Positions 1 through 64,000 of a DNA stretch of 64,000 nucleotides are shown piece after piece. The first letter of the stretch is position 1. The number at the start of each line of letters is the position of its first letter. Made by a program: the position numbers and the translations under genes. This stretch comes from Schizochytrium sp. TIO01 (Eukaryota; Protista; Bigyra: Labyrinthulomycetes), in contig SMSO01000031.1 in assembly GCA_004764695.1 (NCBI GenBank), forward strand, positions 4,874,436-4,938,435, read 5' to 3'. Below the pieces are notes generated by a model that saw only the letters and a program-made list of their open reading frames with translations, ran no database searches and was not told where the DNA came from.

Positions 1-3000
1 TTTGCTTCATCACTTGTAAGCAGTCGATGTAATAGTCTAAATCTAGTACTTTTTTCACTAACGAATGCTCATTTATAAAATATCTGACGTGCTAGATACC
101 GGATTTGAGAATGGACGAGGTGGTATGGAGGATTAAGGCAGAACATTCGAAATTTGTATCCACGCTTAATATTCATTGATATGTCAATCTCGAAAAGTAA
201 CATGCATCGCATGTGGTGCCTGATCATTATGGTTTGGTATGTCGCTCGATCAAATCTGTGTGTTTTGCACTTGACGATTGTTTGGGCAATCCCAAAGATT
301 GATTCAGACTTTGGTTATTTGTTCTTAAGTGAACGTGGACGTGGAAGTGTCATTACGAATACCTGGATTTTCAAGTTAGGTATTACATAGAATTTACACA
401 GGTGACTCATTCTCGTTTGGGTAGTGCATCAAGGGCTCTATGACCATGCATTTGTCTTTAAGATCTCACAATTGAGCATCTTTGGACGCAGGCAGAAAAT
501 AGCAAACTTTACTTTTGAGTTGTTCAATTTATATACTTGCAAAAATTGATTGCGTTGAGAAAAGACTTTAAAGAATGCAGGTAACTTAGAACCTTGCCAA
601 TCGATAGATGTGCTTAGATTTCCAATCGAAGGAACTAGTGGACAAGACATTGATAGAGTTCTTGGCGTCCCTTCATGAAACCCTAGTCAAGCTGCTCTGA
701 CTTCGGTACAATTGCCTGGTGCTTGCGTACAACTATATGTGGCCATTGCTTTCTGCAGCTCTGTAGAGCATTGGCTATTAAATTAACCTACCAGGACTGG
801 ATCAGCTCTGATTTGCATGATGAAGTAGCGGAATCTGCGAATCCGCGGACCCCTTCTCGCTATATAATGTAAATTGCCACCATAAGAATTGCCGTAAATA
901 AGGTTTGACAATAGAGAAAGAGTAGGCAGCCAGATTTATGTGGCTGCCGGAGTCAAGAACCAGAAGTGTAAATACACATTACCTACATCCAAGCATGGTG
1001 TAACTTAAGTTGATGGTTGTAGAGGTTAAATTAACCTAAATCCATCGATTATCTCTAGCACCTTTCAAGAAAGTCTTAACCACCTTAATTACTGCATGAA
1101 TTTATCTGTACTGGAATTCATTCTCCATGACAGCAGCTCGCTAACTCTTAAATCAGCCTTCTTAAAGCCTTCATCAAGACCCGTGCCTTCATCTTTATAG
1201 TTAACCTCAAGCTGACCAGAATCATCTTTCAGCAATATGACAGGGCGGACTCCAAAAATGAGAATTCAGGAGGTATATTTCCAAAATCATAAACACGCGT
1301 ATCTTCTAGAAGATCCTGTATGGTTGATATTGCATGATCAGGCTCTTGAAACATTGGAAAAGAGTAACTTTCTTGACTTATGTCAGTCATACGATTGAGG
1401 GGCCATTCTTAACGGTAGATTGTGAGCTTTGCAAAAAGATTTCAAGCTTCAACAAACGACAAATGTCTGCTGAATTGGCACACTGCAATATTCACCATTC
1501 AGTCCTCCTAAAAGCTCAAGGAACAAAAGATTAGAACACCTGCGTCATTATGCCCGCGTGTTGTTCAGCATAACTTCTTGGTTTAAAACATGCGAACTAT
1601 TGACAAGGTTACGAGATCTTGAAACATGATGTTTTGATCGAAAATTTGTAAGGGCGGGTTCTCTTAACCAAAGAAAAAAAATTGATGGAGGTTTTTTGAG
1701 GTCACATGGAAGAAGCCTGAGACACATGAAACAGCTGTTAACCACGCTTCACGAGTAATTCGAAAACAGGATGGATTAAATCAATTTCGTTCTGTTGTAG
1801 GATGGATATAAGACTTGTTCGTATAATATCCTCGAATAAGGCACTACGTATGAGCAATCGAAACGTGATCATAAGATTCATTAATTACTTTAGCTTGATA
1901 TTTCAAGATAAATGAATTTTCACGACTGCAGTTAAGTAGAGCCGTATACTTTATGAAACACAAAATAAAAAACTTGCCAGGAAAATACTCCCTTGGCGAG
2001 GAACAATAGCGTTTTGACGGAGATTGAAACCTGTTCCGTCCTCTATTTTCTAACCCCTTTCCCGCCCGCACGCCCGCGAGTTTTTTTTAGCTCAAGCACA
2101 TCAGCATGGAAAGAGTATAAACAAAATTATCAATACGCTTTGGTTTCTTGCTATTATAGGAGCTGACTACCTTCATGTGACAAGCTTAGCTGTCAAGCTT
2201 TAAAAGGGAAACTTCCTTGACAATCATAAGGAAGTGCCAACGTGTCGAATCACGATTTACCAGTCGCAGTCGTCCGAGTCATCAACAAATCTCGATGATG
2301 CTGAACTTAAATCAGACTCTCATGCAACCTGTGCTGTGCTGAGTATTTTATGGGAAATACAATAAGAAAGGCATAAAGTCTCACTTGGTTCGCTTGCCAT
2401 CCTTTGAGTCAGGGTATCACGAGGGTCTTCCCGCTACAGCAGCGTCCGCAGCCAACTGGCTACCTAAAGAAATAAATCAAGCCTTCTAAATAGCCTGATG
2501 CAAGCAGCTGGTGTATTTATATGGAATGTTTAGGAACCGGCGCGTGGTCCAAACAAAATCAATCCTAAGATAGCAGATTGCCACGATTTTCACGCTTTTG
2601 GCATTGCAAATTATACGTTGATGCTTCGACAGCATTGGAGGGGTTAGAAACTAATTTTCTTTTGTATGAATGTAACAATGTGGATTTACTAGCTCCAGTG
2701 CTGTTGGTTTCTATAATGGGACTTGAAATTTATTGGAAAAGTTTAAATCACCGACTAGAATGTTCTGAGTTTGCAATGAATTTGACAGTTAGCTTGGAAT
2801 GTATTTTCTTCATTAGGTATCAGATGATAGGAAGTTATTGTCCGAGGTTATTTTCTTCCTTGAGCCCTCAGGCAGTTCATGGTCTTTGACAAAATAATGT
2901 AGCCCTGATATCTACAATTTCTTCAATGTTTTGAAAGGCGTCTATAAAGTTTCGTACAAATATCTTTGGTTGATTATTTCCAAAGTTTTTATAAAGGGCA

Positions 3001-3570
3001 ACCAACCTATTTTGCGTTATCTGTTGAAATCAGTGCATTGGTGCTCCACTTTAGCTTCAGGTCCTAGCTATCGTTGGTTGCAGTTGCCTCCAGAGATACC
3101 TCAATAATCTGCAAGTAGTCATCAGAGATTCCTCCTATCAATCCTTTAACTTGCGTAGAAACTCAAGTCACAACAGTAGGTAGGCATGCAAGAGATGTCC
3201 CCGAAGCGTCCTCGACAATTACTGTGCACACCTCTTTCACGCCAGCCAATCACCCAGAGACTAGTACTCCTATTAGGGCTGGCAGCTCTTTTAACACCCT
3301 GGAAGTTGCATTTGGCTCGCCCCTAAACCCAGTCCGTCCTGGCCTTTTCAGCTTTCTTGCTTTCTAAACTAGCTAGAGGCAGCAACCACGCACGGTTCGG
3401 GAGATCCATCCTCAGTCTTCAAGCACAAAGATAAATGGAAAGTACCATCGCTTGAAACCTTCTTCTAACCCTGTGAGTGCACCTTTGCTACAGAGCACTA
3501 TTGCTTTCTTTCTTTTCTTGGGCTCTGACTCCTAGCCTGCTCCTAGCGAGGTGCTACCTACCTCTATCCA

Positions 3571-3655
3571 CATTCATTCATTCATTCATTCATTCATTCA
3601 TTCATTTATTCTTCATTCATTCATTTATTCTTCATTCATTCATTTATTCTTCATT
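3571..3655. repeat. (TTCA)n microsatellite, imperfect
   Basis: cattcattcattcatt... run. Confidence 0.9.
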
Positions 3656-4359
3656 CGCTTAATTCAATTCGGTGTGCATGAGAACTTTTCTCTCTGCTTT
3701 CGCACGAGTTTCATGTCATCCTAAACAGTTTTATAAGTAACGAAGGCTAAACGTTATTGAGGAGCAAACTTGATAGGACTATTTAAGCCCGCACTGTTCT
3801 GCGAGCGCGGCATCTCCCTCGCAGCTGAGGTGGCGACGATGGCGCCTTCTTCGCTGCAATCGCGACTCTTTGGGGAAACCCTCGAGCACCTTGAATCAGC
3901 GCTGAGGGCGTGGTACCTCAGGCACAAGCCTCGATCATTCTGCAATAATTCTTGGCCCAGCCTTGAGATTGCTCGTAATATAAAGTACTGAGTGAGTCCT
4001 GTTCGAGTGTAAGAGCTCTACGACAGCGAGCGATCAAAATGGCTTAGAGCTTTTGTTCACATGGCGTCGAACGTTTGCTCTGACTGTGCCTGAGACGATG
4101 GTGAACGGTGATCTTGGACTTTTCACTGCAAGCAAGCAAGCAAGCAAATCGAGCCATGGTATTGCAATCCTGGAGACCAAGGCATCGCTTATTGTGGTCA
4201 TTCACCCCTCTCAGAGTGATCGATCTAAAGCGTGTGCCCTGAGATCATTGTCACGAAATACCTGCTGCAGCTACTGTTGTTGTGCTGCTCCGTGTGGGTT
4301 TCCCATGCTCCAGGCATGCGAAAAGCATGTTATGATGGATGCACCTTGCTTGAAGGAGC

Positions 4360-4384
4360 GTATGTATGTATGTATGTATGTATG

Positions 4385-4418
<34 letters not shown>
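4360..4418. repeat. (TATG)n microsatellite
   Basis: gtatgtatgtatg... run with one variant unit. Confidence 0.92.
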
Positions 4419-4659
4419 TTCTGCCATGAGAATGGGGATATCAACGGAGATGGCGCTAGATCGATCACATGTGCAGATATACATATTTACAGCAGAAATG
4501 AGGCAAGGCATCGATTGAAGTGCTCGCGACGATTCAGCTGAGGCAGTTCCAGCCACGTGGAGGTTCCTTGGCATGGCAATGCTGGCGGGGAGATCTGTCT
4601 GCAGGAATGCAGCTTTTGCTGTGAGCTCAATCGAGCAAGATCCGCATTTTGTCAGCGGT

Positions 4660-4685
4660 TGAGTGAGTGAGTGAGTGAGTGAGTG
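4660..4685. repeat. (GAGT)n microsatellite
   Basis: tgagtgagtgagtgagtgagtgagtg. Confidence 0.9.
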
Positions 4686-5354
4686 ATCATCATTCGTTGA
4701 TTGTTGCTCGCTCAGTCGCTTTCAGTGAAGGCGCGGCACTGCTATATTATTGGGTAGGTGTCCCTAGTCAGTAATGAGGGAAGGATGAAAAACAAACGAA
4801 AGAAATAAATCGAGAATCATCGATCGGATGGCAACAAACAACGCCCACGATTCGCTCCCGCAGCGGTGAACGAGGGCTGCAGAGAGTGTAATGGCGCTCT
4901 CGTGGGCACCTCGCATCGCGTTCAACGCAGCATCTCAGTTAGCTAGCACGAATGCAGGGCGGATGACTTATTTTTATAAAGGTGATGAGTGCACAGCGCC
5001 ACCGTACATTGCACGAAATGATTGATTTTCATTGAAAATCGCAAAATTGATTCTCAATATGCCAGGCGTGCGTGCTATATCAATGGCGTTGAGAAAAGAC
5101 CAAGGCAAGGCAAGGCAAGGCAAAGAGTAGCGAGCTTGCGATGGAACGAACAAGGGACAACGCTAGCAAAGACTGGCAGCATCAGAGACGATGCAAATAG
5201 AAACCAGCCGGTTGCTTGTCTCGGTTTTTGATTTAAAGAAAATGCAAATAATTTCATAAATTGTAAAATGTTTATAGAGAACTACTATTACTAGACCATA
5301 GCCATTTCTACTAGCGACAGGAGAATCTTACTTTTAAAAGAATGCAATGCAGAG

Positions 5355-5445
5355 CAAAGTAAAGTAAACTAAAGTAAACTAAAGTAAAGTAAAGCAAGAC
5401 GAGACAAGACAAGACAAAACAAGACAAAACAAGGCAAGACAAGGC
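5355..5445. repeat. Compound pentanucleotide repeat (AAAGT)n then (CAAGA/CAAAA/CAAGG)n just upstream of the CBL-CGS gene
   Basis: caaagtaaagtaaactaaagtaaact...caagacgagacaagacaagacaaaacaagac; related (CAAGG)4 at ~5101-5121. Confidence 0.85.
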
Positions 5446-5520
5446 ACGCAAAGCAAATCAAATCGAGGCAAAGCTGCTTCAGCTAGCAAGCTAGCCAGAT
5501 TTGCGGACTCGGCGCCGGCG

Positions 5521-8500
5521 ATGCACACGCTGCGACCTGCTCGTTCGCGCCTGGCCCTGGGATCGCGTTCCGTTCCCGCTCGCCGCCGCCAGGACGCCTC
5601 GTCATCTTTCATCTTGTCGTCCTCGTCGTCCTCATCGACACTAACCTCGAGACCTCACGCTATGAGTTCCACCCCTTGGTGGCCTGCTTCCATCCAGCAG
5701 GCTCGCACTGTGAGCACTGCAAGCAACTCCAGCGGTGTCTCTCAACCTAAGCGCTCGGAGTCCAAGAGTGTTGACGGAGAGAACATGAGTGGCGCCTCCA
5801 GCGTCAGCATGCGCTCCCGTTCGTTTTCATCGGGTGCCAGCAACGGCCAGGATGCCGATGCCGCTCGCAAGCGTAGCTACCGCCTCGCAACTCGTGTCGC
5901 AAACTTCGGCAGCGATGTCAGCGGTCTTCAGGACCCTTCAGGCACCGTGAACGTGCCCATCTACCAGACTGCCACCTTTGACTGCCGCGACCAGGACCTC
6001 TACGACTACACTCGCAGCGGAAACCCGACACGCCATGCACTCCAGAACGTCTGTGCTTCACTCGAGGGACCCGATGCCAAGGCTTTTGCTTTTACCTCTG
6101 GAATGGCTGCGCTCACAGCAGTTGTGCGTCTCATTCGCCCTGGTGAAACCATTTTGGCATGCCAAGACATTTATGGTGGAATGCACAGACTTCTTATGCA
6201 TGCAGCACGTGCCAGCGGTGCGACTGTTCGTTTTGTGGAGACATGGGACGTTAAGCAGGTTGAAGAGGCCTTTGCAAAGGAGGGGCAGAACATCAAGATG
6301 GTATGTCTTGAGTCGCCAACAAACCCTCAGATGCGTGTGAGTAATGTTGCAGAGATTGCTAGAATTGCTAGAGCAAATGACGCAATTGTATCGATTGATA
6401 ACAGCATGATGTCACCAGTACTCATGCAGCCGCTGGCTCTGGGAGCAGATATCGTGGTGCACTCCGCGACAAAGTTCATGGGAGGGCACTCAGACGTGAT
6501 GGCAGGCATCGTTGCAGTGAGGGACCCGGAGCTTGCCAAGAAGATCTATTTTATGCAAAATGCGGAGGGAAGCGGTCTTGCACCGTTCGACTGCTTTCTC
6601 GTGCTCAGAGGAATTAAGACGATGGCACTTCGCGTGCGGGAAGCCCAGAAGAACACGCTGGCGGTGTACGAGTTCCTTGTGCGCCACCCGGACGTGATTG
6701 GCGTAAACTACCTCAAGCCTCTCCACGATGAGCAGCTCCACATTGACCCGGTGCTCGAGGACCGCAAACGTAGTCACGGCAACCCAGACTGGGTCAACGA
6801 GACCAAGACTCACTTTGAACAGGCTACCGGTGGTGGTGCACTCCTTAGCTTCGAGATGCGCTCTGCTGAAGTTTCCCAAGAGGTGATCAAGAACCTCAAG
6901 CTCTTCAAGAACACCGTAAGCTTTGGTTCCTGCAGTTCTCTGGCCGAAATCCCTGCTCAAATGTCCCACGCTAGTATCCCCGCCGAAATGCAGACCATGT
7001 CTCCTGCTCTCATCCGCCTCTCTGTCGGAATTGAGGACAGCCGTGACTTGATCGCGGACCTTCGCCACGCCATTACTCTGGCCTCTATGAAGACCTCGGA
7101 GCAAGAGAACTCTGGTGATGCCTACAAGCTTGAGCGCACCCAGAGCTACGGTTCCTTCCCTCTTGGTGAATCGGTCCCTCCCAAGGACCACCATGCTGTT
7201 GGTGTGTCAATGCCCTCATGGGAGGATGTCGTCAAGTACGAGGAAGGCGACCCCGAGACTCATGCTCAGCTGTCCGCTGGATACCCTCGTTTCGTGTTTC
7301 TGCACGCCGTAAAGCAGCTCTTTGCCAAGGCTGAGGAGCTCTTTGCTGCGCCTGGAGAGCGTGCTATGGTTCTTCCGAGTGCCCGCATTGCGCTGAGACT
7401 CCAATCCTTTCTTAATGACCCCCAGGTTCGTCTCCATGACTGTTTTGCACACAATGCTTTCGCTGTGACTTTCCCTGAGGCGCACATGGACAAGGCCAAA
7501 AAGTTTTGGCAGCACTCTGGTGAAATTGTCTCGAGCCGTAAGGCGGCTGCAGTACTCGACGTCATCGATCGCACCTGCTTCGAAAATGCACGCAAGGGTG
7601 GCGGTCGTGACGTTCGCAATGCTCAGAGGAACGACAGTGCAGAGGCCCCTGATGCTCGTATACCTCCGGCCACGCCGCACTCTGGAAGACAGGTAAACTT
7701 CGCAGCCCACTCTTCCCTTAAGAAGCGTATTGCAGGCATCCACCACGAAGATGCGGATAATGTCTATCTCTTCCCAACTGGCATGGCAGCACTCGCATCT
7801 ACGCAGCGCCTTCTTAAGCTTTCATCGCAGTGGGAAGAGAAACCCCTGCGGACTGTCATCTTTGGATTCCCGTATCTCGACACACTCAAGCTCGCGCAGC
7901 TTGAACCTCTCGGCTCTGGCGCTACCTTCTTTGGTCGTGGCGATGAGGAGGACTTTGTAAAACTTCGCGAGCTTCTTGAGCGCGAGCGGATCTCGGGTCT
8001 CTTTTGTGAGTTCCCTTCGAACCCTTTGCTCAAGGCACCTGATTTGTCTAGACTGAGGGCCCTTGCTGACGAGTTTGGGTTTGCCATCATCATGGATGAC
8101 TCCGTTGTTGGATCTGCGAACGTTGATCTCACTGGCCCTCAGGGCGCTGATATCATCTGCACCTCTCTCACCAAGCAGTTCTCTGGATCTGGTAACGTTA
8201 TGGGCGGCTCCCTTGTTTTGAACTCTCAGAGCCCGCTTTACGGAGTGCTTAAGAGCCGCATCGACCACGACCACGAAGAGAACTTGTGGTCTGAGGACGC
8301 TCAGGTGCTCCTTAAGGCCAGCGCTGATTTTGAGTCTCGTGTCGCCCGCACCAACGCCACTACCATGCAGCTGGTAGACCATCTGTCCAAGTCTCCGCTC
8401 GTCAAGTCCGTCTATCACCCGTCATGCGTACAAACAGAGTTGTATGATCGCTTCAAGCGTGATGCTCCCCATGCTGGCTACGGTTCGCTCTTTTCTGTAG

Positions 8501-8745
8501 TTTTTAAGGAGCCCTCCCACGCACAACGTTTTTACAACAAATTGCAGATCCCTAAGACCCCCGGCTTTGGCACAAACTTCTCCATGACATGTCCGTACAC
8601 AGTTATTGCGCACTACCATGAGCTTGAGTGGGCTGCCAACTTTGGTGTGGATGCCAACCTTGTGCGCATCTGGATCGGCCTCGAGGACCCTCGCGAGCTC
8701 GTTGCCAAGTTCGACGCTGCTCTCGACTCATGCTGCGACCTGTGA
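5521..8745 (+). CDS. Bifunctional cystathionine beta-lyase (N-terminal) / cystathionine gamma-synthase (C-terminal) fusion with Arg/Ser-rich N-terminal leader
   Basis: 1074-aa ORF with two Cys/Met-metabolism PLP domains. Domain 1 has PIYQTATF, YDYTRSGNPTR, FTSGMAA, LESPTNP, DNS and HSATKFMGGHSDVMAG (CBL type). Domain 2 has LGESVPPKDHHAVGVSMPSW, GYPRF, FPTGMAA, CEFPSNPLL, SLTKQFSGSGNVMGGS and GFGTNFSMTCPY (fungal Str2/MetB CGS type). Confidence 0.9.
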   Translation: MHTLRPARSRLALGSRSVPARRRQDASSSFILSSSSSSSTLTSRPHAMSSTPWWPASIQQARTVSTASNSSGVSQPKRSESKSVDGENMSGASSVSMRSRSFSSGASNGQDADAARKRSYRLATRVANFGSDVSGLQDPSGTVNVPIYQTATFDCRDQDLYDYTRSGNPTRHALQNVCASLEGPDAKAFAFTSGMAALTAVVRLIRPGETILACQDIYGGMHRLLMHAARASGATVRFVETWDVKQVEEAFAKEGQNIKMVCLESPTNPQMRVSNVAEIARIARANDAIVSIDNSMMSPVLMQPLALGADIVVHSATKFMGGHSDVMAGIVAVRDPELAKKIYFMQNAEGSGLAPFDCFLVLRGIKTMALRVREAQKNTLAVYEFLVRHPDVIGVNYLKPLHDEQLHIDPVLEDRKRSHGNPDWVNETKTHFEQATGGGALLSFEMRSAEVSQEVIKNLKLFKNTVSFGSCSSLAEIPAQMSHASIPAEMQTMSPALIRLSVGIEDSRDLIADLRHAITLASMKTSEQENSGDAYKLERTQSYGSFPLGESVPPKDHHAVGVSMPSWEDVVKYEEGDPETHAQLSAGYPRFVFLHAVKQLFAKAEELFAAPGERAMVLPSARIALRLQSFLNDPQVRLHDCFAHNAFAVTFPEAHMDKAKKFWQHSGEIVSSRKAAAVLDVIDRTCFENARKGGGRDVRNAQRNDSAEAPDARIPPATPHSGRQVNFAAHSSLKKRIAGIHHEDADNVYLFPTGMAALASTQRLLKLSSQWEEKPLRTVIFGFPYLDTLKLAQLEPLGSGATFFGRGDEEDFVKLRELLERERISGLFCEFPSNPLLKAPDLSRLRALADEFGFAIIMDDSVVGSANVDLTGPQGADIICTSLTKQFSGSGNVMGGSLVLNSQSPLYGVLKSRIDHDHEENLWSEDAQVLLKASADFESRVARTNATTMQLVDHLSKSPLVKSVYHPSCVQTELYDRFKRDAPHAGYGSLFSVVFKEPSHAQRFYNKLQIPKTPGFGTNFSMTCPYTVIAHYHELEWAANFGVDANLVRIWIGLEDPRELVAKFDAALDSCCDL

Positions 8746-9286
8746 AGCAACATAATCAATCATTAGACAGACAGATATGCATCATAAACACTTGCCCGCC
8801 TATATTAAAAATCCAAAGAGAACTAGAAAACTTTAAAAAAAAAATATTACATAACGCCCCTGACTCAGTAAAAATAGTTCTTGATAGGACATGATTCTTT
8901 AAAACTTTAGAAAGAGCTCAGGATTTTATGGTTCTATTTCTCGTTGCCTCTGCGGGGGCGGGCCCTTATGCTCACGAATATTCTTTTCTGTGGTCAGAAA
9001 CTTAGAGCTTTTGACTGTTTTAGTCAACTTTTTTTTTTGTGTAGGTAAAATGAACTATGCAATTTGCTAATCAAATATGCAAAGAAAATATGGGATGGAT
9101 CGTCTTTATGTTTGCCTGAAGGCAATGAGTGCTATGGAGCAGAAAAAAGGAAATAAGCCTCAGATGCTACCTTGGTAGTAGGTAAGATGCAAGGAAAGGA
9201 AAATAGGTGAACCTGGTATGAAGACCGGGCTTATTACTTGAAAAACAAGAAACGACAACAACAAAGAAAAATGATAACAATAAAAA

Positions 9287-11869
9287 TTAAGCCGACACGC
9301 GCTCGAATATATAAAGAAGCCCATGCTCGAGGGGCGGGTTTTTGGACTTCGCTACCTTTCGATCATTGAAGATCACCCAGTCATCCTTGCTATCATCGGA
9401 TAGATCTTTTGACAAATTGCAGTGAGCTAAGTAGTGTCCACCTTGAGGAGTCTTGCCAAGGTGCGAGATGAACCCACGCAAAATATAATTGCCCTCGTCA
9501 GCATCATTCTCAGAACGAATGCGCTCTTCCTGCTTAGCCGCATTCTGTTCTCCGCTGCTACCGCCTCCGGCTTTAGCAGCTGCCACGAGATCCTCCAGGT
9601 CCGATGCATGACTAAACAGCCAATCTGCTGCACGTTCTACATTACCACCACATTCCTTCAGTGCCAGCTTTACGCCATCCTCCGAAAAGCCCATGCTGGA
9701 CAGCATCATCACCGCCTCGGGATCAGCTCCACCACCATCAAGCCCACTGCTAGATTTGGACTCGATTACAGGAGGATCCGTAAAATCTGCATCGCCCATG
9801 TGTTCCAGAACCCAATTCATGGCAGCCTCTGCAGAATTGTTTCCTGTGGCCAGCAAAGCACGCTTGCATCCATTCAAATCAAAGCCCATGGACGTTAGCT
9901 GTGCAAGGAGACCCTCATCAGGCTCAGTGGGCGGAGGCGGGCCTGCAGTTTGGTCAGGCTGCACGTCGGGGAGCTCCTCCTCACCAGCTTGCAATCCCTT
10001 GCCACGGAAAGCATTAAGGTTTAAGTCTCGTGGGACTGGAACGCGAGCCTCGATCTTCCGTGGTGTCCAGTCTTCGCCAACCACATAGCGCTTGAGCTGA
10101 ATAGCCAAGTACTGTGGAAACGTGCCAAGTGAGGGGACTTGAATGGCCTTACCACGGCGTCCAGTCGCAGGCGACAGATAGTCGTCAACTTCAACTGCAG
10201 AAGAGTCTCCTAGAGAGGAGGCAAGGCATGTTTCGAAAGACACCACTGGAAGCTCCTCGTCCTCCTGTTTCTTATTGTCGCCCTTGGCATCTTTCTTATT
10301 CGTGGTGGAAGAAGGCGGTGGCACGTTGAGCATGAGTACATTGCTCACCATGTCTTGGTACTTGACCTGACCAGACTGCTGGCATTCAAGGCGCTCCTCC
10401 ACCAAAAACGAAAACCAGCGTCCCGGATTGATGAGTTCTTCATCAACTTCACCTCCAGAGGCTGCATGATCCATGCGAGAGATCTTGTCCAAGACGTACT
10501 GAAAGTACTCACGAGCATCCTGCTGTTCGCGTGTACCAAAATCAGGATGCCCATGACCAAGGCAATCCTTTAACATCTTCGGGGGAACTGCCATTACACC
10601 ATCGTCTTTGGCAGCTACAAGACCGTTACCAGTGGGATCAGAGAGGCTTGCTGCAAGCTTAACAAACTGGGTCTCCAGATCTGTCTCTGGCTCTTGCGGA
10701 GCACGCTTGAAGCACTCCATTCGCAAACGTTCAGCCTCGCGATCATTGCGAGTCTCACTGAAGAAGAATCGCCTACGGAAGGCTGCTAAGGAAAAGAGAA
10801 CCTGATACACCGAATTCGCATAGCATGAGTTTCCAAGGTTGAAAAGCCCAACTCGGCCAGGTCCGTAACAGTCTACAAGCTGCTCATCGCCCTCAAGAAC
10901 AGCGGAGAGAGTGAGATTCTTATTCAGGTCAATCTCCATTTCCATCATTGTTTTCTCCGTCTTTTCCATGTCCATAATATTAATTCCAAAATGCCTCAAA
11001 TGCTTGCCCAGGTACGGGTCCTCTACCATGCAATTTTCAGATGGGTCATACGAGAAGACATCAGCCTTACCGTCCGGGGTGATTGTACCGAGCTTAACTG
11101 CCAACGGGTACTTACGCCCAGTCTTCTCAAAATGCGTAAGAGCTGCCCCCGTACCTCCAGATCCATCCCAGTTGCGCCGACCTGACCCGATGTATCCTGT
11201 GCTCAAGTTCAACCAAAGGTTCTCAGTGATACCACTTTCTTCGCAGCGCCAGGTTTTAGGATCTGGCGAAATCTTCACGCCATTGTCAAGTTGCTCCAAA
11301 CCCTTCGCAAACTTGCTCACAGGGCGCTCTTCTTCGCTTGCATCCCACGCAGCGACCTCGAGCTGTGTAGATGCGTCTTCCATAGCAATGACAGCATCTG
11401 CAGCTTTGCGGAGAGACTCAGGAAGGTACGAAGTTGCGGCCTTGCTTGGATACGGCAGCACTGCATCGAGATCTGGGTAAACTGCGAATCCATATTCCTT
11501 CACAAGCTTACCTTTGCCACCGATGACATCAGCAGGCGAAAACCCGCCTTCAACACCAATAGCGAGTTTTGTTGGCTCTTTGTTCTCAAGCATATCAGCG
11601 TCGTTATCCTCGTCGGATTCCTCGCGACTCCATTTGATGTGCATGTAGAGTTTATTGCCAGTGCGCTCGTGATCTACACCAACAAAAAGAGAGGAGTATG
11701 CTTGGAACGTGCTCATGTTAAGATAGAGACCATCTTCAGCACTCTCGGGAGTGAGAAACGAAAAGGCACATTCATCTTTCCACACGCGCGATGAAGCACC
11801 CCTCGGAGCTACCACTTCACAAGAGAACTTGGAGACGCGCTCCGCAAGAGCCTTATCCTGGCTCGACAT
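9287..11869 (-). CDS. USP5: Ubiquitin carboxyl-terminal hydrolase, USP5/USP13/UBP14 (isopeptidase T) family
   Basis: N-terminal KDECAFSF, ZnF-UBP-like NLWLNLSTG..GRR and PLAVKLGTIT, Cys box GLFNLGNSCYANSVYQVL, QQDAREY, two UBA domains (LTSMGF, LSSMGF), His box SHLG..GGHYLAH and WVIFND. Confidence 0.95.
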   Translation of the reverse strand: MSSQDKALAERVSKFSCEVVAPRGASSRVWKDECAFSFLTPESAEDGLYLNMSTFQAYSSLFVGVDHERTGNKLYMHIKWSREESDEDNDADMLENKEPTKLAIGVEGGFSPADVIGGKGKLVKEYGFAVYPDLDAVLPYPSKAATSYLPESLRKAADAVIAMEDASTQLEVAAWDASEEERPVSKFAKGLEQLDNGVKISPDPKTWRCEESGITENLWLNLSTGYIGSGRRNWDGSGGTGAALTHFEKTGRKYPLAVKLGTITPDGKADVFSYDPSENCMVEDPYLGKHLRHFGINIMDMEKTEKTMMEMEIDLNKNLTLSAVLEGDEQLVDCYGPGRVGLFNLGNSCYANSVYQVLFSLAAFRRRFFFSETRNDREAERLRMECFKRAPQEPETDLETQFVKLAASLSDPTGNGLVAAKDDGVMAVPPKMLKDCLGHGHPDFGTREQQDAREYFQYVLDKISRMDHAASGGEVDEELINPGRWFSFLVEERLECQQSGQVKYQDMVSNVLMLNVPPPSSTTNKKDAKGDNKKQEDEELPVVSFETCLASSLGDSSAVEVDDYLSPATGRRGKAIQVPSLGTFPQYLAIQLKRYVVGEDWTPRKIEARVPVPRDLNLNAFRGKGLQAGEEELPDVQPDQTAGPPPPTEPDEGLLAQLTSMGFDLNGCKRALLATGNNSAEAAMNWVLEHMGDADFTDPPVIESKSSSGLDGGGADPEAVMMLSSMGFSEDGVKLALKECGGNVERAADWLFSHASDLEDLVAAAKAGGGSSGEQNAAKQEERIRSENDADEGNYILRGFISHLGKTPQGGHYLAHCNLSKDLSDDSKDDWVIFNDRKVAKSKNPPLEHGLLYIFERVSA

Positions 11870-12370
11870 GATTTAGTGGCGATAAAACTGAGGCAGCGCG
11901 TTCGTGGGTGAGATGCAGGCTAGGCGTGCTGCCTTTCAGATATAGATTTGATCACGATTCCCGCTCTCGAAGTCACATGGAGCAGATAGATTTTATAAAA
12001 ATCAGTTACTAATGCAGATAGTTAGGTGGATACTAATAGTGGGTACGGCCTTTCATGAATTATCTTTTATTGAGGTCATAACTACGTTAAACACTAGTAA
12101 ACACATCTAAAAAGAGGCGAGAGAAATTTGGCTTCGCTCTCGCTCTTCTTCTTTATCTTCTTCTTCCATTTGTTCTTCTTAAAACTTCCTTAGGGATTCA
12201 TTTCACTCTCTCGAGCTGCATTTTAGTCTATTGGCATTCTCTCTGTTTGGATTCGGATCGGAGATTGGCTAAGGAAAATATGTCATAGCGATAGTTCGTA
12301 GCTAGCTAGCCAGCTGAGCATGGGAAACTGGGAAACCAATGTTTTGACTACGAGCTTTTCAGACAACTAA

Positions 12371-14092
12371 TTAGTCGCCAAAGACTCTAGCAAGGTTGAG
12401 CATGTCCTTGTGGCTAAGATCAAGGTCTTTTGCGCGTTGACAATCAAACATATGATCTACAGACGTAGAGCCTGGAACATGCACCAGGCATTGCCACTTT
12501 TTCAAAGAGTACGCTAGCCATAATGCAAATGGACTCACACTATGCGCCGAGGCGATGGACTCCAGGGAAGGATAACGCTCTAGTAAGCCCTTGAATGAGG
12601 TAGAGTCATTTCGAAATGAGGTCCCACCAAAAGTTTTGATTGCAATAAAAGCAATATGTTTTTCTTGGCAGAAGTTTACAACCCCTCCGAATTTGCCGGT
12701 GTCCTTTGCATTTCGTCGATCCCATGCGGATAGTTCATTCTGAACTGAACTTAAAGGAATTCCTGCATTAACTACAAGCTTGACTTGTGCCAGTGTTGCG
12801 TTACACAGTCCTAGACGATCAATAAATCCACGCTTTAAGCATGAATGGGCAGCCTGCATTAGCTCTAAAAGTTTCCCTTCTTCTGGAGGGCAGTGGTGAA
12901 GTTGCCATAATCCGATTGGGCGAGCACCACCTAGGGCAAGAAAACTGGCCTCAATACGCCTTGTTAATTCTTGCCCTGTCAGATTTCTCGGCATGACCCA
13001 TGAGCGTGAACTTGTGTCATGTAACTTGCGGTCCATACCGGCTTTCGAAGCAATAATGATATCATCTACCGTAGTAGCACCTGTGCTATTCATTTTCTCA
13101 AATTCCGCAAGGGCATCCCTTAGCAGATTTTCTACATAATGAAGGTCATTTCCATTCTTTGCATACGTATCTGCAGTATCAAAGAAGCAAATACCACTTT
13201 TCATGGATTCAACAAGCATCAGAAGAGCTTGTTTTCTTTCAATCCGCGGTTTAGGATAGTCTACTCCAATTCCAAGAGTCCCTAGCCCAATTCGTGAAGT
13301 TTTGTGCAGTGCATCAATAAGAGATGGAGCTAATTCTGACCTTGTTTTTTTTTGTTTTTTAGCTTGATTCAGAAGCGTAGAAGCTTTGCAACGCTTCTGC
13401 TCCGATTCATCAGCACGAGCTGCCATCGCTTGGAAGAGACTAGAATAAACTGCCTCGAGAGCAACCTCACTTCCGTTTGTAGCATAGTCATCTCCAGCAA
13501 AGCCAGGCTTCGTCGGGTTCATGACTGGACCCCGACCTAGAACAATGTATTTTGCCCCTGTGCGCTTTTGAATAGAATGCCCTTCTGGTACATTAACAAC
13601 CCGAGCCTGGCCAATATCGAGAAGACCTTCATTGTTAATATCAAATTGTTCCTCTAGTAACCTCCCCATACCAGCCTTGTGAAGTTCAACATTGTCAAGA
13701 TTTTCACTAGGCTTTAGCCAGCGATCACTGGTACCAACCCCAAGCGCAAATGCGTGCGACACCTTTGACAAAGCCCCGAAGTTTGTCACAAACAATGCTG
13801 CATCAAGCTTTTCAGATATAGCTTTCTGTTTCACTTTTGTTACGAACGGACTTATGACAGGTCCCATTAAGACAAGCTTCAAGTGGGCCAACTTGCTACT
13901 ATCTTCACGTTGCTTTCTAGCATGCAGAAACCATTTTACAGCACGGATCAAGGCCCCAGCAGCACGTTCGGTGTCAAACTTTGATTCGCCAACAGATATC
14001 CCTGCAAAACACAATTTGTACACTTGTTTTTCATTTTCCGCACGACTACCTGAAAGATCATCTCCTGCATCACGACTGCGCTTCTTCATCAT
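12371..14092 (-). CDS. Macrodomain (circularly permuted, plant aprataxin-like) fused to aldo/keto reductase
   Basis: The listed ORF opens at a TTG (14335); the first ATG is at 14092 (MMKKRSR). The C-terminal AKR has IGLGT, FFDTADTY, IASKAG, LWQLHH, LGLCN, SVQNELS and VPGSTSVDH. The N-terminal domain has LCFAGISVGESKFDTERAA, RWLKP and GPVMNPTKP..DDY..LEAVYSSLF. Confidence 0.85.
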   Translation of the reverse strand: MMKKRSRDAGDDLSGSRAENEKQVYKLCFAGISVGESKFDTERAAGALIRAVKWFLHARKQREDSSKLAHLKLVLMGPVISPFVTKVKQKAISEKLDAALFVTNFGALSKVSHAFALGVGTSDRWLKPSENLDNVELHKAGMGRLLEEQFDINNEGLLDIGQARVVNVPEGHSIQKRTGAKYIVLGRGPVMNPTKPGFAGDDYATNGSEVALEAVYSSLFQAMAARADESEQKRCKASTLLNQAKKQKKTRSELAPSLIDALHKTSRIGLGTLGIGVDYPKPRIERKQALLMLVESMKSGICFFDTADTYAKNGNDLHYVENLLRDALAEFEKMNSTGATTVDDIIIASKAGMDRKLHDTSSRSWVMPRNLTGQELTRRIEASFLALGGARPIGLWQLHHCPPEEGKLLELMQAAHSCLKRGFIDRLGLCNATLAQVKLVVNAGIPLSSVQNELSAWDRRNAKDTGKFGGVVNFCQEKHIAFIAIKTFGGTSFRNDSTSFKGLLERYPSLESIASAHSVSPFALWLAYSLKKWQCLVHVPGSTSVDHMFDCQRAKDLDLSHKDMLNLARVFGD

Positions 14093-14690
14093 GTGGCAAC
14101 TCTTAAGAATAAGTCTTGTAAACCCAGGCAAACTTTTCTCAGCTTTCAGATCTGGCAAAGAATATCGGCACTTGGCATGCGCGACGAATCCAATGAGCTT
14201 CCCTCCCGAGAGGATCTGTGATATAAACAAAGCAACAGAGCTCCGATGATGACTGTGCAGGATAAAGCGACGTGTGCGTCGCAACGAAACTATATCCAGT
14301 GCAGTTTGCCAGTAGCTGGTTTTAACGAAGTTCAAGTTCTTCAGAAGACTCTCCCTATTTTAATGTTCTGTCTGGAGTAGTACTATTCTACTGCCACCTA
14401 ATGACTAATGTGACGGAAAAAACTCAAGGTGAACGATGAGCCAAGGAAAGGTGATTGAAGACGAAAAAGTACGTAAAATTAAAGTCGAGAGTTACTCGTA
14501 ATCTACTGATGATAATTGGCAGAGCGCGTTGAATCGATCTTACGCGAGTTGCGCACAAACAGCCAAGCTAAAATGAAATGAAAATAAAGTGCAGGAAAAG
14601 TACAGGGTCATGAATGACCCACAATCGTTTGACTCTGTTTCTCCAACCTCTGTTCAGATGATCTATTTCTCGGATAGTGAATAGAACTGT

Positions 14691-17600
14691 CTAAGAGCCG
14701 CGAAACCCACGGTGACGTAATAACTTTACGACAAGTTCATGAGCATTTTCATTAAGATATCCAATTTCCTCCAAATGAGCCTCATCTAATCCAGCAATGT
14801 TCATGAACACGTCATGAAGAGTTGCCTGGTTGAGCAAGAAATTTGTTATGTAGCCCTCTGTATGGGCACGCTCATTGAATAGGAGCGCAAATGCATGGCT
14901 AATGTTGAAGCCGTCCCGTGGGAAATAAATGCGCATGACGTCATTGAGGCAATTGCCTAGGACAGCCTGAGCGCAAATATTTCCCTTCACATAAGAAAGA
15001 GCTTCACGGCGACGGCCCTGGCACAACCTTGAGTATCAAGACGTATCCATTTCCAAACCGGTCCTTCAAGCCTTGCGGAGTGTCAATGGCACGAAAACGG
15101 CCCTTGGTAATGATACATACACGGTCACAAAGCTCATCAGCTTCTTCCATGGAATGGGTCGTAATGATGATTGCACATCGGTAGCTCTGGCGAAAATACT
15201 GGATACACTCCCATACTTTGCGCCGGGTTGATGGATCAAGCTGCGTTGTAGGTTCGTCTAAAATTACCACCCGAGGGCTACCAAGCATCGCTAACGCAAT
15301 CGAAAGTCGACGCTGCATGCCACCGCTCAACGCGGAAACCTTACGGTCCATGTACTCGTGGAGATCTAGACGCGAGGCTACTTCATCCATGAGCATCCTG
15401 CACTCCTCCGGGCTAGCCTCAACACCGCGTAAAGAAAGTACAAGGTTGAGATGTTCGCGAGCTGTCAGCCCTTTCCAGAGGCAATCGCGCTGCCCCACAT
15501 AACCCATGTGAGGCAAGATGCGTGTCATTTGGGTCTGTACATCGAGACCGACGATGTATGCGGTACCGTCTGTGGGAGGGATGGTACCGTTCAGAAGCTT
15601 GCAAAGGGTTGATTTAGCTGACCCATTGGGACCAAGCAAACCTACAACCTCACCTGGAGAGATTGCTAGGTAAGTACTGTTTAGAGCAGTCACCCGGCCC
15701 TTACGGGAGTGATATGTCTTGCTTAAACCAGCCATGATGATTGGATCACGTTGCACTGGGCGAGTAACGTCAAACTTATCAACAAGACGCTGTACACGAC
15801 TTCGTTCTAACTTTACACACATTCTTTCGTTGACGGTTTCGTTAGGTTGACTCTCCTCCAGGTCAGTTTCACTCGAGTTGTCATCCGTGTATCGATGCTC
15901 AGGAATATGGGCAGACTGATGCATGGCATCGCAGGTTCCACAAATGGAGTGCATACAGACGTGCAACGCTTGATATATTTTAAGCACTGACTCTGAAGGA
16001 AAGGTACGAAGCCAGAATGAGGAAAAGCCTGCAATGAGAGTGATAATTGCGCCAGTCCAAAACAATCCAAGGTCGTTCTTGAAGAACTCAGAGTTATCAG
16101 AGGTGCAATTCTGGGCAAATAATAGATTTGTCGTGTTCGTGGCTAAGCTCGTAGAGTTGGCAACGAGTGTTGTGGTTCCATCGCGAAAGAGATCAAACAT
16201 TGTAATAGAGAAGCCAATGGAGAAGAGCAAATTCAAAGATGGTACACGGTCCTCCATATGGCGCTGAGCACATGTTGTCCCGGTGTACTCGAAGTCTAAA
16301 TCGAGAGATCCGAAGGTGGCAACAGAACAAATTGTGGAGTTGGGAATGAACATAACATCGCGCAGAGAACGCAACATCAGTACAGGTGGTAGCATACCCC
16401 ACAGTACAAGTAGCACGCCTCCAAAAAATGCAGACATACGGTGGTGTCGGAACAACGAATTAATCACCAGTGAGAAACCTCCGAGAGATAGTGAAAATGC
16501 CAATGCAATTGCAAGTAGCATAAACCAATCACCAGCTACATTCTGAATGTATCCGTACCACAAAGCAGTTGAAGAATCATCGATTGACAGGGATGCCACG
16601 ACGCTAAGAACCTCGAGAGAGCGTGACTCAGAATCCTCCGCAGTACTTACTACACAGCGACAGCTCGTTTCGTTCTGATTACAAAGGTAAAAAAGGTGTT
16701 CATCGTGCACACCTTGCGACACTGTAACAGCAAAGAAGATGCTCAAAGCCACAATCGTAATCACAAATATAACCGTTGTCAGGAAGGAAAACTCAGAGCA
16801 TGAAACCGACATAAAGGTACAGCGATGAAGCTTGAAGATCTGTAAGTAACCCTTGTTCATTTCGAATACGCCGAACGGAATCAACAGAATTGATACCAGA
16901 CAAATAAGGATAGAAAGAACTAAGACATCAGTTCGGAGCTCCGCATTCGTTGATTCCACCAGTGAAATCGATACCAGCAAGAGAACAGCGACAATCCATT
17001 TAGCTATAGCTTCCCATGAAAAAAGGCGGACACGGAAGTTTTTTAGAATCATTGCAGTGCACTGTTGACCCCATAGCCCAAGACCATGTGGTTTAACGCG
17101 GAGACCCTTGATCTGTAATTGGGAGACATCAGGAACGGTAAGATATTGTACAACGCTATGTAGCGGGCGGCTCACGGAAGCCGAATTTCCTGTAGATGTT
17201 TGTGCGGAGGAATCTTTCTGCTGAAGTGTTGTAGAGCCAGGACGAATTTCAGGATGAGGTTCGGAAATTGTTGAAGGAGCAAACCGTACTGACGGAGGGG
17301 CAACGATGCTAAGATTCTCTGAGCGAGACTTCATCCCTAGTCCTTTGGCACGTGGCTCGGTGGACACAGGTGGTATAATTTCTTCAGCTGTATTCCCACG
17401 AGATTCGCGAGCACGTTCTACTTCTTGCTCATGTTCTCGCTTCATTGCTGAGTCCTCAACGATCGCAAGAAAAACTTCCTCAAATGTGGTATTGCTGATA
17501 CCATACTCACGCACTCGAGACATTGGGGTCTGAATCCAGTTGATAATTGCAGTCATCCCTTCAATAAGCTGTTGGTGAGGATCAGATTTAATTGCATCGT

Positions 17601-20337
17601 CACGAGAGCTCATTAGCATTGTGCTATCCTCGGTATCATGAGTCATCAACTTGGGTCCCATGACTGGAAGCGAAGATGTAGATTCGTAGACACTTGAGCC
17701 ATCCTCCGACTCGCCAGTGTTTCTATTAACAAATATCACGTCTTCGTGTAGATCAAGATTATCATCAAGGCTAGGTCTAGCTCCGTGCTGTGTAAGGCTT
17801 AATGGATGCTGGTCGATAGGAGTAGCCATGTCACCGGGCACTTCGCTAACTTCGTCCTCCTCCATTGTTCTCTCACTTCGAGCATCGTCTCTTAGAGAGT
17901 CTTGCAAATCTCCAGAAGAAAGGCGCGGTGGGATAATATCTCGCATGACGTCCAGGGAGATGCCAAGATCGTCCTCCAGATCTTCTTCCTTATCGTCTTG
18001 TCCACCTCGGGAGGCGAGAGCTGTAGAATCTCCAGAGCTATGAGGGGCTAGTTCGGTGCTGCGTCGATGAATTGCGACAGTGAGGTATCCCGAAGAAACA
18101 GTGCGAACTTCAATACGATGGTGCTGGAAGAGAGGTGCAAAGTCAGAATCCAATTTTTCCACGACATAGTTTACATCCTCGGGGCGAACATATAAAGCAA
18201 ATTGGGTTATTGAACCATAGCGAAGTTTAAGGTCCAATGGTGTGCCTGAAGCCACAATTTGCCCATGTTCCATAATGACAACCTCATCAGCAAGTGAGTC
18301 TGCCTCCGCCATACTATGAGTACTCAGAATGACAATACTATGGGCCTTGATGGTCTCGATATGACGCCAAACAAATCTTTGGTTGATAGGATCCATTCCG
18401 GTTGTAGGCTCATCTAGTAAAATAAGAGGTGGAGTACCAATGGTCGCAAGACCCACAGAGACACGACGACGAGAGCCACCAGAGAGCGTTTCAACCTTGT
18501 AATTTCGCATGGCATAGAGATTAAGAGCACGAAGCCAGCGTTCCACAATCTCTGGGATCTCTTCTGTTGGCACCATACGAAGGCGCGCCCAAAGTTTGAA
18601 ATGCTCAGCAGGCGACAGTTCATTATATAGCGCATCATCTTGCATACAGATTCCCAGAGCAACAGTGGATACTGGTTTGCCATTGCAGAGAATAAGCCCC
18701 GAATCTTGTACTAAATAGCTGCTGAGAATTCGTATAAGTGTGCTTTTACCTGCGCCATTTTTACCTAAAAACGTCATGACACGGCCTTCTTCCACATGTA
18801 AAGAGAGCGACTGAAGGGCCTGAACTCGGTCTCGCCCTTTACCAAAGCTCAAACAAACATTTTCCATGTAAAGTCCACGATTAGTATCAACAGCGAGAGC
18901 CGTGCTTCCAGCATGCCCACGGCGTACATTGCTTGGTGTATCATCACACGTTTGTGAAAGTTTCTTGTTATTACGGGCAAGCTTAAATCGCCGCAGTACA
19001 CGCCGGCCGCGCCAGTACATCAGAAGTAAAACGCCGCCTAAGTAGACAACACTGAGAAGCACCAAATAACCCATGCTAGCACCAATGGAAGGAGCAAGGT
19101 CCCCGACAATGCCTTGATATTGAACTTGAGCAGGCTCGTCTAATGAACAGCGCTCGGCCGATTCATATTCGTCACCAACAACTTTTACATACAAGGCCGG
19201 CTCATCAAGTTGCATGACCTCTTGAATGATTGTAGCAGTAGATTGGTAGAAATAATCCGATGCGTAAAATGGGGTACCGCCATTGAGCATTACAACACCT
19301 ACAATTAGGGTCCAGATTTGGGTGAGATGAAACGTTGGGATAAAAAAAAGAACAGCGAGTTCGAGTCCGCTTGAACCACTCCCCTGTGTAGCCCAGACAG
19401 CATCCTGCGCGGATGAGAGGTACCAGCACCCATGATATTGTGTGCCATTGTCGAGCAATAAATAGGATGTGCATGCCTCGACACTGCCGCATTCATACCT
19501 TGACTCTTCGACATGACTTCGGCAGCTCATGTAAGTTGTATTTTCAGGTTGCAAAACACCAAGACTTTTATCATATGTGAACATGGGCGCTAGAGTGGTA
19601 ACAAAGTAAGCGCCAAAGAGAATGAGATAAATAAGAACGAGCACATCGGAACGCTTCGTGAAGCCTACCAGGAAGGAGACAGCAATATGAAACCCAAACA
19701 TGACAGCTCCAGAAGACAAAAAGAGGGAAAGAAAGATAGCCCCGAAGGAGACATGCGTGAAAATAACGTCTGGGAGTGCTTTCGCGATACCTGCGGAAAT
19801 AAGTGCTACAAGGAGATCAATAACTGTGAAAAGTGTCCACCACGACAACCAAAAGGCACCAAAGCCGCGTTTACTTCCCAGAAGAGCAACCAGAAGACCG
19901 GAGTTGGCTTCATCTTGAATAAACACTGTGGAAAGTACTCCAGCAATGAGAGGTCCTGCTGCGAGTGTTGAAGAGATGAAAGGATTGAAGGCATAGTCGT
20001 ACTCTACATCCAGAGGTTTACCGCACCTGTCGTACTCACCACCATTAATTCCACCTTGAACGTCAACATAATACTCGTTCACACCCCAGGTAACTACCAC
20101 CATGATTGGCGTGATAACACAATGAAAGACTGCTAAGAAAGGTCTCCGCAAAAATATCCTGGCACTTTTCTTGAGAAGAGCGAGATAGATACCGAGAGCA
20201 CCTCCAAATTTGACTGAACGCAAGTGCTTCTGCCCGGTTTCTGGGTCTTCGCAAGAACACCAACCCATGACTTGTCTCCTGCGTCGCCTTGAGTCGCTAT
20301 CAGTGCTGTCACAAGCACTTCGGCTGCTCTGCTCCAT
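14691..20337 (-). CDS. Full-size ABC transporter subfamily A (TMD-NBD-TMD-NBD); 1-nt frameshift at ~15016-15018 separates the last ~108 aa
   Basis: NBD1 has GKNGAGKST, LSGGSRRR, LLDEPTTGMDP, STHSMAEAD and GTPLDLKLRYG, followed by TTFEEVF. NBD2 has GPNGSAKST, LSGGMQRR, ILDEPTTQLDP, TTHSMEEADELCDR and LKDRFGNGY. The overlapping ORF 14691-15026 supplies the ABCA C-terminal QATLHDVF motif. Confidence 0.9.
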
Positions 20338-21029
20338 GTTTGTTTACCTCAAAATATAAACCAGAAAGGGAGATCGAAGACAAATTTAGACGTCCACCGA
20401 AATGCTAAAGAACTTGTGGAAATACTCGGTCTGACGCCTTTAGAGCACGAGCAAATGCCAATTTTAAGACCTACAAGCCCACAAAGACGCGAATGGCGAT
20501 ATCTTCAAAGGCCCTCTCCTCCACCACCACCTTGAACTTATTAGAGACGTTTCGTGCGAGACCTACACACACAGGAAACGAAAGCCTAAGCAGCAGCAAA
20601 GAGTAGCTGCTCTTGCCGCAGGACTGCTGCTTCGCTTGAGTTTGGCTCTATCTAGACGTGGGCTGCGTGTTATCACGACTAGAAGTGCTGTGCAAACGAC
20701 GTTAAATAAGCTACACGACGCTATTCTAACTGAGCGTGCGAGTGGGGAGATTGAGCTGGTGAAGGAGAAGATTGAAGAGGAGAGAGAAGGAGGCGAACGC
20801 AGAGGTGACAAAGACGTGGCGAACGCGACGAATATAATCGTTCAGAGGGAAGCTAGATAACGTTATGAGGAGGATCTAATTAGCAGCGCTCCGCGCGAGA
20901 AGGTGCAGCTGCGCGGCGGATCGCCTCAGGCGCCGCGCAGGTCGGGAACGAGCGATTGATTGATGGAATATGAATGATGATTGAACTTCGCGATTCGACA
21001 CAAAGAATACAGTGTAAAAACAAAACTAT

Positions 21030-21135
21030 GAAAAGAAAAGAAAAGAAAAGAAAAGAAAAGAAAAGAAAAGAAAAGAAACTTTTTCTTTTGCCTTTTCTTT
21101 TCTTTCTTTCTTTTCTCCTTCCTTTTTTCTTCTTG
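21030..21135. repeat. (AAAAG)~10 immediately followed by an imperfect (CTTTT)n tract
   Basis: gaaaagaaaag... then ctttttcttttgccttttcttttctttc. Confidence 0.88.
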
Positions 21136-21662
21136 GTTTGTTTTTTCTTTGCTTTCTATATAGGCGGTCGGTAGGTAGTCCTAACAGTTTACAGAAGCTC
21201 TACCTTTACCTTCCCTTCTCATTGAACCTGCCAGAACTTCGAAAGGAGAAGCCTCAAGCGGAGCAGAGGATAGGATAAGGCCGTCCAATGGCACTCGTCT
21301 ATACAAAAGAACGCTAGAATCTTGGCACCTGCTACACCAACTAGAGGATACATGCCACAGAGAACAAAGCAATATTGAATATCTCAAGAACTGACTGCTT
21401 TTACCAAAAAGGAAATGGAATGAATGAACTTCAATTTTACAATTCATTACTAACACACACAAAGAAGTCTTTAAGAATGAACAAACAATCGGCAAGTGCT
21501 CAGAGAAGTGACCGAATGGCTGAAGTATGCCCCATGATCAAGCACGGAACTTCAGTTGGCAAAGGAGCGAACAGTCTACGGCGGCACAGCCAAAAGGATT
21601 TTCCAACTTGTGAGCGAGCAGTTCGTCTCTGATTAAAGAATAACAAACAAGTTAACGAGCTT

Positions 21663-21710
<48 letters not shown>
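21663..21710. repeat. (AATC)12 microsatellite
   Basis: Perfect 48-nt run. Confidence 0.95.
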
Positions 21711-21711
<1 letters not shown>

Positions 21712-22146
21712 TTCATTCATTCATTCAACCAATTCCATTTCCTTTTGTTTTAGAAGGTGCTAAAATGGGCGGTATCGTTTCATTTCCCCGCACTGTATAT
21801 GTATGTATGTATGTATGTATGCCTATATTATATTTCTTCTCGTTGAAGTAACGAGTCGGGGACATCATTAGACAGGAACAGCAATCACCACTGTGCAACT
21901 TACTTTACTACAAAGGTACGACTTCAAGAGCGAGTAGAACCTCCATCTTCTCCAGAGCAGTTTCTTGCAAAGCAGCAACGTCTTTTGCCTGCGCTTTAGG
22001 TGTTTGCTTGCTCACTTACTTCGTTCGCTCTTTCATCGATCGTCGATCATTTATTCCTTGAGAGTCTGGCTCAGGTTACCCACCCTTAATCGCTCTCTTT
22101 ACGGCAGGCGATCTATTTACCAGCTTTTAATTGGAATCGCTGTTCG

Positions 22147-22166
22147 TGATTGATTGATTGATTGAC

Positions 22167-22216
<50 letters not shown>
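22147..22216. repeat. (TGAT)~17 microsatellite (reverse complement of the AATC run)
   Basis: tgattgattg... with one tgac unit. Confidence 0.95.
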
Positions 22217-22218
<2 letters not shown>

Positions 22219-22635
22219 TGTTTTGTACAAGAAGAACAATGAGATAGATCAAACCATAACCAACAACTATTTCTTTCTTTCTTTCTGCAATTATTTCATT
22301 ATCGAATTAAAAAAATAAAAAGGGAAAGGCTCCGCAGGAAGTTACTAGCGTATGTTATCCAAGTGCTAAGGCTACTTGCTACCTGGAGAACAGCAAAATT
22401 AAAGCTAACACAAAAAGCAAAGCAAAAAAAGAAAGAAAGAAAGAAAGAAAGAATACGAAGGGAGGAAAGGAAAGAGATAATAAGGAAGAACGAAGCCGGA
22501 AGAAGAGGCCTTCGAAGCAGGAAGAACTGAGGACAACCACCTCCACGAACTTCTTCAGGTTGGAGTCCTAAAATTCACTGCCAAGCTCCATGAAATTCGA
22601 ACAAGACGCCCCCTCCGATTTACTCAACGCAGGTT

Positions 22636-23145
22636 CACTAAGGCAGGTCAAACCTCCAATCGACCGCTTAGTCAATCAGCCAATCAATCAATACAATACA
22701 TCTATCAATACAATACATCTATCAATACGTCAATCTATCAGTACATCCATCAATACATCCATCCATCAATCGATCGATCGATTGCGAGCGGGAAGCGGCT
22801 GCTGACCTTCTCCTGCTGCAGTCGCTTCCTGGCGCCTGCTCACTCAGGTCGCTCTGAGAACGACGCCGCCTCGTTGACGGAATACAGATAGGCAGACAGG
22901 CAGCCAGACAGCCAGTCGCTTGCTCTCTCCAAATTGATTGATTGACGTATGAATTGATTGGTTGATTGACCAATTGATTGACCAATTGATTGATGTATGA
23001 TGTATTGATGTATTGATTGATGTATGATGTATTGATGTATTGATTGATGTAGATGTATTGATGTATTGATTGATGTATTGATTGATGTATTGATCGATGT
23101 ATTGATTTATGGAGCGGTGGATTGGAGGTTTGACCTGCCTTAGTG
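22636..23145. mobile_element. Foldback / non-autonomous TIR element candidate with CACTA...TAGTG ends
   Basis: TCACTAAGGCAGGTCAAACCTCCAATCGACCGCT (22635-22668) is the reverse complement of 23113-23146 at 33/34 nt. Inner arms carry complementary ATCA/ATAC and TGAT/GTAT repeats. No 3-bp target-site duplication. Confidence 0.5.
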
Positions 23146-23393
23146 ATGTTGAGGTTGTGGCGGTGTACGATTCACGATTCACGATTCACGATTCGCGAAA
23201 GTGCATCGACCGATGATTGCATTGATTTCAAGGAAAACACCACCCCAATTGACACAGTTCACGATTCGCGCTCTCGATTGGTGCGGCCTCCAAGTAACCT
23301 GAAGCCTGAGGCCTTTGATGTGGCGGAGGAGGTGCCTGACCGATGAGCCCGTGGCGACGCTCGAGAGCAGCGGGGCTTTGCGCTATTTCGAGC

Positions 23394-23455
23394 TTGCAGG
23401 TTGCAGGTTGCAGGGTGAAGGTTGCAGGTTGCAGGGTGCAGGTTGCAGGGTGAGG
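23394..23455. repeat. Heptamer (T/G)TGCAGG tandem repeat; nearby (ACGATTC)4 at ~23167-23194
   Basis: ttgcaggttgcaggttgcagggtgaaggttgcaggttgcagggtgcagg. Confidence 0.85.
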
Positions 23456-24599
23456 GCATGGCGATGCTTGCTGCGTTTTCGAGCTCGAGTTTGGCTGATG
23501 AACTTCATGAACTCGCTTCGTTCGGCGGCGGCTGTGTTTGGCTGCGGCTTCCTGCTCTTGAGCAGGTCTGCGCCGAAGGGTGTGTCTTCGCCCGCGTGTA
23601 TCCGTGTGAACTTGCTCACGCACCTCGGAGTTCGCTCACCGCATCCCACTTAACTTCCTGAGCCGTTCAGTTGATCATTTCCATGGCCACGACCATGGCC
23701 ATGACCATGACCACGGCCACGACAGGTAATCACAGCAATACTTGCTGGTTCATCATCGCATGCACACGTCGATTGCCGCGATGGCGAGTTCTGCGTCGCG
23801 ACGATGCTTCGTTATGCAAGACCTGAACTTGTGAGCGAGCTGCTTGCTCCAGCGAGTCGGTCCCTTGCCAACTTCGAGGACCTCCGCGTCCTTGCCAATG
23901 CTGCCAGGGTGCACGAGCTCGCTCCTGCCTGACGAGTGCAGCGTGTCGGCGCCTAAGGCAGGTAACCTGGGCACCATGCAGCCAGTTCTGCAGGTCCCCG
24001 GTTCTCGAGCTCCATCGCGGAGTTCTCCATCGATTCCCACGTCAGTCCATGCCTGAGGGAGAGATAAAAGCGGGCGCCTTGCCGGCGACCCCCACCACGG
24101 CGCCCGGAGCGGCCTCTCGACCGATGCGCCGCCGTCCTCGTCGCCCGCGGCGGGGCCCTGCGCAGTCAGAAGGACTCACTCGCTGGAGCCAAGCGGCGCG
24201 CAAGGAATGAAGGGGCTATGGACAGAAGAGCATAGCAACAATAATAAGCGGGTTCCCACAGAAGTGGAGCATAACAGAGATCGATCGATCGGCAGAGTGG
24301 AATTAGGTTTCACTCCGTTTGGAACAGAGGTTTTCAGACACGTTAAAGCAGACCATCGATGATGATGGCCAATGAAACACACAGTATTATCTCTTTCTCT
24401 CTCACAGGTCGCGGCGAAGAGCAGTCCAGACGGACTTATTTCTTATTTTCTGAAGCGGCGATGAACGGGTGTCATTGGACAGTTTTGGACGCAAGCAGAG
24501 GGAGAGGAGCCTCGATTTTGGGGAAGTGAGCAATCACGTATGATGGGTTTGGTTGCTGGGCGTCACGGAGCGCTGGAATTGAGCCAGAGTTAGTTGTTG

Positions 24600-24660
<61 letters not shown>
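24600..24660. repeat. (TTGC)~15 microsatellite
   Basis: ttgcttgcttgc... perfect run. Confidence 0.95.
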
Positions 24661-25867
24661 CATCAAAGTGGTGCTTATGAACTATCACGGTAGTAGTACT
24701 TTTTGTTTTCCTTTTCCTACTTTTAAAATTAAAAATAAAGAGTAATATTTTCAATAATAATATATTTTTTAAATTTGTTTTTTAAATTATCATGTTGTTG
24801 TTGTTATAACTTCTAACTTCTAATTTAACTAAAAAATAAATTTAAAAAAAAAAAAAGACTTTCAAGTTAGCACCTTCTAAGTAGGTGATATGGCCTTAGT
24901 AATAACAACCAGTTATTTTATATTTTATACCATGATCTTATAATTAACTTAAAGAAATTAAGTAGGCAAGGTAAAGTTTTTTAGTTTACTTTCGTTTCGT
25001 TCCACATTGAGGAAGCTAAGCTGGAAAGAACTGGAAACCCAACTGAAAAGATTAAGATTCTGATACCTGCAGAACAATTGACTAGCTAGCTAGAAACACA
25101 CCTTGCTTTGGTTTAAACGCCCAGCTCTGCAGCATTGCACTAGACTACCATGGTATGATCCTCGACTTATAACTCAACTCATGAATAATCGCATCGCAGC
25201 AGGCAACCACTAGACCTACCTAATACCTACGTACTGTATTCCTCTCAAAGCTAAGTGCAATAGTTGCAAATAACATCATCGATATGGAAATAGAAGTGAG
25301 TGTCAACAATAGAGTACACAATATGGAGCAATACTTGGAGTAGTAATTAATCCTGTAAGAGGCATTAACTTGGAATCTAGACTTTAAAGGAGGGCCGGAG
25401 GGGTGCAAAATTTAATTTTAATTTTCGTCCATGCCCCGTCGCCCTTCGAGGCGATCAATCCACGATATCGCTGAGGCCTTCAAGCTTTGCTCTGCGGAGC
25501 TGTGCGAAGCGAGGCGTGATACCTGCCTTCACGGAGGTTTACTTAGAGCCGCCCTCCTCAACAAACCTTTGCGGGCCCAGAACCTGAGCGCCCTGGCGAA
25601 AGGCACCTGATTTTGGCGCTGATCGAAACGCGAGGGCTGGTTTTTTCCCCGCCCTTTTGTGTCTGTATATTTGCAGATATAAAGTATACAGCAGACGTCT
25701 CGAGATCTTGCACAGGTTATAATCACCCGATCATTGTAATTCTGCACAGTGAACACTTGTGCAAAGCCTGCGAGAAATTTAGAACTGCAGAAAAGGGATA
25801 TCGCTGAGGAGACGATACTTTTGATAAAGGAAAAATTGAGGCACCTGAGGATCTGGGAGCGGCAGAC

Positions 25868-27712
25868 ATGTCCTCGGTTGTCTCGAATGCAGACAGCCTG
25901 GGGGATGATGCAAGGTCTGATGGCGGGAACTCTCAAATGACATCGCAATCTCAATCGCAAGGATCCAAGAACAAGTCTAAGAAAGATGCTCGAGTTGTGG
26001 TGCCGAGGTTTTTGACAAAGACGTATGAAATGATGATGGAACCGCGACACCGAGATCTAGTAGACTGGAATCGCGAGGGTACTGTGATTGTGATTAAAAA
26101 TGTCCACGGTTTCTCCGAAAAGGTCCTTCCACAATACTTCAAGCACTCAAACTATGCAAGTTTTGTGCGGCAGCTTAACATGTATGGATTTACCCGTGCC
26201 CTTAACCTGCCCCAAGCATTCAAGCACCCACTATTCCAACGCGGAAAGCAAGGAAATCTGGCGCTCATGAAACGCAAGTCTAGTCAGCCCAAACAAGATC
26301 TCGCTGCTCTTGGCAATAAACACAAAGCCGAGCTTGAAAGGGCTTTGCAAGACATCAAGGTCCTTCGCGAGCGTCAGGAGAAGATCGATGAAGATGTGGT
26401 GAAACTGAAGGGACAAAATGCGCACCTTGACGAAGAGAATACCATGCTTTGGAAGGTTGTCGACGAAGCTCGTGACCGTCAACAGCTTCTTGCAAAGAAG
26501 ATGAAGCAGATCATGGTCTTCTTGTACAGCGCGTTTATGAAGAAGGACGGTCAGGCTCGTCTTGCAAGTCTCAGTGAAACACTTCCCAAAATCCTTGACG
26601 AGGCTAAGGCTGCCGGGGTGGAAATCGAAGAATTAGAGAATTCTGCTTTTAACGCCGATGATCTTTTGGACTCATCCACGTTGAGTGATGACCAAAACAA
26701 AACCCTTGAAAGCGTACCTGCAGAGCACCCTGTACCGCACTATCAGCATATCCCAGCACACCGAAGTAGTGGTGCTCTGCCTGGATCAGGTGGCCCAAAC
26801 AGGGTTACACCTACTTCTTCTTCATCTACAACAGCTGCATCTCTTTCGCGAGGATCGCCACCAGGCCCATCTCACCACTCTGCTACGGCTAATAATCTTG
26901 TTAGCAACCAGCGCGCTCTAACGGGTGCGCCTCACATGGGTCAACATCAGAGCCAACTCTCTCATCAGATCACCCCGCGCGCTTCTGAAATGACCTCCGC
27001 GCAGCCTCTGTCTAGCTCGGGATGCGAAGAAGGTAATGATAACAATGACCTCATTCGACTCGACACCGCCCTTACGCGATTGCCTACATTAGGCGGGGAT
27101 GACTTACTCAACTTTGATGGCAAGGTAGCTGCTACCCCGCCTCCTGCATCCAGCTCTTATGCTGCGATAAAGCAACTGCCCCCAGCGCCAGATATGTCAA
27201 AAATGGACAGTATGATGTCGTTTGGGTTATTAGATGACGTGAAGCCACCAGCTGGGCCTGATGGTATTTCCTCCGGAGCACATAATGAGGCCGCTGATCT
27301 TGTCCGGGCCGATAGTCTTGCGCGCAGTGCATCTTTACAATCTTACTTAGACCTCATTGAGTCCAGTAAGGTCAACAAAAATGCTAATGTCACAGACGAT
27401 CTTCATAAACATCTTGACATCGCAAAGGAGCTCGATCGCTATATGGCTGACCAGGACAACACCTTACAGCGAATCAACACGATTGAAAGCCACCTCTCAG
27501 GCGTGCATGACACAGGACATCTTCTCGATGATGATGACGATGATGATGATTTCTTCAAGGAAGAGCCTCTGGATAGCACAACCGACAGTAACAACGACAA
27601 CAACAATAATAACAACGAATACGGATATGTTTCGCCGTCAAAGCGAAGGAGCACCGATACACCTTCTGACTCTATTGATGGCCACCGTCTCAAGCATTCT
27701 CGTATGGGGTAG
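25868..27712 (+). CDS. HSF: Heat shock transcription factor (HSF DNA-binding domain, HR-A/B coiled coil, disordered C-terminus)
   Basis: PRFLTKTYEMM..VDWN..G..VLPQYFKHSNYASFVRQLNMYGF..FKHPLFQRG, then heptad repeats (LKGQNAHLDEENTMLW), an acidic tail and basic PSKRR. Confidence 0.93.
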   Translation: MSSVVSNADSLGDDARSDGGNSQMTSQSQSQGSKNKSKKDARVVVPRFLTKTYEMMMEPRHRDLVDWNREGTVIVIKNVHGFSEKVLPQYFKHSNYASFVRQLNMYGFTRALNLPQAFKHPLFQRGKQGNLALMKRKSSQPKQDLAALGNKHKAELERALQDIKVLRERQEKIDEDVVKLKGQNAHLDEENTMLWKVVDEARDRQQLLAKKMKQIMVFLYSAFMKKDGQARLASLSETLPKILDEAKAAGVEIEELENSAFNADDLLDSSTLSDDQNKTLESVPAEHPVPHYQHIPAHRSSGALPGSGGPNRVTPTSSSSTTAASLSRGSPPGPSHHSATANNLVSNQRALTGAPHMGQHQSQLSHQITPRASEMTSAQPLSSSGCEEGNDNNDLIRLDTALTRLPTLGGDDLLNFDGKVAATPPPASSSYAAIKQLPPAPDMSKMDSMMSFGLLDDVKPPAGPDGISSGAHNEAADLVRADSLARSASLQSYLDLIESSKVNKNANVTDDLHKHLDIAKELDRYMADQDNTLQRINTIESHLSGVHDTGHLLDDDDDDDDFFKEEPLDSTTDSNNDNNNNNNEYGYVSPSKRRSTDTPSDSIDGHRLKHSRMG

Positions 27713-28801
27713 ATCTGGATTGCTAGGAATTTCTTACCAATGTGAACTTAATAGTGTTTTCTTCACCAATTGTTGTTTGGTGTACGCGCTGCATAGGGCT
27801 AGTTGTGCACTCAACTTTCTTTACCATGTATAATGGGGAAGTTGAATTGCACCGCACAAATGACATTTGGTCGGCTTGAGCTAGCAGGCAAAAATTCTTC
27901 AAATTTTCTGCAACTTCATTAGACCACAAACATACAAACGTTCAGTGAGGTTTACCTTCAATCGTGAATGGAAAGGGGCTGCAGAAAGAGAGGGGCATCA
28001 CTGGAGAAGCTACTCCGCTTTGAGTAACTTACAGTAGTGACATTTATCGAATTTGTCCCACAAATTATATGCGCACATAACAGACTAGAGCAACGTACAC
28101 TGTTTCAAGTTTCCCCTTTTTCTTTTTCCATGTTGATGGTTTACCCATACAATCAAACCAATTCAAGCGACCAGCTACGCTCCAGCTTACTGTCTACACA
28201 TCCTTTGCATACTTTTAATTACCCTGCCTCCCCTCTATCATGTTCTTACACAACAAAACAAAATTAATACAATGAAAAAATGGATATGTCTATTACATCA
28301 AAGCCTATGATAATAGTGGGACAGAGCATGTTTTAGTCTTATTACCCGGTGACCCTTGCAAGTTAACAAGATTTTTCTCCAGCAGGATATGTCGTAGTTG
28401 TAGTTTTTTAATTTGAGCTGCGTACTCAGTCGTTTGTATGCTCTAACGCACACAAAAAACGGTTCTGCTCTTCCTCAAGGCAATTATGAGTCTGATCGAC
28501 ACCAGAAAAGGTTTGAAGCTTGATAGACATAGAATGTCTACCCTCTTAGCGTACAACAAAGGAGTGTGCGTATGCAGGCATTCACTCATGATCATGCAGC
28601 ACCCTTCGTCGACCACGCATTTACCGTTCAACTAAGGTTATTTATGCCTAGACCTGCTTACAGGAGCCTAGACAAGGAAAGCCGAGCCCTTTTACTTATT
28701 TCGGCAACTTATCAATGTACCATACAGAAGCTCAATGCTAAACACGTACCACAAGACGGGCAGAAAATCTTCAAGAAATCGAGGTCCTTGAAATTATGCA
28801 A

Positions 28802-29260
28802 TTACTCCTTCATCTGCTCTTCTTTTTGTTGTTCTTCCTCCTGTTGCTCTTGCTGCTGGTCTTCGATGAGACTCTGAAGTTCTTCTTTATGACGTTTTTC
28901 AAGGGCAGCTCCCTTGTCCTTAATCTCCTGAAGAATCTGCTTGCGCTCACGGTCCACTTGGGGGGTCTTCTTCTTTTTGAGCTTGCTGCGCTCCCGACGC
29001 AACTCGACCTCCTCTAGCCGCCACTGTTTAAGCTCGTGATGGTGGCGTTTCTCCATTTGGCCACGAGTCTCCTTCACGTTGGTCTCACCTTCGGCATTGG
29101 CATTTGCAGCAACTGCTGAGACATCAATCTCTGGATCAGATGAGCCGATGGCATCAACGCCCTCCATGGAGGAGGTGCCATTTTTGGTGGAGGCATCGCC
29201 GCTCAAAGGATCAAAACGGCGCGCTTGCGTCTTCGAACGCTTGCGGCGGGACTTGGCCAT
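28802..29260 (-). CDS. Small charged coiled-coil protein, probably nuclear; resembles the N-terminal helical region of OTUD6/Otu2-type proteins
   Basis: 152-aa ATG-started ORF with coding-like composition, basic N-terminus (AKSRRKRSK) and ETRGQMEKRHHHELKQ...KKKK...LEKRHKEELQSL pattern. No catalytic domain. Confidence 0.65.
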   Translation of the reverse strand: MAKSRRKRSKTQARRFDPLSGDASTKNGTSSMEGVDAIGSSDPEIDVSAVAANANAEGETNVKETRGQMEKRHHHELKQWRLEEVELRRERSKLKKKKTPQVDRERKQILQEIKDKGAALEKRHKEELQSLIEDQQQEQQEEEQQKEEQMKE

Positions 29261-30038
29261 CCTGAGACCTAAGTTTCACAATAACTTCGAAATCTCTGCG
29301 TTCCCAGATGCAGTTTTGGCGGGCGGTTCCTGCGAGAGATAACTCAGAATTGACTTTTTCGTTTCCATCCACTCAATTCAAAAGGCGTTTCATTAGATGT
29401 ACTAGGCCTAAACAATAGGACTACTAAACCTAGATGGAATTGTCTCTTGAAGGATTCTGATAATGGGACAAGAAGTAATTCAGCATAAGCAGAGAAAAGA
29501 TAGAAGTAGGCCTATAGCACGATGAGTTCATATTGGTACTAACTCGCATAAAATTCGACGAGAATATACTTCATAACACACGTAATTGCATACAGATTTA
29601 AGAAGAATAAGGATGAGACTTTTGTCAAGAGTAGTAGGCTGATTAGTGTTAGTGAAGATTGTGCAAGACTTTAGTTGGTTGTTTATATGATTAGACACGC
29701 ATAAATGCATTTCCTTTTAAAGCATAGTAGTAAACTTTTCCAATTATTCTGAAAGACCAATAGAAACAAACGTTCCCAACTTGTACATGTGGGCAAAGCG
29801 AAACAAAGTAAGGAATGTAGAATTCAATAAGCATCTAATGATTCAACTTTACTAACGGCAAATCGTATAAAAAGATTCCAGAACAATCAGGCTTATTAAT
29901 GGGTCATAAATGGGAGATCTAAACCTTGATGCGCTATATATAACCTGTTTCATGTCAGTGATTTGCAAGGAAAAATAGAATTTTCTTCCTTTTCATTAAT
30001 TCGAAGCGAACAAAACCGATTTGCAATAAAAACATTCA

Positions 30039-33000
30039 CTACATAATGCCTCCATCTAGCTTCTGCACAAATGCGGCAACATCGAAGTCTTTATATTCAG
30101 TATCGTGAGGATCGATTTCTTCATGTACTTTGTCAAGACTGTCAGCCATGGAGTCAGGTAGATCAAGAGCCTGGAGAATTTCGTCTGTACGCATACTATC
30201 AACGTTGCTATTAGCACTATCCACTACCCTATCGGCAACATGTTGCTTAAAGCGCTGCAAACCAAGCACGCGCTCCTCCACAGTGTAGCGAGATAGCAAT
30301 CTATAAACATTTACAGCCCGAAGCTGACCAAGCCGATGAGCCCGGTCCATCGCTTGCAAGTCGTTCATGGGATTCCAGTCATGCTCAACAAAGATGACCA
30401 CATTTGCACCAGTAAGGTTTAACCCTTGACCACCTACTTTGGTCGTCGCCAAAAGTACTTGAATGCCAGGTTCTGTGTTAAAACGATTAACAATGGCCTG
30501 GCGATCATGCGCAGCAATGGAACCATCGAGTCGCAAAAACCCTAGAGCACCATGAAGCGCCCCTTGTAGGACTTGCTCTTCAATCAGATCTAAGGTTCCT
30601 GTCCACTGAGTGAACACCAGAGCTTTTGCAGGGAGATCTGCATTTGTTGTTGCATCTTGGCCCTTTGAGTCAAGAGCAGAACTACTACTATCTTCATCGC
30701 TCACCATTGAAGATAAACGAGCATCACCCACCCCTGTTGCAGTTGATACAGATGGCAGTACAACATTACGAAGCAAGTCCACGAGTGCACGGAATTTGCC
30801 CGATGCACGATACCCATCCTCTTGTGCAGAAGATAACTTGGCCTCCAAGAGCCTTCGCTGCAATCGATCCTTTGTATGGCGCTTCATGCTTCGCAAGGAG
30901 AGCAAAGGGTGAGTGCATGCCATCAAGAGTCTAGCTGTATGACCCAATGCATCTTTTTCAGCTGCCCGAACGTCGCCCTTAAGAGCAGCATACAAACGAG
31001 CTTGTACAGGTGCCATATCAGTGATTAAATCCTGAACGATCTTGGGTGGCAAATCTTGCAAGACAGCCTCTTTCGTTCTGCGAAGTAGAAACGGAAGAAT
31101 CTTCCGTCTCAAGCCCTCAAGGGCCTCGGCAGCGCGTATACTTTCTAATTCACGTTGTTGCTCTCGCTTAGTCATCTTTGATGACGTAACCGGTGCACTC
31201 GTACCTGATGAAATACCGTCCCCTTCTTCATCTTCTGCAGCTTGGAGTGAAACTGAGTCCTTCGCAAGGATAGCACGAGACGCCCGAACTGGCTTGGCAA
31301 CGTTTTGTTCAAAGCTAGAAACATCTCCTAAGTAACCCGGCATAAGAAAGTCAAATACACTCCACAAGTCAAGCACGTCATTATGTACCGGTGTACCTGT
31401 GATAGCGAGCCGATGAACTGCACTAGCACCAATCTGTTTGCATTTTTCAGCAGCAGATGTATAGGGATTGCGAATGCTATGAGCTTCATCAATGACCATA
31501 AGACGCCACTGTAAACCAGTGCGTACGATACGATCAACATCGCGCGTGAGGACATTATAAGAAACCACCATAACAGCATGAGTTGAAGCATTTCCAGGAT
31601 CTGCCATAAACTGCAGCAAGCGGACTAACTCCATCCCTCGATCACGAGGATCGCCTACGTAAGCAAAAGCACGGAGGGAGTCATGATACCAACGATGAAT
31701 CTCCTCACACCAATGACCTGTGAGAGATGACGGACAAACTACGAGAGAACATTCAGGAGTCTTTCGGTCAGCAAGACTTGTCATAAGTGTAAGCGCCATC
31801 AGCGTTTTTCCTAAACCAAGATCGTCACACAAAGCCCCGGAAAGACCGTGTTTGGCAAGAAACGCAAGCCAACACACGCCTTCCCTCTGATAGGATCGCA
31901 GCTCGATTCCTGCATTTCTAGCATAACCGAGAACCCCAAGCGCGTCATGCTCAGAAGATGCTCCAGCGAGAAGTGTATCTAGAAATTCGTGCCCCTTTCT
32001 CCGGAGACTCTTGCACTGGTTTACTTCATGAATGTAAGTTATGCTTTCAGGCATATGAGCATTACGCTCAATTGGTGCAACTTGGATGAGCATAGCAAGA
32101 ATTCGAGCAGACAAATCTCGTACTTTTTCTGATGAAGCGTCGTGAAGCAATGGCATGATTATAGGGACCAAGCCAGCAGAGAAGGGAAGAAAACGAAGCG
32201 ATGGGTCAACGCGATCATTCACGAGATTTGCAATCAACGTAAGCCCAGAAGCACGAGCATCCTCCGTTTGGGAAGTGTCCTCAATAATAGGCAGAATTAC
32301 TTGGTGAATGCAATCCCAAGTAGCTGCTGCGAGATCATCCCAGGAGTTAAGGGCACAAATTAACCCAGTAATGGGATCCAGAATGCCACTTTCTGTGGTG
32401 ACAAGATTTAACAGCGAATTTCGAAGATATTGCAGAGCCTTCGGCATTGTAATCTCTTTGGCAAAGGTAGCACAGGCCCAGATAGCACAAGGCTCTGAAG
32501 CACGCAAGCGTTCATCCATTTCAGGTAGCAAATTCCACAGCATATCCGTGTCGGGGTAGAGAGTAACAAGGTAGCGAAAGAAAGATTCTGCTCGTGGCCA
32601 GGTAGCAGTCAGTAGCTTCTTGGATGCCTTGGTGCGTGCTTTCGTTTTGCTTTCATCAACAATCTTCCCCAAAAGTGTGGCAAGGCCATGTGCTAATGTT
32701 TCGTGCTCTACACCTTGTGTCTCATGCAAAAGCGCTGGAATTAGAGGCTTCAGAAACGGCCCAACTTCACCGACAAACGGATCATCGCTTGAGAGAGCAC
32801 GAACTTTGGCCACTTGAAAAAGCGCCTCCTGGCGTACTTGGGCACTGGCAAGGGCGGCAGACAGTCCCTGAATACAACCCAGAGCGTGATCGCGAGCACC
32901 GGCGGTTGTTTCATTCCATCGTCGGGCATCCTCCCTTGACTCTGGTTCGGGCAGCTGAGTCACCCACTTTTGGACTGTGTTCTCTACAAAATCGTGCGCA

Positions 33001-35336
33001 AGATCTACGACTTTAATATTTGCGAATGAGGCTTCAAATACAGGAAACGAATTCGTAATTTCTTCTTCATTCAGACCAGCATCTCGATAGCAATTCATTA
33101 AAAATGCACATGAGGCCTCAAGTGTATTGCGAGCTGTGACAACGCTGTCGATAGACTGCAAAGCCCAATCTCGGGTGAGACATTGTTCGCATGCCCTTTC
33201 GAGTTTTTCCAAATGAAAAATCATTGTTGTAGCTGCAACCCGTAAGACTGTCATGAAGCTTTCCTGGTTCTGTAAGTGGGGTAGCTGGGCAGCCAAAAGA
33301 TCACCCACAATGCAATTCTCCTGGTCAAATAGATAGCTCAAAGCCGTAGCACCCCCTCCACTAGCATGCTGAGAATCAAGACAGGTCAAGATGATTTCAT
33401 TCAATTCTGATGTAGACAATAAACCGAGATGGCGACTTACAAGTTCCGCCCACACGCGACGAGCAAGTTCAAAGTTTACGTCTCTTTGCAAAGTTGCATG
33501 CATGGTTTTTCTAAACCAACTGTATACTCTGGCATGGTTTGCTGACGTAAGAAGTGCACCAGCATTACATGCCATTAGGCACAGCATTCGAAGACCAATA
33601 TGCTGTACTTGGGTGGTGGAATGCCCCATCATGGTATCCATTACCTCAGAAATGGACGTTTGATCTGCCACATCAGGTGAAGCAAGTATAGCTGAAGTTG
33701 CGAGGAGTGCCACACTTTCAGAGGTTGCAAGACCTACATCATCTAATTTTCCAAGCAAATCCCAGAGAGCAATACATGCGGCTTCCTTAGATTCGCTCAT
33801 TGAGCTAAAGACTTGTGCTGCGAGGTCTGTATTGAAATTGGCCGATTCAAGATCTGTTTCTGGACCCCAAATACAGATAAGAGCTACATCAGCGGCAGCG
33901 CGCCGAATCTCGTCGTTATAGGCTGCTGAGTCGGAGAGTGTACCTTCTTCCGTATCAATATTCTCTTGCGATTCCTTGAATAGAATTTGGCCGATCGTGC
34001 TAAGACATTTTGTGGAAAGTGCGTCCCGGAGTGCTTCCGAACTCAAGAGTAAAAACTTCGCCGCAAGCAGGCCTGCGTAACGTCTTCCCCACAATGTCGA
34101 TGCACCCATATTCCGAACGGCATCAGTAGCTCCAATCTGTAAATCTTTGCCCAGGGTCGTCTGGGCAAACATAAAGCAGAGCGCGTCAATAACTTGCAGA
34201 GCGCACGGACTACCATGTGCGTTTGCTGTGGCAATGGCAAGAAGACGTGCACAGGATTCTCGAACAGGTGCAACCACACTATCTGCAGCATAATCGCCAA
34301 AGCGGTCCATCCCAAGAACACTAAGACAACGAACCGCAAGGTCTTCCAGGCACGTCGGGTGCCACTCTGAATGCGGGGAAAGAAATGCTCCGAGAGCTGT
34401 TGCAGAACCGTGTCTGGCTTCCCAGCGATCACTTAAGAGATGTTGCGCAAGAACGATCCATACTCCTGCAGCTTGAGAAGCAGCAGTTTTACCTTTGAAA
34501 GATGATTCCGCGACAAGTTTCTTGAGATCATCCTCCATGTCGGTGGCGTTGCCTGATGACCTTGCTGCAATTTGGACACGAGCTTGAGCAATTTCACGCG
34601 CGCTTCGTTTCAAGCCTCGTGCCCTTGCATCGTTTTTTGATGATCTTGCGGATGTGCTACTAACGCTTTGGCTCGATGTTTGGGACGAAGCTGTAATAGA
34701 AAGAAGGTCAGCCACACCAGGGTTGGTTGTGAGAGTCTCGTCGCGTTCTTCGTCAGATTCCGCATCCAGATCATCGTCGTCAACAAGATCTTCATCATCA
34801 GGAACTGTATTGCCAGGATCGTAAGCGGCCAGTCGAAGATTGCGCAGTACCTCTGCGCGTTCTCGTTGAAGGTCCTTGTCAATCTGCGTTGGAGCTCCAC
34901 GTCGACGTTTAATGGCGCGAGAGAGCAAGGGCTTAGCGTGTTTGAAGATAAGGTCTAGATCTACGCGCTCAAAAGAAAGCAAATTTATCCGTGCTTTGAC
35001 CCGATCAATCATTTTTTTACTTTCTTGCATATCATTTAGTAATGGGGATAACGCAACTTCGAGTGTTGCAGCCGCTGCCATGCGGGATTCCCAAGCATTG
35101 CTTACACATATAGTACAAATTTCTGCGAAGGCCCAAGAAATAAGCCCAGGATCGTATGTCGCTTCGGTATCCTCGCTAAGCGCATTTGCTAGTTCTGAAC
35201 CAAGCTGCGATGCAGCAGTTTCTCTGGCTACCGCACTACGAGCTGCGTTTCGTAATATGGTGGTTGCAAAGCGTTCAGTGACAACCCATTTATCATGAAT
35301 AAGCCAATAATATAATACATTCCAGAGACATTTCAT
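30039..35336 (-). CDS. BTAF1: TBP-associated factor BTAF1/Mot1 (HEAT repeats + SNF2 ATPase); true 5' end probably lies in an upstream exon
   Basis: WEARHG, EDLAVRCLSVLGMDRFGDYAADSVVAPVRESCA, LRSYQREGVCWLAFL, LCDDLGLGKT, DEAH, LWSVFDFLMPGYLG, LPPKIVQD, RLDGS, TTKVGGQGLNLTGA and EHDWNPMNDLQAMDRAHRLGQ. The first ~30 codons are AT-rich and intron-like, with a candidate acceptor ACGCAG near 35243. Confidence 0.93.
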   Translation of the reverse strand: MKCLWNVLYYWLIHDKWVVTERFATTILRNAARSAVARETAASQLGSELANALSEDTEATYDPGLISWAFAEICTICVSNAWESRMAAAATLEVALSPLLNDMQESKKMIDRVKARINLLSFERVDLDLIFKHAKPLLSRAIKRRRGAPTQIDKDLQRERAEVLRNLRLAAYDPGNTVPDDEDLVDDDDLDAESDEERDETLTTNPGVADLLSITASSQTSSQSVSSTSARSSKNDARARGLKRSAREIAQARVQIAARSSGNATDMEDDLKKLVAESSFKGKTAASQAAGVWIVLAQHLLSDRWEARHGSATALGAFLSPHSEWHPTCLEDLAVRCLSVLGMDRFGDYAADSVVAPVRESCARLLAIATANAHGSPCALQVIDALCFMFAQTTLGKDLQIGATDAVRNMGASTLWGRRYAGLLAAKFLLLSSEALRDALSTKCLSTIGQILFKESQENIDTEEGTLSDSAAYNDEIRRAAADVALICIWGPETDLESANFNTDLAAQVFSSMSESKEAACIALWDLLGKLDDVGLATSESVALLATSAILASPDVADQTSISEVMDTMMGHSTTQVQHIGLRMLCLMACNAGALLTSANHARVYSWFRKTMHATLQRDVNFELARRVWAELVSRHLGLLSTSELNEIILTCLDSQHASGGGATALSYLFDQENCIVGDLLAAQLPHLQNQESFMTVLRVAATTMIFHLEKLERACEQCLTRDWALQSIDSVVTARNTLEASCAFLMNCYRDAGLNEEEITNSFPVFEASFANIKVVDLAHDFVENTVQKWVTQLPEPESREDARRWNETTAGARDHALGCIQGLSAALASAQVRQEALFQVAKVRALSSDDPFVGEVGPFLKPLIPALLHETQGVEHETLAHGLATLLGKIVDESKTKARTKASKKLLTATWPRAESFFRYLVTLYPDTDMLWNLLPEMDERLRASEPCAIWACATFAKEITMPKALQYLRNSLLNLVTTESGILDPITGLICALNSWDDLAAATWDCIHQVILPIIEDTSQTEDARASGLTLIANLVNDRVDPSLRFLPFSAGLVPIIMPLLHDASSEKVRDLSARILAMLIQVAPIERNAHMPESITYIHEVNQCKSLRRKGHEFLDTLLAGASSEHDALGVLGYARNAGIELRSYQREGVCWLAFLAKHGLSGALCDDLGLGKTLMALTLMTSLADRKTPECSLVVCPSSLTGHWCEEIHRWYHDSLRAFAYVGDPRDRGMELVRLLQFMADPGNASTHAVMVVSYNVLTRDVDRIVRTGLQWRLMVIDEAHSIRNPYTSAAEKCKQIGASAVHRLAITGTPVHNDVLDLWSVFDFLMPGYLGDVSSFEQNVAKPVRASRAILAKDSVSLQAAEDEEGDGISSGTSAPVTSSKMTKREQQRELESIRAAEALEGLRRKILPFLLRRTKEAVLQDLPPKIVQDLITDMAPVQARLYAALKGDVRAAEKDALGHTARLLMACTHPLLSLRSMKRHTKDRLQRRLLEAKLSSAQEDGYRASGKFRALVDLLRNVVLPSVSTATGVGDARLSSMVSDEDSSSSALDSKGQDATTNADLPAKALVFTQWTGTLDLIEEQVLQGALHGALGFLRLDGSIAAHDRQAIVNRFNTEPGIQVLLATTKVGGQGLNLTGANVVIFVEHDWNPMNDLQAMDRAHRLGQLRAVNVYRLLSRYTVEERVLGLQRFKQHVADRVVDSANSNVDSMRTDEILQALDLPDSMADSLDKVHEEIDPHDTEYKDFDVAAFVQKLDGGIM

Positions 35337-36152
35337 GTCACGTCAGTGCGTGTATTTGTTTAAAAAAATTGTCAAATGTGTTGCGTACGTTTCAAAGTGA
35401 ATTCAACAGAGTGTTATTTTATTAGTGCTCCGCTCACCACCACAAGTTCATCGTTCTACTCTTCAAAAACATATCCATGGTCCTCCTTCGCTAGCTCGTC
35501 GTAACCTTTTTGCAAGTTATAATAATTGCGTCACTTTCAACTCTCGGCGTGAAGCTTAAACGAGCCATCTCTCCTTTGGAGGCTCGACTGGGCTTGATTG
35601 TTGCGAAGTTTCTTGAGACTTGCGTTCATCCGTACATCCAACCCCAGTCGTGTGGTCCAAGCTGATGTTCACCTCAGACGCCTAGGTTTGCGGTGCTTCC
35701 AGAACCTACACTGAAGCAGCTGCACGAGGCGTCGCCACGCAGGTTTCCGCGCAGTGGCCATATTCGCTCCGTGAAATCGAGTTTGTACAAACCGGATTGA
35801 CCCTCAAAATAAAATCACAAACCATCAAAACCGAAGCTTATTTCAATGCAATTTTTCGTTTAATTTATAGTTGCTCCAGACATCTATCTCTTCATATATG
35901 ACTTCTGTGCTTGTAGAGACTCTTCTCCTGACGGCTGTCTTGCCGAGAAGACGAGTTTGTTCATATTTTTGCTGTAATGTATTTTATACTTTGTTTTTTT
36001 GCGAGGTATAGGTTACCATCGTACAAACTGCAATTCGATTTGATGATGAATTCGTATTCAATAGATTAAAAATAATCGTTCGAGCTAGAATTTATCAATA
36101 AAAATCGGCAGCTCACGACTCAAACCAGGTACTCATAAGCTCAACCTTCACA

Positions 36153-37103
36153 ATGAGAGCCGGCCTTGCGTGGTGGCCTGCGCTTCTGCGATGGTTGGTG
36201 GCTCAGGAAGCCGATGTTCCTTCTCCTGAGCTCTGGGAGCCTCGCATGGCTCCATCCACTTTCATGGCTTCTGGTCATGGTGAGTCAGGTGGCACTTGCG
36301 AAGGCTCTGCTGCCAGTGAGACTGCTGTAGAACAGTGCAGAGGGACCTCTCCTGCGAAAACAGGGGGCGTTGGAGACGACGATATGGAAGTTTCTTCAGG
36401 TGTAGGCCTCTTTGCCACGGACAGGATCGAAGTCCACGAAACTTTATTCGAACTACCGCCTTCGATATTTGTCAAAGGTGACCGCTGGGAGCTTGCAGAA
36501 TGGCTTGTGCGTGAAAATCTTACACTCGAAGTGATCCGTGTGCAGCAAGAAGTGTGCGAGAGTCGGCCTGAGGACTGTGCTGAAATGGGCGAGCTGGCCG
36601 AAGATGATGTTCTTGAAGCAGAGACCTGGAAACCATACTTAGACAGCCTACCACAAACTCATGAAAGGTTACCGCTTGGGAATGTATTCCTGCAGGCAGT
36701 TGCAGCTGATGATCCTCGTGAGCGGACCATGGAGGCTTCTGATCCAATCATCCGTGACGCTGTGGACTTTATGCCGGACTGGATGCACGAGATTGAGGAC
36801 GGTTTGGGACGATGGCTTTTTGCGAATGCCCTTGTCGTCAGTCGCCTTCACAAAGTTTGGTATCGAGATATCTTTGGCGACTGGGAATTGACTACTGCGC
36901 TTGTGCCTCTTGCGGACTTAATCAACGCGCCCGCCCCTGGCCAGAAGGCCAATGTTCTCTGCGAGACAAGTCGAAAGTCTGGGTTCTTTGTCTGCAAGTC
37001 AACGGTCGAGATTCCGCCTGGGGAGCAACTGGTTGTGCACTATGGCGACCCCGATGCATCTCGAGAGAGCTTAATCTCTACATTTGGTCTGCTGCTCGGA
37101 TAG
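36153..37103 (+). CDS. SET-domain protein (Rubisco-LSMT/SETD3-like methyltransferase family)
   Basis: LLRWL..., GVGLFAT..I, WKPYLDSLP, A..LVVSR, ALVPLADLIN and IPPGEQLVVHYG motifs. Confidence 0.8.
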   Translation: MRAGLAWWPALLRWLVAQEADVPSPELWEPRMAPSTFMASGHGESGGTCEGSAASETAVEQCRGTSPAKTGGVGDDDMEVSSGVGLFATDRIEVHETLFELPPSIFVKGDRWELAEWLVRENLTLEVIRVQQEVCESRPEDCAEMGELAEDDVLEAETWKPYLDSLPQTHERLPLGNVFLQAVAADDPRERTMEASDPIIRDAVDFMPDWMHEIEDGLGRWLFANALVVSRLHKVWYRDIFGDWELTTALVPLADLINAPAPGQKANVLCETSRKSGFFVCKSTVEIPPGEQLVVHYGDPDASRESLISTFGLLLG

Positions 37104-38060
37104 TTATCTGATATATTGCTCTCGTAACTGGGCCACTGTTTATGCATGCATTTCGTTCAAATTATTATTTTGATTTTGAGTTCATCAGCGGGCTTCACGT
37201 CCTGCGTTTGCTAGACGAGTGTCTGCATACCATTGTGTAAAATATAAATATTTGATACCTTGCAAGTCATGTCTAAACCTTTGCTTACGTCACTTAAGGA
37301 AAAAGCATCTCTCCAAACAACCCTCATCACACCGTTCCCGTTCAGATGACTTTATTCTACAATAGTGTAACCAAGTATTATCAAGACAGATAAGTGGCTT
37401 CATCAACATTTCTAAAGTGGTTCTAATAATGATAGCCAGCACAATTGCGAGTACTCCCGCACATAAGTTGGGTGTGGTTAGTCATTTTTAATTTCCTTTG
37501 TTGCACAGGTCGTATCAGTTGCTCCGCGTAGTTTTCTTGACCATATTTTACTTTATTCTTCAGAGTCTTTGTTGCCCTCCTCATCAAAATCTTTTCTTCA
37601 TTTGTCTTCAATCAAGCTATCAGCTAGATTAGCAATTCTAAGGTTACCTTTCACATCGTTGAAATATATATATTTCCCAGGCAGCCTCGGACAACACAAC
37701 ATCTCAGCGATCTTGAAGTCGTACGAGTGAAGCTGTTGTGAAGTCTTCCTTGCAGTTCTGTTCTCTTCAACGATCATAATAACAACATAAAGAAAGAATT
37801 TGCCAATACCATAAGTCTGTCTACCTAGAACCCTAATTACTCCTACCTAACTCTCTCATTTCCTTAATCCCCTCAATTATGAAAAGAACTTGAACTCGGC
37901 AAGTCAATAATTTAATTGCAATCTTCTTTCCCGGTCGGACGCCCCATTGTCCTCGAGGCAGAGCTCGATCCCAGCGTCGTTAGTGTCTCGTTTGCGCTAC
38001 TTTCGTCACAATCTTTCCTCTGCGCGCTAACCTTGTCTCTCGCTGCGAGGATACTTTACC

Positions 38061-38945
38061 ATGAGCGGATCCGGCGCCCATGCGTCTCAGCGCGATTATG
38101 CGGATCTCGAGGCAAACAAGCCTCTCCGCAACAGCGACCACCATCGGTCTGACAACAGCTTTGTTCCGACAGCCGAACCTGTGGGAGCAGCTGGCTACTC
38201 CAACTTCAACCCAAGCTCTTCCTCGGGCCACCATTTCTCTGGCGGCGATGGCGCTGACCGCTTCACAGAGGCCATCGAGGCGTACGATGTTGTCGTGCGC
38301 CACGGCTTCGTACGCAAAGTATTTGGCATCCTCTTTGTGCAACTACTCGTAACCTTTGGATTTGTGCTTGCGTGCACTTACAACGCCTCCACCAAGCGCT
38401 ATATGCTCGAAAACAGCGGCGTCCCCGCCACACTGGGCCTTATCTTGCCACTTGGAGCTCTTTTGGGATTAATGTGTTGCGGTGAAGGTGGGCGAAGGTA
38501 CCCTTTGAATTACTGCCTTTTAGCTGTTCTCACGCTCGGAGAAAGTCTTCTTTTGGGCCTTGTAGCTGCTACTTATGAGGCCGAGGTCGTGGCCATGGCA
38601 GTTGGCACAACGGTGGCTGTTGTTGGTCTCTTGGGGCTTTTTGCTTCTCAGACTAAGTATGACTTCACTGGCGCTGGACCGTATCTTGCGATGGCACTCT
38701 GGGTAATGATCCTTTATGCGTTGATTGGAAGCCTCTTTGGCCTTCAGGGAGGCCGCATTTATGCGGTGTTTGGCACTCTGTTGTTCTCAGCGTACCTCAT
38801 TTACGATGTCCAGCTAATCGTGGGTGGCAAGCACACAAGGTTCTCATTCAGCATTGATGACTATGTCCTCGCTAGCATTTCGGTTTACCTTGATGTCATT
38901 AATATCTTCCTTTACATCCTTCAGCTCCTGGGTGACCGGAATTAG
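38061..38945 (+). CDS. Bax inhibitor-1/TMBIM family membrane protein, lifeguard subfamily
   Basis: VRHGFVRKVFGILFVQLLVT, RRYPLNY, FASQTKYDFT, YLIYDVQLIVGG and DDYVLASISVYLDVINIF; about seven hydrophobic segments. Confidence 0.93.
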   Translation: MSGSGAHASQRDYADLEANKPLRNSDHHRSDNSFVPTAEPVGAAGYSNFNPSSSSGHHFSGGDGADRFTEAIEAYDVVVRHGFVRKVFGILFVQLLVTFGFVLACTYNASTKRYMLENSGVPATLGLILPLGALLGLMCCGEGGRRYPLNYCLLAVLTLGESLLLGLVAATYEAEVVAMAVGTTVAVVGLLGLFASQTKYDFTGAGPYLAMALWVMILYALIGSLFGLQGGRIYAVFGTLLFSAYLIYDVQLIVGGKHTRFSFSIDDYVLASISVYLDVINIFLYILQLLGDRN

Positions 38946-39539
38946 TTTGAATGATCACCATGTCACAATGCAAGCAAGAGATGTCTTCGCGCCGAACTCT
39001 ATTAGTGGCAGCTCTAGTTTGGATCTTGTTTGTGGCGATAACCGTGCGGGTATCATGCTCGAATTACTCAAAAATCTAATCTAGTTAATCATTCAATATT
39101 CATTTGTTTCATTTAATCGTTGGAGATGACATTCATGATATCCCCCCCCCCCCCCAAAAAAAAGAAGTAAAACCAGTACCTACGAGGTGTGAATCGCCGG
39201 TAATTGTACTTTTTAATGCTAGCACTTGAAGTAGGTGCCAAAGGGACAGTGCTCAGGCGAGGAGCAAGTATTGTCTGATCCTGAGCATAATTATAGATGT
39301 AGAAGAACAACAACCAACAAAGATCAAGGACTAGTGATCGGAACCTTCAGTGAAGGGAGGAATTTGATTGGCATGGCACGTATAAGCAATGCCGACAAAA
39401 AATAGCAAGCAAAGCATTGTACGTGATATTCATAAACGAAAAGAAGCAGGAGAATCGTGCAATTGACATAAAAGAAACAACAAGCTGGGTGGTAGTATTT
39501 AAGTGAGTGAAAGAATTTATGATCAAAAAGTGGGAGTGC

Positions 39540-40742
39540 TTAGTACTCGACCATGTTGCCGAAGATAAGGTCAACCTTGTCCTGGTTCTTGGCCTCGAGG
39601 ATGCGGGTGACCGGGATGTGCTTGTTAAGGCCCTCATCGGCGATGTACTGATCAGCGAAGGCCATAGCCTTGGACTTTTCCTCCGAGGAAGCGGAAGCGC
39701 CAACCCAGATCCAGATACCAACGTTGGCGTGGAGGAGGAAGACATCCTGGGACTCGAGCATGTTCCACTTAACCTTGCCCTCGTTCTCGAGAGTCATCTT
39801 GACGGAGCCAGACTCGTCAGAGATGCGGAACAGCTTGATGGAATCAGCGTCAAGGGCCTCGTCCTTGCCAGCCTCATCCTCGGAGAGGGCGTAGGGGGAG
39901 TCAGCAGGGCTGACATCATCGATGGAGCCACCAAGGATCGACCAGAACTCGTCGTCCACAACGTTGACCTTGCGGGCCTTGCCGTTGCGGGAAGCAACAA
40001 TGTTGCTCTGAAGGTTGGCACCCTTGCTCTTCTCGAAGGCGTTGGAGTCATCACCAACCCAGAGGTAGATCTTAAGGCCGGCATCAAGGATGAAGACATC
40101 ACCGTGGTTAAGGTTGGAGGCGGCAACGGGCACCTGGAATGCACGGGTGGTGCGCTTGGTGCGGCGGACCATAAGGAGGCGGGGCTCGTACTCCTCGGGC
40201 TTCACATTGCGGAATCCAGAAGGGTGGCCGCCGTTGAGGTACACGATCTCCTTGAAGTAGGACTGGAAGAGACGGCTCTCAGATCCCTGGAGCTCACGGT
40301 GCTGGATGGGGCCATCGTCGAGAAGGTCATCAATCTCGACAGTCTTGTAGGCAGCAACACCGATCTCGTCCTGGGAGGACTCGTTACCAAGCCAGAAGTG
40401 CACATCCCAGGCGAGCTTGTCAGTGGCCTTGCCAGACTCATCCTTGGCCTTGTAGGTGTTGAGCACGATGTAAGAGTCGCCCATGAAGAACTGGCCAACG
40501 TCATCGTGATCAAGACGCTTCACGCCGAAGTCAGGTGTGTCAGCATCGGTACGCTTGTTCTCAACACGCCATACCTCGAGGCCGACCTTGGAACCAGCGC
40601 CACGGAACTCAGCGTCGCTGCCAGCAGCAGCCTTGCGCAGGCCACGGTTTTCGGCAGAGCCGATGCCAGCAATGTTGGAGTCCTCGAGGGAGGCCTGGCC
40701 AACATCGCCGTTCTCATCGCGACCGAACTCATCGACGGACAT
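39540..40742 (-). CDS. Gelsolin family actin-severing protein (three-domain severin/fragmin type)
   Basis: DSNIAGIGS, GLEVWRVEN, GQFFMGDSYIVL, DVHFWLGNESSQDEIGVAAYKTVEIDD, QHRELQGSES, SNLNHGDVFILDAG and IWIWVG. Strong C-ending codon bias. Confidence 0.95.
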   Translation of the reverse strand: MSVDEFGRDENGDVGQASLEDSNIAGIGSAENRGLRKAAAGSDAEFRGAGSKVGLEVWRVENKRTDADTPDFGVKRLDHDDVGQFFMGDSYIVLNTYKAKDESGKATDKLAWDVHFWLGNESSQDEIGVAAYKTVEIDDLLDDGPIQHRELQGSESRLFQSYFKEIVYLNGGHPSGFRNVKPEEYEPRLLMVRRTKRTTRAFQVPVAASNLNHGDVFILDAGLKIYLWVGDDSNAFEKSKGANLQSNIVASRNGKARKVNVVDDEFWSILGGSIDDVSPADSPYALSEDEAGKDEALDADSIKLFRISDESGSVKMTLENEGKVKWNMLESQDVFLLHANVGIWIWVGASASSEEKSKAMAFADQYIADEGLNKHIPVTRILEAKNQDKVDLIFGNMVEY

Positions 40743-40770
40743 TTTTTCGGATTAAGGTTGTAGTTGACTT

Positions 40771-41642
40771 CTACAAATTCAAACTAGTACTGCTGATTGG
40801 TGATGCGAATTATACATAATGTTAGTCTCGACAGTTGCTTCACTTTAAGAATCACAATATCAGAGGGTCAACTCCATTCTGTTGCTTTGCTCATGATTTC
40901 TTCACAATAGTCATTTGATCCGTGCTAGCCTATGCTCTATACTTAGTCCTAAAGGATTCGCAACTAGGCACTGCGCTTTTCGCTGTTTAACACAAGGAGA
41001 ATTCTTAGAAAGTAGGTAATAGATGTGTGCAACATGTGCACATATCTATTGACAGGCTACTTGCACGTGCGCTACCTAACTAAGATAAATTCACCTCACT
41101 ACGCAGTCTTGACGTATGGGGGCGTATTGGCTCTCATGAGTGCAGAAGTACCCAACCATTTATTGCTGCGCGAGGATACGCTGTGTACAACTGCATCTTC
41201 GTGTTTGCACAAACTATCTGTACTTGCTTTCCATTAAAAACTCTTCTTACCAACAGAAAGAATAAACAGCTATTTGCACAAACGAATTTGCAAATACACG
41301 TTCGACGTGCAACAAACCAGTTGATACTACCAACCTTCTGGCTTGCCACAAGCGCCCGTCCCGTCACAGTGCACCTAGATTCATCTCAGTAGCAGCGAGT
41401 GCCGATAGAGAAACAAACAAAGAGAGTACTGGCTGGGCTCTTCGTAGACAAACACCAGAGCATTGCAATGCCGCGGAACAGTGAGGAAGGGAGCTGACGC
41501 GAACTAAGCGAGGGCTGATCCAGACGCAAAGGGCAACAGCTAGCAGTCGAAGCACAGGCGCATAGCGCGAAGAAGAGGTATGACAACAGCAAGAAGCGTC
41601 AAAGCGAATAGGAGCTCGCTGTTGTTGCAGGTATTCACGTAC
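40771..41642 (-). other. Putative 5'-UTR intron of the gelsolin gene
   Basis: On the minus strand: donor AAG|GTACGT at 41642, branch-like ACTAAC at 40821-40826, and acceptor TTGTAG| at 40771, about 28 nt upstream of the ATG. Confidence 0.5.
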
Positions 41643-44217
41643 CTTGAGGCGGTTGATTTGGATTTGCTTTGCCCAAAAAGGATGAGTTCGCAGACTCCTC
41701 ATCTCCACCCTCCCTCGCTCCGCAAGGCGAAAGAGGGTGTCCCACAGTAACAATCCTTTTCTCCTCCTCCCCTCTCATGAAAAGTGCGCACAAGGACTTT
41801 TATGCCTAGTGTATGCCACTCATCTCTTCCCCCATAGAAGAGTCAAATTAGGACACTTTTTCAACACAAAACAATCCATCCTACGATCTATTTATCGCTC
41901 ACTGTGGGGAAAGTTGTAGACACATACACTGACCTAAAAAACTCAAGTCTTGATTGGAGATATTTGATTTTAAGGCCCTGGAGCTTCTGAGAGGCCACAC
42001 TGGGATTGAAATGAAAGGTGTGCGCCGTGGAGCGCGTGCATTGCACGCAGGGGGTAGTCAGCGTCTTAATGAAAATTGGAAAGAAGTAGCCGGAGTGAAG
42101 GCGTCCCCTCACAAGGAGTTCCCAGTGGGGCGCTGGATTATTTCTTTTCTCCTCTTCTTTCATTGTTTGCTATTTTACTTGATTTATTTGATTTATTTTA
42201 AATCAAAGAGAAAAGGAAAAGGAAAAGGATCGAAGAGGGCACAATCAATCTCTAAGAGCTCTTCTCCTTTTTGAAACTTGAGAAAAAATATTAATATTTT
42301 AATTCCCTTTTCAGGTTAAAAAGAATGAATACCGAAAGTTATTCTCTATTCGTGTTGATTAATGATATGGTGGCGACGAAGGGGGGATACACGTTATCCT
42401 GTTTCCGGGCTAGCCCCGTGCTAGCGCCATGAAGGGGGTGGTGCGCCCTACTCGGTTCGGTTGGTGTTGTTTCAATAAAAAGCAGAAAGCATGAGGTAAA
42501 CGGGTGAGAGGAAGTTTTCATTCCCTTCGTTTTAAATTTATATAGATAGAGAGATAGACAGATATGAACACACCTCAATTTATTGGGGGACGGAGTTTAT
42601 TTATATTAATTAAAATTTAAAGTAAAAGGTTTGAAAAACAAATATCTTTCGTTATAAAATGTAGTTGATGAAAGTAAACATACAGTGAATATAACGCTAC
42701 GAGCATCGGCACTTATAATTTCGTGAACTCGACGTCCAGCCTCGCACACTATATATTGATGACTGAATTTGGTGTGTTTATTCTGGTACAGCTGGTTTTC
42801 GTTGCAGAGGATCATATAACTCACTGGCATAATAAACAACTCGGATATTTTTTGCTCGTGTTCTACCTACTTCTGGTTCCAGACGAGTGCTGCTTCTTGA
42901 TATGCCAGCTCGTCAATAGCTCGTTGACCTATCGCGTTTTTTAATAAAACGCACAAACTGTAGTCATACTTGAGCACTTTTTTACAAATTGTGTTTCTTG
43001 AAAGATTAACTATATAGTATGCGCTAAAAACAAAATGTACACAGCAGACTAGAATTCGCTAACTTCAACTTTGCTCCGTGGCCACACGCTGGGCCACATC
43101 AGGAAACCAGGAGCTCAAGAAAACAGTATTTATTTACCTCCTTCCTTTGTTGCAATCCACTATGAACCATGAGTGCCTTACCGCACGTCCAGGAAAAAAC
43201 AAAACAAAAAACTAATGACCGTAGCGAACAAGAAGCGGTCAAAATTAATTAAAAGCATATGAATCTAGATTATAGAAATGTTCAACAGCTGCTTCATTTT
43301 TTACATGAACGATGCGATATTTGATCTGAGGTGCGAACAAACTCTCTTTCAAAGGATATATAAGCATCGCTTCGTTAGGTAGGTAGGTACCTAGTGATCT
43401 TAAAAACTAGTATTTTGTTTTAAAAGAAAATAACAATACCTTAATGGAGGAAAGGGAAAGTGAAGATATTATCCCTGTTCCTTAATAGATGCAACTACTG
43501 CTGCCTGGATTGGATGGAACTCATTCAACGGAGGAAATTGGGAGCGCTTTTATCTAGCCAGCACGTAATGGTGGCTGTCTTCACAGCACATAAAATTAAT
43601 CAAATGGTCCTTTATTACCGACAGAGTAGTGATCACTCGATCGATATTCCAACAATGATTCAACATTTAGAATTGCTGTTTGCAGTGACATGCCATTCTC
43701 CTACACCCGAACTAAAGGTGCCTCTCATGGCGCAGTGTTCCGATTGACCTTCAAATTCAAAATAGTTTATTCTTACGAAGAAGCTGAGGTAAAGTGTTTT
43801 GCTTTAGTTGCATTAGAAAGTGACCTTGCAAGTTACAACGACGTGCACAGCCACCTCGAGTATCAGTCTAAATGTATAATTTTGCTAATTTAGCGACCCG
43901 ATGGACTTAATAAAGTGAAGTAAGCTATTGGTGATGAAGTTCGAGTTCAAGGTTAATGATGTTGCGGGTTATGTTAAGGATCCTGATGTCATCGGTTGAC
44001 CATGGAAAGTTTAGCCTGGGATTGCCATCCTTTACTCTCAATCTCGATGATCACGCTGCGCTGGACTCTGTAGTCAAACTGGCCACGAACCTACTCCAAG
44101 CTTGAGATTGACGCTAGAGGTATGGATCGCACTATGTCTCGGGTCTTTACATGTCAAACGCTAAGTTCTAAGCAATCTTGAAGAATCAATGTCCCGTGAG
44201 AACCACAACCTTATCTA

Positions 44218-44265
44218 TGAATGAATGAATGAATGAATGAATGAATGAATGAATGAATGAATGAA
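44218..44265. repeat. (TGAA)~12 microsatellite
   Basis: tgaatgaatgaa... perfect run. Confidence 0.95.
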
Positions 44266-47200
44266 AGCAAAGACCTCAAAATACTCTTGATGAGGCGTCA
44301 CCAAATCTCTTTGAGTTTTACCTACACAAGGATTCTTTTTGCCCACTGATGAGTTGCATCGCTGCCCATCTGTCAAAGCAAGGGTTACCTGAAGCAATGA
44401 ATGATGCATTCTTGATTCAATAATAATAAAATAAACTTAAATAAACTAAAAATAACACGAAACAAACAATAATGGTTTATTTTCATTTTTTCCGAAGTTA
44501 TCACATAATGATCCATTTTTTTTAAATATTGAAAACTTATTTTGTGAAACAATATAACAGAAAGGAGAAGGAACAAATAAATTCTTTAGTGCTTACGAGG
44601 TTCAACTTGAAGTTCCTTCCCTCTTTCGAGATTGGAGCGCCGCTCTCCCTCGCTCGCTGCTGGACGCCTGCAAACGATCCATAGCAATCCCGTCACGGCT
44701 GCGGCTGGGGCATCTCTGTGACCCTCCACCTGTCCAGGAGGGCTACTTTCTCCGCAGCGAAGCCTGCCTCTTCGAAATCTCTTGCCAACTAGTGGTCCCT
44801 GTACTTCTGTATCTTGCTCGCTCAGCGAATCTTGGTTTCTTTTTGTTTCTTTTTGTTTCTGTTTCTTTTTTTATTATATTAGTTTTAAAGGCCTCTTTCA
44901 AAATTAAAATTTAATTTAATTAATTAAATAAGATTAGAATGGGAGAAGTGCCAGTGTAACAGCTAGCTCATTCTTACTGCACTTTTTCTTTTTAGTTGCT
45001 TAAAATGTCCATACATCTTTCACTCAAGTTCACTTTCAAGAGTGAGGGTTTAGAATAGCACAAATACATTAATTTGACAGGAACACCTACGGTCCTGGCA
45101 CCTCAATCAACAAAACAGGAGACACCTAGGGTATTGTTTCTCTTTCGTTCTCTTCAGTTTTACTAGACCTTCACTTTTTGCAATCGGGATTATACGCACC
45201 TCTCCAGGGGCGCTGGATGATCCTTCAGAAAGTCTCCATGATCGAAATCGACTTGGCATTGGCAGCGTTCTCGACGTCAATCTATTATCAGCAAGAGTCG
45301 CGTGAGTATGTGTCTCTGGAGCGCGCGAAGAACTGGGCTCGCAGGCTGGAATCCTTCTGCCTACGTTTGCATGCACCCAAACAAACAGAGTGCTTCGCAC
45401 TTTCTCTACTTCTGCTGGAGCTGCTTCCTTGAAGCTTTTACACTCAGTCTTCAGCTTTCTATAACTGCGCTCCCAGACAAGTAGAATTCTTCTCCAACTA
45501 TGCCACCGGCCATCTTTCAGGCTCGTGCATCACCGCCTTGAGTTTGTGCGAGCAGACGAACGAACGAATCTCAGCGGAGTGCCGAAGCTTTGTCATTCAG
45601 GGTACCCAGGAGCAGTTTTCTCAATTTCTGCGAGTTGACTGTAATGTAATCAGCATTACATCGTACATTCATTCATTCCTACACCATACACCGCTGCAGC
45701 TGTGGCGCTACCGAGCTTAACAGACCTCACCGGCGCTGGAGAGAGGTGTAGATGGCGACGCCGCGAGCCAGCCCGTGAATGTAGGAGCACGGGAAGGGCA
45801 AAGGGCATCCAGCTAGAAGCCGAAAAGATGGACTCGGCCGGGTCCGTCGCCAGTGCAGTGAGCTGAGGGCCAATTGGGCCCGACGCACGTGCCTGATTGA
45901 ATTCGTATGCACGCGCCAAGTGCAGGAATTCTTTCTTTTTCTCTTCTTGCAACCCTTGTTAGGTAATTATTGTCATCACTAGTATCGACAAAATGAGAAA
46001 ACGATGCCTTTGACATTTAAATAATAATATAAATATTTTAAGTAAAAAAAAGAAAAAGTATATATTTTGAGAATTAGTGATGCACAAAACGCTAGTAGTT
46101 TTTACCTACATGCATGCTGTGGCTGCCATATGAATATTTCTATGGAAACATAAATATACCAGCCCTCAAAGTGATTTTTGCTCACACATTGATAGCCAAA
46201 GACAGATCGTTCTCTCGTCCTCTTTAGTCTATACATTGTACCTAGGCAGACGAAGAATTAGTAATCGTAAAGGAAGCTAAAAAACATGAACAGAAGAGCA
46301 AAGAAAAATAAAGTGAAGAAAAAAAGAAATAAAGTGCACTAACTTTATAATGTTTCTGGTTATCTGAGTGTTTAAGTGGGTACCTAGGTGCTACTCTATG
46401 AAAGAGCGACTAGTCAAAATAACTCAAAGTTGCCAGCCTCCGGCTCTCCGATGGAGTGCTCGCTGTGCTTACTTGCGCACTTTTCGAGGTCTCTCAGTCG
46501 ATCAATTCCTATTACACTCAGTCTAATACTCGCCAAGTACGCTCACCCGCCCGCTCACTTACTTACCTACCACTCAGCCTCATCCCCTGCTGCTGGACAT
46601 TCTGGCTGTTTGGAATTCAAGTTTTGTTTATGTTTATCTTAGTAACCACGTCGCGTTTTTTCACGTGCTGTGCAAGAATGCAACATTGGTCATAAGCAAA
46701 TTCAAGGTTTGTTATTTTGATGTTTTTATTTTTTCTAATACTTTATTTGCAGCGGAGATTTTAGAAAAGCTTGAGGTATATAAGAAAGTACCTAGCTAGA
46801 GCATTACCATACCTCTTTGGGTTCTGGAATATAGTAGACACAGGCTGCAAGAGATGATACGAGCCCGCCGCTGGCTCATGCTGGCGACTCGTCGGAGGCT
46901 AAAAAAGATAAGCCAAATTGACAACAAATTTCTAAAGTGGCCAAGAACACCCCGTGCAGTAATATAGATGATACGAAGCAAGGTTTTCGCGATCAAACCG
47001 CTTTGTGGAAATTGACAACAAGAACCAGGATTAGGACCAAAAATCATCTCTTTTTCTAATCAAGCCTTATTTATCTTGTTTTGTTATTTTCTTTGGAAAG
47101 GGGAAAAATAAAGAAATGGAAAACCGCGCTTTTTTAATCCTCCTTCGAGAGTCAGCTAGATCCTCAAGACAAAAGGACAGAAACGTAAGTATTTGAAGAA

Positions 47201-50200
47201 TTTAAAGAAGCTCGAGCATCATGAGAAAGAACATGAGAGCCTTCTACGACTAGCTTGTTTGCATAACAGAGTTAGATGCTGGCACGTGAATATCTTCTCT
47301 AGTATGCCCATACAATCAATATTTAATATAGATTGAGGCAGAGAGTTTACTTTGCAGCGGCACGTGCCGAAATATGGGGTGTGTGCTCGACGCTTTACCT
47401 ACTATCAACATATTATAATGTCGCGGCTCCCCTTCCGAACTCTTCTGCTGTCACACGCTTCCACAGAAAGTGCAGAGTTGAGCTAGCGTCTTCGACAAGC
47501 GACCTTGCGCTGAGAAACCTGAGCTGGAGAGGCAGTAGCCCTGATCTAATCTGACATATTCATGAAAAGTCGTTGATGTACAGCGCTCTGGTGTATTACA
47601 TTATCACCTAGCTCTTAAAAGTCAAATCGATTGCAACTTCGGACAAGGGAACTGGACAGCGGCCGGCCGAATCGACGTTCGAATATTGAAGAGCCTAGTC
47701 AGTAGTTAGCGATTAGCAGCTTGCCACTTATATCAATCCTCCAACTCGAATTCCCTTCACAGGGTTGACTGTTGTGGGGATGCTCCCATCAATAAAGGGG
47801 AAAGAAGCAGTGAGTGTTGAAGCTCAACTTAGTAGTTTCCTCTGGTGATTTATAATGGGCAAAGTATGAGTGGCCATAAACAACGCTTAAAATCTAACAT
47901 TGAACTTTGTTATATTGAACGAGATACTGGGCAAAAACGAGGAGGTTAAGCAAGCCTTTATTCGTTGCTAGGTACCTATTTCAACACATCCTTCGTTTTA
48001 TTTTCTCGAAGGATATATGCTATGCTGTTTCGTATTCGCTTGTGTGCGATGCAGGAAGACGTGCGTGCGATCCTGCGCGCCTTCCTTTCAGTAACAACCA
48101 TGTTAATTTAATCAAAAGGATTGATCGAGCGTGTGAGCTCTATCATACTATCCTGGAATACTTTATGCATGGAGCTTGAACCTGCAAAAACTACAAGGAC
48201 AGTTCCTGAGCTAGGAGCCAACCATCGCTACTTTAATAAGATCTTTCCTATTGAGCGAAGCAATATTGCCAGTGCGGCATTACCTCAAGCTGGGTGCGAC
48301 TTGAAATTGGTATAGAAAAGGAATTTGGAACCATTCGATTGACTGCACGTCGGTGGTATAGGAGGCAGTACCTACTTTTTTTCTTCCTAATGAAAATTTG
48401 TTCTGCGTGGCCATAGCCCTGCCCAGCACGTGAAAACTGTCTGGCGTTTGAATACTTGAATCCTACGCCCCGTATTTCTAGCCCTATGATTAGAGAGGAA
48501 AACAAGTACTGGTTGTACTACTACCTGTCTAGCAAGCCCAAGTAATTAGTTAGAAATTTGAAGACCATAATATACGAGTCGATGAGGTACGTGAGTTGTT
48601 TCGCTAAGTTTCGCTTCGACTCGGAGTTCTCTGCTGTCGAAATCTTGATGCAAAATTGATTGAAAATTAAGGGGAGATACATAATGTAGAGGGTATAGAG
48701 TAAAGCAAAAGCGATCTTGTGGGTCAAAATGGCCAGCAAATAGTTGTGCGTCTTTTCGTTTGCGACGATTTATGAACGATTGGTGGATGATCATAACCAC
48801 ACAAAATAAATATCTTTTCGCAGGACTTACCTAGCTGGGCAATAGAAGCAATACCAAGGTACCTCATTAAGTCTTCCTTCTCTAAAATCTCAGAGTCTAA
48901 TCGCACCATGACAAAGAAGACAAACTGGCTGCTCTATCTATATATGAACTTGAAACCTTATTTGTGCTTGGGTTTCGGTAGCTGGAAACATACAAGATTT
49001 TAGTCGAAACATCCATCATATTGCATTGGATTTTGAGACATGAGTCTTCACATCAGCAGCCTTCATGAAATTCTGATTTATCATATTCTATTTATGCGCC
49101 GCAAGAGGATTGCCAGCCAGTCCACCTCGTCTTATTATAAAAGATTGAAGCTACCGGTATCGAAAAGGGACTCCAAGTCGAGCGAATAGATGAGAGGAGT
49201 ATCAGAGAGAAAACACCAATGTGTCCAGCTTGGCGAGACTCTCCAGCCGCAGCCCGCTCGGAGTCGCAGAACTTGAAAGTACCTAGGAATTACGATGCTT
49301 TATTGTTTCCCCTCAAGTTTTTATCACCTGACTGTCTGCTTAGTCCCAGAATTTAATCTCTTCCCGTCGATTTGATGTGGCTTCAAGGTGTCTGATAAGT
49401 TGTGACGCCCATATATATACGGCCTTGACTTATGAAGGATCGATTGCAGCTTAAACGTGACGACATCCGGTGAACTCTTTGAATACAAACCTTTTTGGCA
49501 TGTTCAACAATTCTGCCGAGAGGTAAGAAAGCACAGAGAGATTAATATTCTTTGTTGATGCAAAAAGTCAGATGGCCACATCCACAAGGAGGAGAACTTC
49601 AAGTGGCCGTTTCTACAAATGAATTATGAAAGTATTGTGGGATAAGACAGTGCGGGAGGGGGGGGAGCGATTTCTGAGGTTAGGGTAAAGTGCGCTCTAG
49701 ACAAGCAAGCGAGCGTGGGAGCAGTTGCTCGGATTGAGCTGACTCTCCCACGCAATCAGGCAATCAAGCAATCAATAGTTCAGGGGGCATCACATTTAAT
49801 GGTGTTAAGCAAAGTATTACGGAAATTCAGTACTTTAAAAGTAAATAATTTGCTTATGCTCCTCACGCCACATCGCAGCAGCAGCCTCTTGGTTTCCTGA
49901 AAGGTTGTTTGCTTTCCCAAAAAAGATGAGTCATGAGGCTTTATTTTGTTCAGATAAATATCCATACCTTCGCGCAATAATTAATGCTAATTTATCGTGA
50001 TAAGTTTGGTTGATCTGCTCAAGAGCGACCACCAAAGAACATCAGTTTGGCCGAAGAATCTTGTTTGTTTTTTGTTTGTTTTCCTCGCTGAGTGCTTACC
50101 GACGTATGCAATTTGCTAGCTTGATACCGAATGCTGCGAATGCTGCGTACGTCAAACTATAGAGGTGGGTACCGAATTGGCAGGAACTATCAATGATTTA

Positions 50201-51782
50201 TTTATTCAACTATTTTTTACTCTGTGGCATTCAAAACTTTATAAAAGATCTTATGCAGTTGCACCTGGACACTAGACTAAGCAATCAGAAGTTTGGTTCC
50301 AGCTGGAAAAAAAGGCACACGTTTTTCCGTGCTTCGAAGTTTGTTTTCCATCTATACCTAGGACGCTTCCTGACCGTCTCCGCAGAAATTTATCGATTTC
50401 AAAAATTAGAGACCGTCGACTGTAACGAGTCAATTTTCTATTGGCAAAGCAAAATTGCCGTTCGCAACAACCTAGCAAACATATAGTTAATCCAAAAGGC
50501 ATATCGCATGATTATAACTTTAAATAATGTCATAGTACCCGAACTAGAACGCACAGTTGCAGGACGGGAAAACTCAATTTCTTTTAGTACCACGCAAGAG
50601 ATAAGACAGATTAAGTATACAAGTCAACCAATTTGAGCGCTCAGAATTTTCGCTTGCTGGGAGCGATTGCGAAGTGCTGGATGATTTTTTTCTTTTGATC
50701 TTCTAGTGGTCTTTCTGCTATGACTTTTGGGGTCCACTACGATAAAAAAAGTACACACCCTTGAATCATGCGTGCTTCACTCGGCCAACAGCAAGAGCAC
50801 GAGCGAAGCAAAACGTTGAGTTGCAAGTCGATTTAAAAGAAATTCAATTCGAATTATTTGATGGCTCAACTTATAAACTCAATATTGCTCACTGATGTCT
50901 TCACAAACATCAAGTGTCTGGGCAAACCATACTCGAATTTACTTGCCACGGAGGAAGGTTGGGACTCCCTCGCACGCTCGTGCAATGCCCAGCACACTAT
51001 AACTCATGCTTCGTGATGGAACGTCGCTAAATTGGGCGCACGCCAAACCCAATACCCTTGCAATTCCCAAAAGCCAAGCTCAGACCCCAATGCAGAGGTG
51101 CACACCACGATCGCTCCTAGTACGAGAATTTTATAAATTTGTTTGGCCCACAATGCTTTGCTTACATCGTAGCATCCGTACGTAATTCAGCTTTCATGAT
51201 ATAATGCTTCAAGGGATGCAGTTTTTAAATATATTTATTTATTTATTATCTCATAAGATAATTAATCTATTTTTCAAGTTGAGTTTTCATCTAACGTGAA
51301 AAAAACTTGGCAAAGACAATTAGCCTATACGTGGACAACGAAGCAAGCAGCACCAAAGTGATGGCAGCGCAATGTCAAGAGTAATTATTATAGCTTGAGC
51401 TTTTATTTCAGTCAAGGGTAGGTTTTCACTAAGATAATGGTACTAGTGACAATAATCTTCAAGATTTTTACCTTTTATTAAAAAGCTTAGGATACTGTGG
51501 AAGGAGACATTCTCTCCTACATTCTTTTGTTCTTTGTCCTTCAAATCAGGCAAACATCTTTCCAGACATTAGCAACATACAACAACAAAAACACATACAC
51601 TATTGGTTGTTTTCCTTCTCTATGACACTGTAAGGGGGGAAAACAGACTAAACGAAGAACAAAGAATCAAAAATGACAGAAAAAGGCTGACCAAGCGCTA
51701 AAACATGTTCTCTCCACAGATTACACTTTGAACAAGTATCGAAACATTTGACCAAGGTTTTAACCCTGTTTTGCACAAAGGC

Positions 51783-53705
51783 TTATGCAATGACGCAGCA
51801 ACCACCCGCTTCGCCAGAGCTACCCTGTGTTGATTTGGCAGCAGTTCGCTCTAAAGCGGGTGACTTGTTCTTAGCAGCATGACCATTCGCAGCCACAGCA
51901 CGAGTCGAAGCTAATTGTTTCGCGTCTTTGGATGAGACTGACGTTGATTTCGATCCTTCATTGACTTGCACTTTACTATTCGGAGTGGCTTTATTAGACA
52001 CTGGGACTCTGTTCATTATAGCAGCACGTGCCGCGATTTCGGGGGGTAGCATATCTATTGCCAACTTGCTCGTGGAGGACTTGGAGGACTTGGACGAATC
52101 TGATGAAGTTGCGCTGCTTCCAGAGCTCCTCTTCGCAGCTTTGCCTTTGGTCTTGGAAGACTTGCTTTTGGCTGCCTTTGCGAGCTCTCGAGCCGAGGAT
52201 GTTCGCTCATTGACTGAGCTGATAATACGTTCCGTCTCGCCAGTGTCCACTTCGCTTTCGAGCTCTTCTAGCCAATCAACAATATAAATAGGCTGAAGAC
52301 GGTCGGAAGATTCATAGCTCATGCATTGCTCGGTCAGACGAAGCAAAGAAGTTGGACACCCTTTGATGGCGTACGTCTCCAGCTGTGAGAAATCAAGTTG
52401 AAATGAATCCTCAGGCTTGCGAACCATGAACCCATGCCGACCCAAAGCTCGACCAGTAGCCACCTCTGCTAACAAACCTCCAAACGCAAAGACATCTACG
52501 GAAGCGGTATATGGTGTTGAGAACAACAGTTCCGGTGCCATAAATTCCTCAGTGCCGCAAATCGTTTGCCGACGAGTGCGAACGGACATTCGAGGCTTGT
52601 GTTGTGCAGCAAGCTCGCTGCCTTCCTGGATTTCATTTCGATTGTAAGTACCTCGTGCCATACCAAAGTCCGCAAGCTTTGCAACTAGAGCACCTGGCGG
52701 GCTTGCTGACATATGCCGAACGGCCATGTTAAGTAAAACATTTTCAGGTTTGACATCGCGATGCATAATGCCGCGCTCATGCAGAAACTTCACAGCACTT
52801 GCAATGTGGACGCACACGCGCAAGCGATGAGCCCAAGAAAACATTGAGGCGGATGCTTTGTCAGCTTTAATGGCCTCAGTCAGTGATCCGCCAGCCATAA
52901 ACTCCGTAACAGCAAGAATGCGTGTACCCTCCTCATTGCGCTCGATGGTTGCACCTATAAGTTTGATAATGTTATCATGTTTTAGACTGTGAAGCAGAGT
53001 GATTTCTGTAATTGCGTAAACCTCATCGTCGATTTTTACCTCCTTTACACAAACCGTCTGATCACGAAAAGTGCCACGGCGAACAACGCTAAAGTTGCCG
53101 GAATTCGACATGAGCCTGCCAATCTGGACTTCTTCCATAGGAAAATGCCAATCCACTTCGGTCAATTTTGCAATACTACGTGGTAGACGAGAAGCAATTT
53201 TATCTTCCTCACGACGTACACTGAGCCGCTGCATGCTAAGGGCAGATGCCTCGTCCTCATCATCAGTCCCCTCAAAAGAGCTCTGTAGAAAAAATTCATC
53301 CTCGTCATCGTCGTCAGAGTCTCGAATTTGTGGGGCTAAATGAACGGGGGAAGCTGGGGCAGTACTTGTCGGAGTTGGGGTAGGCGTTCCCGTTGTATAC
53401 ATAGGAGATTTGAATTCTTCATTATCTGTAAGCGGCCTTCGTACACTGTATCGCTCACGCAATGGTTGACCAAGCATTCGAGCAAGAAACTGCGAGATGT
53501 ATTCGAGGTCATCTTGCTCCCTACGCAAAACCACGTCCTCCTCTTCTTCTCCGAGAAGGCGATCGTTTTCAGGAACAGAGCTACGTTCATGGCGTGGGCT
53601 TATTGGGACGTGAAGGTCAGAAGAGCGTGAGCTCAGAGTGCCACCCGAGACTTCAACATCATTCGGGCTCAAGTTTCTACTGCTTGCGCCTCGCCTTTGA
53701 GACAT
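51783..53705 (-). CDS. TKL-group protein kinase (LISK: LIMK/TESK-like) with C-terminal CaaX
   Basis: SGNFSVV, VCVK, HDNIIKLIG, HRDVKPENVLL, KLADFGMAR, TICGTEEFMAPE, VDVFAFG and CP..LLRLTEQC; ends GGCCVIA-stop. Confidence 0.88.
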   Translation of the reverse strand: MSQRRGASSRNLSPNDVEVSGGTLSSRSSDLHVPISPRHERSSVPENDRLLGEEEEDVVLRREQDDLEYISQFLARMLGQPLRERYSVRRPLTDNEEFKSPMYTTGTPTPTPTSTAPASPVHLAPQIRDSDDDDEDEFFLQSSFEGTDDEDEASALSMQRLSVRREEDKIASRLPRSIAKLTEVDWHFPMEEVQIGRLMSNSGNFSVVRRGTFRDQTVCVKEVKIDDEVYAITEITLLHSLKHDNIIKLIGATIERNEEGTRILAVTEFMAGGSLTEAIKADKASASMFSWAHRLRVCVHIASAVKFLHERGIMHRDVKPENVLLNMAVRHMSASPPGALVAKLADFGMARGTYNRNEIQEGSELAAQHKPRMSVRTRRQTICGTEEFMAPELLFSTPYTASVDVFAFGGLLAEVATGRALGRHGFMVRKPEDSFQLDFSQLETYAIKGCPTSLLRLTEQCMSYESSDRLQPIYIVDWLEELESEVDTGETERIISSVNERTSSARELAKAAKSKSSKTKGKAAKRSSGSSATSSDSSKSSKSSTSKLAIDMLPPEIAARAAIMNRVPVSNKATPNSKVQVNEGSKSTSVSSKDAKQLASTRAVAANGHAAKNKSPALERTAAKSTQGSSGEAGGCCVIA

Positions 53706-56700
53706 TCTCGTGGTTGTGGTTTTGCAACGACGAGACGCGATTTCCTGGTTTATAACGCAAAAGCTTCCTGTCCTGGGATTTGCACTCGGCTTGATTTGTT
53801 GTTGGCAAAAATCCTACTAAAGAAAGAAAAACAAATGAGGGTCTACTGGCACCAGATAATGTGTGGACTCTTCACCAAATGAGCCGCAGTTAGCGCGTCC
53901 CCTTGTACGAATATACAGTGCTAATAGGGTTGATTCCTGGTTTAACAACCGAATCTCCTTTTATGAATTTGTATTTGAGAGCCTCGAGCGCTATACTCGC
54001 ACCTAAATAGTAGATGTACTAGGATTGCCGTATAATTTGGAAATATAGATTCGCAATTGTGACCTACTCAAATGTGCGAGCGGGCCCCAAAGTAAATTCA
54101 AGACTTGTTGAAGAAGATTGGAGGTTCCCGTTGTCAAAAGTCTAAGCTCTCTAAATCCGTTCAAGTCTGCGTAGCAACTCTCGTTGACCTGAAATGACAG
54201 TCCCTAAGTGTGCGTTGTGTGTGTGCGTTCAATACGTCTCGAGCGGGGGTACGACAGGATCTTCACGTAATGAACAAGGATAGATATTTATTGTGGGTCA
54301 AACAGGGCTGTTCCTAGAATTGCAAATATGAGTAAATCCCGTTGTGCACGCACACTGGAATCTTTCCTCGATTAGCGGTGCACAACGATGACGAGGATGG
54401 CTTTCGTTCGATGTAAGCTCAGCTCCTTTAATTGATTGATTGTGTCTGTGTTTCTTTCCCTCTAAATATAAACCCAAGTAGGTACCTACCTACCTGCTAG
54501 GTATTCCCCTTTGTATTTCGCTGTGGTTCTGTTAGTTAGTTGGCTGCCCGAAACCCGGGTGCACACCCTTGCACTTTTTCTCTCTTCCGGGTAGTATCAA
54601 ACTCTAAACTAATTGCGCAGAAGCCGAGAGTTGCTTGGCAGGCAGCGGTGCAGCGACAAGCACCAGCCCAGGCAATAATGTCGCAGTGTTCTTTAGAGCA
54701 CTGCTCTCAGTTGCCTGGACCCTGATTAAATTCGGAAGGGTCCCTTCAAGTAGAGTTACTAACTTGAGCCTAATGAATGAGCTACCGAGAGTACAGCTTA
54801 ACCAACAAGAAGCCACTCAATCCCTCGCTCACTCGCTCGCCTGCGGCTACCAGCGTCCAAGATTACACAACGCCTGAATACTGCAACCAAGGCGTCGATG
54901 GTGAACTCCACCACCACCACCAACAACAACAACAAACAACAGCGAAGACCACTACGGCGATGTAGCTCGAAGTCTCCAACGTCGAGACGGTCTATAAGTG
55001 TATAGAAAGCCACAACAGCGGCGACCTCGTCAACAGACCAGTTGGCTCGAGAATAGGGTTAAGGCCGTGGGGTCTTGCCGGAGTAGCAAAGGTTGGGGAG
55101 TGTTGGGTTGAAGCAAGTTGAGAAGGCTGTGGCTACGAAGTGACCTGCACAATATGAAGAACAAGAAAACCAAAAAAAACAGGAAGCGAAACGAGAGCAA
55201 GCCAGCGAGCGAGAGATTGCGAAGGAGTGAAAAGTAGAAAGCTCGAGCTCGAGCTCAGACACCGACAGTTTGCGACCTGCAGGAAATAAGGCTGGTCCTG
55301 GCGGGCGGGAGGATTGAAAGCTCAGGGATGGGTGCCAAAGGGTGAGAGGAGAGGGAGGGAGAGGGAGGGGTTCCTGGTTCGGGATGAAAAGAAAATAGTC
55401 TCGATGTGAAAAGGCCCCAAAGGGAGGAAAGTGGCAGGGACCTGCAGAAGCAGCAAAGGGGACCTAAAATAGAGCAGCTCGTGAGCAGAGAGCAACAAGG
55501 AACCTATGTTGAGTTGGGATGTCGTAGACCTGGGTGGCTTTCTTGCTTCCTTCCTTCCTTCCTTGCTTGCTTGCTTTCTTTCTTTCTTTCTTTCTTTCTG
55601 TTCTGGTTTTCAAAGATGGCCGAAGTTTGAGAATTCAAACGGGACCTCTACCGCCAAGCGAAGAGAGGAAACCAGCACCAGTCCAGCAAGACGAAAGTTT
55701 GTCAGGGAAGCGGGTACGAGCAGGCGGTGCGGCAAGCCTCCCCTCGCTCCTGGCCGGCTTGCTGAAGCAGCAATCAAGTTCACGCCGCCACGTTGCGTTC
55801 GATTTTGAATTGTCAATATCCCTCAATGCTTTGACTTCCTTCAAAACCCCATAATAATGTTACTATCGAATGAATGTCCAAAAACAGAACGAGAAAGAGA
55901 AAGAGAAAGAAAGAGAGAAAACTTTCCATAGAATAAGAAGAGTATCAACAAGAACCTAAATTACAAAGAACCAGCTTGAGCACTCACTCTCATTTACTTC
56001 CACCCTACCCCCCTATATGCCGCCCCCGATACCTTATCACGGGGTTAGTTTCGCACATATAGGGCTATTATAGGTGTTTAACAATAATACATGTTCCTTA
56101 ATAAACGCGATTTACACAGCAGCCTCATAATGTTGATTTGGATAGATTAAGGTACAGGCGATAGTTCTTGTATAAAAGGCCTATGTGGTTAGGCCGGTTT
56201 TTAGACCAGATAGACAAATAGGCTGCTTATCAGTGATCCTCTCTCTGTCTCTCTTTCGCATGGATTCTTTGTCCTCACTTCGTTCAATTCCGAATCAAGC
56301 CTCGAAGGTATCTTGTTTGGGTAAGTGCTAGGCGAGGGCGGAGCAGGGCCGCAAGAGGGTGGAAGGGGGCCATCCGCGTGCAAGGGAGAGGGGGCCGGTG
56401 ACCGGTTCCCGTGACTGCGTCGCAGGTTCTGGGATTCATCTGTCGATCTCCAGATATCTGATTATCTTTATTTTTGTGAATAGTTGGGTATTTCTCCTTT
56501 TCCTCTGACTGCTCTAGGCCTCCTTATTATTTTCCTAATATCTCGGAATTGACTCTTGAAGATGGAAACGCAGTGCGACAAGATTGAAGTGCACGGTGAG
56601 AATCATGGCGGCTGAGATGACAGTGATCGCGGCGAAGGTGGTAGCTATTGCAGGAGTTGGACGGCCAATATACAGGAGACTGCGGAGGTCTCGGCCTTGA

Positions 56701-57055
56701 GCCGGTGCTGCGAGCTGTCAAACCTTATATTATTTTTACGGTCAGTGCGACCTTAGTGGTAGTAGTTTATTTGGAGAACTAAGGGTGAGGTGAAGGCAAG
56801 CATGAGCGAATATAAGGTGATGATGTCCGATCGACTAACAGGAAGACCGGAGCTTTTCCGTTCTGATCCAATTTATTCATTGATGTGTGGACTTACTACT
56901 ACTACCTATTACCTGTCGTGATTAATACATGAATACTGTGGACAATTGACATGTTAATCTATGGGATGGGGGATGGAATCTTACCTATACCTTTGTGGGA
57001 TTTGGCAAATTCCAAGCGCAGCAAACCTAAAATATCTTCGATCAATAACAACACA

Positions 57056-58063
57056 ATGGGTGGCAAGAACAGCGCCAAGGATGGCAAGCGCTTCAATGTA
57101 GCAGTGCTCGGAGCTGCTGGCGGTATTGGTCAGCCTCTTTCCCTGCTCTTGGCTACCTCGCCTTTCGTGCAGCGTCTCCACGTCTACGATGTGGTCCCTG
57201 TCGTGAACGGAGTTGGCGTTGATCTTTCGCACATTAACACCCCCGTGGAATGCAAGGGTTTTGCTGGTGATCTCAAAGATGCTGAGGCTTCTGCCAAAAC
57301 CCTCCGCGAGGCCCTTGATGGCACTGATGTCGTTGTGATCCCCGCTGGTGTTCCCCGCAAGCCTGGCATGACCCGTGCTGATCTCTTCAACGTCAACGCT
57401 GGCATTGTTGCCAACCTCATTGAGGGTGTCGCCGATGCCTGCCCCAAGGCCATGATTTGCATCATCTCCAACCCTGTGAACTCCACCGTTCCCATCGCCG
57501 CCGAAGTTCTCAAGAAGAAGGGCTGCTACGACCCCAAGCGTCTTTTCGGAGTCTCTACCCTTGACGTGGTGCGTGCTCGTAAATTCATTGCTGAGAAGGC
57601 CAAGCTCAGCCCCGAGACTGTGGACATCACCGTCATTGGAGGTCACAGTGGTGTAACCATTCTTCCGCTCCTTTCGCAGGTTACGCCCAAGGTCGAGCTT
57701 AGCCAGGACGAGATCGAGGCCCTCACCCAGCGCATTCAAAACGCTGGCACGGAGGTTGTCGAAGCCAAGGCTGGTGGCGGATCTGCGACTCTCTCCATGG
57801 CGTACGCTGGATACTGCTTCGCGGCCTCCGTGATGGCTGGACTCCGTGGCGAGCCCGATGTCGTGGAGTGTGCGTATGTTCCCAGTGAGCTCACCAACCT
57901 CTCTTTCTTCGCCAGTAAGGTTCAGCTTGGACCCAACGGTGCTGAAAAGATTATCCCCTTTTCAGGACTTAGCGATTACGAGCAAAAGAAGCTCGAGGAG
58001 GAGGTCAAGACTGAGCTCGAGCAGAGCATCAAGCAGGGTGTAGACTTTGTTGCTAACCTCTAA
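57056..58063 (+). CDS. MDH: NAD-dependent malate dehydrogenase (mitochondrial/glyoxysomal-type clade); no transit peptide, C-terminal ANL
   Basis: [73 protein letters not shown] and [13 protein letters not shown]. The likely start is ACAATGG at 57056; the upstream in-frame ATGs lie in AT-rich, intron-like sequence. Confidence 0.95.
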
Positions 58064-59036
58064 GTAGAGGATTTGATTTGCTCTACCATCCATGAGGCAC
58101 CCCCCTCTCCTAAACACGTCCTTTCGAGCTCCCTCTGCATGACATCCCATCTTTTTGCCATGCCGGCCTCCTGTTGCATCTACTCCTTTTACTTTCTTTA
58201 AGCAATCTTTTTTTTATCAGTCATCATGTCTGGTGCCTTGCTTGCTTGGCTGTAGCAACGACTCGGCCAGAGTTTTCTTGATTATGCAATCAGCTGTTTA
58301 CACGTTGAAGACCTTGCAAAAGGGTTCCTTTGTTTAGAACAAAACTCAACCCCGCCACTGAAGATAGGGACATGTTTTGGCGAATGAAGCTGAAATGCTG
58401 AGTAACTCGCGCAATGCTCTATATTATGTACCAACTTCGGCGAACTGTTACAGAATACCGATGGGCTCTACAATATTAATATAGCTCATTCTATGGATTT
58501 CGAGTGATTGTGATGTCACCTTCGTATTTGTTGGTTAGCCAAAGTCATATATTTCATATGGATAAAACTCAGGGATCAATTACTCATTTTCAAGATAATA
58601 TATAGTCGTTGTCGTAAAGATGAATGACATTTCGTAAGCCAAACGTGGCATCAAAAATTGTTGTGGAAAAGAAAATTAAGTTGAGGGAGTAAAAGGCACC
58701 CAGCTACGTGCCTATGAGCTGCAAATGAATCGCCCTCCAGGAAAAAGCATACAAGGAAAAAGGAAAACTATTAGGGACGAGGAGAAGAAAAAGTTGATAA
58801 CATCATATCTTACGAAATACACGTGTCCGTGCATGGCCGCAAGGGTATAGTAGTAGCTGGTGGTGTTGAATTAGCAAATGAAAGTGAATGGCTGTTGTGC
58901 CACGTATAAAGCGATTTGTGTTTTTTTGCATAACATAGATGGAGAAGGATGGTGTAATTAGATTCTCAAGGTAAAGCTTGGTGAATGAAGATAAGAGTAA
59001 TGGCTGAACGAACAGAACAAAACCAACCACTGTTAA

Positions 59037-59726
59037 TTACTCCGCAGGCTCTTCAGGAGCTGCTGCTTCTGAGTCCGGAGCTGGCTCTGCCTTGCCCGGT
59101 GCGGGGGAAGCAGCAGCCTGAGCAGCCTGAGCAGCTTGGGCAGCAGCCTGCTTGGAATCCTTCTGAACAGGCATGAAGAGCTTAAACTCAGGCGGGAGCT
59201 CATCCTCTGAGTAGAGGCGATCAGAAAAGTAAATACGACGAATACGACAGTTCGCATGAATCTGCACGCGGAGGGTCTCAATGTAGTTGGTGCCATATGC
59301 ACGGCGGCAAAAGTCGCTTAAGTTGAATTGGATCTGGTTCCAGCCCTCATCAAGGCGCATAGGCATTGTACAAATGAAAGGCTTCACTCTTGTGCTCGAT
59401 TGGTAGTTACTGGCGCGGAAGCGACGGCGTACATTCTTGTCATCGAGAATCTGAACCTCGAAAGTAAAGTACTTTTTCAAGTTCTTGATAATCATGACTA
59501 GAAAAGGAAGCTTAATGCCTAGTGTCTTCTTTGCCTCTGCCGGACAAGTGATATAATTCGTGCTCACATTAGTACCGATAATCTCCAAAACACTCGACTG
59601 AATGTCCATATCAGTGATACGCTTAATGTGACCATTGCGAACTTGCTTATCCCAGATCTGGAGCGGCTTGCTACCAATGCTGTACAAGATGGACAGGAAT
59701 CCTGACTGATAGGTGTTTCTGAACAT
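59037..59726 (-). CDS. CFAP20: Cilia- and flagella-associated protein 20 (BUG22/FAP20)
   Basis: Highly conserved [27 protein letters not shown]...[16 protein letters not shown]...[28 protein letters not shown], plus an Ala/Pro/Glu-rich tail. Confidence 0.97.
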
Positions 59727-61779
59727 CTTGTTGCGCTTGTTGATACTGCTTCTGCTGCTTCTGCTGCTTCTGCTGCTTCGCTGTTGTTGGCCTTCTCGTG
59801 AACCCGAGCGAGATTGACCTTTTTAAACTTTGCTTGAGCGGCCTTGCTCAACAAACAAAATGCCAAAGTCAATAACAAACCAAGTGCGCTCTTGGAGAAG
59901 CGTCTTTGATATTTGATGCACGCTGCGAGTCTGCACGTGCGACAAGTTTCTACCACTGGCAGAAACCTCGATCTGCGCCAAACGTCTATGTTTTGCTTGT
60001 TTACCTTGTAGAACGTCTTCGCACTCTTAAGACGCTTATTTAGAACTAGGATGTTCGCAAACGGATGAATCGAGGAATGTTACTAACTAGCAGTGTGAAA
60101 TGTTTCTGTTGTTGCTTACTAGAGACTAGGTGTTCTTGCTATTCTAGTCTACCTTTTGATCTTCCTATTTATCTCTGAGTATCCTAGGTAGATCTAACTG
60201 GTCACTACGTTGTTTTTCGTTGTTGTATACCTTTACTTGGGCCGTACCCGGCCAATAAATGAATTCAATGTGCTCACTTGCGCACTAGTCCAGATGAACG
60301 AGTCTGGACACGAATACTTTTCCCTTCTGATCCGCAATGAAAAGTTGTTGTTCCTGCTCCCTATGCTGTCTATGTTTTATGTTTCCAACAATACAGCGCT
60401 TTCTACCGGCCACTGGGCAAAGCCTCTTGCTAGTTCTTCACATTGGATGCGGGAGGATGGAGTTGGAGAAAGCCTCGTGCCGCATTTTCTAAACGGACAA
60501 ACAGCGCCACCACTGCATGTTTTTTTCTCTCAAATCTTGCTCCTCTCCCTCTCATACACTATCTCCTTCACCACTGTATCATTTTTGTGATTCAATATTA
60601 TAAAAATACCCTCACAATAAAATCAAAAAATAGTTACCCTCTTATCTTTGTGACGTAGTGGTGTAGTGTCATCAATTCTATTTAAAATAAGACATCAACA
60701 CTAAAGTAACTGCTCTTCACAGACTATCTACACTGAAACATTTTAATGATTTTCCCCTATTCACCCACTGAGTATTGGAGAAAAGCTCTATGAAACGGAT
60801 CTCCTTCCCTTTTGCCTATTATCTAGTAGGTAGGTAGGTAGTACTAATTCTCTCAAAAAATGAAGAAATAATAATAATACTTATTTTTGAAGTTACCGCC
60901 GCAACCCTTTTTGCTGCGTCCCACTCTTCCCGGAATTCCGGGAGCTAGGTGCGCCAGTCCCATCGAAGATTCCACCAGCCAGAGCAAGAAGAAAGAAAAG
61001 ATGAGTACCTGCTTGCCTCCATTGAAGGCCCTCTTTTGAGCACGAGAGGGTCCCCGAAAGCGCCTGGACTCCTCTTTGCGAAGTTGCTTGTGTCGCAGGG
61101 ACTCTTTCTATGCATTTCTCTTGCCTGCATCTTGAGCTACTCGAAGCAGTAGATACCTCATAATCTGGGAGTGGAGCTACGATAGTTTGCAAGGTGTGTG
61201 CGGAGCTTTGTGAAAGTGGTTTATGCGCGCTTTAAATCACTTGTGGTCTTCTGCAGCAAGTAGACTATAGGGCAGTTACTATGGAGCAAAGTAGTGGGCT
61301 GAAGATGATTCGCTTATTTCTCTGAAGTCGGTTCCTGCTCTACTTCAGAGCAGGTCAGAGAACTAGATCCCAGCTCGATCAAACAAATCATGCCACTGGG
61401 CCCAGTTGAATGTCGCAGTCGAATCACCTGCGCCAGCACCACGAACCTGCCAACAAACCGTGCAGTCGCGGCGCCCCTGCAAAGGATATCTTCATGGGGG
61501 TTCACGTGCTGCGAGTAATTATCATGGCTTGCGAGAAAGCACGTGCAGGGTTCGTAACCTGCTGTACCATCTTCATAAACAGCTTCAGAAACGAATCAAT
61601 AAGTCGATCATCACCAGACAGTATCAGGATTTGCTTTTGCTGTTGTGAACATCCTCGTGAAACTCCACTTCGGAACGCGAAGTAGCGAACCCACCCGCTC
61701 ACTCACGCACGCACGATCGCCCGCTGTTCTGGGTCTGCCCCGTGGGCATTCAGATACTTATGAATCTAATCATACGTGT

Positions 61780-61950
61780 TTCATGACATTCATGTCATAT
61801 TCATGTCAGAATCTAATCATATATATTTCATGTCATTTATGTGCATTCATTTCATGCCATTTATGTGCATTCATTTCATGACATCCATGGCATTCATTTC
61901 ATGACATTCATGCCATTCATGCCATTCATGGCGTTCATTTCATGTCATGA
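61780..61950. repeat. Degenerate CATG/CATT-rich minisatellite (~23-nt unit ATTTCATG(T/C)CATTTATGTGCATTC with shorter CATTCATG(A/C) subunits)
   Basis: atttcatgtcatttatgtgcattc-atttcatgccatttatgtgcattc-atttcatgacatccatggcattc-atttcatgacattcatgccattcatgcc. Confidence 0.8.
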
Positions 61951-62727
61951 GAGTGAATTCCGTAGTGAGGGAGTGAAAGAGTGTTTTTTCGTCTTGCTGG
62001 CAGTTTGTCATTTGCGTATTGACCTTCGCACTGCAATGGCTGGGGTCCATGAAGATGCTTGTGATTCACGAAAGGAGGCTTTGCCCTCGCCCCCCCAGAC
62101 CCGACCTAGCTTTGGAGCCAACGAGGCAGTCAATTGAGCGATCGAACAGCCATCCCCGTGCCGAAGGTCTCCGTCGATATCGATTTCGACGTATTATGTC
62201 CCAGGAAGCAAAATCTTTCTTTTATTTATTGACTCTCTTTCATTTACTCTTTCCTCTTGCTACTGTTTTCCTAGGGTTTGCTAGGACGAGCCAGACCGAA
62301 TCAAATACCCGAGGCCCCAGCGATGATGAAAGCATTGCGTCCTCGCGTGGACCTGGTGATATGGGCTCGCTCATCCACGACCTTTGTCAGGAGCGGGGCA
62401 TGCGCTTTCATGCCTCCGGCTTGTAGATGGCCGGATGCACAGCGGTTCACGTCGTGCTTTTGCTTTCCATTGATTATGGATCTAAAAGTCCTAAGTTGAC
62501 TCGTAATCTATAGTATTACACAAAGAAAGGATCAAATAGATAAAGAAACAAAAAGAAACACAGTCAAAAGCAAGGAAGGAAAGCAAAGCCCAAACGAGCA
62601 AACAACCAGCAAACCCGTCTCGGTCCGGCACGGCTCCCGAAGTTTGGCGCACAGATTTGCTGTGTCTGTCTTCCCTGCCGCGGCTGCCCGCTGCACGCCG
62701 TCGCTTGTGGTCCCAGTTGAATCTGGC

Positions 62728-63393
62728 ATGGCCTCGATGCCTACTTCGCCGTCGCCGTCGCCTTCCTCGCCTGCCTCGCCCCTTGAGGTGTCTGCGTCTG
62801 TCTCGTCAGGGTCCTCTCCGGAGGCGCTCTTAGATGCGGAGCGCCGACGTAGCGCGGCTCTCGCCGATGAGCTCCAGGCTTTGCGTGCGCAACTTCTCCG
62901 CAATAGCGTGGAGGCAGAGGCAGAAGAGGAATTCCTCATCAACAAGTTGAACAAGAAGTTGACGCAACTCTTGGGCGAAAAAGAGCGCTTGGCACAAGAG
63001 GTGGAGCGCGAGGAGGAGCTCATCACCAACACGCTGCAGAAGCAACTTGCCCAGCTGCGCAGGGACAAGGTTGACCTTGAGAATAGGCTTGAGCAGGAGC
63101 AAGAATGTATGGTGAACAAGCTCCAGCGAAGGGTCGCGGTGCTCGAGAAGGAGAAGGACGAGGCTCTACGCAGACGTAGAGAAGAAAAACGGAGAGAACA
63201 GGAGTTTGTGCATGACTGCCTCGCGATTCTACAGCAACCGGTGGAAAAGGCAGAGAAGAAAGACCCTGCTGCACAAAAGGAGGCGATGGACGCGATGCTT
63301 ACGCTGCAGAGGAAGTTTCTGCAGAGACACTCGCATCTCAGAGAACGAAAGGACTCATCAGTGTCAGTGGCCACGCAGCACAGCGAAGGGTGA
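62728..63393 (+). CDS. CCDC6-like (DUF2046) coiled-coil protein
   Basis: The first ATG is at 62728. Repeated CCDC6-type motifs AEAEEEFLINKL, VEREEELITNTLQKQLAQLRRDKVDLENRLEQEQECMVNKL. The stop lies inside GG|GTGAGC, a donor-like site, so a further exon is possible. Confidence 0.8.
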   Translation: MASMPTSPSPSPSSPASPLEVSASVSSGSSPEALLDAERRRSAALADELQALRAQLLRNSVEAEAEEEFLINKLNKKLTQLLGEKERLAQEVEREEELITNTLQKQLAQLRRDKVDLENRLEQEQECMVNKLQRRVAVLEKEKDEALRRRREEKRREQEFVHDCLAILQQPVEKAEKKDPAAQKEAMDAMLTLQRKFLQRHSHLRERKDSSVSVATQHSEG

Positions 63394-64000
63394 GCTGCTA
63401 CAAATAGTCTCCCCAAGATTTTGAGGCCGACCTGAGCTACAATGAAGTTTTGCAGGTCTGAAAAACAATGGTTCAAATCGTTGCAGTCTGAACCTGTAGT
63501 CTGAACCTGCGAGATTTAGAAAGTTGGCTTATACCAGTCGTGACCTTGAACTTCATCTAATCGTGTGTTCGTTGCGTATGAATTTTCTCACGCTATGCCA
63601 CTTCATTTCCCTTTCTTCACGGGGATTTCCTTGTCTCGGTCATGATCGGCAGGCTTGTTTGTCCGATGTTTGGTTTCTGATGCATAAAAGAATACAGTCA
63701 GGAATAAAACCTGGAGAGGGAACAGTGGAGTGGGTATAGTTTTAATGTGCTCACCGTCCGCATTGTATATTTCTTATCCTTGCTTCTCCATCATAATCAC
63801 AATAATAAAAATATAATTCTTCACCTCTTCTCCTTCTTTCTTTCTTCAACAATGCAGACCCCAAGAGCAATCCGGTGATATCAATAATCTATAGAATTAT
63901 TTTGCCAGCTAAAGTTTTACTTATATTCCCCGGTTGAACGAAGCTCCCATTAGATTTTTGCTTATTTTCTGTAAAATATAGAAGCTTCGTATTTTGCCAC

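Follow-up and report, generated by a model that had tools for sequence, protein, structure and literature searches.

A single gene in the window, the 64,000-nucleotide stretch of Schizochytrium sp. TIO01 DNA analysed here, joins a circularly permuted macrodomain of the APL/aprataxin type to an aldo/keto reductase (AKR) with an intact catalytic tetrad. The fusion recurs in other thraustochytrids, and the canonical ADP-ribose contacts of its macrodomain are replaced. The architecture, which the earlier note had thought novel, is new: the literature searched holds no description of it, nor any paper on an AKR joined to either an FHA domain or a macrodomain in one protein; from it we infer a function. 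To our knowledge, permuted macrodomains of the APL type otherwise occur almost only beside DNA end-processing or scaffold domains. We propose, as a reading with about an even chance of being right, that the window protein belongs to a group in which one reductase is served by interchangeable targeting modules of the damage-response type and, once tethered to a nuclear damage mark, reduces a carbonyl.

One gene for a macrodomain and a reductase

The reading frame is uninterrupted over 12371..14335 (-) in the ORF scan of the window, and its earliest in-frame ATG, at 14092, yields the 573-aa product (Table 1); this start is conserved among homologues (MKKRSR, MSKRAR and MKRDR), and protein P0001 is 98-99% identical to the window protein across 572 aa. 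All strings that the earlier note had quoted are found in this ORF, including KLCFAGISVGESKFD, LKLVLM, FVTNFGALSKV, RWLKPSENLDNVELHKAG and GAKYIVLGRGPVMNPTKPGFAGDDY, and likewise LEAVYSSLFQ, DTADTY, SKAG, QLHH, KKRSR and KKQKKTR. Both halves of the gene are spanned without a joint by single contigs from runs of three studies (X1, 12053-14429; X5, 12071-14453; X7, 12046-14398), which are called transcript-like because these runs were classed as RNA by guess only; with that reading of the runs, the proposed check for a single transcript came out in favour of one. Flanking contigs are separate, ending at 11923-11939 and beginning at 14462-14464, with depths unlike those of the macro-AKR contigs. 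Furthermore, a Mucochytrium MMETSP transcript holds the macrodomain and the AKR within one ORF. The possibility that two neighbouring genes, or a mis-assembly, were taken for one ORF gained no support, its only opening being the guessed type of the runs, and it runs counter to the open frame, to the same architecture in P0001, Hondaea and the Mucochytrium transcript, and to the bridging of both halves by one contig in the runs of three studies; given the unbroken frame and the joint-free contigs, we dropped this explanation, whose probability is negligible.

Table 1. Features of the macro-AKR gene and its product, in window coordinates.
Feature	Residues	Position	Strand	Basis
Transcript-like unit		12046..14453	(-)	gene-sized contigs, 2353-2383 nt, n=3 studies
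Macro-AKR CDS, 573 aa + stop, intronless		12371..14092	(-)	continuous ORF; P0001 match; contigs
Disordered N-terminal tail, KKRSR	1-23	14024..14092	(-)	pLDDT <50 at residues 1-18
Circularly permuted APL/aprataxin-type macrodomain, GEN-loop subtype	24-224	13421..14023	(-)	5LW0 sequence and structure match, tree
Loop 2, GISVGESKFD; S37 at the place of rice F113	31-40	13973..14002	(-)	HMMER and MAFFT alignments
FGALS; A107 at the place of rice D175 / Dictyostelium E439	105-109	13766..13780	(-)	alignments
Loop 1, DRWLKPSENLDNVELH; SENLD for GGGGV; N134 family-invariant	123-138	13679..13726	(-)	alignments
Helical basic linker, KKQKKTR	225-262	13307..13420	(-)	AF2 model
Aldo/keto reductase domain	263-573	12374..13306	(-)	Pfam, AKR13B2 8hnq alignment
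Catalytic tetrad Asp, D305		13178-13180	(-)	motif DTADTY
Catalytic tetrad Tyr, Y310		13163-13165	(-)	motif DTADTY
Catalytic tetrad Lys, K350		13043-13045	(-)	motif ASKAG
Catalytic tetrad His, H399		12896-12898	(-)	motif WQLHH

Sequence and model comparisons confirm the N-terminal domain as a circularly permuted macrodomain of the APL/aprataxin type, as first suggested from family motifs. Residues 1-250 have no Pfam match, Macro (PF01661) giving none at E<=1, and the 'Macro' label that the ESM Atlas offers for this part of the protein (score 0.88) lies under the reliability mark and counts as a lead only. When the PDB was searched with phmmer, the sole chain matched was 5lw0_A (E 1.4e-9, residues 25-224), the rice bHLH140/APL macrodomain with ADP-ribose (Gunn et al. 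2016, PMC5087659). The AF2 model of the window protein (pLDDT 87.5) has the three-layer alpha/beta/alpha macrodomain fold and, in the structural comparison that had been recommended, matches 5LW0 closely (Foldseek E 1e-15; VIA Z 26.5, rmsd 1.7 A, 193 residues collinear), as well as Dictyostelium APL (5LW6; Z 19.4). Canonical macrodomains align in part: the first ~110-130 residues of YmdB, AF1521, macroH2A1.1 and MacroD2 (Z 7-8) pair only with model residues ~78/98-229, and model residues 24-77 (strand, loop 2 and helix) have no collinear counterpart in these proteins, which is the expected signature of circular permutation. The elements follow one another as loop 2 (31-40), the GDIT equivalent (105-109), loop 1 (123-138) and residues 186-189. 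Plant relatives match Pfam Macro at profile positions 2-75 of 118 only, again as expected of a permuted domain.

A cleft with replaced ADP-ribose contacts and its relatives

In the rice macrodomain the aromatic residue F113 forms the distal-ribose pocket, and adenine is contacted by an acid of the GDIT motif (rice D175, Dictyostelium E439, ALC1 D723, AF1521 D20), the equivalent Asp being crucial for ADP-ribose binding in ALC1 and AF1521 (PMC5087659). Neither residue is kept in the window protein, where S37 faces F113 both in the ungapped HMMER alignment to 5lw0_A and with MAFFT, and Ala107 stands at the place of D175. Moreover, the Gly-rich loop that flanks the pyrophosphate is absent: PSENLDN is found where rice reads PGGGGVN, SENLD bringing in two acidic side chains, so that the loop replacement noticed earlier is real by alignment with 5lw0_A. 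Hondaea also has Ser at the F113 place, and Phe is kept in Mucochytrium and in the PNKP-aprataxin paralogue; at the D175 place Hondaea has Thr and Mucochytrium no acid, and none of the three AKR-linked macrodomains has an acidic residue within 3 positions of it. Because the counterparts of D175 and F113 are lost besides the glycine loop, canonical reading of ADP-ribose is less likely than the earlier note assumed, and with all three determinants replaced, the domain probably does not take ADP-ribose as its ligand in the classical mode.

The altered loop is not a matter of simple decay, since protist PNKP-macro-aprataxin proteins have this GEN loop too, as a conserved subtype: the genome's own paralogue carries the motif, as do P0004, P0006, P0015, P0016 and P0018, and the variant is conserved through a clade of 10 sequences. 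Judged from alignments, the cleft loops of the window macrodomain are under constraint, with identity to Hondaea highest in the cleft segments (62-65%) versus 32-41% in the helices, and with all three inter-strain substitutions in the macrodomain core being synonymous.

An exhaustive phmmer search of 1.84 billion representatives returned 19 homologues of the macrodomain, 16 of which are aprataxin-type proteins (HIT/DcpS_C, zf-C2HE in most, with or without PNK kinase or phosphatase) or fragments thereof, in agreement with the earlier note, in which this macro subtype is normally paired with end-repair enzymes. The HIT core is present in 13 (11 of them with the C2HE zinc finger), three are macrodomain fragments without HIT, and the remaining three are AKR fusions, so that the combination of Macro and Aldo_ket_red, for which a search had been advised, is rare. 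The fusion was seen again in Hondaea and Mucochytrium, which makes the architecture thraustochytrid-wide; in the Hondaea protein as annotated, the AKR is missing its catalytic half, and a profile search (E<=1e-20) for further homologous proteins yielded only members already known. In the macrodomain tree the AKR-linked domains cluster with the protist PNKP-aprataxin macrodomains (99/95), apart from the plant ones, and the branch leading to the window and Hondaea macrodomains is long (1.26). The genome's own macrodomain paralogue (C13) is a 970-aa PNKP-kinase-macro-aprataxin protein; in the window protein Pfam finds the AKR alone, with no HIT, zf-C2HE, or PNK phosphatase or kinase domain. With respect to ADP-ribosylation in general, at least 11 loci of the genome encode a PARP catalytic domain; a PARG search is uninformative, being silent in this genome and in the control genomes alike.

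The reductase, its clade and its partners

Pfam Aldo_ket_red (PF00248) covers residues 267-565 of the window protein and profile positions 1-284 of 291 (E 7.8e-30; 104.4 bits against a cut-off of 24). The Asp-Tyr-Lys-His tetrad is intact, as had been noticed from the letters: its motifs align with those of AKR13B2 (8hnq), the closest solved relative in the PDB (E 5.7e-13), it is invariant in the clade alignment, and the cofactor-type residues N431 and Q451 are retained. Membership of an AKR family requires at least 40% identity under the AKR nomenclature. By eye on the printed alignment, identity to AKR13B2 is well below 40%, and the window AKR is probably a separate AKR family.

In the AKR tree the macro-AKR, FHA-AKR and Paulinella forms make up one group (100/99). 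FHA domains exceed the Pfam gathering score (20.7) in two clade members, P0044 (25.5 bits) and L004 (30.7 bits), and P0038 is FHA-like on weaker leads. The APTX-type FHA_2 model matches the clade FHA at E 0.13 only, and phmmer with the L004 FHA region against the PDB found only Rad53 FHA1 (E about 0.6); the AF2 model of this region, made from a 3-sequence alignment, has a pLDDT of 34, too low for use. Among the proteins collected, phmmer detected no similarity between the clade FHA regions and the N-termini of PNKP-aprataxin proteins. The N-terminal region of the Paulinella protein (P0039) has no Pfam or PDB match; a likeness to BRCT was by eye alone, and the region is left unassigned. FHA domains occur outside DNA repair as well. 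That proteins of this AKR clade are fused to them in other protists lends a link with DNA damage independent comparative support.

The two NLS-like basic motifs of the earlier note were found, one in the tail and one in the linker, and all eight AKR clade members have K/R-rich motifs in tails or linkers. The N-terminal motif has counterparts in Hondaea (KRAR) and Mucochytrium (KRDR), and the Hondaea linker carries KRRK in the place equivalent to KKQKKTR; in the AF2 model of the window protein a long helix extends over residues 208-249. NLS-like motifs are widespread among proteins in general.

As for the origin of the AKR half, the earlier note had called it bacterial in style and suggested an AKR phylogeny as a check for horizontal transfer. 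A recent bacterial gain joined to a host macrodomain would be consistent with the sister position (100/99) of the eukaryotic clade to L005 and L010, stand-alone metagenomic sequences that look prokaryotic, and with the top NCBIfam matches, which are bacterial models although far under their cut-offs. We nevertheless regard it as very unlikely: the nearest relatives are eukaryotic fused forms, identity is only about 27% to L005 and L010 and 23-26% to named bacterial AKRs, and the clade, itself supported at 100/99, spans thraustochytrids, Paulinella and other eukaryotic contigs. Given this low identity and broad eukaryotic span, any transfer would be ancient and older than the module swaps, and the tree leaves a recent bacterial origin unsupported.

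Possible functions and comparison with known systems

We hypothesize that this single thraustochytrid gene yields an NAD(P)H-dependent reductase of a small eukaryotic AKR clade, the members of which would combine a swappable N-terminal targeting module with a basic NLS-like stretch. The module would be a permuted GEN-loop macrodomain in thraustochytrids, of the subtype found in the PNKP-kinase-macro-aprataxin end-processing enzyme of the Schizochytrium genome itself, and an FHA domain in other protists; it would anchor a catalytically competent enzyme at a nuclear mark of damage, where the AKR could reduce a carbonyl. Nuclear or damage-site targeting, along with the macrodomain ligand and the AKR substrate, are the parts of this proposal that we infer. 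A bolder version, which we consider unlikely, is that these proteins form a new class of nuclear 'damage-site carbonyl reductases' in which reader modules (macro or FHA) aim the AKR clade at DNA lesions. Candidate targets would then be ring-opened abasic sites, 3'-unsaturated aldehyde or 5'-dRP ends, the ADP-ribose aldehyde and crosslinking aldehydes; reduction of the aldehyde would prevent DNA-protein and interstrand crosslinks, and it would follow that what the GEN-loop macrodomain reads is not canonical ADP-ribose. We know of no repair or tolerance step in which an enzyme reduces aldehydes associated with DNA, and the papers searched describe none.

Alternatively, the protein could be an ordinary soluble carbonyl reductase that detoxifies small aldehydes and ketones in the cytosol or nucleoplasm, its degenerate macrodomain no longer reading ADP-ribose or chromatin and serving as a structural, oligomerisation or regulatory appendage. 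The replacement of all three canonical ADP-ribose determinants, the silence of Pfam Macro, the long branch to the window and Hondaea macrodomains, and the nature of the closest solved AKRs, which are general reductases of the AKR13 type, would all accord with such an enzyme. We nonetheless hold it to be somewhat doubtful, because conservation within the domain is highest in the cleft loops, and the GEN loop motif and N134 are kept in a clade with bona fide end-processing enzymes; moreover, members of this AKR clade repeatedly have FHA domains and basic motifs in its stead, which speaks for targeting and not for a passive appendage. It is also conceivable, if quite improbable, that the macrodomain presents the substrate, its cleft holding a free ADP-ribose-like metabolite (ADP-ribose, O-acetyl-ADP-ribose, ADP-ribose-1''-phosphate or an NADP-derived product) while the AKR reduces the open-chain ribose aldehyde in a detoxification reaction. 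A constrained cleft would here adjoin a predicted NADPH-dependent aldehyde reductase in a PARP-rich genome, and the replaced distal-ribose contacts, S37 and SENLD, lie where an open-chain or modified ribose would demand a change; yet the adenine-binding Asp is lost as well, binding of ADP-ribose in that way is impossible for the clade's FHA-bearing relatives, and the long helical basic linker of the model suggests independent modules.

The recurrent pairing of a reader with an AKR turns the targeted-reductase proposal into a concrete testable hypothesis, namely that some eukaryotes direct a carbonyl reductase to damaged chromatin. Furthermore, the GEN-loop subtype defined here, although without the classical contacts to ADP-ribose, is conserved inside genuine PNKP-aprataxin enzymes, so that its ligand becomes a question for the ADP-ribosylation field. 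Should the function prove to be ordinary detoxification, the domain architecture would still be new, and the AKR family probably so too.

Among known systems, the Dictyostelium APL and plant aprataxin-like bHLH140 macrodomains (5LW6, 5LW0) have the same fold and the same permutation, with loop 2 first, and N134, G188, P189, N192, Y216 and F220 are invariant with the APL/aprataxin-type family. Their partner domains, however, are FHA/PBZ or HIT-ZnF in place of an AKR; 5LW0 has the ADP-ribose-binding acid (D175/E439), F113 and the Gly-rich loop, all missing from the window macrodomain, which lies on a separate 'GEN-loop' branch. The protist PNKP-kinase-macro-aprataxin proteins (P0004, P0006, P0016 and the genome's own C13) are of the same subtype, with the motif [RK]P[GS]EN..N...H, but identity to the window macrodomain is only 27%, and these proteins keep F113 (C13 keeps GDIT too) and contain the end-processing PNK3P, AAA_33, HIT and zf-C2HE domains that the window protein lacks.

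On the reductase side, the solved AKR13-type enzymes (AKR13B2 8hnq, perakine reductase 3v0s and pyridoxine 4-dehydrogenase 8te8) share the (alpha/beta)8 barrel and the D-Y-K-H tetrad, whereas in the window AKR the catalytic Lys is followed by an insertion, clade-specific motifs occur, and an N-terminal module is present where those enzymes have no targeting domain. The FHA-AKR proteins (P0044, the L004 ORF and probably P0038), themselves uncharacterised, belong to the same AKR clade and share the window AKR motifs GTLxLGVxYP, FFDTADTYCxDGxDLHYVE, ATKGGM, LWQLHH and GLCN; they differ in having an N-terminal FHA domain, a phosphothreonine reader, in place of the macrodomain. Finally, in proteins of the APTX, PNKP and APLF type an N-terminal recruitment module (FHA, macro or PBZ) is followed by an NLS or basic linker and by the catalytic domain, a layout established for these families (see also PMC5087659) and like that of the window protein with its putative reader, NLS-like linker and catalytic domain; in those proteins the catalytic domain is a nucleotide hydrolase, kinase or phosphatase, whereas in the window protein it is an oxidoreductase.

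A permuted macrodomain and an aldo/keto reductase in one frame

Sequence search and structural modelling concur in identifying the N-terminal domain of the 573-aa macro-AKR protein as a circularly permuted macrodomain. Residues 1-250 have no Pfam match, and in a phmmer search of all PDB sequences they matched a single chain, 5lw0_A (residues 25-224, E 1.4e-9), the rice bHLH140/APL macrodomain with bound ADP-ribose. 5LW0 and 5LW6 are the structures that define the permuted macrodomain of Dictyostelium APL and plant aprataxin-like proteins (Gunn et al., PMC5087659). With an AF2 model built from 20 homologues (mean pLDDT 87.5), these two rank first in Foldseek (E 1e-15 and 2e-10, respectively), and VIA-align superposes the model on 5LW0 over 193 residues with an rmsd of 1.7 A (Z 26.5; 5LW6, Z 19.4), although the input alignment included plant homologues, so that the fold match depends in part on the sequence match. 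Canonical macrodomains reach Z 7-8 at most; their first 110-130 residues pair with model residues ~78/98-229, and residues 24-77 (strand, loop 2 and helix) have no collinear counterpart in them, as expected from circular permutation. The aprataxin-type macrodomain that an earlier note on this DNA had read from the sequence is thus borne out.

Pfam detects the aldo/keto reductase (AKR) alone, at residues 267-565 (E 7.8e-30). Its best solved relative is AKR13B2 (8hnq, E 5.7e-13), with the corresponding motifs of which DTADTY, ASKAG and WQLHH align, confirming the complete tetrad D305, Y310, K350 and H399 that the same note had recognized. N431 (in GLCN) and Q451 (in SVQNE) occupy nicotinamide-binding positions of AKRs. 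NCBIfam matches are far under their cut-offs, and the nearest relatives form a small set with GTLxLGVxYP..RP, FFDTADTYCxDGxDLHYVE, ATKGGM, LWQLHH and GLCN in common; the family is probably new.

Coordinates of the features discussed (window positions unless stated)
Feature	Position	Strand	Product
Reading frame without stop	12371-14335	-	
Macro-AKR CDS (first in-frame ATG at 14092)	12371-14092	-	573 aa
USP5/UBP14-like ORF, intronless	9287-11869	-	860 aa
ABCA-like transporter ORF (stop at 15004)	15004-20337	-	1777 aa
ORF overlapping the transporter end	14691-15026		111 aa
Paralogue ORF, with permuted macrodomain	G000:C13:2737200-2740112 (L003 2201-5113)		970 aa, single ORF
L004 FHA-AKR ORF	458-1873 of metagenome contig Ga0115007_10003641	+	

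The start site agrees with the N-termini of homologues (MKKRSR, MSKRAR or MKRDR). When contigs from four public runs were aligned to window 10500-16000, each of three studies yielded a single contig of 2353-2383 nt, which spans both halves from 12046/12071 to 14398/14453 with zero joints; the neighbours' contigs are distinct, ending at 11923-11939 and beginning at 14462-14464, with depths clearly unlike that of the macro-AKR contig. This transcript-like pattern is as from transcriptome assembly, the "RNA" run label being a guess and the contigs carrying no strand information. Mucochytrium P0017, in which macrodomain and AKR lie on one MMETSP transcript, provides independent support for one message in a relative. 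The window is eukaryotic, its genome having long ORFs free of introns, and the protein's only named close relatives belong to Hondaea fermentalgiana and Mucochytrium quahogii, both thraustochytrids; a thraustochytrid (labyrinthulomycete) source of the window is inferred from these relatives.

As for the neighbouring genes, the 860-aa ORF resembles by eye ubiquitin hydrolases of the USP5/UBP14 type, with Cys and His boxes of the catalytic site and two segments similar to UBA, and its contig has 2.6-13 times the depth of the macro-AKR contig. Three of the public runs have contigs that are one base shorter than the window at position 15016, within a stretch of G/C; without this base the transporter frame gains ~104 residues to a stop at 14691, taking in the 111-aa ORF, and the transporter's C-terminus in the window thus reflects a frameshift particular to the strain or an assembly error in a homopolymer.

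Domain company and ligand pocket of the macrodomain

In an exhaustive phmmer search of 1.84 billion representatives, residues 1-250 matched 19 proteins. Thirteen of these carry the aprataxin HIT/DcpS_C core (Pfam), 11 of them together with a zf-C2HE finger and several with additional PNK kinase (AAA_33) and PNK3P phosphatase domains; three are fragments bearing the macrodomain (P0009, P0012 and P0015). Only three combine it with an AKR, namely P0001 (98% identical to the window protein), Hondaea P0002 (macrodomain identity 45%) and P0017; the architecture is rare. Outside AKR fusions, the permuted macrodomain occurs, among the matches found, in aprataxin/PNKP-type proteins only. The annotated 417-aa Hondaea protein (P0002, GBG29390.1) has, after its macrodomain, just the C-terminal half of an AKR and, in alignment A2, is without ~150 residues that include the entire catalytic tetrad; the gap is due to an intron called in error or to a true deletion.

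The genome of the window (64 Mb, 37 contigs) holds exactly one further copy, the paralogue, which keeps GDIT and the Phe and has the loop PGENKSN. Its near-identical homologue P0006 has the order PNK3P, AAA_33, macro, HIT, zf-C2HE; the N-terminus of the paralogue has the appearance of a small zinc finger, where animal PNKP has an FHA domain.

Rice residues were numbered as 5lw0_A chain index + 65, which fits both residues named in PMC5087659; the HMMER alignment is ungapped, and the VIA C-terminal end is concordant. D175 is the acid that binds adenine, the counterpart of ALC1 D723 and AF1521 D20, which the paper terms crucial, and F113 belongs to the distal-ribose pocket (PMC5087659); in the window they correspond to Ala107 (FGALS) and Ser37 (ISVGESKF), respectively, and loop 1 reads PSENLDN instead of PGGGGVN. 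The earlier note was right about the glycine loop but understated the extent of replacement. All three changes recur in Hondaea; Mucochytrium retains the Phe, with the acid and glycines gone. To judge from its sequence, nature has made of the window's AKR-linked macrodomain a "D-to-A" variant. A motif, [RK]P[GS]EN..N...H, is common to it, the protist PNKP-aprataxin macrodomains and the paralogue, and in a maximum-likelihood tree a 99/95 branch separates AKR-linked and protist PNKP-aprataxin macrodomains from plant and "GGD" forms. This GEN-loop macrodomain is a new subtype, itself uncharacterised inside real end-processing enzymes.

Competing explanations

We propose as the most likely reading, at roughly even confidence, that the protein is a competent NAD(P)H-dependent carbonyl reductase which an interchangeable N-terminal reader module would tether to a nuclear, damage-associated signal, and that the thraustochytrid macrodomain may recognize a ligand different from classically bound ADP-ribose. 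The pocket replacements also fit an ordinary reductase whose macrodomain has degenerated, a less likely reading, given that the GEN-loop motif and clade are shared with PNKP-aprataxin proteins and that identity to Hondaea peaks in the cleft-lining segments (65% over residues 24-40 and 62% over 113-141, versus 32-41% in helical segments), which argue against simple decay. Three substitutions within the macrodomain core distinguish the window from the strain of the public runs; in this very small sample, all are synonymous. A macrodomain that would hand an ADP-ribose-like metabolite over to the AKR appears improbable.

A recent bacterial origin of the AKR, which the earlier note had called bacterial in style, is more doubtful still. 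Scanned JGI metagenome contigs yielded the eukaryotic contig L004, the fragment L006 and prokaryote-like stand-alone relatives only ~27% identical; in the AKR tree all eukaryotic members form one group (100/99), with the stand-alone L005 and L010 as sister and generic bacterial AKRs apart; and the window's genome has a single copy of this clade. These sequence comparisons give no sign of recent acquisition, and an ancient one is possible. An artefactual fusion, considering the jointless contigs, has next to no probability.

Differing N-terminal modules

Within the single AKR clade the N-terminal module varies. Thraustochytrid members have the permuted macrodomain, and P0044, L004 and probably P0038 are FHA-AKR proteins from other protists. 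The FHA domain scores 30.7 bits (E 4.4e-7) in L004 and 25.5 bits (gathering cut-off 20.7, E 1.8e-5) in the 455-aa P0044, with a faint FHA_2 match (E 0.13); P0038 offers weaker, FHA-like leads (Atlas score 0.91; FHA-clan Pfam match, E 0.023). The L004 protein ends in NKKRKR, and its adjoining gene is eukaryotic-looking (low-complexity, EF-hand-like). Paulinella micropora P0039 (EP00808_P013385; gene model unverified) has a ~215-aa N-terminal region with KRARR and no assignable domain. Every clade member bears a K/R-rich motif in tail or linker (KKRSR and KKQKKTR in the window; RPRKRAR, KRARR, KKRK and KKRKR in others).

FHA domains also occur outside DNA repair. Nevertheless, the module swap, the basic motifs, the aprataxin/PNKP company and the at least 11 PARP catalytic domains in the window's genome lend circumstantial but independent support to the idea of the earlier note that the reductase may be aimed at some damage-related nuclear mark. 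The literature searched contained no description of a macrodomain-AKR or FHA-AKR fusion. Public databases list the Hondaea protein, uncharacterised, under the name "NADP-dependent oxidoreductase domain-containing protein", its macrodomain missed by Pfam. The macro-AKR architecture is new; it would be categorically so only if reduction of DNA-associated aldehydes were demonstrated. A reader module, a basic linker and an enzyme constitute the established layout of aprataxin, PNKP and APLF. The members of this AKR clade are laid out in the same manner as has been described for those three proteins (PMC5087659).
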